DNA from: Patescibacteria group bacterium
Lineage (GTDB): Bacteria; Patescibacteriota; Patescibacteriia; CAIXNZ01
Assembly: GCA_028714455.1 (NCBI GenBank)
Contig: JAQTMG010000001.1
Span: 568-64,567 of the forward strand
Length of the DNA: 64,000 nt
Direction: 5' to 3'
How positions within the stretch are numbered: the first letter of the stretch is position 1; each line of letters begins with the position of its first letter. Shown here one piece after another: positions 1 through 64,000 of this stretch. The position numbers were made by a program, and so were the translations under genes. The notes under the pieces were generated by a model, which searched no databases, was not told the origin of the DNA, and saw nothing but the letters and a program-made list of their open reading frames with translations.

Positions 1-475
1 AATAATTTTCCACAAAACTATGGTCCTGAAATCCCCACCAAACTCCGTCAGCATTAATCACCTCTTTTTGCCACTTGACTAAATTATCAAATAAAAATTT
101 TTTTAAATTATTTTCTTCAATAAACCGAATCTTTGGTACCGGATAAGCTTTTTCCGCGCTGATTAGACTTATTTCGCTGATGGCTTTTTTTATTAAAGTT
201 TCTTTTTCTGCCAACTCTCGCTTAGATTGCTCTAAGATTTTTTCCAAACTCTCTGGTGGCAGAGGCACAAACTGCAAAGTTTTTCCGCCAAAATCTTCGG
301 AGATCAAGCCTTTAGCCAGCAACCCTTTGGCAATATGATATAAAGAGGCGCGTTTAAGTTTGGTTAAATTCGCTAAAACAGACGGTTTGGTTTTCCCGCT
401 TTTTAATAGAGCCAAATAAACTTGAATTTCCTTGTCATTGAGCCCCAATTTTTTTAACGTTTGGTTAATAGCCAT
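1..475 (-). CDS. TrmB-family HTH transcriptional regulator (partial, runs off window start)
   Basis: Manual translation from ATG at 475: MAINQTLKKLGLNDKEIQVYLALLKSG...KRASLYHIAKGLLAKGLI, a typical TrmB N-terminus; not in ORF track. Confidence 0.8.
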   Translation of the reverse strand, partial: MAINQTLKKLGLNDKEIQVYLALLKSGKTKPSVLANLTKLKRASLYHIAKGLLAKGLISEDFGGKTLQFVPLPPESLEKILEQSKRELAEKETLIKKAISEISLISAEKAYPVPKIRFIEENNLKKFLFDNLVKWQKEVINADGVWWGFQDHSFVENY

Positions 476-638
476 AAATTAAATCAATATTTACATTATA
501 CACTGTTGTTCATATTTTGTCAACACTTGTCCAACAATAATTGACAAAATGTATAATTTATTTTATACTACCCCATTAGTTAAGGAGTGGCCTAAATCCT
601 AAAAAAATCGTTCTTCAAAAATTAAAAAGGAGGAAAAA

Positions 639-1232
639 ATGAATACACAAGGATGGTTTGGCACTATTTCTAAAGATGGTTGGGAAACAATCGAAAAACC
701 TGGCTGGTTCGGTGAGAGAAAAAGAAATGCTTTGGCTGAATATGATCGACTTTATGGACAAGGCAACTGGCGTATTCGCCATCGCTTAGGTTCACGCCTA
801 ATTGATTTCTCGGAAGCCGTGCGAATTTATGAATTATGTTATGAATTACATTTTCTTAATCCTCATAGCAGATACCTTTGGCTTCAACTTTTCAAAGAAG
901 CTAGGGATGTTTGGACTGAACTAGAATCTGATGTTGAATCTGGCACTGACTATTTAATCCAAAAAGCTCCGGCGCCACATTACGAAGATATTGCCATTCG
1001 TATCATTTTGCAACGATATGATAGAAAATTCACTGGCAATAAGATGATACGTGTGCGCGCTGACAGCCCGGATGTAATAGGAGTCGCCTTGAGCTCAATC
1101 CACATACCATTTATACTCCCGGACTTCATTGAACCTGAAGCTCACGGTGTGCAATGGTGGAATCGTCATAGAGGCTCATTAGAGCATTTCTGGCATGCCA
1201 ATAAAGAATTGCAAATCAGGAGAAAAAAATGA
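639..1232 (+). CDS. hypothetical protein
   Basis: 197-aa ORF with AGGAGG SD; no family recognised. Confidence 0.75.
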   Translation: MNTQGWFGTISKDGWETIEKPGWFGERKRNALAEYDRLYGQGNWRIRHRLGSRLIDFSEAVRIYELCYELHFLNPHSRYLWLQLFKEARDVWTELESDVESGTDYLIQKAPAPHYEDIAIRIILQRYDRKFTGNKMIRVRADSPDVIGVALSSIHIPFILPDFIEPEAHGVQWWNRHRGSLEHFWHANKELQIRRKK

Positions 1233-1525
1233 AAAAGCCTGCGCATGAAGTAATCTTGCAAGAATTAAAAAGACAATTTCGAATTTCTATTGAGCTAGAT
1301 AAAAAAATGGCAGATTGTAGAAAACGATTTAGAAATGATTCGCCATATCAAACAGAATCTGTTATTTCTTCAACGAAAATTTTGTTGCTTTTCCAACTTC
1401 TGATGAAAATCTATATCCCTCGAAAAGAAATTTCAGAAATAATTAAGGAGCTTCAAGAACTGCACTCAAAAACTGAAACTTTCGGAACCTTATTTATAGA
1501 ACTTATAAGAAATTTGTCCGAATAA
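1229..1525 (+). CDS. hypothetical protein
   Basis: 98-aa ORF, ATGA overlap with upstream ORF, followed by terminator. Confidence 0.6.
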   Translation: MKKPAHEVILQELKRQFRISIELDKKMADCRKRFRNDSPYQTESVISSTKILLLFQLLMKIYIPRKEISEIIKELQELHSKTETFGTLFIELIRNLSE

Positions 1526-1529
1526 ACAC

Positions 1530-1555
1530 AAGACCCGCTTTCGCGGGTCTTTTTC
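1530..1555. terminator. intrinsic terminator between convergent genes
   Basis: AGACCCGC-TTTC-GCGGGTCT followed by T run. Confidence 0.8.
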
Positions 1556-1556
1556 T

Positions 1557-3482
1557 TTATCTTTTTAACTTTCTTATCTCATCCCTAATCTCAATCGCTT
1601 TTTCAAAATCAAGGTTTTCGGCCGCGATTTGCATTTGAGTTTCCAGCTCCACGATCAAATCTTCAAGTGAATTAACTTTCTTCAAGTCAAACTTCTCGAT
1701 TTCCTTTTCAATCGTGGCTGGTTTTTCTTTAATGGTTTTAATAATAGAAGCCGGAGTTATATTGTGCTTTTCATTATATTCAACCTGAATCTTGCGGCGG
1801 CGATTTGTTTCGTCAATGGCTTCCTTCATAGAACCAGTCATTACATCCGCGTACATTAAAACTTTGGAATCAACATTACGAGCGGCACGACCGATTGTCT
1901 GAATTAAACTTCGGGCATCGCGCAAAAAACTTTCTTTGTCAGCGTCCAAAATTGCCACCAAACCAACTTCTGGAATATCCAAGCCCTCGCGCAATAAATT
2001 AATACCGACTATCACATCATATTTGCCCCTTCTTAAATCATGGATAATTTCAGTGCGTTCCAGAGTATCGACTTCAGAATGCAAATAGGTCACCAAAATA
2101 TCTTTTTTTAATAAATATTCAGTCAAATCCTCGGCCATTTTCTTGGTTAGGGTTGTGACCAAGGTTCTGTTGCCCATTTCTTTTGTCTTGAGAATTTCAT
2201 TTACCAAATCATCGAGCTGGCCTTCTGATTTTCTGACAAAAATTTCAGGATCAATCAAGCCAGTCGGTCTGATAATCTGCTCGACCACTTGTCCCGAATT
2301 TCTAACTTCATAATCGCTAGGTGTGGCCGAAGTATAAACTACATGTTTCATGTATTTTTCAAATTCATCAAAACGCAAGGGACGATTATCATAAGCCGAG
2401 GGCAATCTAAAGCCGTTATCAATCAAATTTTTCTTTCTAGTTTTATCACCAGCATACATGCCATGAAGCTGGGGCAGGGCCTGATGCGATTCATCTATAA
2501 TCAAAAGAAAATCTTTTGGAAAAAAATCTAAAAGTGTTTTAGGCGGTTCGCCAACTGCGCGGCCATCAAAATGTCTTGAATAATTTTCAATGCCTTTGCA
2601 ATAACCAAGTTCGCGAATCATTTCCATGTCGTATCGAGTTCTTTTTTCCAAACGATGCGCTTCCAGCATGGGCAGAGTCGGCAAAACTTCTTTTAGCTCT
2701 GCTTCAATTGATTTCAAAGCGCGCTCAATTGAATCTTTTGAGGTCATAAAAGGCGAAGCTGGAAAAATATCCAATTTTTTAATTTCTTCCAAAACTTTCA
2801 AATTAACCGGCTCAATCACTTTAATCCCTTCGATCTTATCGCCAGAAAAATTTATTCTGTAGATATACCGACCATAACCTTGAACTAAATCCAAAGTATT
2901 TCCTCGTACTCTAAAGCGCCCCGAGCGCAAATCAGTGTCATTGCGTTCAAATTGAGTGTGAACCAAATGTTTAATTAAATTTTCTCTGCCAAATTCCTGA
3001 CCAACCTTAATGGTAAAAATACTTTTGCTATATTCTTTGGGATCTCCCAAGCCATAAATACAAGAAACAGAAGCCACCACAATTACATCTTCGCGTGAGA
3101 CAACTGAAGCTGCCGCTTCCAGCCGATATTCTTCAATTTTTTCATTAATCTTAATATCTTTTTCAATATAGGTATCTGTTGAGGGAACATAACTTTCTGG
3201 CTGATAATAATCATAATATGAAATAAAATAGCAAACCTTATTGTCCGGAAAATATTCTTTAAACTCTTCGTAAAGCTGACCAGCCAAGGTTTTATTGTGC
3301 GCCAAAACAAGCGTGGGTTTTTGCACGCTCTGAATTAAGTTGGCCATGGTAAAAGTTTTGCCAGAGCCAGTTACACCCAAAAGAGTTTGCTGGGGAAACT
3401 TTTTGTAACCAGTTTCAAGTTCTTTAATTGCCTTGGGCTGGTCGCCAGTGGGCTTATAAGTTGTTTTAAGTTTAAATTTCAT
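1557..3482 (-). CDS. uvrB: excinuclease ABC subunit B
   Basis: PTGDQP, GVTGSGKT, YYDYYQPE, DESH, GINLLREGLD, QTIGRAARN and C-terminal UVR motif. Confidence 0.98.
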   Translation of the reverse strand: MKFKLKTTYKPTGDQPKAIKELETGYKKFPQQTLLGVTGSGKTFTMANLIQSVQKPTLVLAHNKTLAGQLYEEFKEYFPDNKVCYFISYYDYYQPESYVPSTDTYIEKDIKINEKIEEYRLEAAASVVSREDVIVVASVSCIYGLGDPKEYSKSIFTIKVGQEFGRENLIKHLVHTQFERNDTDLRSGRFRVRGNTLDLVQGYGRYIYRINFSGDKIEGIKVIEPVNLKVLEEIKKLDIFPASPFMTSKDSIERALKSIEAELKEVLPTLPMLEAHRLEKRTRYDMEMIRELGYCKGIENYSRHFDGRAVGEPPKTLLDFFPKDFLLIIDESHQALPQLHGMYAGDKTRKKNLIDNGFRLPSAYDNRPLRFDEFEKYMKHVVYTSATPSDYEVRNSGQVVEQIIRPTGLIDPEIFVRKSEGQLDDLVNEILKTKEMGNRTLVTTLTKKMAEDLTEYLLKKDILVTYLHSEVDTLERTEIIHDLRRGKYDVIVGINLLREGLDIPEVGLVAILDADKESFLRDARSLIQTIGRAARNVDSKVLMYADVMTGSMKEAIDETNRRRKIQVEYNEKHNITPASIIKTIKEKPATIEKEIEKFDLKKVNSLEDLIVELETQMQIAAENLDFEKAIEIRDEIRKLKR

Positions 3483-4111
3483 TTTTTATCAGCTATTAAA
3501 ATAATAAATTTGCTACTAAATCTATAAGGAATTTTTGCCTTAACAATTTCTGGGCGAACTTCGGATTCATAAATCTTAACCCTATAATTTTTAAAAAGTT
3601 TTTTAAGAATATTTTTGGCTTCCTGTAATTTATAAAGTGGTTCCTTGCCAATCTTAATAAATTTACCAGCAAAAGAGATTCTTTTTAAATCAGTAGCAAA
3701 ATCTATTATAACCCTTCCATTCTTATTTAAAACCCTGTCTATTTCTCTAAATACTTTCGGTAAAATTTTTCTTGGCAGAAGATGTAGGGTACCGGTGCAA
3801 AAGACACCATCAAAATAATTATCTTTAAAAGGAAATTTTTTAGTAATATCAAAAACCCTAATCTTTAATTTTGACTTATACTTAGTCGGGGTATTACTCC
3901 TCAATTTATTCAAAGCGCCCTTGTCAACGTCCGAAGCAATGACAAAATCTACCTTTTTCAATAGATTTAAATTGTAACGACCGTCGCCGCCTGCCAGATT
4001 AAGCCATCTACCTTTAATTTTAGTCTCTTCCAAAAACTTAAGGGTATCTTTATCACCCTTACCCCAAATGGATTTTCTTTTATTCTCAATTGTTTTAAGT
4101 TTAAATTTCAT
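3479..4111 (-). CDS. class I SAM-dependent methyltransferase
   Basis: WLNLAGGDGR motif I, FPFKDNYFDGVFC, EIDRVL..GRVII. Confidence 0.85.
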   Translation of the reverse strand: MKFKLKTIENKRKSIWGKGDKDTLKFLEETKIKGRWLNLAGGDGRYNLNLLKKVDFVIASDVDKGALNKLRSNTPTKYKSKLKIRVFDITKKFPFKDNYFDGVFCTGTLHLLPRKILPKVFREIDRVLNKNGRVIIDFATDLKRISFAGKFIKIGKEPLYKLQEAKNILKKLFKNYRVKIYESEVRPEIVKAKIPYRFSSKFIILIADKK

Positions 4112-4816
4112 TTATTTTTTATTGTCATTCTTGCAAACCATAATATAATCTCCGTATTGTGATTCAATATCGGGCCAGGTCTTAACCACCTCGACATTGC
4201 CAAAATATTTATTAAAAATAGGCAACCGTTTTTTCAATGAAGTTTTATACTCGTTCTTCATCACATCATTATGCAAAATATCTACGGTGGCTGCAATGAC
4301 ATCATCTGGAGCGCCATTTTTGATAGTTTCCACTAAATATTCATATCCCAATTTAGCAGCTGCGATTTTTCTTTCTTTCTCGTTGGCATAATCATCAATA
4401 TGACAGTCGGAAATTATTACTAACCCGTCTGGCTTAACCATGTCCGCGATTCTGGCAATTGCCCGATCCTGTTTTTCGTATACAATATGATGAATTGAGC
4501 CCGTGCAGATAACTACATCAAAGAGTTGCTGCGGTTGCCATGAAAGAGTATCTCCTACTTCAAAACTAATCTTAGGATATTTCTCTTTAGAAAAACTGAT
4601 ATATCTTTCATCCAAATCAACGCCCACAAGTTTAAGGTCACCTCTCTTGTCTGATATTTGGCCAAGCAAATATCCTGGCCCGCACATTATGTCCAGCAAA
4701 GTGCCATTTTTCGGCGCTTGAGAATTTATAATTTCTAGCACTTTTTCAAGCGACTTTTTATAGGGCATATAGAGCAACTCCAGCTCATAAATTTTTGACT
4801 CGGGTAGTTCTTTCAT
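4112..4816 (-). CDS. class I SAM-dependent methyltransferase
   Basis: LLDIMCGPG motif I, FDVVIC..SIHH; start reassigned to ATG 4816 (MKELPESK) because the longer ORF runs through two tRNAs. Confidence 0.85.
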   Translation of the reverse strand: MKELPESKIYELELLYMPYKKSLEKVLEIINSQAPKNGTLLDIMCGPGYLLGQISDKRGDLKLVGVDLDERYISFSKEKYPKISFEVGDTLSWQPQQLFDVVICTGSIHHIVYEKQDRAIARIADMVKPDGLVIISDCHIDDYANEKERKIAAAKLGYEYLVETIKNGAPDDVIAATVDILHNDVMKNEYKTSLKKRLPIFNKYFGNVEVVKTWPDIESQYGDYIMVCKNDNKK

Positions 4817-4902
4817 ATAATTTGGATTATTTATTTGACACCTCAATTTTACCATTTTACACCAAAAACAAAAAACCGTCCAGATTGAACGGTTTGAATT
4901 TA

Positions 4903-4978
4903 TGGAGCGGGGAGCGGGAGTCGAACCCGCAACACCCAGATTGGAAGTCTGATACTCTGCCAATTGAGTTACCCCCGC
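4903..4978 (-). tRNA. tRNA-Gly(TCC)
   Basis: Cloverleaf GCGGGGG...CTTCCAA anticodon loop...GGTTCGACTCC...CCA. Confidence 0.95.
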
Positions 4979-4998
4979 CCTAAAGAACGAATGTTTGT

Positions 4999-5075
4999 TG
5001 GTCGGGCTGGTGGGACTCGAACCCACGATCTCTTGGTCCCAAACCAAGCGCGATAGCCAGCTTCGCTACAGCCCG
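4999..5075 (-). tRNA. tRNA-Pro(TGG)
   Basis: Cloverleaf CGGGCTG...TTTGGGA loop...GGTTCGAGTCC...CAGCCCGACCA. Confidence 0.95.
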
Positions 5076-5220
5076 ACCCGTTAATTAAGGATTGTAGCAT
5101 AAATTAGTCAAGCTGTCAATGGGGCGGAATAGTAACTTTTAATTATTCACAAATTATTGACAAGAGAGAAAAAAGGCGCTAAGATAAAATATCAAAATAG
5201 AACCTTAACAAGGAGGTAAA

Positions 5221-5772
5221 ATGGCCAGCGAGAATAAAGAGCCTGTTAGCCTGCCAGTGTATAAGACCAAACCCGAATTCTTACTAACGTTATGGGACGT
5301 TAAATCCAGACATCTACAATTATTGCGTGATGCCGTACCCGTAGCGTTTCTCTCGCCCTCAAAAAGAAAAATACCGTTGTATAGTCGAGACCAATGCGAA
5401 CAAATCGATATAATCGGAGAACACGAGGGCTTACCCATCTATTGGAAAAAACCCGACGGACTATTTACCGAGTCAGATTTAAAGAAGATGGGATTTAAAT
5501 TAGTAGCCCAGGCCAAACCTACCGGCGTCATCAAATATGAGTTCGCACGAATGGGTAATTATCTCTACCCGATATCGCAATCAATCCCCAGGCTTAAACA
5601 TAAACATCTGACTAAATTCGAACGTATACTTTGGGCGGCGGATATCGAGTCGGATCTAAAAAATCTAAAACAGAGGGAAGTTGCAGAAAAATATGGCTGT
5701 TCTCTAAAGCTGGTGTCTAAACTGAAAAAAACATTTCAAAGGCTAAATCAAGGGAGAGAGGCTAGCGTTTAA
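5221..5772 (+). CDS. hypothetical protein with probable C-terminal HTH
   Basis: AAGGAGG SD, own promoter and terminator; KQREVAEKYGCSLKLVSKLK is HTH-like. Confidence 0.7.
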   Translation: MASENKEPVSLPVYKTKPEFLLTLWDVKSRHLQLLRDAVPVAFLSPSKRKIPLYSRDQCEQIDIIGEHEGLPIYWKKPDGLFTESDLKKMGFKLVAQAKPTGVIKYEFARMGNYLYPISQSIPRLKHKHLTKFERILWAADIESDLKNLKQREVAEKYGCSLKLVSKLKKTFQRLNQGREASV

Positions 5773-5776
5773 AACA

Positions 5777-5805
5777 AAATCCCTCCGCGCCGCGGAGGGA
5801 TTTTT
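5777..5805. terminator. bidirectional intrinsic terminator
   Basis: AAAATCCCTCCGC-GCC-GCGGAGGGATTTT. Confidence 0.8.
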
Positions 5806-5820
5806 CTATTTTTAGAATTT

Positions 5821-6114
5821 CTATTTGTTCTCTAATTCGATGCCAATTCCGCCAATCCAGCCAGCCACTAGGTTATAAAGCCAAGCGACGATTGCGCCGG
5901 AAATAAAACCGCCAATGCCGTACATAATCGGCATAAGAATGATGGCAAACAAACCGCCTCCCATCATGCCCCAACCGCCCTGGTCACCCAGCATACCTGA
6001 AATGCCGGCACCGACTAAGGCGAAAAGGATTCCCAGGACAAGTCCCAGAATTACGCCCAGTAAACCTTCGACTTTTGCGACTGAAAGTACATCCAGACTT
6101 TTGATTTTTGTCAT
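5821..6114 (-). CDS. small two-helix membrane protein (DUF3566-like)
   Basis: KSLDVLSVAK...LYNLVAGWIGGIGIELE pattern, two hydrophobic segments. Confidence 0.7.
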   Translation of the reverse strand: MTKIKSLDVLSVAKVEGLLGVILGLVLGILFALVGAGISGMLGDQGGWGMMGGGLFAIILMPIMYGIGGFISGAIVAWLYNLVAGWIGGIGIELENK

Positions 6115-6202
6115 AGATTTTGGTTAATTATATTCCACCCCCATTATAACAAAAAAAGAAAAAACCGTCACTTTCGTGACGGTTTGAACGCTTAATCTTG
6201 TC

Positions 6203-6547
6203 CTATACATTGAGGTTGGTGATAACCTTCTCCTTTATGGGAACCTCTTTGGGAATTTCCTCGTCTGCATAATAGAATTCGAGTTCCTCTTGAGACAAGG
6301 ACTCTCTGATGCTCGGCGACAAAGAGGCGGGTTGAATTATCTCGCCTTTTTCCCTGGCCAACTCTGCTTCCTCACGCGATTCATAGACCTGGTTTCCAGA
6401 AGTACGCGGGATGCAAAAGCGCTTGAGAAACGGGCTGTTATCAGCAAACAGCTCAAACACAAAGTCTTTTGCTTCCTGACCATGAGGGAATATCTTCTCC
6501 AATTTTCCACCATCTCTGTACATCACCACGTAAGTGTAATCGGGCAT
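6203..6547 (-). CDS. hypothetical protein
   Basis: 114-aa ORF with AAGGAGG SD, last gene of a 3-gene unit. Confidence 0.7.
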   Translation of the reverse strand: MPDYTYVVMYRDGGKLEKIFPHGQEAKDFVFELFADNSPFLKRFCIPRTSGNQVYESREEAELAREKGEIIQPASLSPSIRESLSQEELEFYYADEEIPKEVPIKEKVITNLNV

Positions 6548-6560
6548 TTTGGCCTCCTTT

Positions 6561-6722
6561 TCATTCAGCCCAAAGTCTGTACCAGTTTCCGTCTTTTGTC
6601 AACGCGTATCTTCTAAGTCCTTTTGTCAGTTTTGCCACCAATTCTTTACAAAACGGAGCTCCCACGCTTAATGCCCAGAAGCTCGGTTTTTGCAAATTCT
6701 CAAATTTGACCTTTCTGGCCAT
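6561..6722 (-). CDS. small hypothetical protein (53 aa)
   Basis: Manual translation MARKVKFENLQKPSFWALSVGAPFCKELVAKLTKGLRRYALTKDGNWYRLWAE; GAGGAGG SD; fills the gap between neighbours. Confidence 0.6.
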   Translation of the reverse strand: MARKVKFENLQKPSFWALSVGAPFCKELVAKLTKGLRRYALTKDGNWYRLWAE

Positions 6723-6723
6723 T

Positions 6724-7207
6724 TTACCCTCCTCTTCGCTGGCTCATGGCGATTGACAGAATTTCCTCGGGCTCCATGTCAAAGTCCGGCGGTAAGGGCT
6801 TGCCGTTTTGCGACATCATCACCTGTTCGAGCGAATCATGAGGAATCAACAAAATGGTGTACTCCCTTCCCGTTGACCTCTCAAAAGAGCAGACCTCGTC
6901 ATTCAGGCGGATGATCGTTCTCTCCACTTCTGAATCAATGTGCCAAGATCCAAATCTTGGCGGCGTAGTCTCGCCCTTACGCCTCGCTTTCATGGCCAAA
7001 GCCAAGATTTGTTCGGCAGGCGTGGAATTATCATTGGCCAAAAACGCCGTTGACCGACATAACGATTCTTTCATCGGCCGCATGAGGAATAAAAAGAACT
7101 GCGTACTCGTTACCTGATTTCCCAGAAAACTTTTTGATTCCTTCGTTCAGCTCAAGCAACGCCCCGCTCACGCCTTCATCAATATGCAACGAATCATTTT
7201 CTCCCAT
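6724..7207 (-). pseudogene. frameshifted tandem two-domain hypothetical protein
   Basis: ORFs 7031-7207 and 6724-7083 encode two similar domains (HID..V...L.LN.....F....G.EY..L.IPH...E..MS.NG) joined across a frameshift at a T5 run near 7040-7044. Confidence 0.7.
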
Positions 7208-7400
7208 TTTGAACCCTCCTTTTTGTATTTGTTGACATTTTATAAGTTTATGGCAAAAAGTCAAGAAAAATCATTTGTCACAGCCAAAAAATTATCATAT
7301 AATTAAATAAGGGATTTCGCCCTCTTTTATTTTTACTATGAGCCATGAGCTCGAAGCACGGAGCTCTAAGCCCTAAGCCCAGAGCTCGAGGCCTTCCAAT

Positions 7401-10085
7401 ATGTTTTTAAAAAAATTAGAAATTCAGGGTTTCAAATCTTTTGCCAATAAGATTGTTTTGGAATTTCCAGAAAAAGCCAAAAACACCAGGGGTATCACGG
7501 CTGTGGTCGGTCCAAATGGCTCGGGCAAGTCAAATACGGCCGATGCCATCCGCTGGGCTTTGGGCGAACAGAGCATCAAGATGCTGCGCGGCAAAAAAAG
7601 CGAGGATGTCATCTTTACTGGTTCTGACAAGAAAGCGCGCATGGGTTTTGCCGAGGTTTCTTTATTTTTGGATAATCACGATAAATCGGCTGACATTGAT
7701 TATGAAGAATTAATTATTACGCGCCGCGTCTACAGAAACGGCGACAGCGGATATCTTATCAATAACGCCAAGGCGCGTCTGGCTGACATTCAGTTGCTTT
7801 TAGCCAAAGCCAATTTTGGCCAGCGCAGTTATTCCATCATCGGCCAAGGCATGGCTGATTCTGTTTTGTCTGCTTCACTCCAAGAGAGAAAAGAACTTTT
7901 TGATGAGGCAGTCGGTGTTCGCCAGCTGCAGATTAAACGCGAACAGGCGCTCAATAAATTTAAAGCAACCCGAGACAATCTGGCGCAGACGGCAGTTACT
8001 CTGTCAGAAATAGAACCGCGAATAAGATCGCTTACCAGACAGGTAAAAAAACTGGAGAAGCGCGAAGAGTTTGAAAAAGAGCTAAAAGTCATTCAGCTTG
8101 ATTACTTCGCCCAGATCTGGCAGCGGCTGGAAAAAAACCAAAAAGACATAGAAATTAAAAAAAATGAGCTGGATAAAACCGCGTCTTCTTTAAGTGAGAA
8201 AATTCAGATCATCGAAAGCAAAATTAATGAATCATCGGCAGAGAGTTCGCGCCAGGTTCTTTTTGAAAAAATCCAGAACGAATATAATAATTTGATTTTG
8301 CAAAAAAATTCTCTTTTACGCGACCAGACGATTTTGAAAGCCAAGTTGGATGTGGAATTTGAGAAGCAGGGCCAGGGCAATGTGGTCTGGCTCAAAAACA
8401 GAGTCGAGGAAATCCAAAATCAGATTACCAATCACAAGCAGCAACTTTCGGAGATTGAAGACCTGATCAAAAAAGAACAAACCAATTTAAAAAATAAAGA
8501 AAACAATTTTGAATCAATCAACAAGCGCTTGGAAAATGTTAGAACAGAATTAAACCAAATCAAGGGTTCTGACAGTCAGCCTTTTGAGGGAGAAAAAGAG
8601 CTGGAAGCGATTTTTGAGCTGCAACAAGATCTGGTCAACAAACTTCTGAAGGTTGAAAATATTGAAGAACTGAAAGAGCTAAAAAATCAGGCGCGAGAAG
8701 TTTCGCAAAAACTTTCTGTCTACCTGGAAAAATTAAAAAGTGTAAAAAAACAAGGTGCTGATAATCTTTTTAATCTGCAAAACCAGCTGGAAGCCTTGAG
8801 CAAGGAAAAAAATGACTTGAGCTTGGAAATTTCCCAGTTCAAATTAAACCTGAATATAAAAAATGAAAAAATCACCTCGCTCAATCAGGAAATCACCAAG
8901 CTAAATTCGGAAATTGAAAAAATCAATCAGGAAATTTCCTTGAGCCAGGTTAAAAATGACAAAAAAGAATTTACCAGCCAGGTTGAAAAACAAATTAAAG
9001 AAGCCGAGACAAAAATTTCTGATCTAGACAAAAAAATCAGCGAACAGGCAGCCAAAATTTCTGACTTTAACAAAGATGAACAGGGTAAAAAAGAAAAATT
9101 AATTGAATTGCAGAAGGAATTTCAGGAAAAACTTAATCAGCTTAGCCAGCTTAACCAAAAAATTAGTCAGTTTGATATTGAGCTGGCCAAATATTCAACT
9201 CGCAAGGAGGATATTGAAAGCGAAATCAGGCAGGAAAAACTGGAGTTAGCCACAATTTCAAAACATCGAGCCGAAAAAGAGCTGGATGAGAATGCCGCCA
9301 GCGAACAGATTCAATATCTCAAGAGGCAAATGGAAATAATCGGCGGCATTGATGAAGAGACTCAAAAAGAATACACGGAAATCAAAGAGCGCTATGACTT
9401 TTTAAAAACGCAGTCCGAAGATCTGGAAAAAGCCATTAGTTCGGCTGAAAAAATCATTGAAGAACTCGATCGCACAATCAAGGAACAGTTTGACAAAGCC
9501 TTTAAAGAAATCAACAAGGAATTCCAAAAATATTTCCGAGTACTTTTCAACGGCGGTCAAGCCGAATTGATTAAAGTTAGCGTGGATGAAATAAAAAAAG
9601 AAGAGAAAGAAGAGAAAGAGGGGGAAGAAGGCAAAGAAGGAGCAGAGGAAGAGTCGGGCGTTTTGGCCCAGGCCGAAAAATTTGTGGAAAAATTAAAGCA
9701 AAAAGAAAAAGAGAGTTACGCGGGTATTGAAATTAAAGCCGTGCCGCCTGGCAAAAAAGTAAAGTCAATAAATATGCTTTCTGGCGGCGAGCGAGCCCTC
9801 ACTTCAATCGCCTTAATTTCGGCTATTATCGCCAATAATCCTTCGCCCTTTGTCGTGCTTGATGAAGTTGACGCGGCTCTGGACGAAGCCAATTCGGAAA
9901 GGTTTAGTTATATTATTGAAGAGCTGGCCCAAAAAACTCAATTCATTGTCATTACTCATAACCGTGTGACCATGCACAAAGCCGATGTACTTTACGGCGT
10001 GACTATGGGCGACGACGGCGTTTCTAAATTACTTTCAATCAAACTGGCCGACGCCGAGGATATGGTTGGCTCGGTCAGAGGTTAA
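7401..10085 (+). CDS. smc: chromosome segregation protein SMC (short form)
   Basis: LEIQGFKSF, GPNGSGKSN Walker A, long coiled coil, LSGGE, LDEVDAALDEAN, ITH. Confidence 0.93.
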   Translation: MFLKKLEIQGFKSFANKIVLEFPEKAKNTRGITAVVGPNGSGKSNTADAIRWALGEQSIKMLRGKKSEDVIFTGSDKKARMGFAEVSLFLDNHDKSADIDYEELIITRRVYRNGDSGYLINNAKARLADIQLLLAKANFGQRSYSIIGQGMADSVLSASLQERKELFDEAVGVRQLQIKREQALNKFKATRDNLAQTAVTLSEIEPRIRSLTRQVKKLEKREEFEKELKVIQLDYFAQIWQRLEKNQKDIEIKKNELDKTASSLSEKIQIIESKINESSAESSRQVLFEKIQNEYNNLILQKNSLLRDQTILKAKLDVEFEKQGQGNVVWLKNRVEEIQNQITNHKQQLSEIEDLIKKEQTNLKNKENNFESINKRLENVRTELNQIKGSDSQPFEGEKELEAIFELQQDLVNKLLKVENIEELKELKNQAREVSQKLSVYLEKLKSVKKQGADNLFNLQNQLEALSKEKNDLSLEISQFKLNLNIKNEKITSLNQEITKLNSEIEKINQEISLSQVKNDKKEFTSQVEKQIKEAETKISDLDKKISEQAAKISDFNKDEQGKKEKLIELQKEFQEKLNQLSQLNQKISQFDIELAKYSTRKEDIESEIRQEKLELATISKHRAEKELDENAASEQIQYLKRQMEIIGGIDEETQKEYTEIKERYDFLKTQSEDLEKAISSAEKIIEELDRTIKEQFDKAFKEINKEFQKYFRVLFNGGQAELIKVSVDEIKKEEKEEKEGEEGKEGAEEESGVLAQAEKFVEKLKQKEKESYAGIEIKAVPPGKKVKSINMLSGGERALTSIALISAIIANNPSPFVVLDEVDAALDEANSERFSYIIEELAQKTQFIVITHNRVTMHKADVLYGVTMGDDGVSKLLSIKLADAEDMVGSVRG

Positions 10086-10132
10086 TAAAAATATAAAAAA
10101 GAGAGCCGACATTCAGCTCTCTTTTGCTTTAT

Positions 10133-10528
10133 CTATTCGACTTTACTCCCAAATTCCTCATCGGCCGTGTCTCTTTCAGCCGCTTTCTTGGTTTTGTGAA
10201 TAACTTTGTCAATGTGATTGGCTGGAGCATAAATAGTAAAAAGCTTCATTGAGCTTTTACCAGTGTTCACAAAGTTGTGTCTGGTGCCCGGAGTAACCAC
10301 CACCACATCACCTTTTACTACTGGCGATTCCACGCCATCCAAAATCGCCTTGCCCTCGCCCTTTAAAAAAATCAAAGTCTGTTCAACATGGGCATGTGTC
10401 TCTTCGCCGATATCCCCGCCCTTAGGGATACTCATGACGACCAACTGGCTCTTGGCACCGGTAAAAAGAACCTGTCTGAAAAATTTATTCTTCTTGGTCG
10501 CGCTGATAATGTTTGTCTGGAAAGACAT
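10133..10528 (-). CDS. cupin domain protein
   Basis: GDIGEETH..VEQ...G.G and PGTRHNFVN cupin motifs. Confidence 0.9.
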   Translation of the reverse strand: MSFQTNIISATKKNKFFRQVLFTGAKSQLVVMSIPKGGDIGEETHAHVEQTLIFLKGEGKAILDGVESPVVKGDVVVVTPGTRHNFVNTGKSSMKLFTIYAPANHIDKVIHKTKKAAERDTADEEFGSKVE

Positions 10529-10576
10529 AAAAATTTTTTAATAATTAAAGGCGCGACCAAAGCCGCGCCTTTTATA

Positions 10577-10789
10577 TTATGATTGTATTGTCGTTTCCTT
10601 TTTGCTTCGGCTAAAAACGTAAAGGTAAAGAATATCCAGAATGCCAATTGTATTGACTACCAGCAAAACGATAAACCACCACTCCTCTTTGCGTCTGGCT
10701 GATTTCCAAAGAGCCAGGCCTTTCCAAATCGTTGACCAGATTAGCACGAGAACTAAAACCCACTGGTTTTGTAATAAAAATTGTTCCAT
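10577..10789 (-). CDS. small membrane protein (DUF5652-like)
   Basis: WSTIWKGLALWKSARR...WFIVLLVVNTIGILDILY. Confidence 0.8.
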   Translation of the reverse strand: MEQFLLQNQWVLVLVLIWSTIWKGLALWKSARRKEEWWFIVLLVVNTIGILDILYLYVFSRSKKETTIQS

Positions 10790-10812
10790 AAATTTTTTTA
10801 ATTAATTATTTG

Positions 10813-12810
10813 TTAAAGTAATAATCCCACTATCAGTAATGCCACGATATTTAAAATCTTAATCATCGGGTTTATAGCTGGACCAGCCGTATCTTTATAA
10901 GGATCGCCGACTGTATCGCCGGTAACCGCGGCCTGATGGGCGAGTGAACCTTTGCCGCCAAAATTTCCTTCTTCAATATATTTCTTGGCATTATCCCAGG
11001 CACCGCCGCCGCTGGTCATGGAAATGGCCACGAAAATGCCGGTGATGATCGAACCGAGAAGCAAGCCGCCGAGAGCTTTGATACCTAAGAATGGAGTGAA
11101 GCCAACTATAATTGGCACTAAAATAGGAATGAGAGCAGGCACGATCATTTCCTTAATGGCTGATTTCGTCACGATATCAACGGCCTTGCCATAATCCGGC
11201 TTTTGCGTGCCCTGCATGATGCCAGGCATTTCTCTGAATTGACGCCTGACTTCTTCCACGACTTTGCCGGCCGCGCGTCCAACCGCCTGCATGGCAAAAG
11301 CGCCGAAGTAATAAGGCAAAAGACCGCCAATCAGCAAGCCGATTAAAACTTTGGGGTCATCAATCAAAAACTTTGCCCCCTCGCCAATGGCATGAGTGTA
11401 ATCGGCAAATAAAACTAAAGCGGCCAAAGCAGCCGAAGCAATGGCATAGCCCTTGGTCACGGCTTTTGTAGTATTACCAACCGCATCAAGAGGATCAGTC
11501 ACGTTTCTGACTTCCTCTGGCAATTCTGCCATTTCAGCGATACCTCCAGCGTTATCAGTAATTGGTCCGTAGGAATCAATTGTCACTATAATACCGGCCA
11601 TTGAAAGCATGGCCATGGCGGCGACAGCGATACCATAAAGTCCGGCAAAAGAATAGGCGCCCAAGATAGCAGCTGAAATAACAATGATTGGCCAGGCCGT
11701 AGATTTCATGGAAACGGCCAAGCCTGCGATTATATTTGTGCCGTGTCCGGTTACCGAGGCCCTAGCAATATCTTGCACCGGCTTATAAGATTTTGAAGTG
11801 TAATATTCGGTAATTATCACGATCGCCGCCGTAACCAAGAGACCAATCAAAGAACAAAAATATAAATTATTGACCGAATATTTATCATTGGTGCCGAGCA
11901 ACCATTTTGTCACGGGATAAAACACGACAGCGGAAATTAGACCAGCCGAAATTAGACCTTTGTACAAAGCGCCCATGATATTTTTTTTGCTGCCCAGCCG
12001 GATAAAGAAACTGCCGATAATAGAAGCAATAATAGAAACAGCGCCCAGAGCTAATGGATAATAAATAACGCTTGAGATATTGCCGAAAATCAACGAGCCC
12101 AAAAGCATGGCGGCAATAGCCGTCACGGCATAAGTTTCAAAAAGATCAGCGGCCATGCCAGCGCAGTCGCCAACATTGTCTCCAACATTATCAGCGATCA
12201 CGGCTGGATTTCTCGGATCATCTTCCGGAATCCCCGCTTCGACTTTACCGACCAAATCAGCTCCCACGTCAGCGGCCTTAGTGTAAATACCGCCGCCGAG
12301 CCTGGCAAAAATGGAAATAAGCGAACCGCCAAAAGCCAGACCGATCATGGGTCTGACGTCGTTAGTGAAAAGATAAAAAATAACCAAACCCAAAAGTCCG
12401 AGGCCGACAACCAAAAAACCCGTTACCGAACCTCCCATGACAGCGACTTTAAGCGCTGATTTAAGTCCTGACTTGGCCGCTTCGGCCGTTCTGACATTGG
12501 CTCTGACCGAAACATTCATGCCGATATAACCGGCTAACGCCGACAAAACCGCGCCCAGTAAAAAACCAAGGGCCGTAATAATTCCCAGGCCAGGAGTTAC
12601 TGAAATCAAAATAAATAAAACTGCTGCCACGATGGCGATGGTCTTATACTGTCGATTTAAATAGGCCTTGGCGCCCGACTGGATCGCCTTAGCTATTTCT
12701 TTCATTTTATCACTGCCTTCTGGCATTTTAATGATCAATCTCACAAGGATCAGGCCATAAGCAATGGCCAAAATCGCCGAGACCAAAACAAAAATCACGG
12801 TCAAGTTCAT
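10813..12810 (-). CDS. hppA: membrane-bound ion-translocating pyrophosphatase, probably K+-independent H+-PPase
   Basis: [41 protein letters not shown] (Lys at the K+-independence position), [11 protein letters not shown]. Confidence 0.95.
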
Positions 12811-13065
12811 AGTTTTCTTAATTAATTCTTATTAATATTTAATGGTTGAATTTGTTTTTAGCTAAGATAAGGTCTATTACAGTAATATTTTATCTTTTTG
12901 CCGATTTTCTGTCAATTTAATGGGTTGACCGAGCTCGACTCCTTTGTTATAATGTTTCTATATTAACTTCGTCTGTTTTTAGGCGTTTTTGGCCGACTGC
13001 ATGCAAAAACGTTCGGCAGACGAGGGGAGTAGAAAAATATTAAAAAATCAATAAAACAATTATCA

Positions 13066-14361
13066 GTGCGCGCTCTGCTTACTGTTATAAAAGGCTTTAC
13101 CCTAATCATAAAGTCCTTTTTTAATTTGCTTCAGCCCCTGGCTGCTCCGTTGCGCTGGTTCTTCGGAATATTTTTTAAATTCATCATAGTCGGCATTTAT
13201 CGCTTATATTTTTATATAAAAAAAATATTTAGAAAAATTTTGCCCGAAAACGTATCGAGGCCAATTTATGTTTTTATAAATAAATACAGCCCCCACATCT
13301 TTATAGTGATTCTGACTGTCGCGGTCAGCTTCTCCAACCTTTTCGCCACGAACACCGGAGCACAAATTTTTGGCGAAAAAAGTATTCTTTATGCCATGGC
13401 GACTGGCAGCGACTACGAAGATCAGTATATAGAAGAAAGCATTGATTCTGCCGCGCCACAAATACAAACTAATTATATGGGGACCGAAAAAAACGCTGTC
13501 TCGGGCAGCCAAAATATATCGGCGGGCACGGAACCCGAAAGCATCGCTTCAATCAGCGGTCTGGGCGCCATTCTAAAACCAGAGATTTCCTCGATGGAGG
13601 CTGCCCAGAGATTTCGCGATCAACCAATTGAATATATCGTTAAGGCCGGCGACACGGTCAGCACCATCGCTGAAGAATTTGAAATTACGGACGAGACGAT
13701 TATGTGGCAAAACAATTTGAGTGCCACTAGCTTGATCAGACCGGGGCAAAAATTAGTGATCCTGCCGATCAATGGCGTTGCTCACACCGTTGTCAAAGGC
13801 GACACGCTGGCCAGTATCGCCAAGAAATATAAGGCGGATCAGCAGAAAATTATTGATTATAACAAATTAGCCGACGTAAATGACATCTCAATTGGAGAAC
13901 TTTTGGTTATTCCAGAGGGACAACCCTATCGTCCGCCGATCGCTCCCACTCGCCTTGCTCCAATTCAACAAATCTTTGAGCAACCGGCTCCGGTCGTACC
14001 GGGCCAGATGGTCTGGCCAAACGGCTGCCACCGCATAACCCAATACTTTAAGTGGAATCACACGGGCGTTGACATCGCCTGCCCATTAGGCACGCCGATA
14101 CGCGCGGCAGAAGATGGAGTTATTAAGGCTGTTCACTATTTGAATACGGGCTACGGCCATTCTGTGGATATTGATCATGGTAACGGCAAAATGACCAGAT
14201 ACGGCCACATGACAACCATCTACGTTAAAGAGGGCGAAAGCGTGAAAGCCGGACAAGCCATCGGTTTGGAGGGCTCAACTGGCAAATCAACCGGCCCCCA
14301 TCTGCATTTTGAAGTACGTTTCTGGGGCAAGGTCTACAATCCACTCAACTATGTAAAATAA
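13066..14361 (+). CDS. LysM-LysM-M23 peptidase
   Basis: Two LysM repeats (YIVKAGDTV, HTVVKGDTL), HTGVD, HLHFEVR; start uncertain. Confidence 0.9.
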   Translation: MRALLTVIKGFTLIIKSFFNLLQPLAAPLRWFFGIFFKFIIVGIYRLYFYIKKIFRKILPENVSRPIYVFINKYSPHIFIVILTVAVSFSNLFATNTGAQIFGEKSILYAMATGSDYEDQYIEESIDSAAPQIQTNYMGTEKNAVSGSQNISAGTEPESIASISGLGAILKPEISSMEAAQRFRDQPIEYIVKAGDTVSTIAEEFEITDETIMWQNNLSATSLIRPGQKLVILPINGVAHTVVKGDTLASIAKKYKADQQKIIDYNKLADVNDISIGELLVIPEGQPYRPPIAPTRLAPIQQIFEQPAPVVPGQMVWPNGCHRITQYFKWNHTGVDIACPLGTPIRAAEDGVIKAVHYLNTGYGHSVDIDHGNGKMTRYGHMTTIYVKEGESVKAGQAIGLEGSTGKSTGPHLHFEVRFWGKVYNPLNYVK

Positions 14362-14459
14362 AAAAGAAGAGGTCGCCCCCGGCCTCTTTTTTAATTGGAT
14401 AAAAGTTGAGGGTTTAGAGTTGAGAGCTCGGCTAAAATTTAACTCCCAACTCTCGACTC

Positions 14460-15974
14460 TCAACGATTAAACCTGTATTGCAGCGCCTCGGCGACATTTT
14501 GAATTCTTATTGCTTCGCTGCCCTCTAAATCGGCAATTGTCCTGGCCAGTTTTAAAATCCTGTGATAGGCTCTCGCCGAAAGATGAAATTGATTAACGGC
14601 ATTTTTGAGAAGTTCCGAGCACTGATTGTCTACAACACAAAATTGTTTAATCTCCTGCGGCCGCATTTCGCTGTTATACATTATTTTAAAATCTTTAAAT
14701 CTTTCTTTTTGTTTTTCTCTGGCCGCCTCAATCCTTTTTCTAATTTGCTCCGACTCCTCGGCGACCTTTTCCGTGGTCAATTTTTCAAAACTCAAACGCG
14801 GCACCTCAACGTGCAAATCAATACGATCCAAAATCGGACCAGAAACTTTTTTTTGATATTTAATTATCTGATAAGGCGTACAGGTGCAGTGCCTTTCCGA
14901 ATCGCTGGCGTAACCGCAGGGGCAGGGATTTTGGGCGGCGATCAAAATAAAACGCGCCGGATAACCTAGAGTTCCGGATGCTCTGGAAATTACTACTGAA
15001 CCGTCTTCCATGGGCTGGCGCAAATTTTCCAAAACCAGGCGCGAAAATTCGGAAAACTCGTCAAGAAACAAAACTCCCCGATGAGCCAAGCTGATTTCTC
15101 CCGGCCTCGGTATCCTGCCGCCGCCAACCAACGAAACTGCCGAAGAAGAATGATGCGGAGAACGAAAAGGACGCTTTTTTATGAGCGACTGATTGTGCGG
15201 CAAAAGTCCGGCCACACTGTAAATCTTGGTCACCTCTAAAATTTCCTCCAAAGTCATTTTGGGCATAATCGAAGAGGCCGCCTTAGCGAGTAGTGTCTTG
15301 CCAGAACCTGGCGGGCCGCTCATCAAGACGTTGTGTCCGCCAGCCATGGCGATTTCCAGCGCCCGCTTAACATGCTCTTGGCCCGCGATATAAGCCATGT
15401 CATATTCAATCTCATCCTCATTAAAATCAATCGGATTCTCTCTTTTATAAGAGCTAATCAATTCTTTGCCCAATAAATGGTTCATCACTTCCATGAGATT
15501 TCTGGCCGGCAAAACATTGATTCCTTCAATTAAAGCCGCCTCTTCAGCATTGATCCATGGCAAAAAAACATTTTTAAACTTATTTTCTTTGGCAAAAATA
15601 ACCGCCGGCAAAATTCCATTGGTATGCCTCAAATTCCCATCAAGTGAAAGTTCTCCAATAAATAAACAATCGGCAAGGTTTAGATTTGATTCAAAAGAAT
15701 TAAGCAGGATGCCAACCGCCATGGCCAGATCAAAGGCCACGCCTTCTTTTTTTATGTCAGCGGGTGCTAAATTAACCACAATTTTTTTTAAATACGGATA
15801 ATCATAGCCGCAATTTTTTATGGCCAGACGCGTTCTTTCTCTCGCCTCTTGAACTGCCGTATCACCCAGACCAACAATAAAAAAATCCGGCTTGCCATTA
15901 GAGACATCCGTCTCTACCTCAATCAATTTGGGATTCAGGCCGATGACCGCGCACGAATTTAATTTAGTTAACAT
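14460..15974 (-). CDS. comM: YifB/ComM Mg-chelatase-like AAA ATPase
   Basis: VNLAPADIKKEG, GPPGSGKT, RSPHHS, GEISLAHRGVLFLDE, NPCPCG. Confidence 0.93.
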   Translation of the reverse strand: MLTKLNSCAVIGLNPKLIEVETDVSNGKPDFFIVGLGDTAVQEARERTRLAIKNCGYDYPYLKKIVVNLAPADIKKEGVAFDLAMAVGILLNSFESNLNLADCLFIGELSLDGNLRHTNGILPAVIFAKENKFKNVFLPWINAEEAALIEGINVLPARNLMEVMNHLLGKELISSYKRENPIDFNEDEIEYDMAYIAGQEHVKRALEIAMAGGHNVLMSGPPGSGKTLLAKAASSIMPKMTLEEILEVTKIYSVAGLLPHNQSLIKKRPFRSPHHSSSAVSLVGGGRIPRPGEISLAHRGVLFLDEFSEFSRLVLENLRQPMEDGSVVISRASGTLGYPARFILIAAQNPCPCGYASDSERHCTCTPYQIIKYQKKVSGPILDRIDLHVEVPRLSFEKLTTEKVAEESEQIRKRIEAAREKQKERFKDFKIMYNSEMRPQEIKQFCVVDNQCSELLKNAVNQFHLSARAYHRILKLARTIADLEGSEAIRIQNVAEALQYRFNR

Positions 15975-16035
15975 ATTTAAATTCTATCATCTTCCTGCAA
16001 ATAAAAAAATCGCACAATAATTCTGTGTATTCGAA

Positions 16036-17091
16036 TTAACCGATCTTTTGTGCGACCAAAATGATTATATCGTGTTTATGAGGTTTCCCGTGATAATCTT
16101 GCTTAATATAATTTTTGTATTCCAATATTCTCCACCCTTTATAAAAATTCTTTAATTCCTCGGGCTCGAAAAAATGTAACTGGCGGTTTTTCTTAAAAGC
16201 ATAGTCCTTGGTAGTAAAAACAGAAATTAAATTTATTCCATTTATTGCAGTGTGCGATTGAATCTTCAAAATCAATTTTGATAAATCTTCTCTCTTAATA
16301 AGATGCAAAACGGCCGTGCTTATAATAACATCGTAATTTTCATTAAACTCAAAATTGTTTGCGTCTACGGTAAATGTTTTTATTTGTAGATTTCTTTCGT
16401 GGGCGGAATTTTGTAGTCTGACGATTGCTTCTTCTGAAATATCGATGCCCGTTACCTCAAATCCTTCCTCGGCTAAAAATATAGCATTTCTCCCTTCCCC
16501 ACAACCAACATCCAGCACCCTTCCTTTTTTTATATAACCCGGAATCTTCACAACGTATTCATTGGGTACATTTCCCCACAAACATTTATTAAGCCTGTAG
16601 GCAGAGTTAATTTTGTTTTGATCTAAAAAAATTGATTCTCGATTTGTTTTAAATCCTTCGACAAAAAATATTATTACTCCAACAACAATCATGGCATCGG
16701 CCAGATTAAAAACAGGCCAGATAAATACATTGATATAGTCAATCACAAACCCAAAAATCAAACGGTCAATAAAATTACTCAAAGCACCCAAAATAATTAA
16801 GGAGACAGAAAATACTTGCCAAAGATTGCCCAAAATTAAATCGCGCCACCAAAGGTAACCCAAGACAATCAGGATTAAAAAAATAAAAACCATAATTACT
16901 GATTGGGGCAGCGGCAAACCGAAAGCTAAATTTAAATTAGTAAAAAAACCAATCTGCAGCAAACCATTAAAAAAATAAAATCCCGACTGCGGGATTTTAT
17001 TTAATATCAAATAATATTTTATAAATGATTCGAGGGCAAAAAATATTGTCGGAATTAAGAGGATTAAAATTATCTTTTTTGCCCCTTTCAT
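16036..17091 (-). CDS. lspA: signal peptidase II fused to a TehB-like SAM methyltransferase
   Basis: N-half NLNLAFG, GALSNFIDRL, VIDYI, PVFNLAD; C-half VLDVGCGEGRNAIFLA; start at TAATG overlap with upstream gene. Confidence 0.85.
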   Translation of the reverse strand: MKGAKKIILILLIPTIFFALESFIKYYLILNKIPQSGFYFFNGLLQIGFFTNLNLAFGLPLPQSVIMVFIFLILIVLGYLWWRDLILGNLWQVFSVSLIILGALSNFIDRLIFGFVIDYINVFIWPVFNLADAMIVVGVIIFFVEGFKTNRESIFLDQNKINSAYRLNKCLWGNVPNEYVVKIPGYIKKGRVLDVGCGEGRNAIFLAEEGFEVTGIDISEEAIVRLQNSAHERNLQIKTFTVDANNFEFNENYDVIISTAVLHLIKREDLSKLILKIQSHTAINGINLISVFTTKDYAFKKNRQLHFFEPEELKNFYKGWRILEYKNYIKQDYHGKPHKHDIIILVAQKIG

Positions 17092-17459
17092 TATTGGCTG
17101 CTTAATTTTTCTTTGCATTCAACGCAAGAACTGGAAGCGGGTCGCGCCAGTAAGCGTTCTTCGGGAATTTCATTGCCGCAATAATTGCACTTGCCGTATT
17201 TTCCCTTCTCGATTTTTTCCAGCGCCTTATTAATATCGCGCAAAGTTGTTTCCAGGGAAAATTCGATTGATAAATTATCAGTGTATTCTGCGATCTCGCC
17301 AGCATTTTCATCTTCTTTATCGCCATAGTCAGGAAATTCCGAACGATAATTATCTTTAATGTGTTCGTCTTTTTTAGCAAAACCAGCCAATTCGTTTTCG
17401 ATTTGGCTTTTTCGTTCCAATAAATCCTTCTTTATTTTTTCTAAAATTTCTTTCTTCAT
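17091..17459 (-). CDS. TraR/DksA C4 zinc-finger protein
   Basis: ALEKIEKGKYGKCNYCG.EIPEERL.A.P....CVEC. Confidence 0.92.
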   Translation of the reverse strand: MKKEILEKIKKDLLERKSQIENELAGFAKKDEHIKDNYRSEFPDYGDKEDENAGEIAEYTDNLSIEFSLETTLRDINKALEKIEKGKYGKCNYCGNEIPEERLLARPASSSCVECKEKLSSQ

Positions 17460-17554
17460 AAATATGCCTAATCAATCATAAATTAAGTATACGATAAGTA
17501 ATATTTATTATAAAGACAATATTAAAATAAATCAAGAGTTCGTGTCAAGGCAAA

Positions 17555-17858
17555 TAAAAAAGGTCGACTAGATCCAATTATATTTTAATTTATGATCTGT
17601 CGACCTTTATGTCGACTTATCTGGTTGGTGTCGCCCTAGGCGAGCAGCCAACACGTATGAAAAAGTCGTGTTGATTCTCGTGGAGCAATGTAGAATCATA
17701 CTTCTCACCGTTCTTTGGTTAGTTTGGCTAACCAATGTTGTTTTGTTTTTGTTTTATGGAACACTCCAAGTTGTTCCTTAAAAACAGTGGGAAGCGAGGA
17801 AATATAGCCAATCTTAGCCAATTAGCTAGATGTCCTCATAAATTCTTTTTTATTGTAC
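17555..17858 (-). ncRNA. candidate structured ncRNA (~300 nt)
   Basis: TTGACG-17-TATAAT promoter (17893-17865), multiple stems, terminator-like AAAGGTCGAC/GTCGACCTTTTTT; no ORF over about 30 aa seen. Confidence 0.5.
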
Positions 17859-18031
17859 ATCATCATTATACCATTATACATAAATTTCGTCAACCTTAGG
17901 CTGGGTATAAGTACAAAAAATAGCTAATTATAGCCATTAAATTAGCAGAGATGTATTGAGTGGCGACAAATTCTATTTTCTTAAATTAAGTAATAATCGA
18001 ATTATTATCCCCACATTATCCCCATAACATT

Positions 18032-19522
18032 TTATTCTAATATTAGCGAAAATAAACCACTTTGCTCACCTAAATTTAGGCTATTTATTAGGCCAGAAAA
18101 ATCACCATAATAAGACAATAATTTATCGCTAATTGTTATATTTGTGCTTAGATTAGCTATTTTATCAACATCTGCGCTTACTAGGCCCATTCCCGAACCT
18201 AAATTATTTAATAATTCCAAAGAATTAGACAAAATTAATCTCTTTCCGCTTATATAATAGCCAAATTCAATCTTACTATTGCTTAATACTCTCGTTTTAT
18301 TATCTTCGCCAGCATTCTCAAATTGCTGATTAGCCGTTCTGAAGATTTGCGTAATGTAAGTGCCATCAACTAAACGCTTCTGAACCTCTTTAGAGCCCTC
18401 GACGGCAAAGGCGTTAATAACTATCTCCTCAAGCTTGCTCAATTTCGCTGGCAGATCAGCCACCCTCTCTATTTCCGTGGCCACCAGATATTTATTGCCA
18501 GGGTAAGAGACAATTTGGGTACGCTGGTTAAACAGGGGTAAAATGTCATTTTGCCAGTCCATATTCAATATGCCTTTTGAATATTCCATGTTCTTAAAAA
18601 TCTGGCTGTAAAAATCAGGCGCTAGGCTATTTAAGCTGTTAAGCGTCTTAATCAGCTTGTTGCTGCCTGATTCAAATTCCAGGTTATAAAAAAAATCAGC
18701 TGGCACGTTGGCAAGCAAAGCTTGCCTGGAAAAATTATTGCTGCCAAAATTACTCAAGACGATTTTTCGGCCAGCGCTATTTATGCCCAGATACAGATCC
18801 GCCGCCTTGCCCTCTCTCAAGGAAAGCAGGAGTAATTTAAATCTTAAATCGGTTAGCTGGCTGTAGTGACTGGCCAATTTTTCTAAATTTACATACATCT
18901 TGCCGATGTTTGGCTTGAGTTTATCCAAATTCATTGACACGCCAAGACTTTGGGCCAATGAATTTTCTTCCTGATTTCGAACGCTAATCACTTTTGTAAT
19001 CGCATCGGCAGAAGAGGCTAGGACTAAAATATTTTTATTTAAAAAATCATTTTCTAAATACGCGTAATTTAAGTTTTGCGCACTTAGCCAGGCTTCATCC
19101 GGCTTTTTGCTTAAGTCAAAGAATATTAGATAGTCAAAATTGTAAAAATCATCATCGCTTTTGGGAATAATAGCCAGTGCCATGTTTTCTCCCACCCATT
19201 TATTCAAAATGTTTGTATCCAGGTTGGCCAGACCGTATTTTTGTTTCAAGGCTGTTAAAATATTCTCAATAAACCCCTGGTCATTAAAACGCGCTGTATT
19301 AAATGACGCGTACAAAATCGCCTCGCCCGGCACATATCTGATCATCCGGTCTTTATTAAAATAAAAATTAAAATATAAAATGATGGCAACTAAAACCAGC
19401 AAAATTAAAATTATGCCAAAAATCGAACCGATGATTTTAATCGATCGAGCGTTCATTTTTATCTTGGCTAAAATTAGAAGCCAAATTTGCCTAAATTTGA
19501 ATTGCCAATTATTCATATACAC
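18032..19522 (-). CDS. membrane-anchored hypothetical protein
   Basis: 496-aa ORF with N-terminal TM helix; start uncertain. Confidence 0.75.
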   Translation of the reverse strand: MYMNNWQFKFRQIWLLILAKIKMNARSIKIIGSIFGIILILLVLVAIILYFNFYFNKDRMIRYVPGEAILYASFNTARFNDQGFIENILTALKQKYGLANLDTNILNKWVGENMALAIIPKSDDDFYNFDYLIFFDLSKKPDEAWLSAQNLNYAYLENDFLNKNILVLASSADAITKVISVRNQEENSLAQSLGVSMNLDKLKPNIGKMYVNLEKLASHYSQLTDLRFKLLLLSLREGKAADLYLGINSAGRKIVLSNFGSNNFSRQALLANVPADFFYNLEFESGSNKLIKTLNSLNSLAPDFYSQIFKNMEYSKGILNMDWQNDILPLFNQRTQIVSYPGNKYLVATEIERVADLPAKLSKLEEIVINAFAVEGSKEVQKRLVDGTYITQIFRTANQQFENAGEDNKTRVLSNSKIEFGYYISGKRLILSNSLELLNNLGSGMGLVSADVDKIANLSTNITISDKLLSYYGDFSGLINSLNLGEQSGLFSLILE

Positions 19523-19612
19523 ATTCTATCATAAATCTATTATAATTATGCTATAATCCAATTTAACCGATAAATCCATTAAAATATTTTTACTAATAAT
19601 TAAGTAGATTTT

Positions 19613-20392
19613 ATGAAAAAAAGATTAGTTACTTATCTGGCCCTAATTCTAATTTTGTTTCCTTTAATTTCTGCGAGTGCCCAGACTGCCGCGACTTACA
19701 AGCAAGATTGGTTCAGCGCCCAGCAGTCAAGAATAGCAGGTGAAAAAGCGCACAACCAGGCCGTGCTCGACTACGCCGCGAATAAAACACCGGAAAATGA
19801 TCAGAGGGTTATTGAAACGACTAAAGCCCTGCTTAACTCGGCTCTTGATGAAGCCGCCGCCTGGCTAAATTGGAAAAATTCAGAAGCCAAAGAAAGCCCG
19901 GAAGTCCCCGACTCAATTAAAGCCAGCATCCAAGCTGATGTCAACACGAATCTCGCCAAGATTAACAGCTTGCGCACCGAAGTGAACGCCATAAAAAACA
20001 GGCTTGACGCCGGTGTTGTCTTTTTAAAAATGGTTGGCGCCTATGCGGGCTTATTGGCTGACGTGGCCAGAAACACCGGCGCCATGTGGGTTTATATTGG
20101 CAACGAGCGAATCAACACGGCCTCGAATTTTGAAACCCAGCTTCGGGCAGCCGCTGAAAAAATAGGAAATAATTCTGATATCATAAGCAAATTGGATTTA
20201 GCCAAATCAGAAATAAATCTGGCCAAAAGTAAAGTTGACCTGGCCGAAGCGGCCTATAAAAAAGTGGCTGTGCCTGGCACACCCTTAATCAAATTCGCCG
20301 AGGGCAATAATGATCTGACGCAGGCTAAAACAAACCTGCTCAACGCGCAAGCCCAGCTCCTGGCTGCTTTTAATTTAATAATCGCTAAATAA
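19613..20392 (+). CDS. secreted alanine-rich helical protein
   Basis: Signal peptide ending ASA-Q, coiled-coil composition. Confidence 0.8.
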   Translation: MKKRLVTYLALILILFPLISASAQTAATYKQDWFSAQQSRIAGEKAHNQAVLDYAANKTPENDQRVIETTKALLNSALDEAAAWLNWKNSEAKESPEVPDSIKASIQADVNTNLAKINSLRTEVNAIKNRLDAGVVFLKMVGAYAGLLADVARNTGAMWVYIGNERINTASNFETQLRAAAEKIGNNSDIISKLDLAKSEINLAKSKVDLAEAAYKKVAVPGTPLIKFAEGNNDLTQAKTNLLNAQAQLLAAFNLIIAK

Positions 20393-20397
20393 AATCT

Positions 20398-20652
20398 ATG
20401 AAAAAAATATTAATAATTTCAACGCTGACACTGCTTGTGGCGATAATTTTAAGCGGCTGCGCTCCTCAAACAAACCAAACCAATACAAATAATTCTGCTG
20501 TGAATAAAAATGCTCCAACCACCAATCAGGAAGTTAACACGAATGAACCAACGCAGAAAACCGAACTCAACATAAATAAAGCGGATCTGGACAAATTAAA
20601 AGCCGATATCAACAAAATGGAATTTGAAAATATAAATGGATTTTCACAATAA
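20398..20652 (+). CDS. small lipoprotein
   Basis: Lipobox LSGC after hydrophobic signal. Confidence 0.8.
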   Translation: MKKILIISTLTLLVAIILSGCAPQTNQTNTNNSAVNKNAPTTNQEVNTNEPTQKTELNINKADLDKLKADINKMEFENINGFSQ

Positions 20653-20795
20653 TCAAAAAGGGGCGATCGTAAGTCGCCTCTTTTTTTATTGACAAATTTT
20701 TCTGTAGTGTTAAGGTATAAGCGATTGGCAAACGCCAATCTTGTCCCTGAAAAGGGATAAAAAATTCTTTGAAAAAAGAAAAAGGAGGCAGGAAG

Positions 20796-21563
20796 ATGGG
20801 AAAGGAAACGAGAGGCGAGGCTATGTCAAGGATACTGGAAAGATATTCGGGCAAAAAAATCGAATGGGCGCTCAAGGATTGCATCCAATCCGTGTTGGAC
20901 AAGAAAGATAACTACCTTAGGCAAATCGTCCAACGTATGTGCGGGCCTGACATTAACACGGTCTCCGAAATAACATTGGCCATATTTATCTTGGACGTTG
21001 CCAACAGAAAAGAGTGGCTGGATCTTTTGATGCGGATACTTGAATCTGAAGATGGCTCGATTTTCATAGAAATGAATCTTGAACACATCAGCCAGAACTT
21101 TTATTTCGGGGTATGTCTGGGCATATTTAAGATCGCTAACGAACTGACAGAACATCATGCCAATAAAGAAGAGGATGATTTTTTAATCGCCATACCTGAA
21201 ATAATCTACGAGATAATTACTTCTCATGGTTGTCTTCTTAACAAGACACGACGTGTACTTTCAAACATAAACAGCTGCTTTTCGCCTGGAGAGAGCAACG
21301 AGTTCAGAAGCGCTCTGACAAAGGAAATCTATAGGTATATGCGGTGGTATAGGCAATATAAAGATGAGGGGGGATTGATACAAAGTAAGATGGACCCGCG
21401 AAGAATCATGGAAAAAATGGGAAACCCTGACAAGCTCTGGAGAGAGGTAGACAAGTACAACATCGGAGGTTTAATCCTGGACCAAATCTGCTATGCCATC
21501 TTTGGGGATTCAGATCTCGAAGAGCGCGTGCAGGCGATTCACTGTCTGGTCATGCATAAGTAA
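20796..21563 (+). CDS. hypothetical protein
   Basis: AAGGAGG SD before ATG 20796 (MGKETRGE); own terminator. Confidence 0.7.
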   Translation: MGKETRGEAMSRILERYSGKKIEWALKDCIQSVLDKKDNYLRQIVQRMCGPDINTVSEITLAIFILDVANRKEWLDLLMRILESEDGSIFIEMNLEHISQNFYFGVCLGIFKIANELTEHHANKEEDDFLIAIPEIIYEIITSHGCLLNKTRRVLSNINSCFSPGESNEFRSALTKEIYRYMRWYRQYKDEGGLIQSKMDPRRIMEKMGNPDKLWREVDKYNIGGLILDQICYAIFGDSDLEERVQAIHCLVMHK

Positions 21564-21620
21564 AAAACGCCAAGAGGCGATCAGCTGATCGCCTCTTTTC
21601 TATTTATAACAATTTGTAAC

Positions 21621-23855
21621 TTAATATCTTTTTCTGCCAAAACCACCATGGCCGCCGCGGCCGCCTCGATCTTCTCTTGGTCGGCGCGGACCTCGGTCGT
21701 CAAAACCGCCGCCTGGAGCTGGGACTGGTTTTTTGCCGCCTTCGATCAGAGAAAGATTGACTCGGCCCTGTGAATCAATTTCATCAACTTTAACTTTTAC
21801 CTCATCGCCGAGGTTCAGGACATCTGTAACTCTGGCGATTCTAAACGGCGCCATTTTTGAAATATGAATCATGCCGTCTTTGCCAGGCAAGACCTCCACA
21901 AAAGCGCCAAAGTCCATGATGCGCACAACTTTGCCATTATAAATTTCACCAACCTCAACCTCTTTCACAATATCCTTAATCCACATGACGGCTCTGGTTG
22001 CCATTTCAGAATTATTGGAAGTGACCATAACCTGACCGGTTTGTTCAACATCTATTGTTACGCCTGTCTCATCAATAATTTTATTGATCATCTTGCCGCC
22101 TGGGCCAATAACATCCTTGATTTTTTCAGGGTCGATAAAGAAACTGGTAATACGCGGCGCAAATGGCGATAAATCAGGTCTTGGTTTATCAATAACTTTG
22201 GACATCTCTTCAAGCACCTGGTTCAAAGCCTTTCTGCCCTGGCTCAAAGTTTCTTCAACCATTTTAATTGTTAAACCATCTGACTTGGTATCCATTTGAA
22301 TAGCTGTAATACCGTCTTTGGTGCCAGTGATTTTGAAATCCATGCCACCCGGACCATCTTCAAGATCTTGAAGATCGGTAATAATCTTGTATTTGCCGCT
22401 GCCATCAGTAGCTAAACCGAGAGCAATGCCAGCGACTGGATTTTTTATTGGCACGCCAGCATCCATCAGAGCCAGAGTTGAACCGCAAGTAGAAGCCATT
22501 GAGCTGGAACCATTTGAGCCCAGCGTTTCAGAAACAACTCGGATCGTATATGGAAAATTTTCTTTACTTGGTAAAACCGAAACCAAGGCTTTTTCAGCTA
22601 AGGCGCCGTGGCCAATTTCTCGACGACCCAATCCACGCATTGGCTTTACTTCTGCGACAGCAAAGGGCGCGAATGTATAATGATGCATGTATCTTTTTTC
22701 ACCGACTTCTTCCATACTTTCCAGAACCTGCGCTTCACCTGGCCCGGCCAAAGTCACGACCGAGAGAACCTGGGTTTCGCCTCTCTGAAATAAACCGCTG
22801 CCATGCAGGCGTTTAAAAATTCCTACCTCAAATGAAAGCGGCCTTATCTGATCAACTTTGCGTCCATCAACGCGAGCGCCAGTTTCCACAATGGCAGCTG
22901 AAGTTTTTTGCTCAATCATTTTTACCGACTCGATAATAACCTGATCAATCAACTCATCCTCATAACCTTTTTCAGTCAGCATCTTATGAAGTTCATTGGT
23001 CAATTCGTGCAAACCGTGTTTGCGTAATGCTTTGGTTGGCCGAACTTCATCAAGCAAATATGGCTTAACTTTTTCGCTGACAAATTTTTCAGCGATATCA
23101 AGCATTTCTTTTCTAATTTTCAATGTCTCTTCTGTTTCGTGAGGCATTAAATCCAAAACATTTAATTTATCCCTGCCTGCTTCTCTGACAACTTCATTGA
23201 TTAATCCAACAATGTCGCCCAGGGCTTTTTGGCCAAATTTAAAGGCCTCAAAAACGGTCTTATCTGGTACCTGTTTGGCTTCGGCTTCGATCATAATGAT
23301 TTTGTCTTTTGTGCCAGCCAATGTCAGTTCCAAATCACCTTCATTCAATTGAGCTACGGTTGGGTTCAAAATAAACTCGCCGTCTTTTTGGCCGATATTA
23401 ATTCCAGCCAACGGACCATTCCAGGGAATATTAGAAATAGCCAGTGCGGCTGAAGCAGCAATCAAGCCAACAATCTTTGATGGATTTTCTCCATCAACTG
23501 AAAGCACGGTCAAAATAACCTGCACTTCATTTCTAATCTCTTCGTTAAAAAGAGGTCTAATGGCGCGATCAATCATGCGTCCGTTTAATACTGCTTCATC
23601 GCCAGGTCTAGTATCTCTTTTAATAAACTTAGAACCTTTGATGCGACCTGCCGCATAAAGTCGTTCTTCAAATTCCACGGTCAATGGGAAGAAATCAATG
23701 CCCTCTCTAGTTTCCCGCGAAATTACGGCCGTAGCCAAAACAACCGTATCGCCATATGATACGGTCACGCTGCCATTGGCCTGATTAGCCAATTTGCCTG
23801 TCTCTATTTTGAGAGTCCGGCCAGCGATTTCCTTTTCAAATCGTAAAACTTCCAT
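21621..23855 (-). CDS. pnp: polyribonucleotide nucleotidyltransferase
   Basis: DFFPLTV.FEERLYAAGRI, RREIGHGALAE, SNGSSSMA, KH and S1 domains; start set at MEVLRFEK. Confidence 0.97.
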   Translation of the reverse strand: MEVLRFEKEIAGRTLKIETGKLANQANGSVTVSYGDTVVLATAVISRETREGIDFFPLTVEFEERLYAAGRIKGSKFIKRDTRPGDEAVLNGRMIDRAIRPLFNEEIRNEVQVILTVLSVDGENPSKIVGLIAASAALAISNIPWNGPLAGINIGQKDGEFILNPTVAQLNEGDLELTLAGTKDKIIMIEAEAKQVPDKTVFEAFKFGQKALGDIVGLINEVVREAGRDKLNVLDLMPHETEETLKIRKEMLDIAEKFVSEKVKPYLLDEVRPTKALRKHGLHELTNELHKMLTEKGYEDELIDQVIIESVKMIEQKTSAAIVETGARVDGRKVDQIRPLSFEVGIFKRLHGSGLFQRGETQVLSVVTLAGPGEAQVLESMEEVGEKRYMHHYTFAPFAVAEVKPMRGLGRREIGHGALAEKALVSVLPSKENFPYTIRVVSETLGSNGSSSMASTCGSTLALMDAGVPIKNPVAGIALGLATDGSGKYKIITDLQDLEDGPGGMDFKITGTKDGITAIQMDTKSDGLTIKMVEETLSQGRKALNQVLEEMSKVIDKPRPDLSPFAPRITSFFIDPEKIKDVIGPGGKMINKIIDETGVTIDVEQTGQVMVTSNNSEMATRAVMWIKDIVKEVEVGEIYNGKVVRIMDFGAFVEVLPGKDGMIHISKMAPFRIARVTDVLNLGDEVKVKVDEIDSQGRVNLSLIEGGKKPVPAPGGGFDDRGPRRPREDRGGRGGHGGFGRKRY

Positions 23856-23940
23856 AAGTTTTCCTTTCTTGCTGGCCAACATACTTCTGAATTGTTTGTG
23901 AAAAACAATTTCAGCTTGTCTGCCGGTCAGCTTATAATAA

Positions 23941-24621
23941 TTATTTTATAAATTTAAAGCTTTTTTCCATTTCGGGGTCATATCCCACAATAGTCATGCC
24001 AGTTGAATCTAATAATTCTGCACTTTTTGAAAATGAATAATCCATTCCCATATTCCATGTTGCAACTTTTTTGACTCCAGGATTATAAATAAAGCCCATT
24101 GCCCAATTGATATAGCATTTTGATTCATCTAGATCTTTCCCATCGTACTTGTAAGTTACATCAAAGTCATCATTACCTCTGGGTATCAATTTTTCTATCT
24201 CACAAGTATCATAAAAATTTTCTTTAAAAATATTTTGCAGCTGATCAAGCGTTTCCACATTTTGATAAATACTTATTTCCCAGATACCGTCCCAGTATTT
24301 AAATTCGCCATTGCAAAAATGACCAATTGCTATTTTATTGCCGATTTCTTCAACTCTTACTTCGGCCATACCGTCATATTTGCACTGCCATTCCCATGTG
24401 CGCGATTCTTCGGGCAAATCAATAGAAAATCCTAATTTATTATTAACATATCTTTGCCAGCCATTTCCTAGCTTAATTATTTGAGTTTCTGGTTTAACTG
24501 AATTATCATCTGATTTGGCGAATTGTATTTTAGGTAATAAATTGGTAAAAAAATAATATCCAAATATGCCAATCAAAATAACAATTATTAAAATTGCGCG
24601 ATAAATATTTACTTTTTTCAT
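23941..24621 (-). CDS. membrane-anchored hypothetical protein
   Basis: N-terminal TM; WQRYVNNKLGFSIDLP resembles the PsbP-like N-terminus common in such proteins. Confidence 0.75.
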   Translation of the reverse strand: MKKVNIYRAILIIVILIGIFGYYFFTNLLPKIQFAKSDDNSVKPETQIIKLGNGWQRYVNNKLGFSIDLPEESRTWEWQCKYDGMAEVRVEEIGNKIAIGHFCNGEFKYWDGIWEISIYQNVETLDQLQNIFKENFYDTCEIEKLIPRGNDDFDVTYKYDGKDLDESKCYINWAMGFIYNPGVKKVATWNMGMDYSFSKSAELLDSTGMTIVGYDPEMEKSFKFIK

Positions 24622-24630
24622 AAAACAAAT

Positions 24631-25149
24631 TTATCTTCTTCTTTTACCTGTAGTCATCAGATACTTACTCGGACTTGCTCCCAAATCAGTGTAATCATCA
24701 GCTACTTCAATAAGCTTGCTTGATGTACTCTTGGCAAAAGATATCACTTCAACAAGACAACCTTTATTTTCTCGCAAATAATTAACGAGCGAAATAAAAT
24801 CGCCATCGCCAGTCACCAAAACAACTACATCTAATTTGTCAGCCATTTTAATGGCATCAACGGCCATGCCTACGTCCCAGTCGGCCTTCTTGGCGCCGCC
24901 TGGAAAAATCTGCAAGTCCTTTACTTTAACTTCAAAACCCTGTTTCTCCAGTGTCTCCAAAAACTTTTTTTCTTCTCCACTTGGAGAAATGATAGCGTAA
25001 ACAACCGCTCTAATTAATTTTCTGCCAAAAACTGCGGTTTTCAAAAGTTCCTGAAAATTAACATTGGCCTTGTACAAATTCTTGGCCGAGTGATACATGT
25101 TTTGGACGTCGACGAAAATGCCGACTCTTTGTTCTTTGTGTTTTATCAT
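24631..25149 (-). CDS. NYN (LabA/DUF88) domain protein
   Basis: IFVDVQNMY, KADWDVGMAVD, LVTGDGDF. Confidence 0.93.
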   Translation of the reverse strand: MIKHKEQRVGIFVDVQNMYHSAKNLYKANVNFQELLKTAVFGRKLIRAVVYAIISPSGEEKKFLETLEKQGFEVKVKDLQIFPGGAKKADWDVGMAVDAIKMADKLDVVVLVTGDGDFISLVNYLRENKGCLVEVISFAKSTSSKLIEVADDYTDLGASPSKYLMTTGKRRR

Positions 25150-25235
25150 ATTTTTACTGCTTTGAGCTTAGAGCTCTGAGCTCAGGGCTCATAGCCCATT
25201 ACCAAACTAAAACCCCGGCGGGCGGGGTTTTAGTG

Positions 25236-25511
25236 TTATTCTGCGACTTTAAGTTTTAAACTTTTTAATAGTTTTTCGTAACCTTCTAAATTTTCCCTCT
25301 TCAGATAAGTCATTAATTTTTTTCTCTCCTGGACTTTTTTTATCAAGCCAAGGCGAGATGAATAATCATGCTTGTGATTTTTCATGTGTTCGGTCAACGA
25401 TTTAATTTCCTGCGTCAGAATCGCGATCTGCACCTCGGCCGAACCAGTGTCCTTGTCGTGCAGCCGAAACTTTTTAATAATTTTGTCCTTCTCTTCCTTT
25501 GTTAATGCCAT
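25236..25511 (-). CDS. rpsO: 30S ribosomal protein S15
   Basis: HDKDTGSAEVQIAILT..I..LTEH...HKHDYSSRLGL; start MALTKEEK. Confidence 0.97.
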   Translation of the reverse strand: MALTKEEKDKIIKKFRLHDKDTGSAEVQIAILTQEIKSLTEHMKNHKHDYSSRLGLIKKVQERKKLMTYLKRENLEGYEKLLKSLKLKVAE

Positions 25512-25765
25512 AAAGCATCCTTTCAATTGCGCTTATCCAAGATAGATTTGGCAAATCTAACCGAGAAAACGCCTTACTTTGTTAATTATTAGCATAATAA
25601 CACTCAAAAGTAATGATGTCAAGGCAAGGTAAGATACTAATATACTAATACTATACTAATTTACGAATTTTCTTCCCTGGACAATTCGTATATTCGTAAC
25701 TCTAAAAATTTGTTAAACTCAATTAAGTATTGACGTGTTTCTATTAATTTGTTTAAATGCGAACA

Positions 25766-25986
25766 AGCGTAGAAACAGTACGGCGACTCGTGCCCATCTA
25801 AACACGAGGAAAGGGTTCGACTCCCTTTGACTGGCTTTACAAGGAGCTTTTATCTGCCGAGAATAGTTGGGAGGCAATGAATCCCGGTTTTCGGACTGGG
25901 TGGAGCCGAATCTGGAATACCAACCGGATAAAAGACCTTGGCAAGTTCTGCGCTAGGGGGAGAGTGCCACAACCTCTCCCTTTTTT
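25766..25986 (+). ncRNA. candidate structured ncRNA (~190 nt plus terminator)
   Basis: TTGACG promoter at 25730, closing stem AGCGTAGAA/TTCTGCGCT, internal T-loop hairpin AAAGGG-TTCGACT-CCCTTT, terminator GGGAGAG/CTCTCCC-T6. Confidence 0.55.
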
Positions 25987-26156
25987 CTTTTCTAAAAATT
26001 TGTCAAAATTGCTTAAGTGTCGTAAAATAATGACTATAAGATAATAAGAGCTACAAGAGCTAAATGCCCATAGGCCTAAATGTTTCTCTCGGCCTATTAG
26101 CCTATAGTTCTTCTAGTCGTATAGCTCTTATAGCTCCTATATAACAAAGAGTTTAA

Positions 26157-27101
26157 ATGGAAAAATCAAAGTTACAAAATTTAATCCGCGAGTTTCTCGA
26201 ATATCTCGAGATCGAAAAAGGCCGTTCCCGGATGACCATCAGAAATTATGAATTTTATTTACTGCGTTTTTTAACTTGGTCAAATTTTAAAAATCCAGAA
26301 CAAATCACCAGCGACACGGTGCGCAATTATCGGCTCTGGTTAAATCGCCAGAAAGATTCGACTGGACAATTTTTAAAGAAAAATACGCAAAACTATCACT
26401 TAATCGCCTTGCGCGCCTTTTTAAAATATCTGGCTAAGCGCGATATTAAGACTTTGCCGCCGGAAAAAATTGAATTAGCCAAAATGCCAGACCGCCAGAT
26501 TGAATTTTTAGAAGGTTTTGATTTGGAAAACTTTATGGAAGCGCCAATGAAAGTTGAAGAACCGGAAATAATAAGATTGCGTGACAAATCAATTTTAGAA
26601 ACCTTGTTTTCAACCGGACTTCGTGTGTCAGAACTTTCCAATTTAAAAAAAGAGGTTGTTAATTTAAATAAAGATGAATTCACGGTCCGCGGCAAGGGTT
26701 CAAAGCTGCGCGTTGTTTTTCTTTCCAACCAAGCTAAATATTGGCTGAAAAAATATCTGGAAGCGCGAAAAGACATGTCGCAATTTCTATTTACCAATCA
26801 CGACAAAGCCGGTAACAAAAGAAATAAAAAGGGTGATGACAAACCTTTGACGCCGCGCAGTATTCAAAGAATCGTGGAAAAATATGCCAAGGTCGCGGGC
26901 ATCACCAAAAAAATCACGCCCCATGTCCTGCGACATTCTTTTGCCACTGATTTATTAATCAACGGCGCGGATATTCGTTCTGTCCAATCAATGCTGGGCC
27001 ATTCCAGCATCACCACGACTCAAATTTATACGCACATTACAGACAGGCAACTACGCGAAGTGTATAAAAATTTTCACGGCAAGAGAAGAAGAAAGGAATA
27101 A
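26157..27101 (+). CDS. XerC/XerD-like tyrosine recombinase
   Basis: RDKSILETLFSTGLRVSEL, VRGKGSK, HVLRHSFATDLL, LGHSSITTTQIYTH. Confidence 0.93.
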   Translation: MEKSKLQNLIREFLEYLEIEKGRSRMTIRNYEFYLLRFLTWSNFKNPEQITSDTVRNYRLWLNRQKDSTGQFLKKNTQNYHLIALRAFLKYLAKRDIKTLPPEKIELAKMPDRQIEFLEGFDLENFMEAPMKVEEPEIIRLRDKSILETLFSTGLRVSELSNLKKEVVNLNKDEFTVRGKGSKLRVVFLSNQAKYWLKKYLEARKDMSQFLFTNHDKAGNKRNKKGDDKPLTPRSIQRIVEKYAKVAGITKKITPHVLRHSFATDLLINGADIRSVQSMLGHSSITTTQIYTHITDRQLREVYKNFHGKRRRKE

Positions 27102-27159
27102 TACAATCTATCACATAATACAGACCGTACCCTGGGGTGCGGTTTTTTAAAAAAGAAAA

Positions 27160-27192
27160 ACCCCTCACCTTTTCTTTGAAAAGGTGAGGGGT
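27160..27192 (-). terminator. intrinsic terminator of the TR-like unit
   Basis: ACCCCTCACCTTTT/AAAAGGTGAGGGGT stem with U tract on minus strand. Confidence 0.8.
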
Positions 27193-27207
27193 AAGTGTTC
27201 AAATACC

Positions 27208-27357
27208 TTACTTGCGAATGGCCAGGAACCGCCAACTGCCAAGCCACTTACTGTCAACATTGTTCCAGTAGAGGTTGAGCTTGCGCTTGCCATCATTGAA
27301 GACCAGGCACGGACAGTTACGATTGCCGTTGTCATTGACCCAGACCGAGCCGAGATT
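27208..27357 (-). repeat. DGR template-repeat-like copy
   Basis: 150-nt ungapped match to the 3' end of 27682-28296; AAY-rich; by hand 33 mismatches, 20 at adenines of this copy. Confidence 0.8.
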
Positions 27358-27681
27358 ATACAGAATACCGCCAAAGCCACTGCCCATTGAGTACTCTCTG
27401 GACTGTATTTTATGCGGGAGCATCCTCCCTTGATATTCTGTACCAAGTATTTTCATTTTTAGAAATACCAAATGTATGCTAAGCCAAGACGTGTCCTGAC
27501 CTATTCTAACGAATTTAGTATTCTAGATTTCAACCGCCCAAAGCCGTGACCGTGGGCTGATTCGTTTACTATCCATAAAAAATTATAGCACAAAAAAAAC
27601 ACCGCGCAGATATTATCCACGCGGTGATATGATTTGCAAGTGTCCAAGTGCCAAGAGCTCAAGGTTCCAAGAATCCAAGAA

Positions 27682-28296
27682 CTACTTGCGGACGGCCAAG
27701 AAACGGCAACAGGCACCCCAATGACCGTCACCACCGAACCAATAGAGGAAGAGCTTGCGCTCGCCATCAGTGAAGTTCAGGTACGGACAGCTACGATTGC
27801 CGAAGGCATCGACCCAGACCGAGCCGAGAGCGACGATCGGAAACTCCCGTTGAACATCCGGGTTGGCCGCTCCAAAGGCGAGCAGGTGTTCAATGCTAGC
27901 CGGCTTAAGACCCAGACCGTCAAGATGCGCCAGCGCTTCTTTGGTCGTAGCGTCTTTGTTGAGATGAACCAGAACCAATTCGGCTTCTTGCTGACCGACG
28001 CCCTGGACAGGAAAGTGCTTGTCGCTGATGTCGTCATTGACCCAGGCATATTTGCCGAGCTTGATCATCTCGGTGAGCGTCTTGCCGTAGTCCACGACCA
28101 CTCTGTAGGTGTCGCTGGCTTTTTGCCGGCCGAACATGATCAGTTCGGCAACCTGCTTGACCAACTTGCTGTCAGTGAGCAGGCGGTGCAGATCGTCGTC
28201 GCCGCCGCCCAATTCCAGGACGGCATTTGTGATCGCTTGCATTATGGACCACATTTTGCCGGCGGCCTTCAAAAACTCGCTTTTCTTTCTTGCCAT
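27682..28296 (-). CDS. putative DGR target protein with C-terminal variable region (27682-27831)
   Basis: AAGGAGG SD before MARKKSEF; C-terminus FPIVALGSVWVD..GNR.CPYL....ERKL.L.W....W...CRFLAVRK resembles CPR DGR targets as I recall them; adjacent A-rich repeat. Confidence 0.8.
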   Translation of the reverse strand: MARKKSEFLKAAGKMWSIMQAITNAVLELGGGDDDLHRLLTDSKLVKQVAELIMFGRQKASDTYRVVVDYGKTLTEMIKLGKYAWVNDDISDKHFPVQGVGQQEAELVLVHLNKDATTKEALAHLDGLGLKPASIEHLLAFGAANPDVQREFPIVALGSVWVDAFGNRSCPYLNFTDGERKLFLYWFGGDGHWGACCRFLAVRK

Positions 28297-28645
28297 TGTC
28301 AAATCCTCCTTTGTCGCGCTTAGCGACTCCAGTGGCTTGCCCCTTGCTTTGACTTTCAAGGCCTAAGGCTTGCCAAGTATGCTTTCATACTATCATACTT
28401 TTATAATTTTGTCAATGATAACGATTCAAAAATTAGCTAATATTAAATAAATAAATTTTTTAGCTATCTTTAGACAATAAATCCAGGCAAAGTTGACTAA
28501 GACCAAAATTTTTGCTAAACTATATTATAATATAGCTCTGGGCTCGGAGCTTTGAGCTTAGAGCTTTTTAAATAAAACATTCTAAAATTGTTCCGAAGGG
28601 ATGCCTTTGGCATAAATTGTAAATTGAGAATTGTAAATTGTTTCA

Positions 28646-28711
28646 GACTCCGTAGTTTCCGCCAGAGGCGGACCACGAATCGAGCTTTGCTCTGGTTCGT
28701 GGCAATGGATA
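28646..28711 (+). pseudogene. 5' tRNA-Arg fragment interrupted by a 45-bp double hairpin
   Basis: GACTCCGTAGTT|insert 28658-28702|CAATGGATA versus intact GTCCTCGTAGTTCAATGGATA. Confidence 0.8.
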
Positions 28712-28728
28712 TCAAAAAATTAACACCT

Positions 28729-28800
28729 GTCCTCGTAGTTCAATGGATAGAACAAGAGCCTTCTAAGCTCTGGATTGGGGTTCGATTCCTCACGGGGACA
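28729..28800 (+). tRNA. tRNA-Arg(TCT)
   Basis: Cloverleaf, AGAGC-CTTCTAA-GCTCT anticodon arm, GGTTCGATTCC. Confidence 0.93.
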
Positions 28801-28805
28801 TCAGT

Positions 28806-28857
28806 GGTTCTCGGCCAAAGGCTGATCCGCCTCTGGCGGAGATTCCTGGCGGGGTCA
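28806..28857 (+). pseudogene. 3' tRNA fragment interrupted in the T loop by a 30-bp double hairpin
   Basis: GGTTC|TCGGCCAAAGGCTGATCCGCCTCTGGCGGA|GATTCCTGGCGGGGTCA. Confidence 0.7.
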
Positions 28858-28906
28858 TAAGGAGATTCGAGTTTCGTGCAAGAGCAAGAGAAATAAAAAT
28901 AAAAAT

Positions 28907-29251
28907 ATGTTTGATTTTGAAAAACTTGAAGTTTATAAAAAAGCCAAAAATATAAATGTTGAAATTTCGGAATTTTTAAAATCTGCAAATGTAGATATTT
29001 TCCTGAATAATCAGTTGAAAAGAGCTTCGTTAAGCATATTATTGAATATTGCGGAAGGTAGCGGTAGATCAACAAAAAGAGATAAAAGAAATTTTTTTGT
29101 CATTGCTCGCGGTTCGGTCTTTGAGTGCACTTCAATTTTTGATCTATTATTCACAGAGAAAGAAATTGAAATTGAAAAATATAATTATTTTTACAATCAG
29201 CTTGAAGAGATTTCAAAAATGCTATACGGTCTAATCAAAACTCATGAATAA
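28907..29251 (+). CDS. four-helix bundle protein (23S rRNA IVS-protein family, Avd-like fold)
   Basis: FDFEKLEVYKK...QLKRASLSILLNIAEGSGR...FFVIARGSVFEC. Confidence 0.92.
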   Translation: MFDFEKLEVYKKAKNINVEISEFLKSANVDIFLNNQLKRASLSILLNIAEGSGRSTKRDKRNFFVIARGSVFECTSIFDLLFTEKEIEIEKYNYFYNQLEEISKMLYGLIKTHE

Positions 29252-29288
29252 ACTCTTGCTCGTATCTCTCGTCTCTTGCTGATATCAT

Positions 29289-29360
29289 GGCGGGTATAGT
29301 TTAACGGTAGAACAGCGGGTTGTGGTCCCGTTGGCCTGGGTTCAACTCCCAGTACTCGCC
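29289..29360 (+). tRNA. tRNA-His(GTG)
   Basis: G-1, GCGGGTA/TACTCGC stem, TTGTGGT anticodon loop. Confidence 0.92.
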
Positions 29361-29444
29361 CTGTACAATTCACCTCTAAGGAAAAAAGAGTCGAATTTCC
29401 GACGGGGATAAAGTTTTGACAATTTAATTCACTTATCAAAAAAC

Positions 29445-29645
29445 ATGAACGGAAAAATCAAAAGATTGACTGATAAAGGTTTTGGCTTCATCGCTTCCGA
29501 TGAAACTCCAGACAAAGATGTCTTCTTCCATTCCAGCGCGCTGGTCGGAGTCGGTTTCGCCGACTTGAGAGAAGGCGACGCCGTGACATTTGACACCGAG
29601 GATTCGGAAAAAGGTCCTCGCGCCGTCAACGTGAAACGCGTCTAA
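29445..29645 (+). CDS. cold-shock protein
   Basis: KGFGFI, DVFFHSS, KGPRAVNV. Confidence 0.95.
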   Translation: MNGKIKRLTDKGFGFIASDETPDKDVFFHSSALVGVGFADLREGDAVTFDTEDSEKGPRAVNVKRV

Positions 29646-29774
29646 GATTATCGTCAAATGTAAAACCTCCCGCATTTATACGGGAGGTTTTATAGTAAAA
29701 AAATCGGCACATTCTCTAATTTTTTTATTTTGAATAGTTTGCTATAATTTAAATGTTAAATATTAAATAAATCT

Positions 29775-30263
29775 ATGAAAAAATTCTTATTCATCGCTGT
29801 TCTTTTAGCCACGCTCACGGCGGGTTGCAGTCTTACTCCAACAAATCAGAACCAACCGCCAGTGAACCAAGTTAGCGAAACTACTGTCAGTTTCCTGGTG
29901 TCGCCAGATGCCTACACAAAATACTGTAACGGCGCTGACATGGATAGCGCTGGTTATAAGAAATCATTGACTAAACTCGAGACGCAAACTGTGCCGGGAA
30001 ATTTAACAACTGCGGAAATCGCCAAAGAGGCGGTTATTTTGGCTTCGAAAGAATCAACTCTTGAAACCATAACGGGCAATCAGCCCGATTTTATAAAAAT
30101 AGTAGATGATACCGCTTACATTATACCGATTGAGGGCTGGGCAGGAGTTTCAATCTTTATGTGCGCCTGGCAACCGCTCGTGGAAACGAATCTTTTGCAA
30201 TTTTCCGAAATTAAAAATGTTGTCTGGGTAAATAATGCGCAACAATGGGCCGCTTTGAAATAA
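29775..30263 (+). CDS. lipoprotein
   Basis: Lipobox TAGC. Confidence 0.8.
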   Translation: MKKFLFIAVLLATLTAGCSLTPTNQNQPPVNQVSETTVSFLVSPDAYTKYCNGADMDSAGYKKSLTKLETQTVPGNLTTAEIAKEAVILASKESTLETITGNQPDFIKIVDDTAYIIPIEGWAGVSIFMCAWQPLVETNLLQFSEIKNVVWVNNAQQWAALK

Positions 30264-30414
30264 TTAAAAATTGATAAATAGAAAAAGGGGCTCGCTTCGC
30301 GAGCCCCTCTTGATTTAAAATCCTATTTTTTTAAGTATCTAGTCTTTTATCAGCTAGAACGAAGCGGAACTAACCGATTTGAAAAAAATCAAAAAATGTT
30401 TCATAATTGTATAT

Positions 30415-32247
30415 ATGAATTATCTATTACTCATAATTTCAAATCTGCTCGATTTGATCTTGCTAATCTTGCTGATTGTCTTGATAATCGGCATTTTTCA
30501 ATTGACAAAATCTCTTAAAAGAGAGTATGGGCTTATTCAGAAATTGAGAGTTGCCCCGAAGCTGATTGCGGCAAAACCGGATAAAATTTTCGAACAGCAC
30601 GTTGACCGAGATCTCAACGGCACGTTTTTGGCTTCCTACAACAAACATAAAGAGTCTAGCAAATTAATTAAACGCTTAATGGCCGGCACCGCGGCTTTTT
30701 TGGCCATCAAGCTAGTGGTGGTGAGTTTAATCTTTCTCCAGATCCCGAAGCCGAGCGATGCCCAGTCAAAATACTATTCCGCGCTTTACATGGCCAGCAC
30801 CTTTAACACGTTTACTAAAGGAACTTATACGCTTGCTCAATGGGATAACGATGGAATTGATTTAAAACCGGGCCAGCTTGATGGAAATTACATATCCGTA
30901 CCCATCGGCAGCGCAAATGCCATCAGTCAGTGGAAAAATCTTTCTTTCAAAACAGACCGCCCTTATGGACAGGCGCCGATTCTGAAAAATCTGATTGCGA
31001 CCTGGCCGCTTAACTCGCTCAACCAGTGTGCGGAAGCAAAATCCAAGTACACGTGCGCGGTCCAGGACGTCGTCCTAGCTGACGGGATATATGAAACCGA
31101 CGCTTACCGTTTCGATGGCTTCAGGTCAACAGTCAAAATAGAACAAAATGTTTCTCCCGCTGGTTCTTTCACTGTCGCGGCCTGGATCAGACCCGCCCAG
31201 TTTATTTTAAACGGCAATGAAAACCAAAACTATACGATTTTCGCCAAGGCTTACGGCGATTACACGGCCAAAACACCTTATGCTTTCAGATATCAATTAT
31301 TTTTCGGCATCAGAAACGGCAGTCTAACACTGCAATATTGGTCCGATACTAACCCCGAGCATTGGGTCAAGGTTCAAAACAACAAATTTAATTTTGACGC
31401 CGACCGCTGGTATCACGTTGCCGGGATTTACGACGCTACCAATAAGTCGCTTGAACTTTATATAGACGGCATTGAGCAATCCAATGTGCTCATAGACTAC
31501 GATGGAGGCAAAATCGACCATGCCCCCAACTTTAAAGAAAATCTGCCCAGCTGGATCGGCAGTTCCGCTTTCAGATGGACTGACGGGCAAGAAAAATCCG
31601 TCGATGTTTTTAATGGCACGATCGATCACGTTGTACTTGCTAATTCTGTCATGCCGCTAAACGACATCAGAAATCTGGTATATTCGGCCGGAAGAATAAT
31701 ATTTCAAGTACGTACCGGCGATACTCTGCCGCTGAACGGAATATTTTTTGGTCCAAAAGGCGACCCAACCCAATTTTTCACTAATTCAACTGCCAACGAC
31801 TTATCTTTCTTGCCTTCGAGCAAATACCTGCAGTATATGTGCTATTTAAGCAGACCCGATACGAATTTTAATCCTAAACTGGTTAATATCTACATTGATT
31901 ACTTGACGATGGAACAAGAGTCCGATTTCCAAATTTCTTCGGTTAACGGAGTAAATAACGGCTCAAATATTTCACGCGACCCCGTTAAAGAAAAGGAGGC
32001 TAACGATTTATTTTACAAATTCTTTGGCTATAAGCCGAAAAGCGAAGCCGATCAACAATTCGTTAATCTGCTCGCCTACGGGCAAGTGAGCAGTCGTAAT
32101 CTCACCCTGGAACAAAGCGGTCTGTCTGCTTTTGTTAAACATTACAAGCGCTTGCCAAAATCAGATCTGGACTGGCGCCTCGTCAGGGCGCTGGCTTATT
32201 GCCCGAAGGGAACAGAGCTCCTAAACGCCTGGCTCGGCAAAAAATAA
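30415..32247 (+). CDS. membrane protein with LamG/concanavalin-like domain
   Basis: Two TM segments; SFTVAAWIRP, WYHVAGIYD, LYIDG, FNGTIDHV; start uncertain. Confidence 0.85.
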   Translation: MNYLLLIISNLLDLILLILLIVLIIGIFQLTKSLKREYGLIQKLRVAPKLIAAKPDKIFEQHVDRDLNGTFLASYNKHKESSKLIKRLMAGTAAFLAIKLVVVSLIFLQIPKPSDAQSKYYSALYMASTFNTFTKGTYTLAQWDNDGIDLKPGQLDGNYISVPIGSANAISQWKNLSFKTDRPYGQAPILKNLIATWPLNSLNQCAEAKSKYTCAVQDVVLADGIYETDAYRFDGFRSTVKIEQNVSPAGSFTVAAWIRPAQFILNGNENQNYTIFAKAYGDYTAKTPYAFRYQLFFGIRNGSLTLQYWSDTNPEHWVKVQNNKFNFDADRWYHVAGIYDATNKSLELYIDGIEQSNVLIDYDGGKIDHAPNFKENLPSWIGSSAFRWTDGQEKSVDVFNGTIDHVVLANSVMPLNDIRNLVYSAGRIIFQVRTGDTLPLNGIFFGPKGDPTQFFTNSTANDLSFLPSSKYLQYMCYLSRPDTNFNPKLVNIYIDYLTMEQESDFQISSVNGVNNGSNISRDPVKEKEANDLFYKFFGYKPKSEADQQFVNLLAYGQVSSRNLTLEQSGLSAFVKHYKRLPKSDLDWRLVRALAYCPKGTELLNAWLGKK

Positions 32248-32352
32248 CTTTGTCGCCAAACACTTTTTTACGTTTACCTCGCTGATTGACAGGCGTCTTT
32301 TTTTAATGTAAAATAAACTAACGACAAAAAATAAATAACCCAAATTGAATGT

Positions 32353-34179
32353 ATGAGTAAAACAATTTTAAAAAATTTTTTAGTATTTTTGATAATCTTT
32401 CTAGTCATCGCTGTGCTTTTTAGCACTTACTACGTGACAGCCGAAAAGCCGACCACCATCGGCCTTGAAAAAGTTGTCCAACAGTTAAACAACGGGGAAA
32501 TTTCACAAATCATTGTTAAGGGTGATCAGCTGGAAATAACCCAAACCAACGGCAAAAAGGAAGTCTCCAGCAAGGAAAGCACTGAATCGTTAAGCACGCT
32601 TTTAAAAAATTTCGGTGTCGAGGCGAATAAACTTCAAAATGTAAATATAGAGATCCAAAGTGGCGGTGACTGGAGCTTCTGGCTAACCACGATTTTGCCG
32701 TTTTTGATTCCTTTTATTTTAATCGTACTTTTTGTTTACTTCATGATGCGGCAGCTCCAAGGCGCCAACACCAAAGCTCTCTCCTTTGGCCAGAGTCAGG
32801 CAAGAGAAATTCAGCAAAAAGGAAAAGCAAAAATTACTTTTAAAGACGTAGCCGGTTGCAAAGAAGCCAAAGAAGAACTGACCGAGATAGTTGAATTTTT
32901 AAAAAACCCCCGCAAATTTACGCAGCTCGGCGCTAAAATACCCAAGGGCGTTCTTTTGATGGGCGCGCCTGGGACGGGCAAAACTCTACTGGCCAAAGCA
33001 GTGGCCGGCGAAGCCGACGTGCCGTTTTTTTCAATTTCAGGCTCTGAATTCGTGGAAATGTTTGTCGGTGTCGGCGCTTCCCGCGTACGTGATCTTTTCA
33101 AAAGAGCAAAAAAATCAGCGCCCTGTATAATTTTTATTGATGAGATTGACGCCGTCGGCAGACAAAGAGGAGCCGGCCTAGGCGGTTCGCATGATGAAAG
33201 GGAGCAGACACTCAACCAAATCCTGGTGGAGATGGACGGCATGGAGACAAAAATTAATGTCATTGTCATGGCCGCCACCAACAGGCCAGATGTTTTAGAC
33301 CCGGCGCTCTTAAGGCCAGGACGATTTGATCGTCGCGTTATTCTTGATCTGCCTGACATTAACGACAGAGAAGCGATTCTAAAAGTGCACGCCGAAAATA
33401 AACCGATTTCCAGAGAAACAGACCTGCGAAGAATCGCCGAAAGAACTCCTGGTTTTTCCGGCGCTGACTTAGCCAACCTGCTTAACGAAGCCGCGATTTT
33501 ATCGGCCAGACGCAATAAAAAAATAATTGAACAGGCGGAAATTTTTGAAAGTGTTGAAAAGGTTATGCTCGGCCCCGAAAGAAAAAGTCATATCTTAAAC
33601 GAAGCGGAAAAGAAAATAACCGCCTTCCATGAAGCGGGTCATGCCTTGGTCGCTCATGAACTGCCTCACGTCGACAGGGTACAGAAGGTTTCAATTATTT
33701 CACGCGGCCAGGCAGCCGGTTACACGCTCAAATTGCCCATAGAAGACAGGCATCTTCATTCGAGGTCAGAATTTATCGAAGAGCTGTCTGTCTTACTCGC
33801 CGGCTTTGTCGCCGAAAAAGAAATCTTTGGCGAAGTCACCACTGGCGCTTCCAGCGACTTGAGAACCGCCACCGAGTTGGCCAAGAGCATTGTCACGGAA
33901 TACGGCATGGACGAAAATATCGGTCCGCGCACCCTGGGCGAGCGCGAAGAACTAATCTTTTTGGGTAAGGAGATTCACGAGCAGAGGGACTACAGCGAAA
34001 AAACAGCCGAGAGGATTGACCAGAGCATAAGCGCGCTTATCTCTTCGGCCCAGCTCACCGCCAAAAACATCATAATTAAAGACAGAAAGCAGCTAGAAAA
34101 AATCGTCAACGAACTCATCAAGAAAGAGACTCTGGAGAAAGAAGAATTCGAAGCGCTTTTCCCCAAAACCAAAAAATAA
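32353..34179 (+). CDS. ftsH: ATP-dependent zinc metalloprotease FtsH
   Basis: Two TMs, [27 protein letters not shown]. Confidence 0.98.
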
Positions 34180-34318
34180 AGAAAATAACTTATTTTTAAA
34201 ACCCCCGCGGCGCGGGGGTTTTAGATTGAGTAAGAAAGCGAAATATTGTATAATACTAATAGGCAAAATCAAAATAAAAAATTTATCAATCTATTGATAA
34301 ATTAGAAAGGGAAAAAAT

Positions 34319-35374
34319 ATGGACATCACCTACAGAGCAATTTTAAAAAATGCTCTACGCGTTGTTTGGAAAAATAAAATTCTCTGGTTTTTCGGCATCT
34401 TCGCCTCGTTCCTGACTTTCGGCGGAGTCTACGAAATAATCATCGGCCAGATCAACCTGTTCAGAAACAGAGAGATTTTATATAACTCCGTTTTGAATCT
34501 CTATTCCAATCAGAGCTTGTTTTTAAACAAAAATATCTATTTTCTCAATCTGCTTTCCTCTGACAGCAGTGCCTATATATATTTTATTTTAGCCGCCGTT
34601 TTGGTGCTGTTTTTTTTCTGGTTTGCCTTCGTCTCCCAGATTTTTATCATAAAGTCTTCTTATCTGCTGTACAGAAAAAAAATCATGGAGACCAAAAAAA
34701 TATTTCATCAGAGCACGACAAAATTCTGGCCGGTCCTGGGGATTAACATCATAGTTAAACTGATTCTGTACGCCGGCTTTATCGCCTTCAGTTTGCCGCT
34801 CTTCTTCTCGCTTTATACCAATCAAATAAATAACGTGACGGCGGCCAGTATTTTTCTCTTTGTGCTTTTTACTCTGTTGGCGATCTTTCTGGAATTTATA
34901 AACGCCTATGCCACCAACTTTGTGGCCGTTAAAAATCATCCGATGATCGAGGCTGTAAAAGAGAGCTGGCGGCTTTTTGCCAAAAACATCACGATCAGTC
35001 TTGAAATCGCGCTAATACTTTTTGTCTTGAAGATAGTTGCTCTCATTATTATTTTTTCTCTCTTTTTCTTATTGCTAATGCCGCTTTCTTTATATCTATT
35101 CGCTTCGCTGGGCCTGAATTCACCGGCTAATTTCGTACTGGCCATCTCGCTCATCGTGCTGGCCTTTACCCTCATTTCTGTTTTTATAAATTCATTTTTT
35201 GCCGCTTTTTCTCTCTCTACCTGGGCGATTACTTTTGCTAAACTGTCCGAGGAATCAATGATGAGCAAACTGGCTCGCGTGGCCAGAAAAATCCCCGCTA
35301 TCTTAAGAAGAAGCGCGATAAACAAAATCAACGGTGTGAAGAAGCTAGGTGCTAGAAAAAAAATAAAAAAATAA
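34319..35374 (+). CDS. polytopic membrane protein
   Basis: Multiple hydrophobic helices. Confidence 0.8.
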   Translation: MDITYRAILKNALRVVWKNKILWFFGIFASFLTFGGVYEIIIGQINLFRNREILYNSVLNLYSNQSLFLNKNIYFLNLLSSDSSAYIYFILAAVLVLFFFWFAFVSQIFIIKSSYLLYRKKIMETKKIFHQSTTKFWPVLGINIIVKLILYAGFIAFSLPLFFSLYTNQINNVTAASIFLFVLFTLLAIFLEFINAYATNFVAVKNHPMIEAVKESWRLFAKNITISLEIALILFVLKIVALIIIFSLFFLLLMPLSLYLFASLGLNSPANFVLAISLIVLAFTLISVFINSFFAAFSLSTWAITFAKLSEESMMSKLARVARKIPAILRRSAINKINGVKKLGARKKIKK

Positions 35375-35394
35375 CGTCTCGTTATTGACTAATT

Positions 35395-37140
35395 ATGGCT
35401 GACCAAAAAGAGGAAAACGAAGTAAAGGGAATCGAGGAATTGATTTCTGAAAGTAAAAAAAACGCCACCCCAAAAATTTCTGAAAAAAAGGTGGCGGAAG
35501 TGTTTGAAGAGAAAATGGGGAAAATCAGGATTCAAGAACTTGAGGCGGTCGCTCAAAAAGAAGCGGCTTCTCTTGGCTATTCCTACATAAACCTAGTCGG
35601 TTTTCCAATCAACAGTGAATCAATAAACAGTATTCCCAAAGATACGGCGCTTAAACAAAAAGTTGTCTGTTTCGTTAAAACCGATGAGGGGGTGAAAATC
35701 GCTTCCACTAATCCTGCCAACCCCAAACTCAAAGAAATTCTCGACACTCTAATCAAAGACACCTTCACCGGCAAGGGCGAAATTTTTCTTACCTCGGAAA
35801 ATAGCTTGCAGAGTGCCATAAAATTATATGAAAAATTTCCACCAGCCCGAGAATTCGTGGCCGGCGTGCAGATTACCGGGGAAGAGCTAACTGCTCTTAA
35901 AAAAGAGCTCAAAAATTTCGGCATACTCAACGCCCGACTCAACGAAGAAAAAAATATTACTCAAGTTATCAAGATATTGCTGGCCGGCGCCCTGCAGTCA
36001 GAGGCCTCGGACATCCATATCGAAACAGAGGAGAACAAAATAACGATTCGCTACAGAATTGACGGCGTTTTGCACGTTGTCGCCACCATGCCGAAAAAAA
36101 TCTGGGACTTGCTTGATTCTCGAATCAAGACAATCGCCGGCCTGATGATAAACGTTACTGAAAAACCGCAGGACGGGCGCATCACCATGATCATGAAAGA
36201 GACGGGCAATCTCGAAATCCGCGTTTCTACTCTGCCGACCGCCTACGGTGAAAGTATTGTCATGCGTTTATTAAGTTCAAAAATCGCCAGTCTGAAATTT
36301 GAAGATCTGGGCCTGCGCGGCAAATCTTATGAGGATCTAAAAAAACAAGTCGAGCGGCCGACTGGCATGATTATCACGACCGGTCCGACCGGTTCTGGCA
36401 AAACCACCACTCTTTACGCTATCTTGAGCAAGCTAAATAATCCCGAGACAAAAATCATTACGCTCGAAGACCCCATTGAATATAAACTCGAGGGCATTGC
36501 CCAGAGCCAGATCGACCACGATAAAGGCTACTCATTTGCCTCGGGCTTGCGTTCAATCTTAAGACAGGACCCTGACATTATCATGGTTGGCGAGTTGCGC
36601 GACCTGGAGACGTGCGAGGTCGCCGTTCAAGCGGCCCTGACCGGTCACGAAGTTGTCTCCACGTTGCACACCAATGACGCGGCCGGCGCCATTCCCCGCT
36701 TTCTTTCAATGGGCGTTAAACCATATTTATTAGCCCCATCGTTAAACGCCGTCATCGGCCAGCGCCTGGTCAGGAAGATCCATGATAAATGCAAAATAGA
36801 AGCCAAGCCAGAACCCGAACAGCTGGCCAAGATCAAGGAAATTCTGGAAAAACTGCCGCCAAATTCTGGCTACAAAATAGATCTCAATAAATTGAAATTT
36901 TACCGCGGCCAGGGTTGCGATGGATGCAATCACATTGGCCTAAAAGGCAGAATCGGTATTTATGAAATATTCACTCTTAACGCTGACATAGAGAAAGAAA
37001 TACTCGGTGGCAAAACTTCCGAATACAGGATGGCCGAACTCGCCTTTGCCGAGGGCATGATCACCATGGCCCAGGACGGCTTGCTCAAGGCCCTTGACGG
37101 CATCACCACAATCGATGAGGTCTTTAGAGTCGCCGAATAG
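35395..37140 (+). CDS. GspE/PilB type IV pilus/T2SS assembly ATPase
   Basis: ASDIHIE, RYRIDGVL, PQDGR, GPTGSGKTTTLY, LRQDPDIIMVGE, STLHTND. Confidence 0.95.
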   Translation: MADQKEENEVKGIEELISESKKNATPKISEKKVAEVFEEKMGKIRIQELEAVAQKEAASLGYSYINLVGFPINSESINSIPKDTALKQKVVCFVKTDEGVKIASTNPANPKLKEILDTLIKDTFTGKGEIFLTSENSLQSAIKLYEKFPPAREFVAGVQITGEELTALKKELKNFGILNARLNEEKNITQVIKILLAGALQSEASDIHIETEENKITIRYRIDGVLHVVATMPKKIWDLLDSRIKTIAGLMINVTEKPQDGRITMIMKETGNLEIRVSTLPTAYGESIVMRLLSSKIASLKFEDLGLRGKSYEDLKKQVERPTGMIITTGPTGSGKTTTLYAILSKLNNPETKIITLEDPIEYKLEGIAQSQIDHDKGYSFASGLRSILRQDPDIIMVGELRDLETCEVAVQAALTGHEVVSTLHTNDAAGAIPRFLSMGVKPYLLAPSLNAVIGQRLVRKIHDKCKIEAKPEPEQLAKIKEILEKLPPNSGYKIDLNKLKFYRGQGCDGCNHIGLKGRIGIYEIFTLNADIEKEILGGKTSEYRMAELAFAEGMITMAQDGLLKALDGITTIDEVFRVAE

Positions 37141-37199
37141 CTTGACATAATACTTAACGCGTGCTAAGATTTTTTATCAAGGACAGAGGGAGGTAAAAA

Positions 37200-37391
37200 A
37201 TGACAAAGGCAGTTGCGGAAGATCTGCACGAAAGAAGGGTAAAAAAAATAATCAAAAAAGGAGTAGCCGAGATGAAGGATGGGAAGACAGCCGTCTTCCG
37301 AGTGAGCGAGCTTATCGCGGCCGAAACAAATCATCTCAAGGCGAAAGATGACGCAAGAAGAAGGAAACAAAAAAAAGAAGCTCTTAGCTAA
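37200..37391 (+). CDS. small basic hypothetical protein
   Basis: GGGAGG SD and TTGACA promoter upstream. Confidence 0.55.
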   Translation: MTKAVAEDLHERRVKKIIKKGVAEMKDGKTAVFRVSELIAAETNHLKAKDDARRRKQKKEALS

Positions 37392-38175
37392 GAGCTTCTT
37401 TCTTTATTCTGTTTAATATTTCTTGGTATCTATCTTGAAAATCTTTATATTTTTCTTTTTTAAACTTGGACTGCTTTGCCAACAAATCAATATTGTCAAT
37501 AATCTTCTGGAGCTGGTCCGTAACTTCTTTCTCCACCGATTCCCTGACTTTTTCTAATTCCGTTTCCTCTGTCAGACTTAATTCTTTATGCTCCTTGATT
37601 TTTAGCATAAGATCCTGCATCTTGAGCGCGGCCTCGGAGCTCAAAACAACGGCGATTTTCGGCAGTTCAATTCTGCCCTTAATATCGCTGGCCTGATCTT
37701 CGAAATATTTTAAGCGGCCGAGTTCGCCTCGGCGCAAAAAATTCAGGATATTTTCGCGCTTAGCATTTATCACCTCGTAATCAGTCGAGGTCGTAACGTC
37801 AACGCCCAGATACAGCGGCTTGTCTTTCTCGTCAAGACGCAGAACAAAATCAATGCCATTTTTTATGTCGTCATATTCGCTGGTCGGCAAAACTTCAATC
37901 CCCTCGGCTATCCATTCAGCCTCATAAATTCCCTCCATAATCACTGATTCGCCGACAATGGCCGTCTCGCCTCGGGCCGCAAATTTCTCCTTAAGCTTTT
38001 CAATCTCCTCGGAATCAGCCGCGATTTCCTTGGCCGGATAAACATCAGAGAAATTTTTTATCTTGGGTTTTAATTTGTTCCATTCCGCCTGAATTTTTTC
38101 TAAAAAATCAGGGTTGTTGCTCGCACCTTCTTTTCGATTTATTTCACCGATGGCTATTTCCTCTATATTTTTCAT
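37384..38175 (-). CDS. hypothetical protein (possible PD-(D/E)xK-like fold)
   Basis: 263-aa ORF; DDIKNGIDFVL...LGVDVT acidic pattern. Confidence 0.7.
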   Translation of the reverse strand: MKNIEEIAIGEINRKEGASNNPDFLEKIQAEWNKLKPKIKNFSDVYPAKEIAADSEEIEKLKEKFAARGETAIVGESVIMEGIYEAEWIAEGIEVLPTSEYDDIKNGIDFVLRLDEKDKPLYLGVDVTTSTDYEVINAKRENILNFLRRGELGRLKYFEDQASDIKGRIELPKIAVVLSSEAALKMQDLMLKIKEHKELSLTEETELEKVRESVEKEVTDQLQKIIDNIDLLAKQSKFKKEKYKDFQDRYQEILNRIKKEALS

Positions 38176-38227
38176 ATCATTTTATAGAATAATTTATAAT
38201 TAATCATAGCATTTTTTTAGCCAAAAG

Positions 38228-38668
38228 TCAATGCCTAACTACTAAAAATTCTCTGCCGTTTCTTGTCGTTTTTATTTTTAGCCAGATAACTTTTTTAAAT
38301 TTTTTTAAATAATTTTTAATCTTATCCGCCCATTCAATCACCACGACGCTATTTGGGTTATTTAAATATTCTTCAAGCCCTAAATAAAATAATTCCTGCG
38401 GCTCATCAAGCCGATAACAATCTACGTGAATTAAGGCTCTGAGCCCCGAGCTCTGAGCCCCGAGCTCGTATACCTTCATCAAAACAAAAGTCGGGCTGGT
38501 GATGTGTTTTTTAATTCCAAACGCATGACCAAGAGCTTGCGCAAAAGTCGTCTTGCCCGCGCCCAAATCGCCTTCCAGCGCCAAAATCTCCCCGCCCTTC
38601 AACTTTTCGGCAATCTTGGCGGCGATCTTGGTAGTATCTTGTTCTGATTTTGAAATGATTGTTTTCAT
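38228..38668 (-). CDS. tsaE: tRNA t6A biosynthesis ATPase TsaE
   Basis: GDLGAGKTTF, ITSPTF, HVDCYRL, VIEWAD. Confidence 0.95.
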   Translation of the reverse strand: MKTIISKSEQDTTKIAAKIAEKLKGGEILALEGDLGAGKTTFAQALGHAFGIKKHITSPTFVLMKVYELGAQSSGLRALIHVDCYRLDEPQELFYLGLEEYLNNPNSVVVIEWADKIKNYLKKFKKVIWLKIKTTRNGREFLVVRH

Positions 38669-38695
38669 AATAGTTCATGAGAAAGAGGGGATGAT

Positions 38696-38802
38696 GGGCG
38701 AAAAAAGCCTTTGTCTCGTACTGTCATCCTGAGCATAGTCGAAGGATCCATAACATCATGGATTCCTCTCTGCGCTCGGAATGACAAAGGCTTTTTTCGC
38801 CC
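38696..38802. repeat. palindromic REP-like element
   Basis: 20-bp perfect IR GGGCGAAAAAAGCCTTTGTC/GACAAAGGCTTTTTTCGCCC around TGTCATCCTGAGC..GAAGGATC...GGAATGACA. Confidence 0.8.
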
Positions 38803-38956
38803 TACCAAAATTCTCAATTCTATATTCTATGTCTATATTCTAAGATTCCAAATAACAAACAAATAGTAATTTCCAAGCACTAAATTATAAACGCGTTTAT
38901 TATTTATAATTTATTATTTTGAATTTGTTTGGGTTTTGGTGCTTGCGATTTGGTCA

Positions 38957-39997
38957 TTATAGTTCTAGATTTGGTTCCACTTTAATCGTTTTCCACGCCT
39001 CATAAAAATTCTTCGGTTTATCTTTATATTCGAAGTAAGCGGAAATGGCCACCATCAAGGCATTGTCAGTTGTCATATTTAATTCTGGTTGAAAAAATTT
39101 TACGCCTTTTAATTCCAAATCAATCTTTTCTGCCAATTGTTTTCTTAATTCCTTGTTCGCTGCCACACCACCGCCCAACAAAATAGATTTGACCCCATAT
39201 TTTTTAGCGGCCTCAATTGTTTTTTTCACTAAAACATCGACGCAGGCCTGCTGAAAAGACGCGCACATTTTTCTCACATTTTCTTTGTCTTTGAATTGCT
39301 CCCACTCCCACTCATTTTTCACAGCCGTTTTTAAACCAGAAAAAGAAAAATCAAAATCGCCCGAGTTAATCATGGGTCTAGGCAGCTTATAAAATTCTTT
39401 GTCTGCATTTTCTGCTTTTTCTGAAATAATTGGACCGCCTGGATAACCAAGCCCTAAAATTTTCGCCACCTTATCAAAGGCCTCACCCACCGCGTCATCT
39501 CTTGTCTGACCAACTGTTTTAAAATTATTTTCATCTTTCATGGAAACTAACATGGTGTGCCCGCCCGAAACAACCAGGCACATAGCTGGATATTTTATTT
39601 TAACTAAACTACCCGATTCGCCCTCAACCAAATTTGCCAAAATATGCGCCTTCATATGATCAACCGGAATCAGGGGCTTTTGCCAAACCAAAGATAGGGT
39701 TTTGGCAGTTTCAATGCCGACAATCAATGAAGTAATTAAACCCGGACCATAAACCACGCCAATGGCCTCAATATCTTTTGGACTAACTTTTGCCTTGACC
39801 ATGGCTTTTTCCAAAAGTGGCAAAAGATTATCCAGATGTTTTCTGGCTGCGATTTCCGGCACCACCCCGCCATATTTTTTAAATATGTTGACTTGCGAAG
39901 AAACTAAATTCGCCAAAACTCTAAACTTATCGCCTTTAATTTCTAATAAAGCGACTCCGGTCTCGTCACATGAACTTTCAATGCCTAAAATTAACAT
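38957..39997 (-). CDS. tsaD: tRNA N6-adenosine threonylcarbamoyltransferase TsaD
   Basis: LGIESSCDETG, GGVVPEIAARKH, VSGGHT, DDAVGEAFDKVA, FSFSGLKTA, DNALM. Confidence 0.97.
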   Translation of the reverse strand: MLILGIESSCDETGVALLEIKGDKFRVLANLVSSQVNIFKKYGGVVPEIAARKHLDNLLPLLEKAMVKAKVSPKDIEAIGVVYGPGLITSLIVGIETAKTLSLVWQKPLIPVDHMKAHILANLVEGESGSLVKIKYPAMCLVVSGGHTMLVSMKDENNFKTVGQTRDDAVGEAFDKVAKILGLGYPGGPIISEKAENADKEFYKLPRPMINSGDFDFSFSGLKTAVKNEWEWEQFKDKENVRKMCASFQQACVDVLVKKTIEAAKKYGVKSILLGGGVAANKELRKQLAEKIDLELKGVKFFQPELNMTTDNALMVAISAYFEYKDKPKNFYEAWKTIKVEPNLEL

Positions 39998-40145
39998 AAT
40001 TGGTTTATTGGTATATTTGTTTATTAGTTAAATGGTATCGTTAAAATGCTATTTTTTCAAGATTGCGGAAAGAGTGAAATCAAGGTAGAATTAAATTACG
40101 AAACATTAAGACGTTCATTTCTACTTTAAATATTATGATAATAGA

Positions 40146-40610
40146 ATGGAACATATCTCTAAAAAAACGACGCAGAATATTAGTGATGCCTTGAGAGAAA
40201 TTGGCGAACTTTCAAGTGTATTCTATTTATACTATTATTTTAACGACAAAGGCTGGTCAGTATACAGAAATTATGACGAGAAGGGTTATGATATATTGTT
40301 GTTTAATGAAAAAACGGGCGAAAAAAGAAAGATAGAAGTAAAGACCAGGCAAAGACTAATCAGCTCTGCAAGTAACAAAAATAAAAATACACATTTTACT
40401 TTAACAGAATTGGAAAAAAATGAAGCAGATTTTTTAATAGGATTCTGGTTTGAATACAATATGTTTTTCATAGTTCCAACTTCAAAATTAATGGAAACCA
40501 AATCAAATGACAAAAAACTATATAAATTCATAGTATCACTTGATAAAGATAATAAACCCGATGAAAACTCCGGGAAATATCTGGGTAATTGGGGGGATGT
40601 AATAAAATAA
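40146..40610 (+). CDS. PD-(D/E)xK-like nuclease domain protein
   Basis: EIGE...GYDILL...KIEVKT pattern. Confidence 0.65.
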   Translation: MEHISKKTTQNISDALREIGELSSVFYLYYYFNDKGWSVYRNYDEKGYDILLFNEKTGEKRKIEVKTRQRLISSASNKNKNTHFTLTELEKNEADFLIGFWFEYNMFFIVPTSKLMETKSNDKKLYKFIVSLDKDNKPDENSGKYLGNWGDVIK

Positions 40611-40615
40611 TAAAT

Positions 40616-41095
40616 ATGGATGATGAAAATTTTATGGAAGAAGCGCTCAAAGAGGCAAAAGTCGCTTTGAGCGAAGGTAACTGGCCGATAGGCTGTGTTA
40701 TTGTGCTTGATGGTAAAATTATCTCTCGTGCGCATAATCAAGTTTATTCAAAAAAAGATAAGTTGGCTCATGCAGAAATGATCGCGCTCCAGCAGGTCAA
40801 GGAAATTTTACACGAAAATAAAGGTAAAGCGATTTTGTACACAACCTATGAACCATGCCCGATGTGTTTTGGCGCTTCGGTTTTAAACAGGATAAAAAAA
40901 GTTGTTTGCGGAATTGATTTAGATAATAGCGGCGCCATGTATTTTCGAGATAATCTTCCGCTTCTTTTCAAACAAGAAAAATTTTCATTAGAATTTAAGA
41001 CCGGCGTTCTTGCGAAAAAGTGTCATGAAGTTTTTATTCAAGGCGAGCCTACTAAAAAATTAATTGCGAATGATTTAATCAAAAAAGTTTTATGA
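40616..41095 (+). CDS. zinc-dependent nucleoside/tRNA deaminase (TadA-like)
   Basis: PIGCVIV, HAEM, TYEPCPMC. Confidence 0.9.
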   Translation: MDDENFMEEALKEAKVALSEGNWPIGCVIVLDGKIISRAHNQVYSKKDKLAHAEMIALQQVKEILHENKGKAILYTTYEPCPMCFGASVLNRIKKVVCGIDLDNSGAMYFRDNLPLLFKQEKFSLEFKTGVLAKKCHEVFIQGEPTKKLIANDLIKKVL

Positions 41096-42366
41096 ACAAA
41101 AATTCAAATTCAAACGGCCAAAATTTTTCTGGCCTCGGAATCGCACCTGCTTTACTAGATACAATCGCCAGATTAAATTTTAAAACTCCCACACCAATAC
41201 AACGCCAGGCCATCCCAATCGCCTTGCAAGGAAAGGATTTGGTTGGCGTGGCACAGACAGGCACGGGCAAAACCATGGCCTTTGGTCTACCAATGATTCA
41301 GCGCTTGCAACAAGTGAGCGGCCAGGGATTAATTGTTTTACCTACTCGAGAACTAGCAGCCCAAGTTGATGAGGCCTTGCGTAAAGTTGGCGGCAGGGCG
41401 GGCTTACGCACAGCACTCTTAATCGGCGGCGCTTCAATTTATATTCAAATCCAGACGCTTAAACGCCAACCTCACATCATTATTGCCACGCCAGGCCGTC
41501 TCAATGATCATCTTCAGCAAAAAACTCTGTCGCTTAAAAATGTTAAAATTGTTGTCCTTGATGAAGCCGACCGCATGCTGGATATGGGCTTTGCGCCGCA
41601 GATAAAAAAAATCTTTCAAGAACTGCCTGCCCAAAGACAAACCATGCTTTTTTCCGCCACCATTCCGCCGGAAATTATGAAAATGGCCACCAATTACATG
41701 AAACTGCCCATCAGAATAGAAGTCGCGCCAACCGGCTCAATTGCCGAACACTTAACTCAAGAAATTTTTATTATTCCCAAACCCGATAAGACTCGCTTGG
41801 TGGATAAACTTTTACAGCAATATCTTGGCCCCACACTTATTTTTACCAGGACAAAATATGGCGCCAGGAAATTAACACGAGCCATTCGCGACATGGGCCA
41901 TGCGGCAGCCGAGATTCATTCTGACCGCACTCTTTTTCAGCGCAAAGACGCACTGGCTGGATTTAAGTCTGGCAAATATCGTGTTTTAGTCGCCACTGAC
42001 ATTGCTTCGCGCGGCATTGATGTCAGTAATATTGAACTGGTAATTAATTATGATTTACCAACTAATACCGAAGATTATGTTCATCGCATTGGTCGCACAG
42101 CTAGAGCCGGGGTGAGCGGGCATGCTATTTCTTTAGCGACCCCAGACCAGCGCAAAGAATTGCACGCCATTGAACGACTAATCAAAAAAAATATACCAAT
42201 CTCCCCCGTACCAATTCTTCCTCCAGTGCGACAACCTAAATTCAAACCAATCAGCCAGCCAAGTCCTGAAAAATGGGCGCGGCCACAGGGCTCGAATTTC
42301 GCCCGTCCCAGACGCCCATTTCGCCATCAGAGGCAGAGAAATAGACAAAGACAAAATTTTCGATAA
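41092..42366 (+). CDS. DEAD-box RNA helicase
   Basis: Q motif, AQTGTGKT, PTRELA, DEAD, SAT, HRIGRTAR. Confidence 0.97.
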   Translation: MNKNSNSNGQNFSGLGIAPALLDTIARLNFKTPTPIQRQAIPIALQGKDLVGVAQTGTGKTMAFGLPMIQRLQQVSGQGLIVLPTRELAAQVDEALRKVGGRAGLRTALLIGGASIYIQIQTLKRQPHIIIATPGRLNDHLQQKTLSLKNVKIVVLDEADRMLDMGFAPQIKKIFQELPAQRQTMLFSATIPPEIMKMATNYMKLPIRIEVAPTGSIAEHLTQEIFIIPKPDKTRLVDKLLQQYLGPTLIFTRTKYGARKLTRAIRDMGHAAAEIHSDRTLFQRKDALAGFKSGKYRVLVATDIASRGIDVSNIELVINYDLPTNTEDYVHRIGRTARAGVSGHAISLATPDQRKELHAIERLIKKNIPISPVPILPPVRQPKFKPISQPSPEKWARPQGSNFARPRRPFRHQRQRNRQRQNFR

Positions 42367-42381
42367 ATAAAATTAAAATTT

Positions 42382-43227
42382 ATGTCCAAACCAGAAAAAA
42401 TTAAATCAGCACTAAATCAGCCCGAGGGCCTGGAAATGTATTTTGCGCCTGAAGTGGCGAAAAAGTTTGCCGAATTGGAACAAAATGAAAAAAATTTCAG
42501 AGTCGCGCAAATCGTAGACAAAATCTTGATGACAGAAACTGCTGAAATGAAGAATCCTCTTCGTGCCGTTGAGCTTGGCGCCGGCGCCCATCCTGACAGA
42601 TATGATGAATTTTTCAAAAAATTACTTTCAGAACCAAAAGGCCAAATTGATTGGGTTGATGTCTCCCCCCATATGCTAGACCTGGCTAAAAAATATATTG
42701 GTAATGAAAAATACAAAGATAGAAATGAAGTGGTTAAATTTATTCAGAGTGATGTCTTTGAGTATCTGCGCAATTTGAAAGACGATGAACTTGACCTGGC
42801 GATTATAAAATATACTCTGGATTATCTCAAAGATCTTAAATCGTTATTTGAACTATTGGCTAAAAAATTAAAACAAGGCGGCAAGCTCGTGGCCACGGTC
42901 GGTAAACTAAATCCTGAACTTAAAAGTTTCTCAACCAATGCCAGATATTTATATAATGGCAGACAATTTCCAGATGACGAGATGCGGATTCTAAAAGACG
43001 GCGATACTTACACAGTCAAATTTTTTAAAGTCTCGGGCGACCCAAAATCAGGTTATCTGGAAGGCGCCGAAGCACTTGAATATTTTCACTCGGCAGAAAA
43101 AATAAAAGAATATGCTGAAAATGCGGGTCTTGAAATATTTCTTGGAGATTGGAAGGATTTTGTCGATAAAAATAAACAGGGCAGTGAAAAAATGGATCAA
43201 GATATATTGGTGCTGACGAAAAAATAA
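42382..43227 (+). CDS. class I SAM-dependent methyltransferase
   Basis: AVELGAGA, WVDVSPHMLDLA, LKQGGKLV. Confidence 0.8.
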   Translation: MSKPEKIKSALNQPEGLEMYFAPEVAKKFAELEQNEKNFRVAQIVDKILMTETAEMKNPLRAVELGAGAHPDRYDEFFKKLLSEPKGQIDWVDVSPHMLDLAKKYIGNEKYKDRNEVVKFIQSDVFEYLRNLKDDELDLAIIKYTLDYLKDLKSLFELLAKKLKQGGKLVATVGKLNPELKSFSTNARYLYNGRQFPDDEMRILKDGDTYTVKFFKVSGDPKSGYLEGAEALEYFHSAEKIKEYAENAGLEIFLGDWKDFVDKNKQGSEKMDQDILVLTKK

Positions 43228-43228
43228 A

Positions 43229-43408
43229 AAGGGCTTTTAAACAAGCCCTCAATTATCAGTGGCGTGGACCCATATATCTCCAGGTCTGGAATGAACCTTT
43301 GGAGAAACGGCGCTAGCGTAAATAACCAGATGGTTAATTTATCTTTGCGCCAACCCTGTCTTATGACGGGCGCCGACATTCCTTGCTATGGAATCTAAAC
43401 CACTGACA
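43229..43408 (-). ncRNA. candidate structured ncRNA (~150-180 nt)
   Basis: TTGACA-17-TAAGTT promoter (43442-43414), closing stem TCAGTGG/CCACTGA, four internal hairpins, terminator AGGGCTT/AAGCCCT-T5. Confidence 0.5.
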
Positions 43409-43484
43409 AAATTAACTTACCAAAGACTCATTAAACTGTCAAGAATAAAAAAGTCCTTTGATATTATCGCGGGACTTGGGCGGC

Positions 43485-43628
43485 TTAGGGCCGATAGAGA
43501 CCGGCCGTGAGCAAATAGGTATAATCGCACAGAACGGACTGCCACAGCGGCCTTGGCCAATGAGACCCGAAAGAGGTTATTGATGGAGCCGTCGCAAAAC
43601 CCTTGAACCGTTGCCACAGTTTTTTCAT
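43485..43628 (-). CDS. small hypothetical protein (47 aa)
   Basis: AAGGAGG SD; MKKLWQRFKGFATAPSITSFGSHWPRPLWQSVLCDYTYLLTAGLYRP; own promoter and terminator. Confidence 0.55.
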   Translation of the reverse strand: MKKLWQRFKGFATAPSITSFGSHWPRPLWQSVLCDYTYLLTAGLYRP

Positions 43629-43835
43629 GAAAAGTCCTCCTTTACTTTGTTGATGTTAATATATTGAAATTAATTCGATAAGTCAAGCTTGACTTTTGTT
43701 ATATTTTAGCTTATTATAATAGTAATCCCGAAAGGGATTTTGTTTTTTGAGAATAGGTATTAGGTAATAGTTATTAGGAAATGGAATAAATTTCTTATCG
43801 CCAATACCTATTGCCAAATACCCAATATCCAGCAC

Positions 43836-43986
43836 ACCGCCTTCGTCCCGAACTATATCTCGCTTTGCTCAATAAGTTCGGGATAAATCTAATGGTTAGC
43901 CATAGTCCGCCGAAGCACGAAGTGCGAAGGCGGAGACACCGCGCTTTTCCGCCAGAGGCGGACCCGCCTACGGCGGGCAATGCGGT
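43836..43986 (+). pseudogene. 5' part of tRNA-Glu split by three hairpin insertions
   Basis: Removing the inserts gives 42/44 identity to the first 44 nt of tRNA-Glu at 44258. Confidence 0.85.
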
Positions 43987-43995
43987 TAAATAAAT

Positions 43996-44250
43996 ATGTA
44001 TTATTTATATATTTTAAAAAGTTTAAAAGACGAAGGATATTATATTGGAATTACAGATAGCACCCTAGATCGACTCAAGGAACATAATCAGGGCAAGGTA
44101 AGATCGACAAAAAGTCGCAGACCATTTATCCTAAAATATTCTGAAAATTATAATACAAAAACTGAAGCAAGAGAAAGAGAGATTCAGCTGAAAAGAAACT
44201 GCAAAATCCGCAAAGAACTTTTACTAAAACTGAAATTTAGTGTTAAATAA
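43996..44250 (+). CDS. small GIY-YIG nuclease
   Basis: YYLYILKS...YYIGIT....RLKEHNQG....T..RRP......E......A..RE..LK. Confidence 0.93.
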   Translation: MYYLYILKSLKDEGYYIGITDSTLDRLKEHNQGKVRSTKSRRPFILKYSENYNTKTEAREREIQLKRNCKIRKELLLKLKFSVK

Positions 44251-44257
44251 ATATCAC

Positions 44258-44329
44258 GCCGCCATCGTCTAATGGTTAGGACACCGCGCTTTCAATGCGG
44301 TAATCGGGGTTCGATTCCCCGTGGCGGTA
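44258..44329 (+). tRNA. tRNA-Glu(TTC)
   Basis: Cloverleaf, CCGCG-CTTTCAA-TGCGG, GGTTCGATTCC. Confidence 0.95.
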
Positions 44330-44578
44330 CTTGTCCACAGTTGTCATTCTTTCAGTTGAATTTTTCCCCCGAAAAATTCTAACATCATTTGCCAGGCAGT
44401 ACTATTAAAAACCCCGCGACTATCTCGCGGGTTTTTTATTCTTGACAAAATTAAAAAATTTTGTTAAAATAATCTATCGTTCATTGATAAAAAAGACTGT
44501 TTAAACAGTTTTAATAAATATAAATAAAAGATTTTGTGATGGGTGCCAAAACGCATTCCTAGCCATAAGGAGGAACTG

Positions 44579-46933
44579 ATGCTGAATTTAACTGCCAAAT
44601 CCGAAGGTAACAGACCGCCCTTACCTATTGCCGATTTCAGACAAAAAATAATTCGGACCGTTACCGAAAATCAAGTCACGATCATTACGGCCGAGACAGG
44701 CGCCGGCAAAAGCACGCAAGTACCCCAATATCTGTTAAGCCAGGGTCTTTCAGTAATCATCACCCAGCCACGGCGCATAGCCGCACGCACTATTTCCGCC
44801 CGAGTAGCCCAAGAATACGGCTGCGAACTCGGCACGGTCATCGGCTACCGCACCGCCTTTGAGCGACGCGATTCGCCGGAGACCAGATGTCTCTTTTGTA
44901 CTGATGGCCTAGAACTCGTGCGCGAACTCCACTATTCCAGACTGCCCGATGTTCTGATTATTGATGAGGTGCACGAGTGGAATCTCAACATCGAGACGCT
45001 GGCGGCCTGGTCAAAGAAGCAACTGGCTGAAAATCCCGGCTTCAGGGTCGTGATTATGAGCGCGACGCTTGAAGCGAAACGACTCTCGGAATTCTTTAAC
45101 AACGCCCCAGTCATCTCCGTGCCTGGCGTGCTCTACCCGATTGAGGTTAGATTGCCCAAATTTGGCGACCTAATCGGCGAGATAGCCGATCTGGCCGGAG
45201 AAAAACGCAACGTGCTGGTCTTTCTACCCGGCAAGCAAGAAATTCGCAAAATGATCGAGGAGCTCGAGCAGCTGAATCTTGAGGCAATTATTCTGCCCTT
45301 GCACGGCGAATTGGAGCCGGACGAACAGGACAAAGTATTCAAAAAATATCCCTTGCCTAAAATTGTCGTCGCCACTAACGTGGCTCAAACCAGCCTCACT
45401 ATTGAGGACGTCGACGCAGTCGTTGATTCTGGGCTTGAGCGACGTATCGAAACAAGGGACGGCATTGAGGGCCTCTATTTAAGAAGGACTTCCGAAGCCG
45501 ACGATACCCAGAGAAAGGGTCGCGCCGGCCGCTGTCGCCCTGGCATCTACATCAACTGCTACGACGGCCAAGATGAACAGCTTGAATTCCCAAAGGCGGA
45601 AATACAACGCGTCCGACTTGATCAGATGGTTTTGCGTCTGGCCATCATCGGCTTTGACGCAACCGAGCTGGAATTTTTTCACCAGCCGAAAAAAGCCATG
45701 CTGCTTGAAGCCAAAAAGTGTCTACACGCACTAGGTGCGATTGACGCAAACGAGAAAGTAACGCGCATCGGCCGAGAAATGGCTCATCTACCAGTCTCGG
45801 TCAATTTCGCGCGCATGATCATCGAAGCCGTCAACCTGAACGTGGTCGGCCCGGTGATTACCATTGCCGCCTGTCTCGAAGTTGACGGCATCACCGACAG
45901 CAAAAAGTTGGCCCTCTGGCAATCGCTCACCGAAGAAAATGAATCAGATTTACTCGCGCAACTTGATGTCTATAACAAAGCCATCAATTTCAGCGACAAA
46001 GAAGAACTGGCAGCCAGAGGCATTCGCGTGAAATCGTTTTATCGAGCCATAGAGATTCGCAGAAAGCTTTGCGAGACTCTAATTAACATGGCCAGGGGCA
46101 AAAGGATCTTTATTGATTTCAACTCTCCCGGCGACAAGCAAAAAATCTTGAACGCCTGCATCCCTGGACTGGTCGACCACCTCTATCGGATCAACGACTA
46201 TGGCCTGTGCAAAAACGGCGATCAGATAAATAGAGTTCTTAACCGAAATTCAGTGCTTGGCGGAAAAGGGGGCTGGATCGTCGGTCTTCCTCTGGACCTA
46301 GAAACCAGAAACAGGGACGGCATCGTGACCAAAAATCTGGTTACCATGGCCACCCGAGTTGATCCTTCGGTTCTGGCTGACCTGGCTCCGCACCTTTTCA
46401 GCGTCAGAAAGGAGATTTGTCTTTCGCCTTACGGAGGATTTTTGGTAATCGAACACTTAAACTTCGGCTCCCAAGAATTACCGCCAAGGGAAAAGCAAAT
46501 TTTTGACTGGAACGAACTAATAAGAGAACATCTGCCCGCGGACATGACGGCAGAGCAGCTAAAGAACCAATTCATCAGAGAACAACTAGAATCGGAAAAC
46601 TACTTTAGAACACGCCGTTTTGAAGAAAGACCGATTCAAGAAACCTTGGACATAATCAAGCCATTTGAATTTGGCAGGGATCCCACAACCGGCGAAGCGC
46701 TTAAGGCGTTTCCTGGCTTTGCGAGAAAATTCGATTCCGCCGTTTATTATGAATTGAAATATTATTTATCAAAAGAAGAGGCGGACAAATCTACTGCCGA
46801 AGCGCTTGGTTCCGGCAAATGGACCAAAAAGGATAAACGCTGGTGGGAATGTCCGGATGGACACACCACCAGAGCGTCCAAAAACGCCCCCGAAGTCGTC
46901 TGCGATACCTGCAGAGCACGACACAAGATCTAA
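44579..46933 (+). CDS. HrpA/HrpB-like DEAH-box helicase with C-terminal putative Zn ribbon
   Basis: AETGAGKST, TQPRR, DEVH, MSAT, QRKGRAGR; C-terminal CPDGH...CDTC; AAGGAGG SD. Confidence 0.9.
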   Translation: MLNLTAKSEGNRPPLPIADFRQKIIRTVTENQVTIITAETGAGKSTQVPQYLLSQGLSVIITQPRRIAARTISARVAQEYGCELGTVIGYRTAFERRDSPETRCLFCTDGLELVRELHYSRLPDVLIIDEVHEWNLNIETLAAWSKKQLAENPGFRVVIMSATLEAKRLSEFFNNAPVISVPGVLYPIEVRLPKFGDLIGEIADLAGEKRNVLVFLPGKQEIRKMIEELEQLNLEAIILPLHGELEPDEQDKVFKKYPLPKIVVATNVAQTSLTIEDVDAVVDSGLERRIETRDGIEGLYLRRTSEADDTQRKGRAGRCRPGIYINCYDGQDEQLEFPKAEIQRVRLDQMVLRLAIIGFDATELEFFHQPKKAMLLEAKKCLHALGAIDANEKVTRIGREMAHLPVSVNFARMIIEAVNLNVVGPVITIAACLEVDGITDSKKLALWQSLTEENESDLLAQLDVYNKAINFSDKEELAARGIRVKSFYRAIEIRRKLCETLINMARGKRIFIDFNSPGDKQKILNACIPGLVDHLYRINDYGLCKNGDQINRVLNRNSVLGGKGGWIVGLPLDLETRNRDGIVTKNLVTMATRVDPSVLADLAPHLFSVRKEICLSPYGGFLVIEHLNFGSQELPPREKQIFDWNELIREHLPADMTAEQLKNQFIREQLESENYFRTRRFEERPIQETLDIIKPFEFGRDPTTGEALKAFPGFARKFDSAVYYELKYYLSKEEADKSTAEALGSGKWTKKDKRWWECPDGHTTRASKNAPEVVCDTCRARHKI

Positions 46934-47123
46934 AACAAGGCCCCACCTGGTTTAAATGACTGGGTGGGGCCTTTTACTATCAATATTGGCCAAATCGCTA
47001 AAATTTTGTTAATATTTCATTTATTTACAAAAGCCTGTCAGTAAAAAGCTGGCAGGCTTTTAATATTGACAATATCGTTAAAATGTGCTATAATCGAAGT
47101 TCTAGAATTAATAAATTGAATTT

Positions 47124-47618
47124 ATGACGCTTAACACAATATTAGTAAAATTAGCCAAAATCAGCCAAAAATTTATTGAAAAATCTGTTTTAATCGCACT
47201 TATTTTTGCTATATTATGGCAGTTTGCCCTCCCGAGATTAACATCTTTGGCCGCTTTTAGTCAGGCCGAAGCAGCCAATCAGCAGATTCAGGGCTTAATC
47301 GCCGAGCTAGGCAAACCAAGGGTAGTTACTGTGCCTGTGACGGCTTACAATAGCTTGCCAAACCAGACAGACAGCACCCCGTGTGAAACCGCCAACGGCT
47401 TTGATCTCTGTGAAAATAACAGACAAAACGTCATCGCCGCCAACTTCTTGCCTTTTGGCACAAAAGTCAGATTTCCCGATTACGACCCAAATACCATCTA
47501 TACTGTTCAGGACAGAATGAACGCGCGCTACGCTTATCGCGCCGATATCTGGATGAAGACTAAGGGCGAGGCATTTACCTTTGGCTTTCGCAATCTGAAA
47601 ATGGAAATTTACGAATAA
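47124..47618 (+). CDS. 3D-domain cell-wall protein
   Basis: VTAYNS...QTDSTPC.TANG, AANFLPFGTKV, V.DRM, DIW. Confidence 0.85.
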   Translation: MTLNTILVKLAKISQKFIEKSVLIALIFAILWQFALPRLTSLAAFSQAEAANQQIQGLIAELGKPRVVTVPVTAYNSLPNQTDSTPCETANGFDLCENNRQNVIAANFLPFGTKVRFPDYDPNTIYTVQDRMNARYAYRADIWMKTKGEAFTFGFRNLKMEIYE

Positions 47619-47669
47619 AGATAATCACAGGACCGCTCTTTCCGAGGGCGGTTTTGTGTTATAATGTAA

Positions 47670-48185
47670 TTGATGATAAAGATAAATCAAACGGCTCTTG
47701 TCTATCTTTTATCTAAAAATCTTAAAGTTAAAAGACCATTATTTATTTTCGTTGCAATTTACATTGCAATTTTTTGTTGCCCGTTTGTGACTACTCACGC
47801 TGACTACTTTCCGACCTCTGAAAGCGACCTGACCAGGATCCAAAAAGAAGTCTCTTTTTCACTAAAACAAACGCCAGAAATTAAAAAAGTTTTTGTCACG
47901 GCCTATTCCAGCACCGTGGGTGAGACAGACGACACGCCCTGCATTAGCGCTAACGGTTATGATTTATGCAAGCATAATTCTGAAAATGTGGTCGCCTGTA
48001 ATTTCTTGCCCTTTGGCGCTAAAGTCATCTTTCCGCAACTTGATCCAAACAAATATTACACCGTTGTCGACCGCATGCAAAATATATTTGACGACAGAAT
48101 TGATATCTGGAAAAAAACGCATAAAGACGCGGAAAAATTTGGTATCAAATATTTAAAAGTTGAAATTTACAGAGACAATCAATGA
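47670..48185 (+). CDS. 3D-domain cell-wall protein (tandem paralog)
   Basis: VTAYSS...ETDDTPCISANG, ACNFLPFGAKV, DRM, IDIW. Confidence 0.85.
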   Translation: MMIKINQTALVYLLSKNLKVKRPLFIFVAIYIAIFCCPFVTTHADYFPTSESDLTRIQKEVSFSLKQTPEIKKVFVTAYSSTVGETDDTPCISANGYDLCKHNSENVVACNFLPFGAKVIFPQLDPNKYYTVVDRMQNIFDDRIDIWKKTHKDAEKFGIKYLKVEIYRDNQ

Positions 48186-48925
48186 AACTGCGCTACAAAA
48201 GTAAAGCGTTTTTAAAGGGACTGATTGTTTTTATCGCTGTTTCCTTTTTTATGCTCTCACAGATTGTTTCTGTGATTTTTTATAATAAGCCGGCGCAAAG
48301 CTTACTGGTGGATTTTGTCCTGGCGATAATCGGCTCGATAATCATCGCCGAGATTGTCTTGAATCTGATTGGCAAGAAAGAAAAACAACTGGACAAAGAA
48401 GTTGAGCAACTGATTGACGCCTACCAATACATCGGCAACGTCAATCGTAAGATTGATTCCCTGCTAGAGATGGACATCTCCTATCTGGATCACTCAAAAA
48501 ATCACTCAAAAAATGAAACGGCCATGGATATTTTTCGCCGTCTAGCCTCTTTGCTCTCGCCAGAGTATGGCTGTCTTAATCTCACCGAGCCATTCAATCT
48601 AAAATATTGCATCGGTACAAAAAATAATAATGAGTTGGGCCGACCCGTTGAGATTTTAAAAAACGTTAATGGTTCGACTTTCAAATATAGCGAGAGAACC
48701 GAAGACCAGGAATATTTTAAAGAGCAATTCGGAGATAATGTTTTAAAAAAATATTCCTTTCTGATTAAACCAGTCTACATGCATGACAAAGATATCGGTT
48801 TTATGTTTTTAATTTTTCGCAAAAATCAGCGCCTAGAAGAAAGGGACTTCAATATTATCAAAATCTTCTCCTTCTACATCGCGCTCAACTACACCTTCAA
48901 GCCCGATTTCTCCATGCTTAAATAA
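48182..48925 (+). CDS. membrane protein with possible GAF-like C-terminal domain
   Basis: Two TMs, coiled coil, FLIKPVYMHDKDIGFMFL. Confidence 0.7.
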   Translation: MKLRYKSKAFLKGLIVFIAVSFFMLSQIVSVIFYNKPAQSLLVDFVLAIIGSIIIAEIVLNLIGKKEKQLDKEVEQLIDAYQYIGNVNRKIDSLLEMDISYLDHSKNHSKNETAMDIFRRLASLLSPEYGCLNLTEPFNLKYCIGTKNNNELGRPVEILKNVNGSTFKYSERTEDQEYFKEQFGDNVLKKYSFLIKPVYMHDKDIGFMFLIFRKNQRLEERDFNIIKIFSFYIALNYTFKPDFSMLK

Positions 48926-49100
48926 CTTGAATTTTTAAAAAAATTAAGCTAAAATAAAGAAAACTTACCATTGGTAAGTTTTTCTATTGCAACATTGGGT
49001 TCGGCTTGAAAGCCCAGCCTAAGTAAGCATCGCACTGATCGTATTTTTAGCATAATCTAATTTTCACGAAATGAAGCATGAATACATAAACTTGCAACTG

Positions 49101-49146
49101 GGCCACTTAGCCAAGCAGTAAGGCAAGGATCTGTCTGCCTACGCAA
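49101..49146 (+). pseudogene. 5' tRNA-Cys-like fragment
   Basis: GGCCACTTAGCCAAGCAGTAAGGCAAGGATCTG|TCTGCCTACG|CAA versus intact GGCCTGATAGCCAAGTGGTAAGGCGAGGGTCTGCAA. Confidence 0.7.
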
Positions 49147-49153
49147 TTTCTGC

Positions 49154-49225
49154 GGCCTGATAGCCAAGTGGTAAGGCGAGGGTCTGCAAAACCCTTATTC
49201 GTGGGTTCGATTCCCACTCAGGCCT
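49154..49225 (+). tRNA. tRNA-Cys(GCA)
   Basis: GGCCTGA/TCAGGCC stem, U discriminator, AGGGT-CTGCAAA-ACCCT. Confidence 0.95.
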
Positions 49226-49227
49226 AA

Positions 49228-49274
49228 TTCAATTCCTTGCCCAGCACCTCTTTGGTGCTAGGCCATAGTGGCCT
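49228..49274 (+). pseudogene. 3' tRNA fragment with hairpin insertion
   Basis: TTCAATTCC..[GCCCAGCACCTCTTTGGTGCTAGGC]..AGTGGCC-T; AGTGGCC pairs with GGCCACT at 49101. Confidence 0.65.
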
Positions 49275-49344
49275 CAAGAAAGCCCCGCGGTGCGGGGTTT
49301 TTTGATGGTAAATTAACCAAAAAAGTGATAAAATTAAGAAAAAC

Positions 49345-49989
49345 ATGGCTAAAACAAATCCAAACATTACAACCATTTACTTTGTCAGGCACGCCAAAAC
49401 CAATAACCCGCACCGTATCGTTAAGGGCTGGTTGCCTGGCTTTAAATTGACCAGCATAGGCAAAAAAGAAGTCGCCAGGCTGGCTAATTATCTACGGAAT
49501 AAACCCATTAAATATATTTTCTGCAGCCCGCTTCTTCGAGCCAAACAAACCGCGCAAGTCATTCATAAAAGTTTACCGAACGCAAAATTGATTCCAGATA
49601 AGCGACTAATAGAATGGCTGACTGCCTGGCAAGGCAAGACAATCAAACAAGTTCAAGCCGACCCAAAAATGCAGTGGTCAGTATATTATTCTAACCCTTT
49701 AAAATTCTGGACTGGCCAAGGTCAGACGGCCCAACAAATAGTTAAGAATCTGCTTTCATTCACAAAAATGACAATCAAAAAATATCCTAACCAGGAAATC
49801 GTCGCCGTCTCCCACGGCGACCCGATTAAACTGTTGCGCTGTTATTTAGAGACTGGGAAAATAAGTAAAAAATTCGTTGGCTATAAATGCAGCCAACCTT
49901 CAATCACGGCCTTTATTTTTAATAATGGAAAATATAAAAAAACGCTTTACAAAAGTTATATCAAAAATCAACCTTATTTCACCCAATAA
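49345..49989 (+). CDS. histidine phosphatase family protein
   Basis: YFVRHA, CSPLLRAKQTA, VSHGDPI. Confidence 0.92.
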   Translation: MAKTNPNITTIYFVRHAKTNNPHRIVKGWLPGFKLTSIGKKEVARLANYLRNKPIKYIFCSPLLRAKQTAQVIHKSLPNAKLIPDKRLIEWLTAWQGKTIKQVQADPKMQWSVYYSNPLKFWTGQGQTAQQIVKNLLSFTKMTIKKYPNQEIVAVSHGDPIKLLRCYLETGKISKKFVGYKCSQPSITAFIFNNGKYKKTLYKSYIKNQPYFTQ

Positions 49990-52757
49990 TGCCAAAAGCT
50001 AAACAAAAATTTATTCTCATTGACGGGAACGCCATTGTTCACCGCGCTTTTCACGCTCTGCCGCCTTTTAAAACTAAGGAAGGCGAATTAGTCAACGCGG
50101 TTTATGGTTTCACCACCATATTTTTAAAAGCCCTGCGCGAAATCAAACCGCAATACGCGGCTGTCACTTTTGATAAGGCTAAAAAAACCTTTCGCAACGA
50201 TTTATATCCCGAGTACAAAGCCACCCGAGTTAAGGCACCGCAGGAACTTTATGATCAGATTCCTAAAATAAAAGAACTGCTCAAACTTTTTAACATACCG
50301 ATTTATGAAATCGAGGGGTTTGAGGCTGACGATGTCATCGGCACCATCAGTCATCTCAAGGGCGTTGACCGGCCAGACATTAAAACCGTAATCGTCACCG
50401 GCGACCTGGACACGCTCCAGCTAGTTGATGACAACACCGAAGTTTTCTCGCTCAAGCGCGGCGTTTCAGACACAATTATCTATGACGAAAAAACCGTTTC
50501 CCAAAGATACGAAGGTTTAAAACCCGACCAACTTATTGATTTTAAAGCGCTCAAGGGCGATCCTTCTGACAATATCCCGGGGGTAAAAGGCATCGGCGAC
50601 AAAACTGCCATCACGCTTCTCAACGAATTTAAGACCCTGGAAAATCTTTACAAAAATATCAACAGCCAAAAAATAACGGAATCTGTCAGAAAAAAATTGA
50701 TTGAACACAAAGATGAGTCCTTTTTGAGTAAAAAATTGGCCACCATTGTACTGGATGTGCCCATCAAATTTGAATTGGAAGACGCAAAAATTAAAAGTTA
50801 TGACAAGCAGGCAGTCATGGAACTTTTTAGAAAGTTTGCTTTCACCAGTTTGATCAATAAATTACCTCCCGAACTCGGGCGACCCGAGGCTGTTATGGTG
50901 AGCTTAGTCGAACCATCAGCCGAGGATAAAATCGTAAAGTTCAATTATCGACTAATAAAAACCGAAGTAGAGCTTGATAAACTAATCGCCGATTTAAATA
51001 AACAAAAAATAATCGCTTTTGACACCGAAACAACGGGATTAGATCCTTTTAGTGTTCAGATTCTGGGCGTTAGCTTTTCCTGGAAGGGTGGCGAGGCTTA
51101 TTACGTACCCGTCGCCGAAATTAAGGGCGAAGGCTTGTTTGAAAATATAAAAATCAAAGAAGACTGGCTTAATAAATTAAAGCCTATTTTAGAAAATCAA
51201 AATATTAAAAAAATCGGCTTTAACGTCAAATACGATTCAGAAGTCATGAGTAATTATGGAATCGAGGCCAAACCTCTATCCTTTGACCCCATGGTCGCTG
51301 ATTATTTATTAAGTCCGGGCATCAGGTCGCACGGCATTGATAATCTCTCCTTCACCGAATTCGGCCATCAAAAAATATCTTTTGACCAGCTCACTGGCGA
51401 AGGCAAAAATAAAATTTCCATTACCCAGGTGCCCCTAGAAAAATTATCTTATTATTCTTGTGAAGACGCTGATTTCGCTTTTCGTCTCTACGAAGTTTTA
51501 GAAAGTAAGCTAAAAAAAGAAAAGCTGGCAGAACTGTTTGAAAAAATAGAAATGCCGCTAATTCCGGTTCTGATTGAAATGGAAAAAAACGGCGTCTTGA
51601 TTGATTCTGCCTATCTCAAAAAATTTGACAAAGAATTAAAAGAGAAAATAAATCAGGTCTCCAAAAAAATCCACAAACTGGCTGGCGATAAATTTAACAT
51701 CTCCTCACCCAGTCAGCTGAAAGAAATTCTGTTCACCAAGCTTCAAATCTCAACCCAGGGCATTGGCCGAACCAAGACTGGCTTTTCCACGGCGGCCGGC
51801 GAATTGGAAAAATTAAAAGGCAGGCACGAAATAATTGATTATATCTCCAAATATCGCGAGCTGACTAAACTGCAAACGACTTACGTTGATTCACTGCCGC
51901 AACTGGTCAATAAAAAAACCGGCCGCGTGCACACCAGTTTTAATCAGACAATTACTGCCACGGGCCGTTTATCTTCTTCAAATCCAAATCTGCAAAATAT
52001 TCCCATCAAAACTAAATTGGGCAACAAAGTGCGCCGCGCTTTTATCGCCGAGAAGGGCAATAAGATTCTCTCGGCCGATTATTCGCAAATCGAATTAAGA
52101 ATCGCGGCCTCCATCTCCGAAGATAAAAATATGATTGACGCTTTTAAACGCGGCGATGACATTCACACCATTACCGCGGCCAAGATAAATGACGTAAAGC
52201 CGGAAGAAGTAACCAAAGAAATGCGCAGCCGCGCCAAGGCCGTTAATTTTGGCGTGCTTTATGGTATGGGCTCGAATGGCCTAGCTCAAAGAACGGGCAT
52301 CTCTCGCGAACGCGCCCAGGATTTTATCGCTAAATATTTTCAGGCCTTTCCCAAAATCAGAGAATATGTAAATGAAACAAAAGATTTTGTTTATAAAAAT
52401 GGCTATGTGGAAACTTTATTTGGTCGCAAGCGCTATTTGCCTGATATTCATTCTGGCGTGCCCAATATCGCGGCCACGGCCGAGCGCATGGCCATCAACA
52501 TGCCTATCCAAGGCACGGCCGCTGACTTGCTTAAACTGGCCATGATAGAAATCCACAAAAAACTTGCAGATGTTTCACCCAGATCAAAATTGATTATTCA
52601 AGTTCACGATGAATTGGTCTTTGAAGTGCCTGAAAAAGAAATAAAAAAAGTCGCCGGCTTTGTCAAAGAGACCATGGAAAGCGTCCATAAATTCAAATGT
52701 CCAATTTTAGCAGAAGTGGAGGTTGGAGACAATTGGGGTGAATTGGAAAAAATATAA
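49989..52757 (+). CDS. polA: DNA polymerase I
   Basis: 5'-3' exo (LIDGN, EADDVIG, GDPSDNIPGV), DTETTG, ADYSQIELR, QVHDEL. Confidence 0.98.
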   Translation: MPKAKQKFILIDGNAIVHRAFHALPPFKTKEGELVNAVYGFTTIFLKALREIKPQYAAVTFDKAKKTFRNDLYPEYKATRVKAPQELYDQIPKIKELLKLFNIPIYEIEGFEADDVIGTISHLKGVDRPDIKTVIVTGDLDTLQLVDDNTEVFSLKRGVSDTIIYDEKTVSQRYEGLKPDQLIDFKALKGDPSDNIPGVKGIGDKTAITLLNEFKTLENLYKNINSQKITESVRKKLIEHKDESFLSKKLATIVLDVPIKFELEDAKIKSYDKQAVMELFRKFAFTSLINKLPPELGRPEAVMVSLVEPSAEDKIVKFNYRLIKTEVELDKLIADLNKQKIIAFDTETTGLDPFSVQILGVSFSWKGGEAYYVPVAEIKGEGLFENIKIKEDWLNKLKPILENQNIKKIGFNVKYDSEVMSNYGIEAKPLSFDPMVADYLLSPGIRSHGIDNLSFTEFGHQKISFDQLTGEGKNKISITQVPLEKLSYYSCEDADFAFRLYEVLESKLKKEKLAELFEKIEMPLIPVLIEMEKNGVLIDSAYLKKFDKELKEKINQVSKKIHKLAGDKFNISSPSQLKEILFTKLQISTQGIGRTKTGFSTAAGELEKLKGRHEIIDYISKYRELTKLQTTYVDSLPQLVNKKTGRVHTSFNQTITATGRLSSSNPNLQNIPIKTKLGNKVRRAFIAEKGNKILSADYSQIELRIAASISEDKNMIDAFKRGDDIHTITAAKINDVKPEEVTKEMRSRAKAVNFGVLYGMGSNGLAQRTGISRERAQDFIAKYFQAFPKIREYVNETKDFVYKNGYVETLFGRKRYLPDIHSGVPNIAATAERMAINMPIQGTAADLLKLAMIEIHKKLADVSPRSKLIIQVHDELVFEVPEKEIKKVAGFVKETMESVHKFKCPILAEVEVGDNWGELEKI

Positions 52758-52834
52758 TCGAAAAAAGCTGGCTCCGATAAGCCAGTTTTTGATTTGAAAA
52801 ATAAAGGCCCCGTACGTGGTACGGGGCCGTTTGA

Positions 52835-53902
52835 TTATTTATTCAGTTCATCATAAAAAGCTCTCAGCACGAGAACGCCGCCGGAATTGTAATTCAATTC
52901 GCCGGGGCCCGCGAAGCTGGACGGTATTCCTGGCGCGTGCTCTTCCAAAAACCAATCGCGAGCTAAGCCGAACCACAAGCCATAGCCATTGGAAATATTA
53001 TTTGATAAATGGCCATTGGATGGCTTGAACTTTTTCATGTTTTCTGGGTAAAGAACAAGTTCCAAGTGGTTCGATCGCGGCGTGTTCTGCCACACATTCC
53101 TATTGTTCAAAATGTATTTCCAATGATAAGTAGGAATAGCAACCGACCAACAGGCCATATTCTCCTGTTCTTTTCTGCTAAAGTACTTCATGGATTCGTT
53201 CGGCTGACCAGAAAACTTCAACAGAAAATCGCACAAGACAAAATCTTTATGGCTTTCTCCGGCGTAAGGATTATGAAATCCTTCACATAAACAGTGGTAA
53301 CGTCCTGGGTCACCACAAAATCCAGCTGACTGGATCTTTGAAAAATCATTTTCACGTTTAAATAACGACCCGAGAGAATGCCTAACGAGCATTTCCCTAT
53401 CCATCCTGAACCTTCGTCCAGCGAAAGAGGACTCTGATTTTTCTGTCATAAAGCACGGCACAGAAGTAAAAACATCTGGCGCATATTCGGCATCCCAGTC
53501 GCAACAATGCGTGTATTCCACAAACCTGAGAAGAAGCAGAGTTTTTTTCGCCTCCATCATGACAAAGGTAAAATGCTTCAAATCAGTTATCGGCTCTTTT
53601 TCGCCAGGCAACGGGATTCCCCTAGTCAGCGATGCCGTGAGTGTTTGCAATGCATAAAGATGTCCATCTCGCTTTAGCTTAGCCATCAGGTTGCCGACAA
53701 TTCTCCAATCAGCGTGATAACCATCAAGATGCCGACAAAAATCACTGGGATTTTCAGACAATTCAACAAAACGCAGGGGTCCCAGATTGGCATTACCCTG
53801 TGTTTTTTCACCTCTTTGCCTTAGCCGCGCAAAGGCTTGATTACCTGCCAGTTTCTTCAAAAGCATCTCGTACTGTTTCCCTTCGGGCAATTGTTCGGTC
53901 AT
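52835..53902 (-). CDS. hypothetical protein
   Basis: AAGGAGG SD before MTEQLPEGK; Cys/His-rich; no family recognised. Confidence 0.7.
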   Translation of the reverse strand: MTEQLPEGKQYEMLLKKLAGNQAFARLRQRGEKTQGNANLGPLRFVELSENPSDFCRHLDGYHADWRIVGNLMAKLKRDGHLYALQTLTASLTRGIPLPGEKEPITDLKHFTFVMMEAKKTLLLLRFVEYTHCCDWDAEYAPDVFTSVPCFMTEKSESSFAGRRFRMDREMLVRHSLGSLFKRENDFSKIQSAGFCGDPGRYHCLCEGFHNPYAGESHKDFVLCDFLLKFSGQPNESMKYFSRKEQENMACWSVAIPTYHWKYILNNRNVWQNTPRSNHLELVLYPENMKKFKPSNGHLSNNISNGYGLWFGLARDWFLEEHAPGIPSSFAGPGELNYNSGGVLVLRAFYDELNK

Positions 53903-54426
53903 TTTAATCCTCCTTTTAACCAAACTCTCCGAAGCACATGCTCCAAGGAGCATGCTGTATCATCAGGCAAACCATTTGCCTGAAAATGTTTCCCTGGGGA
54001 AACATTTAACACATTTTAGTGCTGATACGATTTCAAGGAACTCTAATTTAATAAATTACACTCTATTCTAAATTTTGTCAAGAAAAAAACTGATCAATGA
54101 CCAGTCAAATTAAGTTGCGCGGGAAGAAATCCACATTTGTTTTTTCGGGATTCTTCCCGCACGCTTTTTTGTCGAAACCTCCATTCCGACATATTTCAGT
54201 ATAGCATATTTTTATGGTCTTGTCAACACTTTCATTAGTGCTATATTTGAGATAAAATAAAGATACTACTTAAGCGGTTTTTTACATTTTGTGCATATTC
54301 AAACGATATCCTACAAAATTACGAAACCGCTACAAATTTACGAAAAAGTTATTTTGTATATTTTGTAGATTAATTTGAAGTTTCGTTTAGTATTTAAAGA
54401 ACAACGCACCAAGCGCAAATACTCGT

Positions 54427-55398
54427 ATGATCATATTCCTATTCGGTGAAGATACTTACCGCTCAAGTCAAAAACTGGAAGAGCTGAAAGCCAAGTTTAA
54501 TCGCGAAGTTGATTCAAGTGGCATGAACCTCGTCTCGCTGGACGGCGCTAAACTTAAATTTGAAGAATTTAATCAGCAAGTCAAGGCCTCGCCTTTTTTG
54601 GCGCGCAAAAGAATGGTTATCATTAAAAATTTAATTTCAGAAAATAAATCAAAAGAAATTCAAAAAGAAATAGTGGAATTACTCAATGAGGAATGGAAAA
54701 ATAATAAGGATGATAATATTATAATTTTTTGGGAAAATATCTCGGCGCCAAGGTCAGCTTCGAAAGACGCGCTCTGGAAACGTCTGGCCAAAGAAAAATA
54801 TGCGCAGGAATTTGAGCCGTTAAAACCGAATCAAATCAGCGCCTGGGCGGAAAAAGAGATTAAGGAGCGCGGGGGAAAAATCGACAGAGCAGCCGCCAAT
54901 TTAATAGGCGCGCTGGTCGGCAATGATTTGTGGCAGCTATCCAACGAGCTGGAAAAATTACTCAATTATTCTTCGGCCAAAAATATCACCAGTAAAGACG
55001 TGGAAAACTTGGTCAAGGCCAAATTTGACGACAATGTTTTTAATCTGGTTGACGCGCTGGGTAATAAAAATAAAAAGCTCGCCTTAAAACTAATGTCAGA
55101 CCAATTCAGTCTGGGCAGTAACGAGCTGGAACTGCTGGGCATGCTCATCTGGCAATTTCGGATTTTGCTGCTCATCAAAGATCAACAGCGAGGAAAGCCA
55201 AACCTCTCCCAGGCCGAGGCCGCCAAAAAACTAGGCATTCATCCTTTTGTGGCGCTAAAATCTTTAGAACGAGCCAGAAATTTTACCCTGGAGCAATTGA
55301 AAAATATTTACAGCCAGCTTCTAAATATCGATTTAAAAATCAAAACCAGCGCCACTAAACCTCGGTTACTTTTCGATTTACTAATCGCTCAAATTTAA
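54427..55398 (+). CDS. holA: DNA polymerase III subunit delta
   Basis: MIIFLFGEDTY, SPFLARKRMVIIKN, GNDLWQLSNELEKL, HPFV, DLKIKT. Confidence 0.93.
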   Translation: MIIFLFGEDTYRSSQKLEELKAKFNREVDSSGMNLVSLDGAKLKFEEFNQQVKASPFLARKRMVIIKNLISENKSKEIQKEIVELLNEEWKNNKDDNIIIFWENISAPRSASKDALWKRLAKEKYAQEFEPLKPNQISAWAEKEIKERGGKIDRAAANLIGALVGNDLWQLSNELEKLLNYSSAKNITSKDVENLVKAKFDDNVFNLVDALGNKNKKLALKLMSDQFSLGSNELELLGMLIWQFRILLLIKDQQRGKPNLSQAEAAKKLGIHPFVALKSLERARNFTLEQLKNIYSQLLNIDLKIKTSATKPRLLFDLLIAQI

Positions 55399-55410
55399 AA
55401 GAAAAGGCTC

Positions 55411-55791
55411 TCATAAGAGAGCCTTTTTGATTGCGTTAGAAAGTTCCTGGGTTTCGAACGGTTTGTCCAGGAAGATTACTCCTTCCGGCAACGACGGTCT
55501 TCCTGCTCCTGAAGTCAAAATCACCTTCAGATCCGGAGCGATTTTTTTTACTTCTTCAACCAGCCCCAACCCGGTCAGGCCAGGCCTTGTCCTGGTTCCC
55601 AAAATGTTCCCGGTGATTAAGAGGCTGAAAAAAGACGGGTCCGACTCGATTAGCGTCATGGCTTCCTTGGCGCTGTTGACAGAGATAATCGAATTCGAAC
55701 CGATCCCCAGTATCAGCCTCAACAACCTTGAAACGGCCGAGCAGATGTCTTCTCGATCGACTAAAAGGACCTTCAGATTCTTTTTATCCAT
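55411..55791 (-). CDS. stand-alone receiver-domain protein (atypical)
   Basis: KVLLVDRE, LLITG, PGLTGLGL, VILTSG, FLDKPF. Confidence 0.8.
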   Translation of the reverse strand: MDKKNLKVLLVDREDICSAVSRLLRLILGIGSNSIISVNSAKEAMTLIESDPSFFSLLITGNILGTRTRPGLTGLGLVEEVKKIAPDLKVILTSGAGRPSLPEGVIFLDKPFETQELSNAIKKALL

Positions 55792-55878
55792 TTTCCCTCC
55801 TTTATCGTTTGATAATTTAGCTTATCACCAAAATCCAAAACTGTCAAGCAATAAAACACCCCGCTACGCGGGGTTATT

Positions 55879-56163
55879 TTATTTCTTTTCAACCACCTGA
55901 CTGCCCCTCTTGTGATACTTAATCAATCGTGAAAGCTTGCGCGCGGCCGTGTTTTTCTTAATCACGCCTTTTTGGGCTGCCTTATCAATGCTTTTTTGCG
56001 CTTGTCTAATTAAGGTTTCGACATCTTTAGCGGCTTTTTTGCTATCAATATCTTTTCTAATTTTCTTTAATAGAGTTTTTAAATCCTCGCGGATTTTGGT
56101 ATTGCGCTCTAGATGTCTTTTAGTCTTTCTTAGGGCTTCTTTGGCTTGCTGTTTAATTGGCAT
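55879..56163 (-). CDS. rpsT: 30S ribosomal protein S20
   Basis: MPIKQQAKEALR...IDKAAQKGVIKKNTAARKLSRL. Confidence 0.96.
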   Translation of the reverse strand: MPIKQQAKEALRKTKRHLERNTKIREDLKTLLKKIRKDIDSKKAAKDVETLIRQAQKSIDKAAQKGVIKKNTAARKLSRLIKYHKRGSQVVEKK

Positions 56164-56278
56164 ACTATTTAATTATGAAATATGAATTATGAATTAGATT
56201 TGATTTAAAAAGCTCTAAGCTCATGGCTCAAAGCTAAATATATAAAAATGATAGCAAATAATAATTCCTTGGTCAAGC

Positions 56279-57310
56279 TCAAGCCTGCGGCTTATCAATT
56301 TCCAGTGTTTCTATTTTGCTTTCTTTACCCGTAATTTTAGTCACGTCCTTATCAACCTTCTTAAATTCTTTGTAGGCCGTGTTATACATATTTACCGTGG
56401 TAGACAAGTTATCCCCCATTTTCTGCATATACTGGTCATAGGCCATGAGATGTTTTTGCAAATCTTCGACTCGCTCCCTAATCTCCTGCGCCGATTTTTC
56501 AATCTGTAACGCTTTCAGGCCCTGTAACACCGTCTGCAGATAGGCGAAAAATGATGTTGGCGAAGTTATAATCACGTGTTTGTCCTTGAAAGCATATTCG
56601 ATCAAATCCCTAGTATTAACTTTGACGGCGCCAACTTGGTTAATAAGCAAATCATAGTAAATACCCTCTGACGGAATAAACATAAAAGCAAAATCCATTG
56701 TTTTCTCGCTTGGCCTGATATATTTAGCCGTCTCGTCAATTCTATTTTTTAAATCCTGCTTAAATTGTTTTTCCAATCTTTCGCGCGCAACCGCGTCTTT
56801 TTCTTCCACGATTTTGTTATAATTTTCCAATGAAAATTTGGAGTCGATGGGGATTATTTTATCTTTGACAAAAATAACCGCGTCAACGATTTCCCCGTCC
56901 TTAAATTTATATTGCATCTGATAAGAAGCCGGCGGCAAAACATTTTTCAACAATGTGTCCAGAAAATATTCTCCCAAAATACCGCGTTGTTTGGGATTGG
57001 TTAAGATATTTTCCAGGCCCTGCATCTGCTCGGCAAAGCTCACGATCTGCTTATTGGTTTCTCCCAGTTTGGTTAATTTATCGGTTACCTCGGAAATAAT
57101 TTTGGCGCTCTGGCCAAATTGCTGCTGAATCGTTTGATGAGTATTGGCCAAGCCATCGCCAAGCGATTTTTGAATCTCATTGATTTGATTTTGCAGCATT
57201 AACATGGCCTGATCGTCCCTTTTCCCGCCAGAAACTTTATTCAGCATAAAAAACACGGCCGCAAAGCCGGCAATGACCAAAATCAAAATTATAACTAAAA
57301 ATATTTCCAT
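56279..57310 (-). CDS. rmuC: DNA recombination protein RmuC
   Basis: NPKQRGILGE, PIDSKF, DFAFMFIPSEG, TSPT. Confidence 0.93.
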   Translation of the reverse strand: MEIFLVIILILVIAGFAAVFFMLNKVSGGKRDDQAMLMLQNQINEIQKSLGDGLANTHQTIQQQFGQSAKIISEVTDKLTKLGETNKQIVSFAEQMQGLENILTNPKQRGILGEYFLDTLLKNVLPPASYQMQYKFKDGEIVDAVIFVKDKIIPIDSKFSLENYNKIVEEKDAVARERLEKQFKQDLKNRIDETAKYIRPSEKTMDFAFMFIPSEGIYYDLLINQVGAVKVNTRDLIEYAFKDKHVIITSPTSFFAYLQTVLQGLKALQIEKSAQEIRERVEDLQKHLMAYDQYMQKMGDNLSTTVNMYNTAYKEFKKVDKDVTKITGKESKIETLEIDKPQA

Positions 57311-57355
57311 AATTCTTGTTGAATTATTTTAACACCAAGAAGCTAAAAGCACAAA

Positions 57356-57637
57356 TTATTCAGTCAGCTCCTTGACCTCTTTCTCGCCTTTGATCAGCTC
57401 CGCCGCCTGTTCCTCGTCTAGGCGCACCAAAAGCGCTTGAAACTCGCCGACATGCGTCTTCTCCTCTTTGGCAATGTCTTGTAACACGGCTTTTACCTTA
57501 TCGCTCTGCGCCAGCTCGGCCATCTGCTCGTAAAGATTGACGGCGTCGAGCTCGGCAATCAGACCGGCGCGCAAAATCTCCCGATCAACCGCGTCCTGGT
57601 TGACTTTAGCCAAATTGATTGGAATTTGTGACATCAT
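57356..57637 (-). CDS. short ferritin-like/rubrerythrin-family protein
   Basis: AELDAVNLYEQ...DIAKEEKTHVGE di-iron motifs. Confidence 0.88.
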   Translation of the reverse strand: MMSQIPINLAKVNQDAVDREILRAGLIAELDAVNLYEQMAELAQSDKVKAVLQDIAKEEKTHVGEFQALLVRLDEEQAAELIKGEKEVKELTE

Positions 57638-57643
57638 AAATTT

Positions 57644-60223
57644 TTATATATCAAATTTTTTATAAAGTATTCTTTTGGCGATCTCGGCCGCTGCGTAATA
57701 GAAAATCAGCACAAAGAAAATCATGATCAAAACGCTTATCGGCATATTGGTGAAGCCGAAAAAACTTCGACCAAAGCTCGTATAGGTAATAAACAAGGCA
57801 AAGGCGACAACCAGAAACACCGCGATAAACAAAGATTTGCTCGGCCGGCTTTTGTAAAACGGTAATTTGCTGCGCAAGAAAAAAATCACGATGATTTGAG
57901 AAAATGTCGATTCGACAAACCAAGCCGTCCTGAACAAATCAATACTGGCTCTAAAAATAAAAATCAGAAAACCGATCGTGATCAAATCGAAGATTGTACT
58001 GATGGGTCCGAAATAAAGCATGAATCGCGAAATAAGTTTGATGTTCCAGCGCTTTGGCTTTCTGACAAATTCATCGTCAACATTATCAGTGGAAATGGTC
58101 AGCATCGACATGTCGCTCAAAAAATTATTTAACAAAATCTGCGAAGGCAATAAGGGCACGAAAGAAAACCAGAAAGAAGAAAGCGCAACAGTCATCATGT
58201 TGCCATAATTAGAACTCACGGTGTTCAAAATATATTTGGTGATATTGCCAAAAGTTTTTCTGCCTTCGGTTATACCTTCGGCCAAAACCCTCAAGCTTTT
58301 TCGCAGCAAAATAATATCAGCCGCCTCTTTGGCAATACTGGTGCCGGTGTCAACTGAAATGCCCACGTCCGCGGCCTTAAGAGCTGGCGCGTCATTAACA
58401 CCGTCGCCTAAAAACCCAACAATGCGGCCTTCCTTGTTCAGACTCGTAACTATTTTAAATTTTTGTTCGGGCGTGGTACGCGCGAAAATATTATATCTAT
58501 GACTATATTCTTCAAACTGCTGCGGATTTAATTTATCAAGATCTTCGCCCAAAATTATTTTATTTTCAACAATCGACAAGCCAACTTCCGAACATATCTT
58601 TTGAGTCACGACGGCGCTATCGCCGGTGATAATTTTTATGTCCACGCCCAGCTCGTTAAATTTACGCAAAGCCTCCTTGGCCGTCTGCTTGGCCGGGTCC
58701 AAAAATAACAGGAAGCCGACCAATGTTAAGTCCTTTTCATCAACAACTTCGGCCGCCTCTTTTTTTATTTGTTTTTTGGCCACGGCAATCACGCGATAGC
58801 CGCTCTTTTCATAATTTACCACTCGTTCATTAAATTCCGCTTTTAGCTTGGCATCTAGGCTTCTCTTCTCGCCTGATATCTCAATATTAGTGCTTACTGA
58901 TAAAACTGACTCGGGCGCGCCTTTGACTAAAAGATCTAGTCTATCCCCGTCTTTGGTCACAGAACTCTGCCTCTTTCTCTCAAAATCAAACTCTATTTTA
59001 TCCAGACAAACCATTTTACCCAAAACCAGCTCCAGTTGCTTTACGCCTTCGTTATCCCAGATAGCTTTATCGAGTGGGTTGGTGAAAACCTTGTGCTTGG
59101 CTTTTATATCAGCTGAATTGCAAATAAGTCCGTAGAGTAAAATCTTACTATCCCGCTGGCCATTCCAATCTATGTAATCAATTAAAGAAATTTTCCCTTC
59201 GGTCAAGGTGCCTGTCTTGTCACAGCAAAGTGTATCAATGTTGCCAAGATCTTCCACGGAAATCAAACGCTTAATAATTACCATTTTTTTGGACATTCTC
59301 ACGGCGCCGGAAGAAAGAGCAATCGTAATAACCAGAGGTAGTAATTCTGGCGTTATGCCGACGGCCAGGGCCAGGGAAAAAAGTAAAAAATCAATTATAC
59401 TTTTTCCTAAAAGCACATTGCCCAAAAAAATAAAGACGGCCATTGATAAAATGACCTTGAGTAAAAAATTACTAAATTTTTTGATATTTTTTTGAAAGTC
59501 CGTTTCGTTTTTTTCCTGCAGATATTTTGAGGTCTCGCCAAAAAAAGTATTCTTGCCTGTTGCCACGACCACGCCGTTGCCAGAACCGCTGGAAACAGAA
59601 GTCCCCATAAAAGCCATGTTATGCAAATACTGCGGCACGGAATATTGTTTAGAGACCACAGTCACCTCTTTTAAAACTGGCAATGATTCTCCAGTTAAAA
59701 CCGATTCATCTGTTGTCATGTCCTTTAATTCAATCAATCTAATATCAGCCGGGATTACATCGCCGATATCTAGATAAACAATGTCGCCGGGTACTAACTC
59801 TTTTGAATCAATTTCAGCAACCTGCCCGTTTCTTAAAACACGCACTTTTAGAGTTAAATATTTTTTCAACGCCTGTAAAACTTTTTCAGCTCTATATTCT
59901 TGAAAAAAACTTAAACCCGCGCCAAGAAAAACCATCAGCAAAATAACCGCCGCGCTAAGATGTTCTCCCAAAAAAAAGCTGACTACCGCAGCCACGGCCA
60001 GAATCAGCACTAATGTACTTTTAAATTGTCTAGCAAATATTTCCCAGACTCTTATCTTCTCTCTTTCTTCAATCGCATTTTTGCCATAGCTTAAAATTCT
60101 GGCCTGGACATCTTTTGTGGTCAGCCCGCTCGTACTCGTATTTAAAAAACTAAGCACTTCCTTTATTGGCAGCGCCCAGATTATCGGTTTTTCTTTAGCT
60201 ATTTGTACCTTGTCATCCGCCAT
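57644..60223 (-). CDS. mgtA: magnesium-translocating P-type ATPase
   Basis: TGES, GITPELLP, DKTGTLT, FDFERKR, KGAPE, GDGVNDAPAL, SSNYGNM. Confidence 0.9.
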   Translation of the reverse strand: MADDKVQIAKEKPIIWALPIKEVLSFLNTSTSGLTTKDVQARILSYGKNAIEEREKIRVWEIFARQFKSTLVLILAVAAVVSFFLGEHLSAAVILLMVFLGAGLSFFQEYRAEKVLQALKKYLTLKVRVLRNGQVAEIDSKELVPGDIVYLDIGDVIPADIRLIELKDMTTDESVLTGESLPVLKEVTVVSKQYSVPQYLHNMAFMGTSVSSGSGNGVVVATGKNTFFGETSKYLQEKNETDFQKNIKKFSNFLLKVILSMAVFIFLGNVLLGKSIIDFLLFSLALAVGITPELLPLVITIALSSGAVRMSKKMVIIKRLISVEDLGNIDTLCCDKTGTLTEGKISLIDYIDWNGQRDSKILLYGLICNSADIKAKHKVFTNPLDKAIWDNEGVKQLELVLGKMVCLDKIEFDFERKRQSSVTKDGDRLDLLVKGAPESVLSVSTNIEISGEKRSLDAKLKAEFNERVVNYEKSGYRVIAVAKKQIKKEAAEVVDEKDLTLVGFLLFLDPAKQTAKEALRKFNELGVDIKIITGDSAVVTQKICSEVGLSIVENKIILGEDLDKLNPQQFEEYSHRYNIFARTTPEQKFKIVTSLNKEGRIVGFLGDGVNDAPALKAADVGISVDTGTSIAKEAADIILLRKSLRVLAEGITEGRKTFGNITKYILNTVSSNYGNMMTVALSSFWFSFVPLLPSQILLNNFLSDMSMLTISTDNVDDEFVRKPKRWNIKLISRFMLYFGPISTIFDLITIGFLIFIFRASIDLFRTAWFVESTFSQIIVIFFLRSKLPFYKSRPSKSLFIAVFLVVAFALFITYTSFGRSFFGFTNMPISVLIMIFFVLIFYYAAAEIAKRILYKKFDI

Positions 60224-60468
60224 ACATATCCAAATAATTGTAAAAGTGAATTATTTCTGTTATTATTAACTAAAAATTACGGGAATATTTTGTATTCCGC
60301 AGCTGCTATACTAATTATATACGTTTATTGATAGGTAATAAAGTTAATAAGTTCCAGTATCATCATGGAATTAAATGCGCATATTTCTGTTTTATGTTTA
60401 TATAGCGACACATATTTTTAACTAAAATTAGATAAAAATTGTAATTTAGGCATATTTTAATCATAAAT

Positions 60469-60484
60469 TGTTTCACGTGAAACA
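60469..60484. promoter_or_regulatory. parS site
   Basis: TGTTTCACGTGAAACA, exact match to the widespread parS consensus. Confidence 0.85.
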
Positions 60485-60669
60485 ATTTTCATGTTTTTGA
60501 AAACAATATATATAAATTTCCCGACTGGATTTGAACAATATCAAATTCGAGGGCCAAGAAATATATAGCCCTCGGGCAGATACAAGTTTATGTATAATTA
60601 GCAATAATCGTATTTAACGTTAAATCGATAAGTGCGATTATAATTCAGGCCTTACGCAGACTTGTATCT

Positions 60670-60735
60670 GCCCTCGTAGTTTCCGCCAGAGGCGGACCAC
60701 GAATCGAGCTTTGCTCTGGTTCGTGGCAATGGATA
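60670..60735 (+). pseudogene. 5' tRNA-Arg fragment interrupted by the same 45-bp double hairpin as at 28658
   Basis: GCCCTCGTAGTT|insert 60682-60726|CAATGGATA. Confidence 0.8.
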
Positions 60736-60752
60736 TCAAAAAATTAACACCT

Positions 60753-60824
60753 GCCCTCGTAGTTCAATGGATAGAACAAGGGACTCCTAAGCCTTAGATG
60801 GTGGTTCGATTCCTCCCGAGGGCA
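60753..60824 (+). tRNA. tRNA-Arg(CCT)
   Basis: GCCCTCG/CGAGGGC stem, CTCCTAA loop, GGTTCGATTCC. Confidence 0.9.
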
Positions 60825-61002
60825 TTAAATTGTGTATAATTGGCCAAGATAAAAAAGGGGCCAGCCCAGATACAAGTTTGTGTGTAGGCCTAAGAAAATG
60901 GGCCTGCCCCGATAAAAGTTTATGTGAAAAATAGTTTTATGCATTGTTTGTATTGCGTACGAAAAAATACGCTTCAAACATTGAGCACACAGACTTTTAT
61001 CG

Positions 61003-61075
61003 GGGCCGCTAGCTCAGCTGGTAGAGCGCTTCCATGGCATGGAAGAGGCCAGGGGTTCAAGTCCCCTGCGGTCCA
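61003..61075 (+). tRNA. tRNA-Ala(GGC)
   Basis: G3:U70 pair, CTTCC-ATGGCAT-GGAAG. Confidence 0.93.
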
Positions 61076-61140
61076 AAGCGAAATTAACATAAAATTGCTC
61101 AAAGTATAAACGGGCCTGCCCGCCAAAGCTTTGCGAAGGC

Positions 61141-61214
61141 GGGCAATTAGCTCAGCTGGTTAGAGCGTACGATTCACATTCGTAAGGTCACTGGTTCAAT
61201 TCCAGTATTGCCCA
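61141..61214 (+). tRNA. tRNA-Val(CAC)
   Basis: GGGCAAT/ATTGCCC stem, TACGA-TTCACAT-TCGTA. Confidence 0.93.
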
Positions 61215-61216
61215 AT

Positions 61217-62290
61217 ATGTCATTATCAATAGGCATTGTCGGTTTGCCCAATGTTGGCAAGTCCACAATATTCAATTCATTAACGCGCCAAAAGGTGGAT
61301 AGCGCCAATTATCCATTTTGCACCATCAACCCCAATGTTGGCTGTGTTAAGGTACCGGATTCTCGTTTAGATCAGCTAACAGTGATGTCAAAATCCGAAA
61401 AAACCATTTATTCGACCATGGAGTTCATTGATATCGCTGGCCTAGTACGAGGAGCTCATAAAGGCGAGGGGCTTGGCAACCAATTCTTGACTAATATTAG
61501 AGAAACTAGTGCTATTTGTCATATTTTGCGACACTTCGTTAACCCAAATATCGTCCATGTTGAGAATAGAATTAACGCCAAAGACGACTTGGACATTATA
61601 AATATTGAATTAATAATGGCTGATTTGCAGCAGATCAATAAAAAGCTGGAGTCTCGAAAAGACACTGATTTATCAGAACTCAAGCCGTTATTACAAAAAG
61701 TTAAAATTAACCTTGAGAATAATGCGTTAATAAAAGATCAGGATCTTACCGAAGATGAGTTAACCTTGCTTAAGCAATTCAATTTTTTAACTTCTAAGCC
61801 CTGTCTTTATGTTTTTAATGTAGCCGAAATTGATATAAACAAAACTCCGGAACAAATTTTAAAAGAAGCTAATTTGAATCTAGACCCCAAAAAAGTTATT
61901 ATAGTTTGTGGCAAAATGGAAGAAGAACTTTCGCAACTTCCAGAGAATGAAGTGAAAGAATATTTACAAAATTTAAATATTTCACAGACCGGTCTGGAAA
62001 AAATGATTATTGCCGGCTATAAATTATTGAATTTGATTTCCATGTTAACGACTGGGCCGAAAGAAACCAGGGCCTGGGAACTGATAAATGGCCTGAAAGC
62101 GCCTCAAGCGGCCGGCAAAATCCACACGGATTTTGAAAAAGGTTTTGCGCGAGTAGAAGTAATCAACTGGAAAACATTATTGGATTGCGGCAGCTGGACC
62201 AACGCCAAGGAAAAAGGATTGATTAGAATTGAAGGCAAAGAATATCTGATGAAAGACGGCGACACTGTTGTTTTTCATTTTTCCGATTAA
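61217..62290 (+). CDS. ychF: redox-regulated ATPase YchF
   Basis: GIVGLPNVGKST, ANYPFCTINPN, DIAGLV.GA.KGEGLGNQFL, APQAAGKIHTDFEKGF. Confidence 0.97.
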   Translation: MSLSIGIVGLPNVGKSTIFNSLTRQKVDSANYPFCTINPNVGCVKVPDSRLDQLTVMSKSEKTIYSTMEFIDIAGLVRGAHKGEGLGNQFLTNIRETSAICHILRHFVNPNIVHVENRINAKDDLDIINIELIMADLQQINKKLESRKDTDLSELKPLLQKVKINLENNALIKDQDLTEDELTLLKQFNFLTSKPCLYVFNVAEIDINKTPEQILKEANLNLDPKKVIIVCGKMEEELSQLPENEVKEYLQNLNISQTGLEKMIIAGYKLLNLISMLTTGPKETRAWELINGLKAPQAAGKIHTDFEKGFARVEVINWKTLLDCGSWTNAKEKGLIRIEGKEYLMKDGDTVVFHFSD

Positions 62291-62422
62291 ACACAAAAAG
62301 TAATCTGAACGCATAGAATATATCTCGAGAGAATAAAATTTTAAAAACAGCAGCGACAATCAGTTTTTTATTAAAAAATACCGCCACCTTTGTGACGGTA
62401 TTTATATTTAGAAAAATTTAAA

Positions 62423-63604
62423 TTATTTTTTCATAAATACGCAAATTTCCCTGTAAATATGCTGTTTTTCGCGTGAGTAAATAAGTTGTTCTTTGTTGAC
62501 TTTTTCAAAACCCAGATCAAATAATTCATCAAAAATATTTAATTCCGCTAAGTTGCTGCCTAATTTAAAAATTGGAAACACAATTACAATCTTGCCTGAT
62601 GGTTTTAAAATTTTAGCAAATTGTTTAAAAGCATCTAAATACAATTGTTTCAAGCTATTTATAATTTTATTTATTTCGTTTTGATTTTCTCTACCGTTTA
62701 AAGCTGGCCCGAGATATGGTTCCGTAATAATGGCATCGATAACAGGGGATTCAAATTCGGCTGATAGATTTTTCACATCAACTTTACTTATTTTTATATT
62801 ATCAATATCCAAACCAAATCTTTCTTTTAACCAATTTATATTTGTGATTGAATTTTCAACTGCTTTATCGTTCGAATCAAAACCAAATAATTTTTTATAA
62901 CCGAGAAATAATGCTTCTTGTAAAATAGTTCCGGAACCGCAAAACGGATCGACAATAATTGCTTCGCTTTTTAATTCAGCCAAGTTTATCATCATGCGCG
63001 CCAGTTTTGGCGGCAACATGCCCGAGACATCGTCGCGGCCTGGCCGCGTAAAATCTCTGGCGCCAAATTCTTCAAATTCTTGCACGGCCATCGTCTGACC
63101 AAAAATAATCTCATCTTTTTTTATAAAAAAACAAATTTCCGCGCCATTTTGTAAAAGCTTATTTTTTTTGACAATCACTGATGAAAGCTCTTTTTCTTTG
63201 GAGACAACATATCTGGAGCTGATATCTTTTTCCTTTAGCTTTCTCTTGATTTCCATAGCAATCGGCAATAATTGCCTCTGGTATGTGCCCAAATGAACTT
63301 CAGGCGATAGGGAATATAAGCTAAAGCCATAATAGGCTTTGCCTTCTTCGACCTTAAATAAATCTATGAATTTATCCTCAAATCTGGCCAAATTTGATAT
63401 TTTACCTAAAATTAGCCCAATTTTGATAGTTCCCCCCAGTCGCTTATTAACCGTTTGTACATCAAGTTCCTTATCTGTCTCAATTATATATATATTATCT
63501 CTAAATTCTATGTTCTTTATTCTATATTCTAAAAACTCCGAGACGGCGTTAATCTCGGCTTTGGATAAAATCGGATTTTTACCTAATATGAAAAAGTATT
63601 GCAT
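62423..63604 (-). CDS. Trm11/TrmG10-like RNA methyltransferase
   Basis: GMLPPKLARMMINL, DPFCGSGTIL, AIITEPYLGP; start set at MQYFFILG. Confidence 0.85.
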   Translation of the reverse strand: MQYFFILGKNPILSKAEINAVSEFLEYRIKNIEFRDNIYIIETDKELDVQTVNKRLGGTIKIGLILGKISNLARFEDKFIDLFKVEEGKAYYGFSLYSLSPEVHLGTYQRQLLPIAMEIKRKLKEKDISSRYVVSKEKELSSVIVKKNKLLQNGAEICFFIKKDEIIFGQTMAVQEFEEFGARDFTRPGRDDVSGMLPPKLARMMINLAELKSEAIIVDPFCGSGTILQEALFLGYKKLFGFDSNDKAVENSITNINWLKERFGLDIDNIKISKVDVKNLSAEFESPVIDAIITEPYLGPALNGRENQNEINKIINSLKQLYLDAFKQFAKILKPSGKIVIVFPIFKLGSNLAELNIFDELFDLGFEKVNKEQLIYSREKQHIYREICVFMKK

Positions 63605-63825
63605 ATATATATTATCTAAATCATATCGTAAAAATCTGTACTTTTCAAGGATTGCTTTAGGACGATTTTTTGCTATAATTAAGGCAAACGGAACTATATC
63701 ACGCAACTCATTTCTAATACTAAATCATGTGTCAAATCAGCAAAGTATGTGCTAGAAATGAGTTATATGGAATGCTGAAACTACGGCTACACTTTTAAAA
63801 AACATTTTAAATTTATTTAAATTTT

Positions 63826-64000
63826 ATGATAAAAAATTATTGCCGACACGAGTGGGAAAAACACACTAACGTAAAAGCTGGCGGTATACCATCTACTTAC
63901 TTATGCAAAAAGTGCAATTCCATCATGACTGCGGCTGAGGTTTTCCAACTCGAGGCGCTTGAAAATCTAACCGGTTTTCAAAGGTGGTTGTCAATCTTAG
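63826..64000 (+). CDS. small putative Zn-binding protein (partial, runs off window end)
   Basis: Manual translation MIKNYCRHEWEK...YLCKKCNSIM...; open to window end. Confidence 0.5.
   Translation, partial: MIKNYCRHEWEKHTNVKAGGIPSTYLCKKCNSIMTAAEVFQLEALENLTGFQRWLSIL

Follow-up and report, generated by a model that had tools for sequence, protein, structure and literature searches.

The window analyzed here, a 64,000-nt stretch of DNA from a Patescibacteria group bacterium, most probably contains what is left of a Patescibacteria diversity-generating retroelement (DGR) organized as TR-(avd)-RT. The avd and reverse transcriptase (RT) genes of this cassette were likely deleted when its template repeat (TR) recombined with a variable repeat (VR) belonging to a paralogous target, leaving behind a hybrid and probably non-functional copy of the template. 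A preliminary description of the locus had offered two interpretations, a DGR that lost its RT and a satellite cassette whose own TR is served in trans. DGR origin and RT loss stand, for the TR-avd-RT arrangement is present in relatives at the same locus; the satellite part is poorly supported.

Target gene and repeat pair

The target gene is an open reading frame of 204 amino acids (27682–28296, minus strand) preceded by a sigma-70-like promoter candidate (28387–28415, minus strand; 10 of 12 consensus matches, a pattern match only). Its GC content is 56%, versus 41% for the window. The structure model of the protein (pLDDT 93.8, built from 110 sequences) has N-terminal helices (residues 1–58) and a predicted C-type-lectin-fold domain (about residues 59–204), and it places the VR (27682–27831, minus strand; the last 49 codons and the stop codon, as delimited by the repeat alignment) in the last strands and loops. 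A check of the target for a C-type-lectin fold had been suggested, and the model agrees with such a fold. Nearly all of the 50 matches listed from a VIA-align comparison with 48,161 chains are C-type-lectin (CLec) or FGE-type folds, all with Z-scores below 8 (best match: Z 7.7, rmsd 3.2, 102 aligned residues), and they include the DGR targets TvpA (Z 6.2) and Mtd (1yu0; Z 6.1, rmsd 3.1, 106 aligned residues). On this predicted model, and with Z-scores in that range, the VR lies at the end of a CLec fold, as is the case for DGR targets with CLec or Ig folds. A Foldseek search with the model returned no match at E<=0.001 (best E = 0.046), and sequence searches of the PDB gave only weak, unrelated rows, with no sequence-level match to the solved DGR targets. 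The family is absent from Pfam, NCBIfam, and PADLOC. It has 4777 homologs at E<=0.001, and the nearest ESM Atlas clusters are unnamed and mostly from Minisyncoccota.

The VR aligns without gaps over 150 nt to a second copy of the repeat (27208–27357, minus strand), with 33 mismatches. This reproduces the alignment first reported, including its 20 mismatches at adenines and every codon change named at the time (AAC>TTC at repeat codons 10, 28, and 32, AAT>GGT at codon 33, AAT>ACT at codon 21, and AAC>AGC at codon 14). Mismatches affect 20 of the 35 adenines of the copy (57%) and 13 of its 115 other bases (11%). The bias is significant (Fisher p = 1e-7) and, together with the related cassettes with RT at the same locus, upholds the DGR origin. 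In a genome-wide self-comparison of 827 repeat alignments, the pair ranked first for base bias (p = 2e-6); the two other rows below 1e-3 were an unrelated paralog pair and two members of the second target family described below. Relative to conserved TR sites, the VR has lost 23 of 40 adenines and changed 5 of 87 other bases.

The adenine-specific pattern of the pair is less clean than in relatives. It has 13 non-adenine mismatches versus 0–3 in seven related cassettes, which suggests that the template in this copy is not intact; 7 of the 13 map to ancestral adenine sites. TR and VR have one exact stretch of 19 nt in common.

Downstream of the VR is a spacer (27600–27681, minus strand) with a hairpin that has a 12-bp stem (27600–27626; z = -3.8). 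By analogy with the hairpin after the VR of phage BPP-1, the basis for assigning a role to such elements (PMC3240598), this stem may be the usual cis element that follows a VR; it is also terminator-like.

Other elements were noted around the target. The gene at 28907–29251, encoding a four-helix bundle, was considered as an Avd and rejected (23S-IVP-family protein, 13 bits, at the same place in G001, a relative of the same genus). A 164-nt repeat with 90% identity (28638–28801 and 60662–60825) carries two tRNA-Arg genes and includes about 90 nt of common upstream sequence with a palindromic element. Short heptamer-like dispersed repeats (family D2) lie upstream of several genes (7344, 25154–25197, 28530, 38431–38474, and 56207), and similar heptamer runs are also found 3' of VR stop codons.

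Reverse transcriptase search and related cassettes

The absence of an RT from the window was confirmed, and no RT of the DGR type was found in the 893-kb assembly (16 contigs, scored 100% complete). The sole Pfam RVT_1 match in the assembly (C3:84440–84919) lies within a gene of another contig (C3:83864–85216; L001:925–2277, minus strand), and a six-frame scan for RT motifs identified no RT-like context. Being the only RVT_1 match, this gene could be proposed to serve the cassette, a reading that is almost certainly wrong: its best profiles are those of retrons (St85 family, 112 bits; PADLOC III-A, 115 bits), and it scores 8.4 bits against a DGR RT profile. The latter was built from the RTs of 14 relatives and gave 267–510 bits for six held-out RTs and 87 bits for a 66-amino acid fragment; among 25,783 six-frame pieces of the assembly, nothing scored above 8.4 bits. 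A tblastn search of the assembly with the DGR RTs of four relatives also had its best match (E = 0.016) on the retron-like gene. This gene has a long non-coding region upstream, with matches to related RTs in both G001 and G002. Nine of the 32 contig ends have no overlap partner, and the absence of RT thus applies to the assembly rather than to the cell.

Extended from the window to the full genome, the search for cassette components returned no DGR RT, four weak Avd matches, and further VR-bearing genes without a TR. The Avd matches (NF033474) reach 49 bits at best, against a cut-off of 80, and no avd is present between the copy and the neighboring xerC gene. The best of them, a lone gene for an Avd-like four-helix bundle (C1:133998–134384, 49 bits), has no TR or RT nearby. 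The VR-bearing genes form a second DGR target family with six dispersed members (C5:32240–32959, C5:47649–48377, C2:34930–35541, C4:1656–2198, C1:183646–184176, and C3:51245–51826) and a fragment (C5:53467–53826). Their ends are hypervariable and adenine-biased when compared to the TRs of relatives (p 4e-11 to 0.06 in 18 comparisons). In relatives, this family is accompanied by intact TR-avd-RT cassettes; a search for its TR in this assembly found none.

The target of the window has matches in 19 of 40 relatives, and in seven of the 40 the target, TR, and a DGR-type RT are adjacent. The mismatches between repeats fall at adenines in 21/21 (G001), 23/23 (G003), 17/18 (G005), 25/25 (G009), 13/15 (G020), 11/11 (G028), and 17/20 (G034) of the cases. 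All five relatives tested have an antisense avd between TR and RT, with scores (64–73 bits) that are below the 80-bit cut-off. Furthermore, a 22-nt motif of the TR leader is sufficient to retrieve 14 loci of the same cassette, many of them duplicates (8 distinct TRs in all). Eleven run into avd and RT in the order of architecture B3 (TR, antisense avd, RT), an order that the window locus does not have; two end too early and one (L145) is deleted. Four genomes with the motif are titled Buchananbacteria, Falkowbacteria, Uhrbacteria, and, in one case, a ‘Gammaproteobacteria’ bin; together with the mostly Minisyncoccota protein clusters, these names point to a Patescibacteria (CPR) host.

Two of the related cassettes show damage of their own. 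L145 (motif at 2090) is a decayed cassette in which the leader runs straight into the last 65 codons of RT; the junction appears to be at a short common sequence. This locus is on a single short contig, and the fusion is possibly an assembly join. The RT of the otherwise complete cassette L066 (G034, C1 near 41318–41950) appears split across frames.

The locus is marked by a convergent neighbor of the cassette, a xerC/xerD-type recombinase gene (26157–27101, plus strand). G003 and G009 have the cassette at this xerC locus, with the end of RT a few bases from the convergent xerC; in the window, xerC comes directly after the copy and a hairpin. The xerC locus holds a lone target in G001 and nothing in G002. 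The VR of the lone G001 target has 17 of 26 mismatches at A when compared to a distant TR of the same genome. This lone target (L069:6319–7011, G001 contig C26) contains a 78-nt internal tandem duplication and encodes 230 amino acids.

Relatives also have cassettes at other sites. The rnc-NUDIX site has an intact cassette in G005 and lone targets in G001 and G002. In this assembly, the site of the G005 cassette holds a lone diverged paralog (C1:150566–151180; L003:5567–6181) with 38% identity to the target, and the site of the G001 cassette is empty (C9:13419). All three of the relatives' cassette sites are internal to contigs in this assembly, with neither avd nor RT. A gap that is still open corresponds to a site with a target in G002. 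A tandem duplication of about 512 nt (98% identity) was also observed in this assembly at L003:8344–9378.

A hybrid template copy and the alleles of the VR

The 324-nt region from the VR to the copy aligns well with four intact cassettes. It includes the conserved TR leader (27358–27599, minus strand), with an extended -10-like box near 27582–27590 and the 22-nt motif at 27432–27453. The leader probably comprises the promoter together with the 5' portion of the template RNA; an Rfam search over the cassette identified no family at the cut-off. The copy that follows has two parts. Repeat codons 1–29 (27271–27357, minus strand) are TR-derived; codons 30–49 and an in-frame TAA (27208–27270, minus strand) are VR-like and lead into a VR-type spacer with a 15-bp hairpin and a T-run (27160–27207, minus strand; hairpin at 27160–27192, z = -5.2). 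This spacer and hairpin occupy the place of the TR 3' spacer, avd, and RT of relatives, about 1.4 kb that is missing at the window locus.

The two parts differ in how they relate to the VR. Where intact TRs never have an adenine, the copy departs from the VR at 0/56 positions in codons 2–29 and at 9/42 in codons 30–49 (p = 3e-4, an optimistic value because the switch point at codon 30 was picked after inspecting the data). Ancestral adenines were lost at 4 of 22 sites in codons 2–29 and at 6 of 16 in codons 30–49. Over its whole length, 10 of 40 conserved adenines are gone from the copy, and 8 of 87 conserved bases of other kinds are changed (p = 0.02, a modest difference); intact TRs have each lost 0–2 of the 40 adenines. 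A stop codon with a VR-type flank is found in 8 of 8 VRs and in 0 of 8 distinct intact TRs, and it is present after the window copy. The start of a T-rich spacer and a small hairpin, found 3' of all 8 distinct intact TRs, are replaced at the window copy, which has no non-coding TR spacer at its 3' end. Hairpins of the 15-bp type also follow lone targets of G001 (C4 and C32) and five of the six second-family targets in this assembly, and related hairpins follow ordinary, non-target genes as well.

This pattern suggests that codons 30–49 of the copy derive from the VR of a paralogous target. The simplest reading is that the hybrid arose from a crossover near 27270 between the TR of the cassette and a paralogous VR. 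We propose recombination of TR by VR because the target, VR, hairpin, leader, and start of the TR remain in place and a VR-like end replaces the spacer, avd, and RT. The donor VR was not found among the loci compared (best identity, 75%), and no intact cassette at the 14 leader-motif loci has its RT followed by a second target.

An alternative history, in which the TR degenerated where it stands, through drift or through recombination with mutagenized cDNA, and a separate deletion took avd and RT and introduced a common terminator hairpin, appears improbable. It could account for the four adenines lost before codon 30 and is consistent with the presence of the hairpin family after non-target genes, with the different, microhomology-like deletion from leader to RT in L145, and with TR mutagenesis as described for an engineered E. 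coli system with a recombinase (10.64898/2026.07.21.739853). However, decay in place does not explain why the in-frame stop and VR-like spacer are exactly at the VR position, nor the step in non-adenine differences at codon 30.

The sequence is present in the assembled contigs of three landfill metagenome runs of one study (X1, X2, and X3). A fourth run (X4, share 0.06) had only pieces from other organisms and was left out, as were three rows of other letters in X1 that resulted from the TR copy aligning to the VR. One contig of X1, which may be the source run (27163–28680), has no difference from the window; it is the one VR contig of this run, with no variant. A contig of X3 (27169–27492) covers the copy, also without differences. 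Thus, the hybrid lies inside single difference-free contigs of two separately assembled runs. This argues against an assembly artefact, in which a jump from the TR into a second VR would have dropped avd and RT. Such a jump, scarcely credible as an explanation, could have used the 19-nt exact stretch or the hairpin that is repeated in the genome, and the run contigs do break at the hairpin, none of them spanning the join of hairpin and xerC by 31 letters in both directions. Yet both flanks are syntenic with G001, and this synteny supports the hairpin-xerC join.

The runs also revealed a second allele of the VR. A contig of X2 (27735–28680; depths are 3.7 for X2 and 5.5 for X3, and the contigs of both may mix strains) differs from the window at 18 sites in 97 nt of VR versus 1 in 849 nt outside it. 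The X3 contig (27638–28200) has 28 differences in the 150-nt VR versus 3 in 413 nt outside; it diverges from the gene beyond 28200 and beyond 27638 and may come from a paralog. The two contigs are identical wherever they overlap in the VR. Their differences coincide with adenines of the intact TR of G001 in 18/18 (X2) and 27/28 (X3) cases, and for 26 of the 28 in X3, 6 or more of the 8 TRs have A at the site. Only 14/18 (X2) and 18/28 (X3) are at adenines of the window copy. Hence the adenine-specific variation expected from a DGR is real in the population, as sampled by contigs of one study, but tracks the adenines of an intact TR and not, throughout, those of the copy to which it had been linked. 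A search of metagenome contigs for the lineage-specific TR/VR pattern gave 0 matches, in a collection from which records of this genome may have been withheld. These alleles are best explained by recent mutagenesis of the VR from an intact TR that existed recently or exists outside the assembly.

The same alleles bear on the satellite interpretation, in which the window copy is transcribed and used in trans by a DGR RT-Avd complex. Of the 28 differences in X3, ten fall on bases of the copy other than adenine, and three of these ten gain an A: at 27731, 27725, and 27716, the copy reads T, G, and T and the second allele reads A. This indicates that the copy as it stands did not write the second allele. 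In codons 1–29, by hand count, the second allele and the copy differ at 15 sites, all of them adenines, and have three non-adenine bases in common at codons 17 and 19. This agreement could reflect an intact TR with the same 5' part that wrote the allele, either ahead of the crossover or in a sister strain still equipped with the machinery; chance or gene conversion could also produce it. The satellite reading could draw on this agreement, on the conserved leader with its promoter-like box, and on the lone avd-like gene at C1:134037 (49 bits). Nevertheless, it is very improbable: the second-allele adenines are absent from the copy, the assembly has no DGR-type RT, and the copy lacks the 3' spacer that in BPP-1 is needed for Avd binding and processive cDNA synthesis (PMC6182149).

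The role of that segment also informs the fate of the hybrid. The BPP-1 segment downstream of the TR binds Avd and is required for processive cDNA synthesis (PMC6182149), and it also primes the cDNA (PMC12875486). Because this 3' segment binds Avd and primes and sustains cDNA synthesis, the hybrid copy is, by analogy, probably inert.

A dead hybrid would also be compatible with continued diversification of the gene as a remote target of an intact cassette that was not assembled or binned. This possibility, which differs from the favored explanation only in present activity, we regard as unlikely. Consistent with it, two VR alleles occur on backgrounds that are 99.3–99.9% identical, and the other 5' end and 3' flank of the X3 contig suggest a paralog absent from the assembly. 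G001 provides a precedent: its intact cassette sits at a different locus, and it has remote targets with adenine bias (the 17/26 mismatches at A described above). The six VR-bearing genes of the second family without a TR in the assembly, the open gap at a site with a target in G002, and the 9 open contig ends point in the same direction. On the other hand, the genome was scored 100% complete, the three cassette sites known from relatives are all contig-internal here and have no avd or RT, and X1 gives a single VR contig without a variant, though contigs drop rare variants.

Under the favored explanation, loss of avd and RT by recombination between TR and a paralogous VR, the RT-Avd complex of the intact phase would have copied the TR RNA with errors at adenines, and the mutagenized copies would have rewritten the binding surface of the lectin-fold protein. 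The TR would then have paired with the VR of a second target located downstream or with that of an incoming ‘lone target-xerC’ haplotype like the one in G001. The strain would now be left with a single frozen VR allele, unless that allele is served by an intact cassette elsewhere.

It is tempting, if doubtful, to extend this history into a routine way for Patescibacteria to switch off and move DGRs through TR/VR recombination among paralogous targets. A TR-by-VR crossover would excise avd and RT and lock in a selected allele, as at the window locus, and VR-by-VR exchange would shuttle the whole cassette between target loci, leaving lone targets behind. If true, this would explain why one cassette is found at three sites in close relatives, each site being lone-target or empty in the others. 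It would also mean that both states coexist in one landfill population and that the loss was caught within about 0.1% genome divergence.

Comparison with known systems

The window cassette is a recently active, now decayed DGR of the commonest CPR layout, without RT, avd, and TR spacer. Wu et al. (2018; PMC5758913) assign architecture B3, TR-(avd)-RT, to 90% of their CPR set, and Roux et al. (2021; PMC8144416) describe an enrichment of DGRs in CPR and landfill metagenomes. The relatives' order of target, TR, antisense avd, and RT resembles the CPR B3 DGRs and DGR clade 2 of the latter work, as do the single-domain target with a C-terminal VR, the lack of a named Pfam domain, and the chromosomal location. 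The window locus differs from them in that avd, RT, and the TR 3' spacer are missing and the TR copy ends like a VR. It also exceeds the limit of up to 11 non-adenine mismatches that Wu et al. report for putatively functional DGRs (13 in the window pair; PMC5758913).

Loss of DGR machinery with leftover targets and decayed DGRs in Patescibacteria are already known. Also in print are remote targets and the frequent inactivation of DGRs, with over half of the candidates discarded as broken or incomplete (PMC5758913). The hybrid junction is the one distinctive detail of the locus. The literature searched, of partial coverage, yielded no description of a natural TR/VR hybrid. Weighing against the proposed crossover, a DGR reconstituted in E. 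coli rarely showed recombination between TR and VR (PMC12875486). What looked like an RT-less cassette becomes a decay product with a readable scar. Furthermore, an adenine-biased TR-like copy is not necessarily a working template, and surveys anchored on RT miss targets that varied very recently. If hybrid junctions were common, they would provide a simple route to the high inactivation rate of DGRs and to the scattered lone targets of CPR genomes.

The DGR of Bordetella phage BPP-1 (mtd, avd, TR, brt) is similar in its adenine-specific changes, post-VR hairpin, and lectin-fold target (predicted here). Unlike the window cassette, it is phage-borne, complete, and active, and its avd is upstream of the TR on the same strand. 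Isolates of Treponema denticola also have leftover targets after loss of the core DGR (PMC4891356). As in the genome described here, their diversified targets outlast the machinery and several targets are dispersed per genome. In T. denticola, however, the RT and TR are both gone, whereas the window keeps the leader and two-thirds of the TR, fused to the end of a VR.

Follow-up and report, generated by a model that had tools for sequence, protein, structure and literature searches.

At tRNA genes that host integrase-borne islands, attP supplies the end of the tRNA gene and a displaced fragment is left beside the restored gene. Short GC-rich palindromes that produce no target duplication are familiar from REP/REPIN sequences with their RAYT transposase and from the palindromic elements of Rickettsia, and we know of no coupling of either to the replacement of tRNA ends. 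A third point of comparison is SsnA of Neisseria, described as cutting single-stranded DNA a few nucleotides upstream of its own hairpin and as acting on transforming DNA (PMC11893778). SegB of phage T4 is described as a free-standing GIY-YIG homing endonuclease that recognises a T-arm motif (PMC2330249). Introns with an N-terminal duplication in fungal mitochondria are described as bringing a spare piece of the host gene with them on insertion and swapping in a foreign end (PMC7315562), and truncated gene duplicates are also reported from fungal mitochondria, the consulted parts of both reports giving no mechanism applicable here (PMC6506933, PMC4162613). Our literature search, conducted at the level of listings and abstracts, mostly of open-access articles, found no published description of tRNA end replacement, and the process is apparently undescribed.

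We analysed a window of 64,000 nt (the whole stretch of contig JAQTMG010000001.1 from position 568 to 64,567) from a Patescibacteria group bacterium. The genome holding the window is denoted G000 (16 contigs totalling 893 kb, in which 46 tRNA genes are found), and G001 is a genome of the same genus that served as the reference for the ancestral tRNA-Arg(TCT) allele. At 28646-28857 an intact tRNA-Arg(TCT) gene is flanked by the hairpin-interrupted pieces of another allele, hereafter the shell (Table 1). An earlier note on this DNA, made by reading the sequence, had placed every piece of this nest where we also found it, and it had rightly described two inserts with the same hairpin in opposite orientations and outer 7-mers that pair into a stem differing from that of the inner gene. 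The conserved 15-nt hairpin stands at 28658-28672 and its reverse complement at 28826-28840, and the outer stem includes one G-U pair. With RF00005 the inner gene reaches 64.7 bits against a gathering score of 29; it has a full cloverleaf and is the sole Arg(TCT) gene called in the G000 assembly; Rfam at gathering scores returned nine matches over the whole window, all of them tRNA. The 45-bp insert folds into two stems (z = -4.2), has no target duplication and is missing from G001, and the old 5′ end at 28646-28657 occurs only once in G000.

Table 1. Features of the tRNA-Arg(TCT) locus and of two related loci in the window
Feature	Position	Strand	Remark
Displaced old 5′ end of tRNA-Arg(TCT), positions 1-12, GACTCCGTAGTT	28646-28657	+	Identical to G001 orthologue
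45-bp double-hairpin element in D arm (conserved 15-nt hairpin and variable second hairpin)	28658-28702	+	
D-loop remnant, tRNA positions 13-21, CAATGGATA	28703-28711	+	
17-nt AT-rich spacer	28712-28728	+	Identical copy at tRNA-Arg(CCT) locus
Intact tRNA-Arg(TCT)	28729-28800	+	ARAGORN; Rfam RF00005
Replacement acceptor 5′ strand	28729-28735	+	3 changes relative to old allele
Ancestral core, positions 8-47 (D arm, anticodon arm, variable loop)	28736-28775	+	40/40 identical to G001
Replacement T arm and acceptor 3′ strand, Arg(GCG)-like	28776-28800	+	5 changes relative to old allele
5-nt spacer	28801-28805	+	Similar 5-nt spacers in L008, L210
T-arm remnant GGTTC	28806-28810	+	
30-bp double-hairpin element in T loop, reverse orientation	28811-28840	-	
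Displaced old 3′ end of tRNA-Arg(TCT), 17 nt, positions 56-72	28841-28857	+	Identical to G001
Nuclease-bearing unit at tRNA-Glu(TTC)	43948-44330	+	Layout as at Arg(TCT)
Twin of 5′ module, 79 nt, before tRNA-Arg(CCT)	60675-60753	+	Identical to 28651-28729

There is no nuclease gene at the locus. The XerC/D-like gene found 1.5 kb upstream is not part of the shell, and a four-helix-bundle gene (TIGR02436, PF05635) and tRNA-His lie downstream. The four-helix-bundle gene (28877-29280) has short inverted repeats on both sides; it is present at this site in G001, G006, G007 and G012 and absent in G002, G004 and G008. Just upstream of the shell, short heptamer-like repeats (28613-28645) are kept in G001 and G002, and two tandem minus-strand ORFs (27208-27471 and 27682-28299) have a similar end motif and no Pfam or NCBIfam match. 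A scan for promoters and terminators returned weak consensus matches only.

The locus resembles the target of an integrase island in being a restored gene with a displaced tRNA fragment beside it. Unlike at an island, however, neither integrase, cargo nor island body lies between gene and fragments, only the spacers of 17 and 5 nt; the fragments are interrupted by hairpins and cut off next to them; and units of this kind occupy D, anticodon and T loops alike. The likeness to REP/RAYT lies in repeated short palindromes (20 matches of the conserved hairpin in G000) and in the missing target duplication, but none of the five Y1-family genes in G000 is flanked by the same palindrome (220-nt flanks searched), and RAYT was rejected as mobiliser. 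The units described here thus each time lack a defining feature, whether of islands, REP/RAYT, split tRNAs or introns.

A search of relatives for an intact version of the shell found it at the syntenic site in G001, where tRNA-Arg(TCT) has no inserts, the flanks align on both sides, and the flank downstream of 28857 is in register. The two shell pieces (21 and 22 nt) equal the first 21 and the last 22 nt of this orthologue (21/21 and 22/22), a match which, judged by its sequence, is not chance. Other family members have acceptor stems like that of the shell, which supports the shell as the older allele. The shell has no positions 22-50 and so no anticodon arm at all; joined in silico it gave no ARAGORN call, even at a lowered threshold and with or without the spacers, and the shell ends joined to the inner core were called as a tRNA. 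The suggestion of a Russian-doll locus, a whole tRNA inside another, fails on this missing middle. The earlier note had also proposed that an older tRNA was either split by the arrival of a new copy or inactivated by the inserts and then rescued: the shell is indeed an older, hairpin-interrupted allele at a rescued locus, but as a split tRNA it is incomplete, and the inner gene does not look wholly new, since its 40-nt core is that of the old allele. Most likely, to judge from this identity, the shell is without its middle because the working gene still uses it. G002 has the 5′ shell alone at Arg(TCT), and G008 has both shells together with the resident allele.

The inner gene differs from the G001 allele at eight positions (2, 4, 5, 48, 49, 63, 64 and 70), with no difference from 8 to 47. 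All eight changes fall at the ends of the live gene and none in the dead pieces, which indicates recombination rather than point mutation. Among the loci compared, only two of 32 other Arg(TCT) alleles have the same 40-nt core (G001 and L175). The new T arm was otherwise seen, among 79 Arg alleles, in Arg(GCG) alleles only, and searching metagenomes for the new 3′ end yielded four records (L274-L277) of one sequence with an intact Arg(GCG) gene. This gene matches the inner gene at 24 of 25 nt at the 3′ end, which was the deliberate search query, and at 7 of 7 nt at the 5′ end, where the match is partly forced by pairing; the similarity supports a donor of Arg(GCG) type for the new 3′ end. The 5′ module has an identical twin in the window (Table 1), and G008 has near-identical spacers at two Arg paralogues (L038 and L054). 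The exact 29-nt module pattern had no match in the metagenome contigs searched. Leu(GAG) provides a second case of a retained core, with the T arm swapped.

Units with the same layout but bearing a nuclease gene are also found. At tRNA-Glu(TTC) in the window, the same hairpin as at Arg(TCT) (43948-43977) sits in the dead anticodon loop and is followed by a 9-nt remnant; an 84-aa GIY-YIG gene (43996-44250; PF01541, E = 5.8e-14) begins 18 nt after the hairpin, with the intact tRNA-Glu (44258-44330) downstream of it. The slot of this gene is the one occupied by the 17-nt spacer at Arg(TCT). Small GIY-YIG homologues occur in all 17 genomes of the order (44 matches), and 24 of the 30 loci fetched lie within 250 nt of a tRNA (a raw count, for GIY-YIG loci alone), the closest sharing the layout. 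The hairpin family found at Arg(TCT) is present at seven of the 30; the others have different hairpins in the same layout. GIY-YIG loci at tRNA-Lys have the mirror-image 3′ layout, and in L288 a full and an empty unit stand in tandem. In a nuclease tree of 41 rows, the hairpin label requires five changes (shuffled mean 11.3) and clades follow tRNA isotype, so that a single nuclease clade for this hairpin was rejected; what the nuclease reads may be the tRNA and not the hairpin. The nearest solved relatives of these proteins are UPF0213 proteins, and the nuclease of the window is only distantly related (E = 3e-5) to the one SRM-flanked GIY-YIG of G000, which has a long branch.

Several further arrangements were seen around such genes. 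Ahead of the GIY-YIG gene in the stretch 43830-44330 lies a dead 5′ part of tRNA-Glu into which three different hairpins are inserted. In L032 (G000 contig C1, 154546-154920), the frame of the working tRNA-Lys(CTT) resembles that of tRNA-Lys(TTT) in G001, and the old Lys(CTT) 3′ part lies behind a GIY-YIG gene. In L027 (G000 contig C5, about 50580-50870), a small GIY-YIG gene lies between inverted arms in what appears, by eye, to be 23S rRNA.

The D-loop hairpin pattern was found at the same insertion point in 26 of 401 genomes of the class, as was the T-loop pattern in 10 of these 401; neither reversed-pattern control had a match. A GTDB scan of the hairpin pattern returned at least 118 stretches, including records titled Omnitrophota, Bacteroidota and others, although some stretches among the matches listed are chance matches with no tRNA. 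Phage was rejected as the carrier, none of the nine viral matches of the D-loop pattern having a tRNA in the locus. We parsed 107 distinct D-loop double-hairpin sites into 56 of 5′ type and 6 of 3′ type, the remaining 45 having no tRNA within 200 nt or being unparsed; a GIY-YIG gene lies downstream at no fewer than 7 of the 107, whose loci are short. In sixteen of the 56 the junction bears an arm from a second hairpin family; these are true nests, in which arms enclose the tRNA. The remaining 40 include 35 in which no more than 10 nt are retained after the hairpin, a count to be read with the kinship among sites, the automatic parsing, and a D-loop pattern that itself forces at least 6 nt; 24 of the 40 keep the same acceptor 5′ strand. 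Of the six sites parsed as 3′ type in the D-loop set, one is a T-loop case and the other five retain 5-7 nt ahead of the hairpin. At all 14 T-loop sites of 3′ type 3-8 nt are retained, and 9 of these sites differ from the resident 3′ end. A further 7 T-loop sites have no tRNA just upstream, and 3 of them end 6 nt past the hairpin, with an intact gene following. The similar spacing at different loops indicates a rule that follows the hairpin and not the position in the tRNA. Simple tandem duplication of the unit's own flank was rejected, the spacer being equal to the upstream flank (at least 8 nt) in 3 of the 40 sites and not at Arg(TCT).

In the Ssn system (SsnA/NTS/SRM; Chenal et al. 2025, PMC11893778), a single-domain GIY-YIG protein of <100 aa likewise stands beside a short hairpin repeat, which, like the tRNA hairpin here, has many copies without the gene, and the reported cut distance of SsnA matches the junction spacing at the tRNA units. 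The hairpin sequence differs, however; the main text of that paper makes no mention of tRNA, CPR or Patescibacteria, nor did we find duplication of a gene end described in it, as is seen in the tRNA units. The SegB gene, like that of the tRNA-unit nuclease, lies among tRNA genes and is described as spreading with its neighbours, but SegB belongs to a phage and cuts double-stranded recipient DNA, and the abstract (PMC2330249) mentions no hairpin, displaced tRNA ends or gene-less units. The fungal introns (PMC7315562) are described from protein genes, whereas the units here measure 35-83 bp, lie in bacterial tRNA genes, contain no intron, and come in 5′ and 3′ versions.

We lean, with some reserve, towards a history in which two gene-less, self-rescuing units swapped both ends of one Arg(TCT) gene and kept its ancestral core. 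A unit would consist of a hairpin, a tRNA remnant of 5-9 nt, a spacer and a spare end of a tRNA. Recombination would bring the unit into the resident gene, the hairpin landing in a loop of the old end, and the spare end would complete the tRNA, so that the cell would never be without its single Arg(TCT) gene. We infer two successive events: the 5′ unit probably moved between Arg paralogues through their common D arm, the 3′ unit probably came from a gene of Arg(GCG) type, and both are likely to be gene-less versions of the units with a GIY-YIG gene in the spacer. By analogy with SsnA, the putative nuclease may act when DNA is taken up or replicated, nicking the single strand at a distance of a few bases from the hairpin; such a nick would fix the position of the junction. 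Patescibacteria include naturally competent organisms. A swap of the two ends would explain a shell without a middle, and we count the one-sided state in G002 in favour of two units. Several observations given above weigh against this history: no nuclease gene stands at Arg(TCT), few nuclease loci (7 of 30) have its hairpin family, that family is not bound to one nuclease clade, and the 29-nt module pattern was missing from the metagenome contigs searched.

The principal rival, which comes near the view of the earlier note, is a single event in which a whole foreign tRNA-Arg(TCT) with short flanks was patched in between two hairpins, replacing positions 22-50. It would pass through no mismatched intermediate, whereas with only one end swapped, whichever it is, the second acceptor pair is mismatched (T.T or A.A) and a two-step path would include a weakened tRNA; this counts against two steps. 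Both new ends also fit the frame of one natural Arg gene (L274-L277 match both, so that one donor and one event would suffice), and whole-gene nesting with arms around a cargo tRNA is common in relatives (L177, L188, L190, L197) and occurs in G000. Yet that natural gene is an Arg(GCG) with a different core, the core of the inner gene is identical to the sister-genome allele and rare elsewhere, no arms surround the inner gene and the shell has no middle, and the 5′ module is also found at a paralogue of different anticodon. We regard a single event as unlikely, if still a serious contender.

We find it improbable that a duplication came first, as an integrase scar or by illegitimate recombination, and that a free palindrome later colonised dead stubs still bearing its target. 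Hairpin-free 5′ stubs do exist (tRNA-Cys, 49101-49124); dead copies with two or three hairpins (L175; window 43830-43990) indicate that hairpins can land in fragments already dead; the second arm family explains the junction in the 16 nests above; and 9 of the hairpin matches in G000 lie farther than 350 nt from any tRNA (the other 11 lie within that distance, in about 4% of the genome), a distribution by which the hairpin evidently also spreads alone. Against this order of events, the junction falls about 3-10 nt from the hairpin at D, anticodon and T loops and on either side, and hairpin and spacer move together between paralogues. The two-unit history accommodates both of these regularities.

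It is highly improbable that the outer pieces are functional, whether as a split or spliced tRNA or as an aid to processing through hairpin pairing around the precursor. The fold of the 212-nt region is far stronger than those of shuffled versions (z = -8.5), and a pairing of the two conserved hairpin arms that encloses the tRNA is possible, but the palindromes alone account for the fold, and the shell is absent from G001 and most relatives. A split, trans-spliced or permuted tRNA was rejected on the missing anticodon arm and the lack of a tRNA call, and a group I or other intron on inserts of 30 and 45 nt that matched no intron family.

Contigs from run X1, which may be the source sample of the genome, tile 28400-29400 with overlapping pieces and zero mismatches, none spanning the whole stretch; runs X2 and X3 of the same study tile it partially. 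The depth in X1 was 22.9 over 28651-28729 and 10.6 and 11.8 in the flanks, about twofold, as expected for a two-copy module. An assembly artefact is unlikely, and the mis-assembly of several tRNA-Arg genes from a mixed sample, which a metagenome-derived genome, a two-copy module and the want of one contig across the stretch might suggest, has next to no credibility given this mismatch-free tiling, the synteny of both flanks with G001 and the same architecture in independent genomes.

The Arg(TCT) nest is not an isolated case. We defined debris as a fragment of at least 12 nt of a tRNA with the same anticodon within 260 nt of a tRNA gene; it accompanies 26 of 45 distinct tRNA genes in G000 (shuffled mean 0.06; other-isotype control 1.1), 14 of 44 in G001 and 15 of 41 in G002, and equals the allele of a sister genome at 11, 4 and 6 loci, respectively. 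The survey of all tRNA loci that the earlier note had suggested places the nest within a process that is genome-wide and lineage-wide. Divergence of tRNAs between G000 and G001 was not enriched at debris loci (10 of 19 diverged genes, 13 of 22 conserved genes). The replacement of tRNA ends by selfish mini-elements appears to extend across this lineage.

Other arrangements of tRNA genes and fragments were also observed. The tRNA-Cys(GCA) locus of the window (49101-49275) is a second nest, with a different intact Cys gene inside flanks that correspond to the 5′ 24 nt (the hairpin-free stub above) and the last 13 nt of the G001/G002 allele. Tandem arrays of 2-4 units occur in L082, L120, L135, L156, L009 and L214 and in G000 (contig C3, 44863-45160), as well as in records titled Saccharibacteria, Flavobacteriaceae and Neomarinimicrobiota. 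The same long module is found at several tRNA-Ala genes of different anticodons (L060, L091, L122; one record titled Planctomycetia). Two identical tRNA-Pro(TGG) genes (window 4903-5075; G000 contig C1, 72230-72388) are each followed by a different tRNA-Gly(TCC) allele.

What is new here is the matched ancestral allele, the end-swap, the junction rule, the retained core and the donors. We tentatively suggest, as a possibility of wider reach, a class of mobile element that has neither integrase nor transposase nor intron, in which a tiny GIY-YIG gene and a hairpin invade the loops of essential single-copy tRNA genes, a spare end saves the host, and gene-less units of 35-83 bp are spawned that shuffle acceptor stems and T arms between paralogues and species, the Arg(TCT) locus being then a tRNA from three sources. 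Displaced tRNA fragments are not always att sites of prophages or islands. If the suggestion is true, the small GIY-YIG proteins would be candidate site-specific nucleases of single-stranded DNA or tDNA with a predicted cut position. tRNA genes are usually treated as slow, vertically inherited markers; selfish mini-elements would, on the same condition, drive rapid turnover of tRNA alleles and domain shuffling in these reduced genomes.

Follow-up and report, generated by a model that had tools for sequence, protein, structure and literature searches.

Why should a bacterial genome keep a broken copy of a tRNA gene directly before the intact one, with a small nuclease gene in between? The locus that raises this question lies in a window of 64,000 nucleotides (all feature positions below are coordinates in this window, and all features are on the + strand) from the genome of a Patescibacteria group bacterium (G000; 893,211 bases in 16 contigs). 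From 5' to 3', it consists of a 5' piece of tRNA-Glu split by hairpins, a small GIY-YIG ORF and an intact tRNA-Glu(TTC) gene (44258..44330), the sole TTC gene detected by ARAGORN in the genome, the cassette measuring ~420 bp. The broken copy comprises four segments corresponding to nt 1–12 (43836..43847, at the ancestral tRNA position), 13–22 (43890..43899), 23–35 (43935..43947) and 36–44 (43978..43986) of tRNA-Glu. When concatenated, they form 44 nt with 42/44 identity to the 5' end of the intact gene, the two differences being substitutions at acceptor-stem positions 1 and 7. The segments are separated by inserts of 42, 35 and 30 nt, placed after tRNA-Glu positions 12, 22 and 35. Insert 1 (43848..43889) is a weak hairpin of the CCCG(A/C)AC family (−9.4 kcal/mol as RNA, −5.0 as DNA, with a boundary ambiguous by 2 nt) followed by an 8-nt unpaired tail, and has relatives at tRNA-Asp, tRNA-Thr and others. 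Insert 2 (43900..43934) is a 29-nt GC-rich hairpin with a 6-nt unpaired head, its site near 22|23 being reused in other tRNA-Glu fragments. Insert 3 (43948..43977), a 30-nt double hairpin made of two 15-nt units, interrupts the anticodon between positions 35 and 36 without target duplication, and 13 such elements are found genome-wide. The final segment leaves a tail of 7–9 nt 3' of this last hairpin. The ORF that follows (43996..44250) encodes a protein of 84 aa matching the Pfam GIY-YIG family PF01541 (5.8e-14; 52.6 bits for a cut-off of 22.6), in which Y5, Y16, G18, R26, H30 and E62 are conserved.

A sigma-70-like promoter with a 10/12 match to the consensus is located at 43689..43717, where it aligns with the promoter region of two cassette-free sites (L084, L085), while a terminator-like hairpin is found at 44413..44431. 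To judge from the sequence, this promoter, which belongs to the ancestral locus of tRNA-Glu, would transcribe the fragment, the nuclease ORF and the intact tRNA together as one RNA. The pieces being collinear and one insert lying in the anticodon loop, it could be imagined that splicing removes the inserts and that the broken copy functions as a split or intron-containing tRNA, or else as a regulatory RNA. However, the copy has no 3' half of its own, the only one being that of the intact gene standing 3' of it, its acceptor stem carries substitutions, and the inserts vary between relatives. Moreover, when the locus was searched against Rfam, the intact tRNA alone scored above the cut-off and no intron matched. 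Splicing of the inserts is unlikely, and a functional RNA of this type is, in our opinion, very improbable.

That the locus is an artefact assembled from GC-rich repeats is hardly credible. The runs do contain the 30-nt hairpin in abundance, from other organisms (depth 350–700), but a single contig in each of two runs (X1 and X2) crosses 43300–44328 with zero differences, and an equal layout with different sequence is seen in many other genomes. This allays the concern about misassembly raised in an earlier note on this DNA, although X1 and X2 are possibly the source samples, which makes this a re-assembly check rather than an independent occurrence. No excised or circular form of the cassette was seen in the contigs of four runs. 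One joint of 44026 to 44262 is present in X2 (depth 3.6, side 32), its intervening letters are undefined and it may stem from another organism.

The age of the two copies can be read from close relatives, a comparison that the earlier note had advocated. Two genomes of the same genus (G001 and G002) have empty sites, where a tRNA-Glu identical over 73/73 nt is found without fragment, hairpin or GIY-YIG gene. The filled and empty alleles have the same tRNA but differ in their leader. Since the promoter and leader of the empty sites align with the DNA 5' of the split copy in G000, the 5' half of the original gene survives as this split copy. Consequently, the cassette sits between this old half and a rebuilt tRNA gene. 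In the wider family, the cassette is found at tRNA-Glu in G006, G008, G012 and G013 (at a CTC gene in the last), and is absent from the Glu loci seen for G001–G005, G010 and G011, with G010 displaying a split fragment alone. In the filled loci that were compared, the fragment matches the tRNA of its own host and, where the anticodon insert is present, the match extends to the anticodon stem 5' and 3' of the hairpin. A 13-bp direct repeat, which the earlier note had viewed as bounding the ORF, is exact at 43985..43997 (sharing its first 2 nt with the relic and overlapping the start codon) and at 44242..44254 (spanning the last codons and the stop), and is present in four copies in G000 when 0.26–0.43 would be expected. 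It is nonetheless specific to this locus, being missing from the empty sites and from every locus fetched from other genomes, which rules it out as an element end or a target-site duplication. Within G000, the 13-mer also follows two paralogous hairpin-split tRNA-Gln fragments (C3:34047 and C8:16469), 7 nt past the hairpin. Further 3' in the window, an HrpA-like DEAH helicase gene (44543–46933) stands between tRNA-Glu and an ORF at 47124. It looks like a second insertion, since a gene whose N terminus resembles that of ORF 47124 lies directly 3' of the tRNA in G001 and G002.

The association of small GIY-YIG genes with split tRNA fragments, proposed in the earlier note from this one locus, is borne out by surveys conducted from both sides. 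From the tRNA side, 131 genomes of the class were searched with the tRNA alone, which gave 118 matches, of which 90 were fetched, representing 88 distinct tRNA-Glu loci. These were scored using a split-fragment detector that fired on 8/555 shuffled tRNAs. Among the 87 loci left when G000 is excluded, five have both a GIY-YIG gene and a split fragment, three have the gene only (one of these, L177, is split on inspection), eight have the split fragment only and 71 have neither. Split fragments are thus enriched beside adjacent small GIY-YIG genes (5/8 loci, versus 8/79 without such a gene; Fisher p = 0.0015, a value that overstates significance since kin are not independent), contrary to the lack of enrichment that would have spoken against the note's proposal. 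Adding 23 loci, picked partly by cassette similarity, brings these four classes to 12, 3, 10 and 86, respectively. From the gene side, PF01541 matches are found in all 14 genomes of the family (111 in total, 5–14 per genome), and 78 loci contain 80 distinct small GIY-YIG ORFs. As many as 42/80 have a tRNA at ≤350 nt, with which every one of them is co-oriented, and 24 of these 42 have a split fragment, while 1/80 is in an rRNA gene and 37/80 are elsewhere. By comparison, 55/870 ORFs and 16/192 small ORFs in G000 are as close to a tRNA, as are 1/12 UvrC loci and 0/33 loci of Y1 transposases (drawn from 77 matches). In a GTDB set, 21/83 small GIY-YIG genes are tRNA-linked, 14 of which are at split tRNAs. 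When 20 of the non-tRNA loci were inspected, seven were found to lie behind tmRNA and one behind a tRNA that ARAGORN had missed. The tmRNA-following genes (L147, L152, L155, L234, L251, L255 and L259) form a clade with hairpin arrays. Related tRNA-adjacent genes are also found in records titled Pirellulales (L009), Omnitrophota (L027) and Balneolaceae (L063), with split fragments in the first two; the range of such cassettes may exceed the CPR.

Hairpins were catalogued at 266 tRNAs, a set in which Glu and GIY-selected loci are over-represented, giving 102 distinct split junctions. Insertion sites recur near tRNA positions 12–13, 21–23, 35|36 and 55–56. The 30-nt doublet inserts without duplication, 11/19 times at TT|CA. 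In its 23 distinct variants, each of 12 positions is paired in 21–23 of the 23, with compensatory changes. Its first loop is purine-rich and its second pyrimidine-rich, so that a similar end is shown by both strands. With the boundaries used, its central bases do not mirror the flanks (the centre is AC in nine cases and AT in six, while the right flank is unchanged). In G000, 22/56 hairpin elements are found no more than 400 nt from a tRNA, a zone amounting to 3.4% of the genome (four elements in a shuffled genome), and 18/46 tRNAs were called split (two of these probably via a nested Ser locus), of which 3/18 have a GIY-YIG gene within 350 nt. This indicates that the hairpins are tRNA-enriched and mostly non-autonomous. 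The earlier note had hairpins accumulating in tRNA copies, which holds as an enrichment but not as a specificity, since the remaining elements are seen in rRNA, intergenic and coding DNA. Examples are found in the duplicated 5' end of a 16S gene, in a duplicated piece of a further sequence at C12:2048 and, on our reading of the sequence, inside an apparent dnaJ-like glycine-rich coding stretch (C8:4087).

REP/REPIN elements likewise combine very small tagged palindromes, doublets in inverted orientation and non-autonomous copies with a nuclease gene nested among them. The hairpins could be REP/REPIN-like sequences, moved by a Y1 transposase (RAYT), by another enzyme acting in trans or by template switching, the GIY-YIG gene being a passenger at fragile sites. 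The inverted twin units and tagged hairpins do resemble REPINs, matches to Y1_Tnp are found in 14/14 family genomes, a GIY-YIG gene is missing from the 350 nt around 15/18 split tRNAs of G000, which also counts against the selfish-cassette reading given below, and fold-back copying could mechanically yield compensatory changes. G000 itself encodes five Y1 transposases and one reverse transcriptase, either of which could act in trans; the latter is a lone reverse transcriptase domain within a 477-aa frame (C3:84440-84919). However, Y1 loci are not found near tRNAs, and hairpins are present within 400 nt of 3/33 Y1 loci (0/5 in G000), compared with 20/42 tRNA-linked GIY-YIG loci. This control is imperfect: hairpins are likewise found at 2/12 UvrC loci and 4/37 non-tRNA GIY-YIG loci, and closeness to a tRNA is a confounder. 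In addition, a passenger would show neither the fixed spacing nor the inverted ends, the latter in a sister clade, that are described below. We regard this explanation as distinctly unlikely. The RAYT partner of REP/REPIN elements is a Y1 transposase, an HUH tyrosine enzyme, whereas here it is a GIY-YIG hydrolase, Y1 genes are not at these sites and the inserts enter essential RNA genes. REP/REPIN elements with RAYT are the subject of PMC3116915, PMC2817692 and PMC3733652.

The geometry of the fragments bears on the relation between hairpin and nuclease. In 37/46 5' fragments, the tail past the last hairpin is ≤10 nt long, when 19.1 would be expected for uniform placement, a null that ignores site preference and kinship. 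The same is seen for 15/22 long 5' fragments (4.9 expected), and the excess weakens to 8/15 for long single-hairpin 5' fragments (3.8 expected, P = 0.017). Conversely, 21/23 3' fragments start 5–12 nt ahead of the first hairpin. The gap between hairpin and ATG is 12–30 nt in 16/22 loci, and in 36/42 the distance from the stop codon of the nuclease gene to the tRNA ranges from −21 to +25 nt. The cassette also amplifies in tandem, three copies following one another 5' of an intact tRNA-Gln in G012 (L260). Pieces of 3' tRNA split by hairpins likewise form tandem arrays at G000 C3:44940-45145, L081 and L003, with units of 68 nt, 146 nt and similar.

There are no terminal inverted repeats or target-site duplication around ORF 43996–44250. 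In a sister clade, by contrast, an 84-aa GIY-YIG ORF lies between terminal inverted repeats of 13–21 bp in unrelated contexts (L005, L008, L010, L012 and L014), and, judged by eye, the same is true of L011 and L015–L017. Several of these loci adjoin DnaA-box-like words. G000 has an 87-aa GIY-YIG ORF with inverted ends inside its 23S rRNA (C5:50590-50915), and copies of these ends without the ORF are found at C1:184215 and C9:2284. In two further inverted-end units in G000 (C1:72950-73180 and C4:65920-66190), an intact tRNA-Ile(GAT) and an intact tRNA-Ser(TGA), respectively, lie within a unit that splits an older copy in the anticodon arm, which reads as a replacement tRNA carried as cargo.

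The nuclease itself is minimal. In a predicted model (pLDDT 95.9), the nuclease fold fills the whole 84-aa chain as one domain, and neither this model nor fold comparison reveals a separate DNA-binding domain. The nearest proteins are UPF0213 by sequence, and UPF0213, HIGLE and Slx1 by fold (PDB 1zg2, 1ywl, 7wme and 7cq2), while I-TevI matches with an E of 2.2, far below the Slx1-type folds. UPF0213 and Slx1/HIGLE enzymes are uncharacterised or have housekeeping roles, and are not known to belong to mobile cassettes. The closest relatives of the 84-aa protein are mostly from records titled Patescibacteria. The catalytic Tyr/Tyr/Arg/His/Glu residues are conserved among 32 sequences. NCBIfam has no family for the protein, the Atlas returned generic GIY-YIG clusters alone, and a scan of IMG/VR gave one 12-residue match and no phage carrier at the sensitivity used. 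In a quick tree of 169 rows, the protein falls in an all-Glu group of 12 rows with a support of 90, which is not firm, and its neighbours are Glu-linked proteins, encoded beside TTC as well as CTC genes. A single Glu-specific clade was considered and is not firm either, as the group split in two in a 65-row tree including 11 of the 12 rows, and eight further Glu-linked proteins fall outside it. The alignment has only ninety columns and resolves little beyond the separation from NTS-linked proteins discussed below.

These features bear on whether the protein is a homing endonuclease, which would cut cassette-free tRNA-Glu genes as double-stranded DNA, gene conversion then copying the cassette, with the hairpins as unrelated latecomers in the defunct 5' half. 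This would resemble SegB of phages T4/T6, which, according to the available texts (PMC2330249, PMC13096335), is encoded among tRNA genes, cuts tRNA genes, homes and amplifies them, its cuts being tied to recombination and to tandem amplification of gene and tRNA. The nuclease gene is optional, with a cognate empty allele in G001 and G002, and nuclease lineages follow the tRNA type (four changes of the Glu label on the tree, versus 19.2 in shuffles). However, the intact tRNA being identical to those of the empty sites, the filled allele would not be immune to cutting. Furthermore, one catalytic domain of 84 aa leaves no room for a DNA-binding domain, the fold is remote from I-TevI, and both the short tails and the fixed hairpin-to-ATG spacing are left unaccounted for. 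SegB is a phage enzyme with a 27-bp double-stranded site, and those texts, as far as they were available, mention no hairpin inserts or split relic, in contrast to a bare catalytic domain on a bacterial chromosome. The CPR offer another comparison, GIY-YIG ORFs in rRNA genes of similar bacteria, which are likewise non-intron inserts in RNA genes and belong by our tree to the same protein group (through the 23S copy in G000, L161). In the available text of PMC11270868, these are judged to lie outside homing spread, no mechanism is offered, and tRNA, hairpin and palindrome are not mentioned. Homing is, on this evidence, unlikely.

The closest precedent is Ssn (cd10448). According to the available text of Chenal et al. 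2025 (PMC11893778), Ssn proteins are single-domain GIY-YIG nucleases of ~90 aa (range ~80–110 aa, within which our 84 aa fall) with conserved Tyr, Tyr and Glu, encoded in an IS-like layout beside short hairpins that also occur alone genome-wide. SsnA binds its own hairpin in single-stranded DNA only and cuts a few bases upstream, ignoring double-stranded DNA and RNA; the mobility of Ssn is put forward there as a hypothesis. The main text of that paper, as available, does not mention tRNA, CPR or Patescibacteria. Despite these likenesses, our protein is in another clade, with other hairpins, and genes of its kind are sited in tRNA, tmRNA and rRNA genes with partial duplication. Using four NTS-adjacent proteins from 135 IMG/VR loci as stand-ins for SsnA, we found 25–33% identity over 53–75 aa. 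The query and the NTS-linked proteins are on opposite sides of a branch with a support of 99, and their union in one clade is rejected (AU p = 0.015). The strict SRM/NTS motif has no match at the query flanks and none at 163 other GIY-YIG loci, including those grouping with the NTS-linked proteins, and is therefore non-discriminating here. In G000, a separate Ssn-like gene (C2:161783-162120), 34–40% identical to NTS-linked proteins, lies between NTS-like hairpins missing the strict SRM pattern, and Ssn thus appears, from sequence likeness, to reach the CPR. An SsnA-like mechanism for our protein is borrowed by analogy, the groups being apart. In its proposed way of working, the system is like Ssn/NTS and REP/RAYT, yet its nuclease lies outside the Ssn clade and its partner is not a RAYT; with SegB, it has only its address in common.

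We consider it moderately probable that the locus is a selfish, minimal nuclease–hairpin cassette. On this reading, the predicted role of the nuclease is to recognise its partner hairpins by binding them in single-stranded DNA, which it would cut at a distance of a few bases. By analogy with SsnA cutting beside NTS, the enzyme would first nick single-stranded DNA ~4–10 nt from a hairpin. Repair of the nicked ends, in incoming transforming DNA or at a replication fork, would then paste hairpins, or a hairpin plus the gene, into loop-rich targets such as TT|CA. ComEC and DprA, both present in G000, would offer a route for single-stranded DNA. A clean insertion in a single-copy tRNA would be lethal, and the survivors would be those outcomes that duplicate part of the gene, the old 5' half becoming a relic that gathers more hairpins (here inserts 1 and 2). 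The two 5' copies of the tRNA would finally serve as direct repeats, through which host recombination may delete, amplify or transfer the cassette. Hairpin relics without a nuclease would be non-autonomous, produced in trans. If an element with two-fold symmetry were cut in the manner of SsnA on one strand or the other, both classes of fragment would result, with their short tails, and the short tails after the last hairpin are, by the same analogy, indirect support for cutting beside the enzyme's own hairpin. A pairing of one enzyme with one hairpin is not established, since three unlike types of insert are present within one fragment.

The same parts might instead serve the host, tRNA-promoter-driven nucleases and hairpin tags acting to restrict incoming single-stranded DNA or to guard tRNA integration sites. 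SsnA lowers the integration of NTS-bearing DNA in Neisseria according to the available text of PMC11893778, ComEC and DprA are present, and the catalytic residues are conserved. However, the patchy distribution in one genus and family, the decayed copies with stops and frameshifts, and the tandem arrays fit selfish turnover, and we hold such a domesticated function to be improbable. No support was found for the repair system envisaged in the earlier note. Returning to the selfish cassette, we propose tentatively, as a bolder form with appreciable doubt attached, that GIY-YIG nucleases of 80–90 aa themselves mobilise their own gene and hairpins of 19–50 nt via cuts next to these hairpins in single-stranded DNA, rebuilding the essential single-copy tRNA, tmRNA and rRNA genes that they break. 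They would constitute a class of mobile elements with no known transposase, integrase or reverse transcriptase. If true, few autonomous elements known would be smaller, and single-stranded DNA cutters with new specificities would be available in large numbers.

The layout itself is real and widespread, recurring in many ultra-small bacteria. Integrative elements are also known to regenerate tRNA genes, a duplicated piece of tRNA restoring the target, but the cassette has no integrase, measures ~0.4 kb and has hairpin-tied breakpoints, and it is often the 5' half that is displaced. The earlier note knew of no description of this architecture. None was found for the tRNA-splitting nuclease–hairpin layout in the literature searched, most subscription papers being beyond reach, but hairpin-linked single-domain GIY-YIG nucleases have a close precedent in Ssn, to judge from the available text of PMC11893778. 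The spread of very small palindromes in bacteria is only partly understood, for those moved by Y1 transposases. The cassette would account for broken tRNA copies, mistakable for prophage attachment scars, at ~1/3 of the tRNA genes in this streamlined CPR genome. Since the locus offers both a filled and an empty allele, a substrate defined to 30 nt and a prediction of where the cut should fall, the question of spread can be tested directly with oligonucleotides; the locus also points to a predicted second clade of minimal single-stranded DNA nucleases as tools.

Within the window, the 5' fragments upstream of tRNA-Arg(TCT) and tRNA-Arg(CCT), at 28640–28880 and 60670–60825, share an identical 45-nt insert. 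In G000, a tRNA-Pro(TGG)/tRNA-Gly(TCC) pair is present in two copies, at C1:5470-5642 and C1:72230-72388, 67 kb apart.

Follow-up and report, generated by a model that had tools for sequence, protein, structure and literature searches.

A tRNA-Cys gene set within the displaced halves of another tRNA-Cys gene in a Patescibacteria genome, probably a decayed hairpin-ended replacement cassette

Integrase islands and prophages that insert at tRNA anticodon loops restore the gene with a partial copy borne by the element and leave one displaced piece behind. The Ssn nucleases are encoded in NTS-ssnA-NTS units, in which a small single-domain GIY-YIG gene lies between its own hairpin repeats in a competent host (Chenal et al. 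2025, PMC11893778). SsnA, a protein of 94 aa, acts on ssDNA during transformation, when it binds its own hairpin repeat and cleaves immediately next to it; by cutting incoming ssDNA it lowers integration, and mobility of the unit is proposed, not shown (PMC11893778). The word "tRNA" is absent from the main text of that report. Phage T4 SegB is a free-standing GIY-YIG homing endonuclease that targets a tRNA-gene sequence and spreads with neighbouring tRNA genes; it cuts dsDNA at a 27-bp site built on a T-loop motif, and the region is swapped between phages (PMC2330249). The REP/REPIN sequences of RAYT systems are short tagged palindromes, often doubled, that leave the target unduplicated and have CA/CT junctions (PMC8266576, PMC3733652), and CGTC repeats lack a known transposase (PMC3733652). 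Finally, the rRNA genes of CPR bacteria carry non-intron insertions encoding GIY-YIG proteins, which are regarded as outside homing, with tRNA unmentioned in the accessible text (PMC11270868).

The locus described here belongs to a Patescibacteria genome (G000) of 893 kb, assembled in 16 contigs and rated 100% complete; "the window" denotes the whole 64,000-nt stretch that was analysed. The most probable reading (about 0.65, judged from sequence) is that a tRNA-Cys gene has been split after G34 by a hairpin-ended cassette carrying a tRNA-Cys of another allele, likely moved by a GIY-YIG protein from elsewhere together with host recombination. The copy in the window is best read as a decayed, non-autonomous cassette and is probably no longer mobile. 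Such a cassette would work like a hybrid between a hairpin element of the Ssn or REP type and a tRNA-targeting nuclease of the SegB type, and it fails a defining feature of each family tested.

ARAGORN finds 46 tRNAs in this genome, with a single tRNA-Cys among them. The intact tRNA-Cys(GCA), of the GGCCTGA allele and here read as the incoming replacement, occupies positions 49154-49225 (plus strand, as for all features of the locus) and scores 70.6 bits with Rfam. Its flanks are a 247-aa gene without Pfam match upstream, and a histidine phosphatase gene and a polA-like ORF downstream. A sigma-70-like match (TTGAAT-17-TAAAAT, 48927-48955) likely drives the locus: it is weak alone, with one found against 1.0 expected in shuffles, and a comparable promoter-to-tRNA spacing is present in family relatives. 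The AT-rich hairpin at 48960-48982 also lies 5' of tRNA-Cys in the family relatives and marks the orthologous locus. At the other end, a GC hairpin followed by a T run (49283-49303) is a likely terminator, listed by the scan on the minus strand.

Around the intact gene lie the remains of a second one. Positions 49101-49133 read GGCCACT-TAGCCAAGCAGTAAGGCAAGGATCTG and represent the 5' half (positions 1-34) of a displaced resident tRNA-Cys of the GGCCACT allele. Its far end, at 49263-49274, comprises the 3' strand of the T stem, the acceptor 3' strand AGTGGCC and the U discriminator. AGTGGCC-T (49267-49274) pairs with GGCCACT in 7/7 Watson-Crick pairs, three of them unlike those of the inner GGCCTGA/TCAGGCC stem, so the first-pass annotation was right both about the intact gene and about a perfect outer acceptor stem differing from the inner one. 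The match is, on sequence counts, not a product of chance: AGTGGCCT has 11 occurrences in the genome on both strands (P ~4e-4 for one within 60 nt) and CCATAGTGGCC has one.

The insertion starts directly after G34 with the cassette left arm TCTGCCTACGCAA (49134-49146), followed by a short leader up to 49153. This arm shares 9-11 of 13 bases with all nine arms compared, which come from six related loci (L331, L333, L334, L335, L232 and L260), and its CAA is therefore not the anticodon; TCTGCCTACG, initially parsed as a 10-nt insert before CAA within the anticodon, belongs to the arm. Behind the inner gene, AATT (49226-49229) is likely its trailer and ends at a putative deletion junction. By comparison with the complete nests G005, G004, G013 and L232, this deletion would have taken away the right arm together with the stretch of the old gene that runs from C35 to the T loop. 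Within TTCAATTCC, only CAATTC (49230-49235) matches the old T loop, where relatives read GGGTG-CAA, and it represents the T-loop remnant of the displaced tRNA. An empty 27-nt hairpin repeat with a CTTG tag and a CCCAGCACC stem then sits inside the dead T stem (49236-49262). Its hairpin CCCAGCACC-TCTTT-GGTGCTAGG is located at 49240-49262, downstream of the gene as first described, and hairpins of the same family also lie in this genome's relics of tRNA-Asn and tRNA-Gln. The window copy of the cassette retains the left arm alone and contains no ORF.

Everything from C35 to the T loop is missing from the outer gene, about 22 nt including two anticodon bases, so that the outer tRNA cannot be rebuilt from this locus; the relic also carries a G-to-A change at 49129 that breaks an anticodon-stem pair. 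The bases quoted in the first-pass annotation and its acceptor match thus stand, and its parsing of the anticodon region and its reconstructable outer tRNA do not. A group I or II tRNA intron and a split tRNA were rejected as explanations because C35 to the T loop is missing and Rfam finds no intron family in the locus at its curated thresholds. Positions 49122-49129, in the outer 5' relic, are complementary over 8 bp to 49234-49241, at the junction of T loop and hairpin. The change at 49129 improves this pairing, which is probably a coincidence with the CTTG tag.

The history of the locus can be read from its relatives. The outer 5' piece is identical at 31/33 positions to the intact tRNA-Cys of G001 and G002 and at 26/33 to the inner tRNA; for the outer 3' piece (49263-49274 with 49230-49236) the values are 17/18 and 13/18. 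Both of these same-genus genomes have an intact GGCCACT-type tRNA-Cys at the same locus and no shell; a gene of this type in related taxa was the check named at the outset, and together with the P value given above it places the outer pairing beyond chance. The inner tRNA is 58/72 identical to the G001 gene and 71/72 identical to the stand-alone gene of G009, a member of another genus, and relic layers of G012 and G013 reproduce its 5' half exactly. These identities come from direct comparison; MAFFT put the intact relatives onto the inner gene and served only to place L232. Since the outer halves resemble the intact gene of the relatives more than they resemble the inner tRNA, the shell is very probably the ancestral resident and the inner gene the newcomer, an anatomy and history in which our confidence is high. 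A decayed inverted-repeat element of about 94 nt, of a kind found at tRNA 5' ends, occupies 49012-49101 and is missing in G001 and G002. It adjoins the outer relic and not the inner gene, in keeping with the relic being the former working gene. Elements of this kind, with long terminal inverted repeats, sit at the first bases of tRNA genes or relics at about a dozen other tRNA 5' ends of G000, and their end motif has 23 matches, none of them more than 230 nt from a tRNA 5' end.

The same locus was compared in 13 family genomes, a 14th without a match to the marker protein falling outside this count. Six have single genes, of four alleles, five have two-sided nests and two have a 3' relic only (G005 is left out of the host tree because of a mis-picked protein). 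The deepest nests are those of G004, with two full layers, and G013, with two 5' layers. G005 has a complete nest with the same outer and inner allele types as the window, and L232 has, at the same locus, the same outer allele and a different inner one. The complete nests (G005, G004, G012, G013 and L232) begin with the old 5' half, which ends at G34; left arm, tRNA-Cys and right arm follow, and the old gene is taken up again at CAAAA, in most of them after a linker and a second hairpin. In this loop form, to which the window's locus belongs, the tRNA lies in a hairpin loop between TG and CA, and the junction bases TG and CAAAA are neither lost nor duplicated. The arms of complete relatives are terminal inverted repeats; over 17 loci, two of which were mis-parsed, their duplexes average -20.5 kcal/mol, and those of mismatched arms -12.9 kcal/mol.

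Relics are not confined to tRNA-Cys. A cognate relic that beats every non-cognate flank accompanies 17 of the 46 tRNA genes of the genome (12 with a 5' relic, 9 with a 3' relic, 4 with both), and a swapped-side control gives 0. In this alignment-based test the Cys 5' relic is caught (score 32 against 19 for the best non-cognate), and the Cys 3' relic is missed (13 against 31) because the hairpin splits it. Clear nests occur at Ser(TGA), Ile(GAT), Phe, Tyr and the doubly nested Ser(GGA), and one hairpin family places 16 of its 26 copies within the 2.7% of the genome near tRNAs. The initial argument that recurrence points to a general mechanism is thereby strengthened, as it is by the Cys nests of relatives and the two collection scans described below.

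Several other loci of the genome have their own architecture. In the doubly nested tRNA-Ser(GGA) (G000 C2 112340-112700), a full outer gene, a decayed middle one and an intact inner one each have their own inverted arms. Two tRNA-Arg loci of the window (28646-28857 and 60670-60825) share an identical 79-nt block (28651-28729 = 60675-60753) of hairpins, D-loop relic and spacer; their 5' acceptors differ. At Arg(TCT), the D loop holds the left hairpin and the T loop the right one, so the old gene has had its middle part exchanged. Window positions 43837-44330 hold a cassette of the nuclease form: a tRNA-Glu 5' relic with three hairpin insertions, an 84-aa GIY-YIG gene (43996-44250) and an intact tRNA-Glu, in that order. 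A tRNA-Pro(TGG) followed by a tRNA-Gly(TCC) occurs twice on the contig (window 4903-5075; G000 C1 72230-72388), with identical Pro genes and different Gly alleles. Genes for four-helix-bundle proteins (23S_rRNA_IVP) are found at window 28907-29251 and in nine copies in G000, several near tRNA relics and 7-bp repeats.

Split tRNA-Cys loci were sought more widely with a pattern for Cys 5' halves that lack CA directly behind them, which gave 53 GTDB loci and at least 120 metagenome stretches, 80 of the latter being examined. Because the patterns fix the junction at G34, the sameness of the site is partly given by construction and the exact resumption at CAAAA alone is independent. The first tRNA within 450 nt is tRNA-Cys in 35 of the 53 GTDB loci and 56 of the 80 metagenome loci. 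Another tRNA comes first once per set: a fully dead relic before tRNA-Leu, and a Cys gene, one nucleotide short, that ARAGORN overlooked. The remaining hits are intact other tRNAs (2 GTDB, 11 metagenome) or loci without a tRNA (15 and 12; chance hits, contig ends and other remnants). Deduplication left 80 distinct loci with tRNA-Cys next, in sets that overlap with each other and with the relatives above, so that kin are not independent. In the 27 distinct loci in which the outer gene differs from the inner one and a 3' relic is detected, the better partner of this relic is the outer acceptor in 20 and the inner one in 6, with a tie in 1. Two carriers, L033 and L069, are labelled Omnitrophota, so the cassette may cross phyla. 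Viral contigs gave 4 matches to the loose Cys pattern and 0 to the strict relic pattern. A pattern for loop-type cassettes at tRNAs of other isotypes, built without reference to the outer relic and too narrow to be informative, gave 0 matches in 401 genomes; within this genome, the four best-scoring clamped tRNAs all have outside relics, and only two of them score above the null maximum.

A GIY-YIG gene is present in 33 of the 80 distinct loci (a fragment in L070) and absent from 47. The order in this nuclease form is double hairpin, CAAAA, an ORF of about 82 codons for the GIY-YIG protein, tRNA, TCTG, often the same double hairpin again, and the old 3' half; the double hairpins are direct copies, each set within TCTG and CAAAA, and their tags are CCTG or CTTG. 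The inserts span 20-350 nt and, read by eye, hold at most one ORF each, the GIY-YIG gene of about 250 nt; no integrase was seen in them. One near-identical cassette lies in four resident backgrounds (L208, L245, perhaps with its left part alone, L256 and L283). Several relics resemble crossovers of incoming and resident tRNA halves: L224/L234 and L256/L283 are mosaics, the latter two sharing an extra insert and differing in their self-complementary acceptor and T stems. At L245, a deletion joined the inner to the outer 3' half, producing a hybrid tRNA-Cys with an acceptor pairing that relies on G-U wobbles. The identical 79-nt block of the window's two Arg loci is a further sign of recombination. 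L208 and L256 already diverge 8 nt or less from the junction.

The proteins of related cassettes are 81-84 aa long and consist of PF01541 alone. Y5, Y16, G18, R26 and E62 are invariant in 14 proteins, and Y5, Y16 and E62 match Y6, Y17 and E64 of SsnA (PMC11893778). The best PDB matches are UPF0213 and Slx1, and the NCBIfam search gave only sub-threshold matches to TIGR01453. Phylum and class searches returned 127 GIY-YIG hits in 120 loci (30 of these chosen by profile similarity), 70 of them within 350 nt of a tRNA or tmRNA, and the relic-nuclease-tRNA order is frequent for other isotypes too. In a quick tree of 82 columns, a clade of 14 rows (SH-aLRT 98) is entirely Cys-linked, with four rows found irrespective of their neighbours, and a second clade of 9 rows contains 5 Cys. 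A profile from 10 Cys-cassette proteins, run on the 127 hits chosen irrespective of neighbours, has its top five hits, all above 100 bits, adjoining tRNA-Cys; in metagenome loci selected by DNA, 24 of 34 hits exceed 100 bits. These scores in independent loci confirm, at the level of sequence, the link of the nuclease clade to Cys. Isotype-specific clades beyond Cys were rejected: without the Cys rows the clustering is gone, the tree needing 40 changes where shuffles average 42.3 and 57 of 500 fall as low. Linkage in itself is no proof of specificity, and the nuclease could be cargo travelling with the tRNA.

Like SsnA, the cassette proteins are small, single-domain and hairpin-flanked, with the same catalytic tyrosines and glutamate. 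Unlike the Ssn repeats, those of the cassette are direct copies embedded in tRNA halves; CGTC/GTCA-tagged SRM hairpins, by our own loose motif, accompany 1 of the 61 genes linked to tRNAs, compared with 11 of the other 62, and proteins linked to tRNAs are not part of the clade that has GTCA-tagged hairpins. In a weak tree that bears on membership of the Ssn clade cd10448, they lie apart from a mostly tRNA-free clade of 45 rows. Two GIY-YIG genes far from tRNAs (G000 C2 161750-162050 and C7 32700-33050) have inward-facing GTCA-tagged hairpins in the Ssn/SRM layout. In contrast to the SegB system, described in the accessible text (PMC2330249) without hairpin ends or nesting, the cassettes are hairpin-ended and nested in their target gene, and their proteins of about 82 aa have the catalytic domain only. 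Nor is the donor allele resistant, as in SegB-type homing: the inner tRNA keeps TCTG and CAAAA, in 16 of 33 nuclease loci it has the same anticodon stem as the outer tRNA, and inner genes are re-invaded, so that a simple homing model does not explain the nests. Co-conversion of the SegB type would fit the mosaics L224/L234 and L256/L283; the difference between L208 and L256 so close to the junction also bears on it. A recoded, nuclease-immune rescue tRNA was rejected, a stem pyrimidine at 28-29 being found in 16 outer against 21 inner of 46 in an unbiased metagenome set; the idea had come from the GTDB set, whose pattern forced purine-rich outer stems.

Terminal inverted repeats, as in MITEs, occur in complete relatives; unlike MITEs, which have a target-site duplication of 2-10 bp (PMC11602168), the loop-type inserts lie between TG and CA without a repeat. 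With integrase islands the cassette has in common that it inserts into a tRNA gene and that element-borne sequence restores function, and it differs in bringing a whole gene and in displacing both halves. The 23S rRNA gene of this genome (G000 C5 ~50600-50900, minus strand) contains a GIY-YIG ORF between CCCGCACC / TCCCGCACC inverted arms of the same family as those around nested tRNAs, and the rRNA insertions and the tRNA cassettes may thus be one class of element.

The events at the locus would have run as follows. The resident allele, now the outer halves, was replaced by a different allele found in other genera of the family. As comparison shows, a complete cassette sits precisely between TG and CAAAA, and its longer versions hold a GIY-YIG gene and a tRNA between two direct double-hairpin copies. 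We infer that the nuclease moves the cassette: it would cut ssDNA at or beside the hairpins or the anticodon loop, as related Ssn enzymes do, and the cassette would enter the resident gene, probably from competence-imported DNA, with the relic halves as homology arms. The presence of ComEC in the genome and the crossover-like relics favour a cut in ssDNA at the hairpin or anticodon arm followed by recombination through the relic halves. GIY-YIG enzymes cut DNA and are not known to join it. As the target is essential and single-copy, insertion would kill it, and only cassettes carrying a tRNA of the same kind would persist. The new tRNA would take over promoter and terminator and become a fresh target, giving rise to Russian dolls. 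Relics then decay through point changes, empty hairpin insertions and deletions, as in the window.

The strongest rival, which we consider unlikely, holds that ordinary recombination duplicates or imports tRNAs, that empty hairpins strike the spare copies, that the nests spread solely through homologous recombination of conserved tRNA halves and that the GIY-YIG gene is a passenger. Relic loops of all three kinds, D, anticodon and T, do hold empty hairpins (three in L039, a whole relic), inner and outer genes are often of the same allele, and the mosaics L224/L234 and L256/L283, as well as L245, look like crossovers. The genome also has no Cys-clade GIY-YIG protein, the best profile score being 72.8 bits, which speaks against dedicated machinery. 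This rival does not account for tRNAs that lie in a hairpin loop while the old gene picks up exactly at C35, for one cassette found in several resident alleles, for the TCTG-hairpin-CAAAA context kept at both ends of nuclease-bearing copies or, with a mere passenger, for the conserved catalytic residues.

A second rival is rather improbable. In it, the cassette is a miniature element of the REP kind with the GIY-YIG gene as cargo, and a Y1 transposase (HUH, RAYT-type) mobilises it in trans by single-strand peel-and-paste. The unduplicated target, the 4-nt tag beside the hairpin, the five Y1 matches in the genome and the insertion next to CA or CT, the dinucleotides cut by TnpA-REP (PMC8266576), all agree with it. 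However, three of the five Y1 loci were inspected, and none is flanked by tRNA-type hairpins or lies near tRNAs; the tags are CCTG or CTTG, not GTAG; and GIY-YIG is the sole ORF family detected in Cys cassettes by a scan aimed at GIY-YIG. The strong bias towards tRNA genes and the carriage of whole genes in the hairpin loop are likewise unlike REP/RAYT elements. A reverse transcriptase-like ORF of 451 aa (PF00078) lies at G000 C3 ~83860-85216 on the minus strand, and no link between it and the cassette was found.

A functional outer shell, either a spliced second tRNA or a selected RNA clamp aiding the processing of the inner tRNA, is very unlikely. A predicted fold does close the outer acceptor and the 8-bp helix 49122-49129/49234-49241, with a z-score of -4.1 to which the inner tRNA contributes. 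Beyond the missing bases and the intron-free Rfam result, however, the relics of relatives contain stem-breaking changes and further insertions, and 6 of 13 family genomes are shell-free. Chance similarity, or chimeric assembly of the tRNA-Cys genes of two strains in a genome of 16 contigs, is scarcely credible given the low P value of the acceptor match alone, the same allele types in the complete nest of G005, the same outer allele in L232 and a junction that holds a cassette arm foreign to both simple alleles.

The cassette in the window is apparently part of a widespread, undescribed group of tRNA-replacement cassettes; a literature search that covered openly available main texts found no account of nested or replacement tRNA-in-tRNA arrangements. 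Tentatively, at somewhat short of even odds, these cassettes would form a new class: transposase-free and hairpin-ended, present in ultra-small bacteria and driven by GIY-YIG nucleases of about 82 residues with tRNA-type-specific clades, they would enter the loops of essential tRNA genes, and of rRNA, inactivate the gene they enter and install their own complete tRNA, so that alleles are replaced repeatedly. The value of the window copy is that both alleles and the uninvaded state are known. An open question, by what means tagged palindromic repeats move when they have no known transposase, could be tested directly on such cassettes, with the targeted bond, the element ends and a candidate enzyme all defined. 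If the reading is true, an essential single-copy gene in genomes below 1 Mb is repeatedly turned over by a selfish element that pays with a full replacement, on a scale of four stand-alone alleles and nests of up to two layers at one locus in 13 related genomes. In such bacteria, tRNA genes would then be poor lineage markers, and tRNA fragments would not be prophage attachment scars.

Follow-up and report, generated by a model that had tools for sequence, protein, structure and literature searches.

Two tRNA-Arg genes with different anticodons, CCT and TCT, lie in the window studied here (the whole stretch of 64,000 nucleotides from a Patescibacteria genome) and are preceded by the same leader: positions 60675–60753 are identical to positions 28651–28729 over 79 bp, at a spacing of 32,024 bp. 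What is this leader made of, and how could one and the same sequence come to stand in front of two different genes? Our analysis suggests that the leader duplicates the first 21 bases of a tRNA-Arg gene, with a double hairpin lodged inside the copy, and that the 79-bp identity is likely the result of recent ectopic gene conversion of one Arg leader by the other. We give this reading a probability of about 0.6.

The two leaders and their surroundings

The features of the two loci are listed below (the caret marks the point of insertion; G000 is the label of this genome, and G001 and G002 are congeners).

60570–60673, no strand assigned: separate inverted-repeat element, its right end overlapping the first bases of the CCT relic; a similar one lies ahead of the leaderless CCT gene of G002
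60670–60681, plus strand: 5' relic of tRNA-Arg(CCT), nucleotides 1–12, same bases as the start of the intact gene
60682–60696, plus strand: hairpin A, the 15-bp palindrome conserved in the repeat family, at TT^CAA
60697–60726, plus strand: hairpin B, the variable second hairpin, 30 bp here and 15 bp in most family members
60727–60735, plus strand: D-loop relic, tRNA nucleotides 13–21
60736–60752, plus strand: AT-rich 17-bp spacer, within G000 only at the two Arg loci
60753–60824, plus strand: intact tRNA-Arg(CCT), its 72 nt identical to the gene of G001
28646–28657, plus strand: 5' relic at the TCT locus, equal to the 5' end of tRNA-Arg(TCT) in G001 and G002 and unlike that of the adjacent intact gene
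28658–28728, plus strand: second copy of hairpin A, hairpin B, D-loop piece and spacer, identical to 60682–60752
28729–28800, plus strand: intact tRNA-Arg(TCT), anticodon arm as in G001, acceptor stem and T-arm different
28806–28857, plus strand: 3' relic of the older tRNA-Arg(TCT), comprising T-loop and acceptor end and interrupted within the T-loop by a 30-bp double hairpin
28811–28840, minus orientation: the 30-bp double hairpin inside this 3' relic

The order of parts is the same at both loci, namely tRNA nucleotides 1–12, hairpin A of 15 bp, hairpin B of 30 bp, nucleotides 13–21, the 17-bp spacer and a complete tRNA. The 45-mer insert folds into two adjacent hairpins (z −6.25), and both tRNAs behind the leaders are intact according to ARAGORN and Rfam (62.1 and 64.7 bits), which confirms the observation of the first-pass annotation that one 79-bp sequence precedes differing tRNAs. 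The spacer that it described is present as well; it had been given 18 nt, the extra base being the last one of the D-loop piece. With one mismatch included, the Arg leaders agree over 106 bp, 26 identical bp lying beyond the mismatch, and this sole difference falls on tRNA position 2 (C at the CCT gene, T at the TCT gene). The genome comprises 893,211 bp in 16 contigs (completeness score 100%), and the 79-mer, its second hairpin and its spacer are found in it at two places each, both being the Arg loci. A third Arg gene of this genome (GCG) has the same design with another insert.

A tRNA intron was rejected, as the interrupted copy stops at nucleotide 21, a complete gene follows and no intron family was found; a known RNA family was rejected as well, since Rfam finds only tRNA in the window. 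Prophages and genomic islands that target tRNA genes restore the gene they enter and leave a displaced fragment, usually the 3' end, beside the intact gene. The present unit differs from them in its length of 83 bp, in containing no integrase, and in that the 5' end is displaced, the displaced piece being split by the hairpins. An integrative element with attL and attR was rejected because 71 non-coding bp lie between the repeats and the tyrosine recombinase gene (26157–27101) is outside them. Such relics may be misread as prophage attachment sites, introns or extra tRNAs.

Comparison with the congeners revealed both empty and otherwise filled sites. The leader is absent from the TCT locus of G001 and from the CCT locus of G002, while the TCT locus of G002 and the CCT locus of G001 are filled with hairpin A at the identical point, hairpin B and the spacer being different ones. 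The empty sites show that each Arg locus of G000 carries 83 extra bp at the same TT^CAA bond. The 71-bp insert plus spacer is found whole in only one of 14 family genomes, namely G000 (G008 holds a part of hairpin B elsewhere), so the identity of the two leaders is recent and private to this genome.

At the TCT locus, the acceptor strand of the 3' relic is complementary to the 5' relic and not to the 5' end of the working gene. In G001, which has a single TCT gene, the ends of this gene equal the two relics of G000, and its anticodon arm equals that of the working gene of G000. On the sequence evidence, 28806–28857 is the former 3' end of the same TCT gene, and the working gene looks like a mosaic of new ends around the old anticodon arm. 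In the 5' acceptor strand the working gene differs by 1 nt from the CCT allele and by 3 nt from the TCT allele of the congeners, and it agrees with the GCG allele seen in 6 of 11 family genomes; in the T-arm it is 1 nt away from the GCG T-arm of the genus. New ends in the working gene with the old ends alongside make visible a route by which tRNA acceptor stems and T-arms may be exchanged, and similar scars beside many tRNA genes of the lineage likely let tRNA ends be swapped.

Several other features of the two neighborhoods were observed. The inverted-repeat family represented at 60570–60673 and 60838–60997 has ends that overlap the first bases of tRNAs and precedes Arg(CCT), Ala, Met, Leu and Gly genes. 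In tRNA-Arg(CCT) there is an A31–G39 mismatch in the anticodon stem and a T–T mismatch in the T-stem (window 60779–60817); these do not reflect recent decay, because the gene is identical in G001 and A31–G39 recurs in most CCT genes of the family. A four-helix-bundle (23S rRNA IVP) gene lies between tRNA-Arg(TCT) and tRNA-His (28907–29251), and an ORF start resembling it follows the TCT gene in G001 and G012 and is absent in G002. Two ORFs with similar C-terminal sequence (27208–27471 and 27682–28359, minus strand), the longer one without a Pfam match, sit between the tyrosine recombinase gene and tRNA-Arg(TCT).

A hairpin family with a loose TT^VAW target

The 15-mer of hairpin A has four copies in the window, against 0.10 expected by chance, and six exact copies genome-wide. 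The 30-bp double-hairpin pattern was matched in 27 of 46 genomes, with a maximum of 39 per genome when both strands are counted. To describe the insertion sites, we tabulated the flanks of 86 distinct sites from 79 loci among the matches listed for eight hairpin-bearing relatives and G000. TT abuts the element at 68 of the 86 sites, compared with 1,259 of 5,332 background positions (24%). Among 38 clearly oriented sites, position −2 is a T in 32 cases, position −1 is a T in 30 and position +2 is an A in 31. Over the 86 sites, position +4 has no preference (A24 G12 T32 C18). An abutting direct repeat is absent at 72 of the 86 sites, and the 7- and 14-nt repeats at five sites appear to lie in heptamer arrays. 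The preference is thus for a short TT^VAW, loose and without target duplication, and this motif is provided by the D-arm, by the Glu anticodon loop and by the T-loop on either strand.

The first-pass annotation had proposed sequence-specific insertion at TT^CAATG and flank logos as a check. A target preference is indeed present; the strict motif was rejected by the flank table, the commonest flank 5-mer, TT^CAA, accounting for only 13 of 86 sites. At the tRNA copies TT^CAATG is supplied by the tRNA D-arm and the Glu anticodon loop, and only 27 of the 86 sites lie near a tRNA (within 350 bp); eight lie by a possible start codon and 51 elsewhere, and the hairpin stands without any tRNA piece at 59. 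The copy at 28811, which had been taken for one in an odd context (TTC^GATT), is a minus-strand copy, and its site, which reads TC^GAA on its own strand, fits the general motif. The annotation had also included the tRNA-Glu copy, where two features were distinguished.

43837–43986, plus strand: tRNA-Glu 5' relic with three hairpin inserts, the third of which (43948–43977) belongs to the present hairpin family and is placed at TT^CAA of the anticodon loop
43996–44250, plus strand: GIY-YIG nuclease gene, 84 aa, flanked by the Glu relic and the intact tRNA-Glu; a candidate mobilizer

The Glu copy belongs to the same family and has the TT^CAA site, but has only the first 15-bp hairpin in common with the Arg inserts, its insert being 30 bp long with another second hairpin.

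A DDE-type MITE, with terminal inverted repeats and target-site duplication, was rejected because of the 72 sites without an abutting repeat. IS91-family rolling-circle elements are described as making no target duplication and as taking adjacent DNA along in one-ended transposition, and their reported CTTG and GTTC targets resemble the opposite-strand reading of the hairpin sites (PMC13181058). The site preference found here is looser, however: the sites do not follow a strict CTTG or GTTC, and position +4 is unselective.

The hairpins resemble REP, REPIN and BIME repeats in being short GC-rich palindromes, often paired, multi-copy, mostly intergenic and sometimes in frame with genes; as in REPs, the short multi-copy palindrome is able to form a stable hairpin in single-stranded DNA. 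For those repeats, REP-associated Y1 tyrosine transposases and families tagged with GTAG and CGTC have been described (PMC3733652, PMC3184786). The unit here, in contrast, lacks a GTAG or CGTC tag, the GTAG ahead of it being tRNA nucleotides 7–10. No such tag is conserved at the palindrome foot in the flank tables of 86 sites, which show only TT before and VAW after the element, and no Y1 gene adjoins the copies examined here. The sequence TCCGCC is absent from the main text of PMC3733652, and recurrent placement in duplicated tRNA ends is not seen in the available text of PMC3733652 and PMC3184786. The double hairpin is REP-like, behaving as a REP-type repeat without the tag and, at the copies examined, without a linked Y1 gene.

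Outside tRNA genes, the 30-bp double hairpin was observed directly after possible start codons or inside ORFs (C12:2048, C3:96059 and C8:4087 of G000), where it would contribute ten in-frame codons. Rickettsia palindromic elements likewise add in-frame codons. At C1:74980–75060 of G000 (minus strand), a presumed 16S rRNA 5' end, identified by eye, is duplicated, and its upstream copy holds the 30-bp double hairpin at TT^GAT.

Scarred tRNA duplicates across the lineage

Hairpin A at tRNA position 12/13 was found in 44 of 401 genomes of the class, and in one of 401 with the reversed control. A metagenome scan yielded 72 distinct loci among the matches listed (80 of 90 stretches, eight being duplicates). 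Among these loci an intact tRNA-Arg lies at most 250 nt downstream in 62, only upstream in two, and on neither side in eight. The Arg identity of the relic is partly built into this result, because the pattern was made on the Arg D-arm; the intact gene behind it is not. When genome and metagenome insertions in the D-arm were pooled, 101 of 114 distinct loci among the matches listed had an intact tRNA within 260 nt downstream, 83 for Arg and 18 for 11 other amino acids, i.e. 12 amino-acid types. Hairpin-scarred tRNA duplicates are thus a lineage-wide pattern, which appears undescribed in the literature searched: a partial search returned no description of hairpin-scarred duplicated tRNA ends.

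The ends of relic and gene were compared at 62 loci among the matches listed: the acceptor strand of the relic equals that of the intact gene at 26 loci, which span many different alleles, and differs at 36, where the relic makes 41 mismatches with the 3' strand, as against 0. The upstream flank is duplicated too in nine of the 101 loci (36 of 10,100 cross-pairs), and 18 of the 101 have inverted repeats of at least 8 bp on both sides of the intact gene. Flank duplication, differing ends and brackets point to several routes to a spare end, namely local tandem duplication, end replacement and whole-tRNA insertion. In G000 itself, an 11-mer taken from the gene recurs in the flanks of 23 of 46 tRNAs, compared with 114 of 1,978 control pairs (5.8%).

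Spacers are shared within genomes in two of 25 pairs and between genomes in one of 1,010; both within-genome pairs were chosen knowing the present case, one being the Arg finding itself and the other fetched by likeness. A strict pattern scan of contigs gave only three loci, all in Patescibacteria records, and is too narrow for counts. The hairpin pair is present in 14 stretches of viral contigs, but no tRNA lies within 600 bp in any of them, and the search thus yielded no phage carrier of the leader.

Three further arrangements were seen in G000. At C5 (about 50600–50900) one inverted-repeat end brackets a GIY-YIG gene inside a presumed 23S rRNA. The same inverted-repeat end brackets intact tRNAs nested in split tRNAs of the same type (tRNA-Tyr and tRNA-Thr(GGT) on C6, tRNA-Ser(TGA) on C4). 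On C1 there are two Pro-Gly pairs of tRNA-Gly(TCC) and tRNA-Pro(TGG) (5470–5642 and 72230–72388), with identical tRNA-Pro and different tRNA-Gly alleles.

Origin of the shared leader

The proposed origin has three steps. In the first, a non-coding double hairpin of 30–45 bp, with the site preference seen in the flank table, would have moved into a TT^VAW site; as the D-arm, the anticodon loop and the T-loop happen to hold this motif, tRNA genes may serve as targets. In the second, the hairpin would survive only in a redundant copy of a gene end with the intact gene directly behind it. This co-occurrence is what we observe, and its cause would be that a hit in a single-copy tRNA gene is lethal, so that the survivors carry the hairpin in a spare tRNA end. 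Some of the duplicates probably arose locally, in tandem, and others may have come from other loci or cells. In the third, recombination between the Arg isoacceptors, which have the D-arm in common, would have copied hairpin B, the spacer and probably the tRNA start through homology of some 24 bp to the left and 26 bp to the right. This presupposes leaders with hairpin A at both loci beforehand, which is probable in view of the two congeners. The homology arms are short but a plausible basis for ectopic recombination, and RecA and ComEC are encoded in G000.

Gene conversion as the copying step is likewise inferred, and recent homology-driven transfer of the leader, which the first-pass annotation had suggested, holds up as the best reading, the whole unit being private to G000 and the congeners having other leaders or none. 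The direction from CCT to TCT is slightly favored by the sequences, given the new 5' allele of the TCT gene and the spacer ending as in the CCT leader of G001; the reverse, via a T–G wobble, is possible. Support also comes from the two Gln loci of G000, tRNA-Gln(TTG) at C3:33926–34290 and tRNA-Gln(CTG) at C8:16350–16710, which have a common 134-bp tandem leader and a trailer of about 100 bp, yet each relic keeps the bases of its own gene on both sides of the insert. Several results count against conversion: the position-2 difference requires one extra change in either direction, spacers are rarely shared within a genome (the two of 25 pairs given above), and among 30 genes the Arg pairs with different anticodons are equally alike whether they come from the same genome or from different ones. 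General concerted evolution of Arg isoacceptors was rejected, as no within-genome homogenization is seen among these 30 genes. Short gene conversion between two tRNA loci is by itself a modest event; its setting in a streamlined genome is less ordinary.

The same arrangement could be explained by a mobile element consisting of the whole 83-bp unit, i.e. hairpins, D-loop piece, spacer and replacement tRNA nucleotides 1–12, which we regard as a tentative alternative. Two cuts by a single-strand nuclease or HUH transposase, each directly behind a TT, one at the base of hairpin A and the other in the intact gene, would release a small circle that is inserted at TT^CAA of another tRNA-Arg and rebuilds the interrupted gene. 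The two 83-bp units are 1 nt apart, their ends are the same relative to the empty sites, and target duplication is absent; head-to-tail multimers of such units occur at L107, L117, L077 and a tRNA-Met locus. A transposing unit would account equally well for these multimers and for the fact that both gains of 83 bp have the one TT^CAA bond as their start and end. L117 and L122 also have related units, with the same short hairpin B core and a similar spacer, beside a CCT gene and a TCT gene, and the 36 loci with a differing acceptor strand show that new ends do arrive from elsewhere. On the other hand, unit length varies from 47 to 240 nt, the new 5' end is that of the local relic at the 26 remaining loci with their many alleles, and the Gln relics track their own gene on either side of the insert.

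The inserting enzyme would act in trans; candidates are single-strand nucleases of the small GIY-YIG type and Y1 HUH transposases. G000 has five Y1_Tnp and eight GIY-YIG matches, and GIY-YIG genes adjoin some hairpin copies. In favor of a mobile unit, five of the seven small GIY-YIG genes lie beside a tRNA or in 23S rRNA. Against it, the ORFs adjoining hairpin copies (68 of 94 scanned) included three GIY-YIG genes and no transposase, and hairpin counts, which correlate with those of Y1 (rho 0.54) and of GIY-YIG (rho 0.43) in 46 related genomes that as kin are not independent, no longer do so outside the family (p 0.11 and 0.25). This hairpin is absent from the 260-bp flanks of the five Y1 genes of G000, four of the 27 hairpin-positive genomes have no Y1 match, and a Y2 transposase was found in none of 46 genomes, the control genomes being also silent.

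Small single-domain GIY-YIG genes beside hairpin repeats are known from the Ssn/SRM system, in which SsnA is reported to cleave single-stranded DNA a few bases upstream of its hairpin (PMC11893778), and this cleavage is a possible model for the TT^hairpin junction. The degenerate SRM motif is absent from both Arg loci and from the Glu locus, and the main text of that paper, which demonstrates cleavage rather than insertion, mentions neither tRNA nor Patescibacteria and raises the spread of hairpins by their GIY-YIG nucleases as a hypothesis only (PMC11893778). The present finding bears on that question, and a defined short target with few candidate enzymes offers a case for studying how REP-like repeats insert. 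A precedent for a GIY-YIG nuclease moving tRNA segments is SegB of phages T4/T6, described as a free-standing homing endonuclease in tRNA clusters that recognizes a T-arm motif and, by way of recombination, drives tRNA segments to be transferred or amplified in tandem (PMC2330249, PMC13096335). SegB differs, according to the same sources, in being a phage dsDNA nuclease with a 27-bp site and a cut away from the T-loop, whereas the unit here is non-coding, located in the D-arm and equipped with a hairpin repeat.

In its widest form, which seems rather doubtful to us, the idea of a mobile unit would mean that Patescibacteria hold protein-free mini-elements of 50–150 bp that enter the D-arms of essential single-copy tRNA genes with a replacement tRNA end and are mobilized in trans by small GIY-YIG single-strand nucleases. 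If so, the mini-elements would rebuild tRNAs as mosaics, swapping acceptor halves between isoacceptors as at the TCT locus, and would rank among the smallest selfish elements that restore the gene they enter.

It is improbable that the leader, instead of being a relic overwritten by gene conversion, is a selected functional RNA or DNA, such as an aid to processing or transcription or a decoy for tRNA-targeting nucleases. The recurrence of the position 12/13 insertion in the class could be understood in this way, as could the ability of the TCT relics with the two inverted hairpin-A copies to pair into a long helix around the cloverleaf. However, some congener loci have a leader and others none, there is free variation in hairpin B, in the spacer and in length, the same hairpin is found at unrelated intergenic sites and start codons, neither leader contains a promoter-like or terminator-like site, and tRNA is the only Rfam family of the window.

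Last, an assembly artefact behind one leader copy, although no listed contig spans a whole locus and 60856–60975, after the CCT gene, has no cover in four runs, is very improbable, because the repeat forms a unitig of its own, about twice as deep as the flanks and joined to two sequences on either side, as expected of a two-copy repeat, and the same design is present at both loci in congeners. The evidence comes from run X1, which may be the source sample: a 79-nt unitig spans exactly the repeat at depth 22.9, the unique left flanks have 10.6 each, and the position-2 exits have 11.8 and 9.8. Being unitigs, these data support two copies and do not prove which left flank is paired with which tRNA. 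Misassembly, which the first-pass annotation had named as a possible refutation, is hence unlikely. X1–X3 belong to one study, and in run X2 of this study record 9 contains a variant leader, aligned to window 60660–60735 with nine differences and other flanks, from another strain or species.
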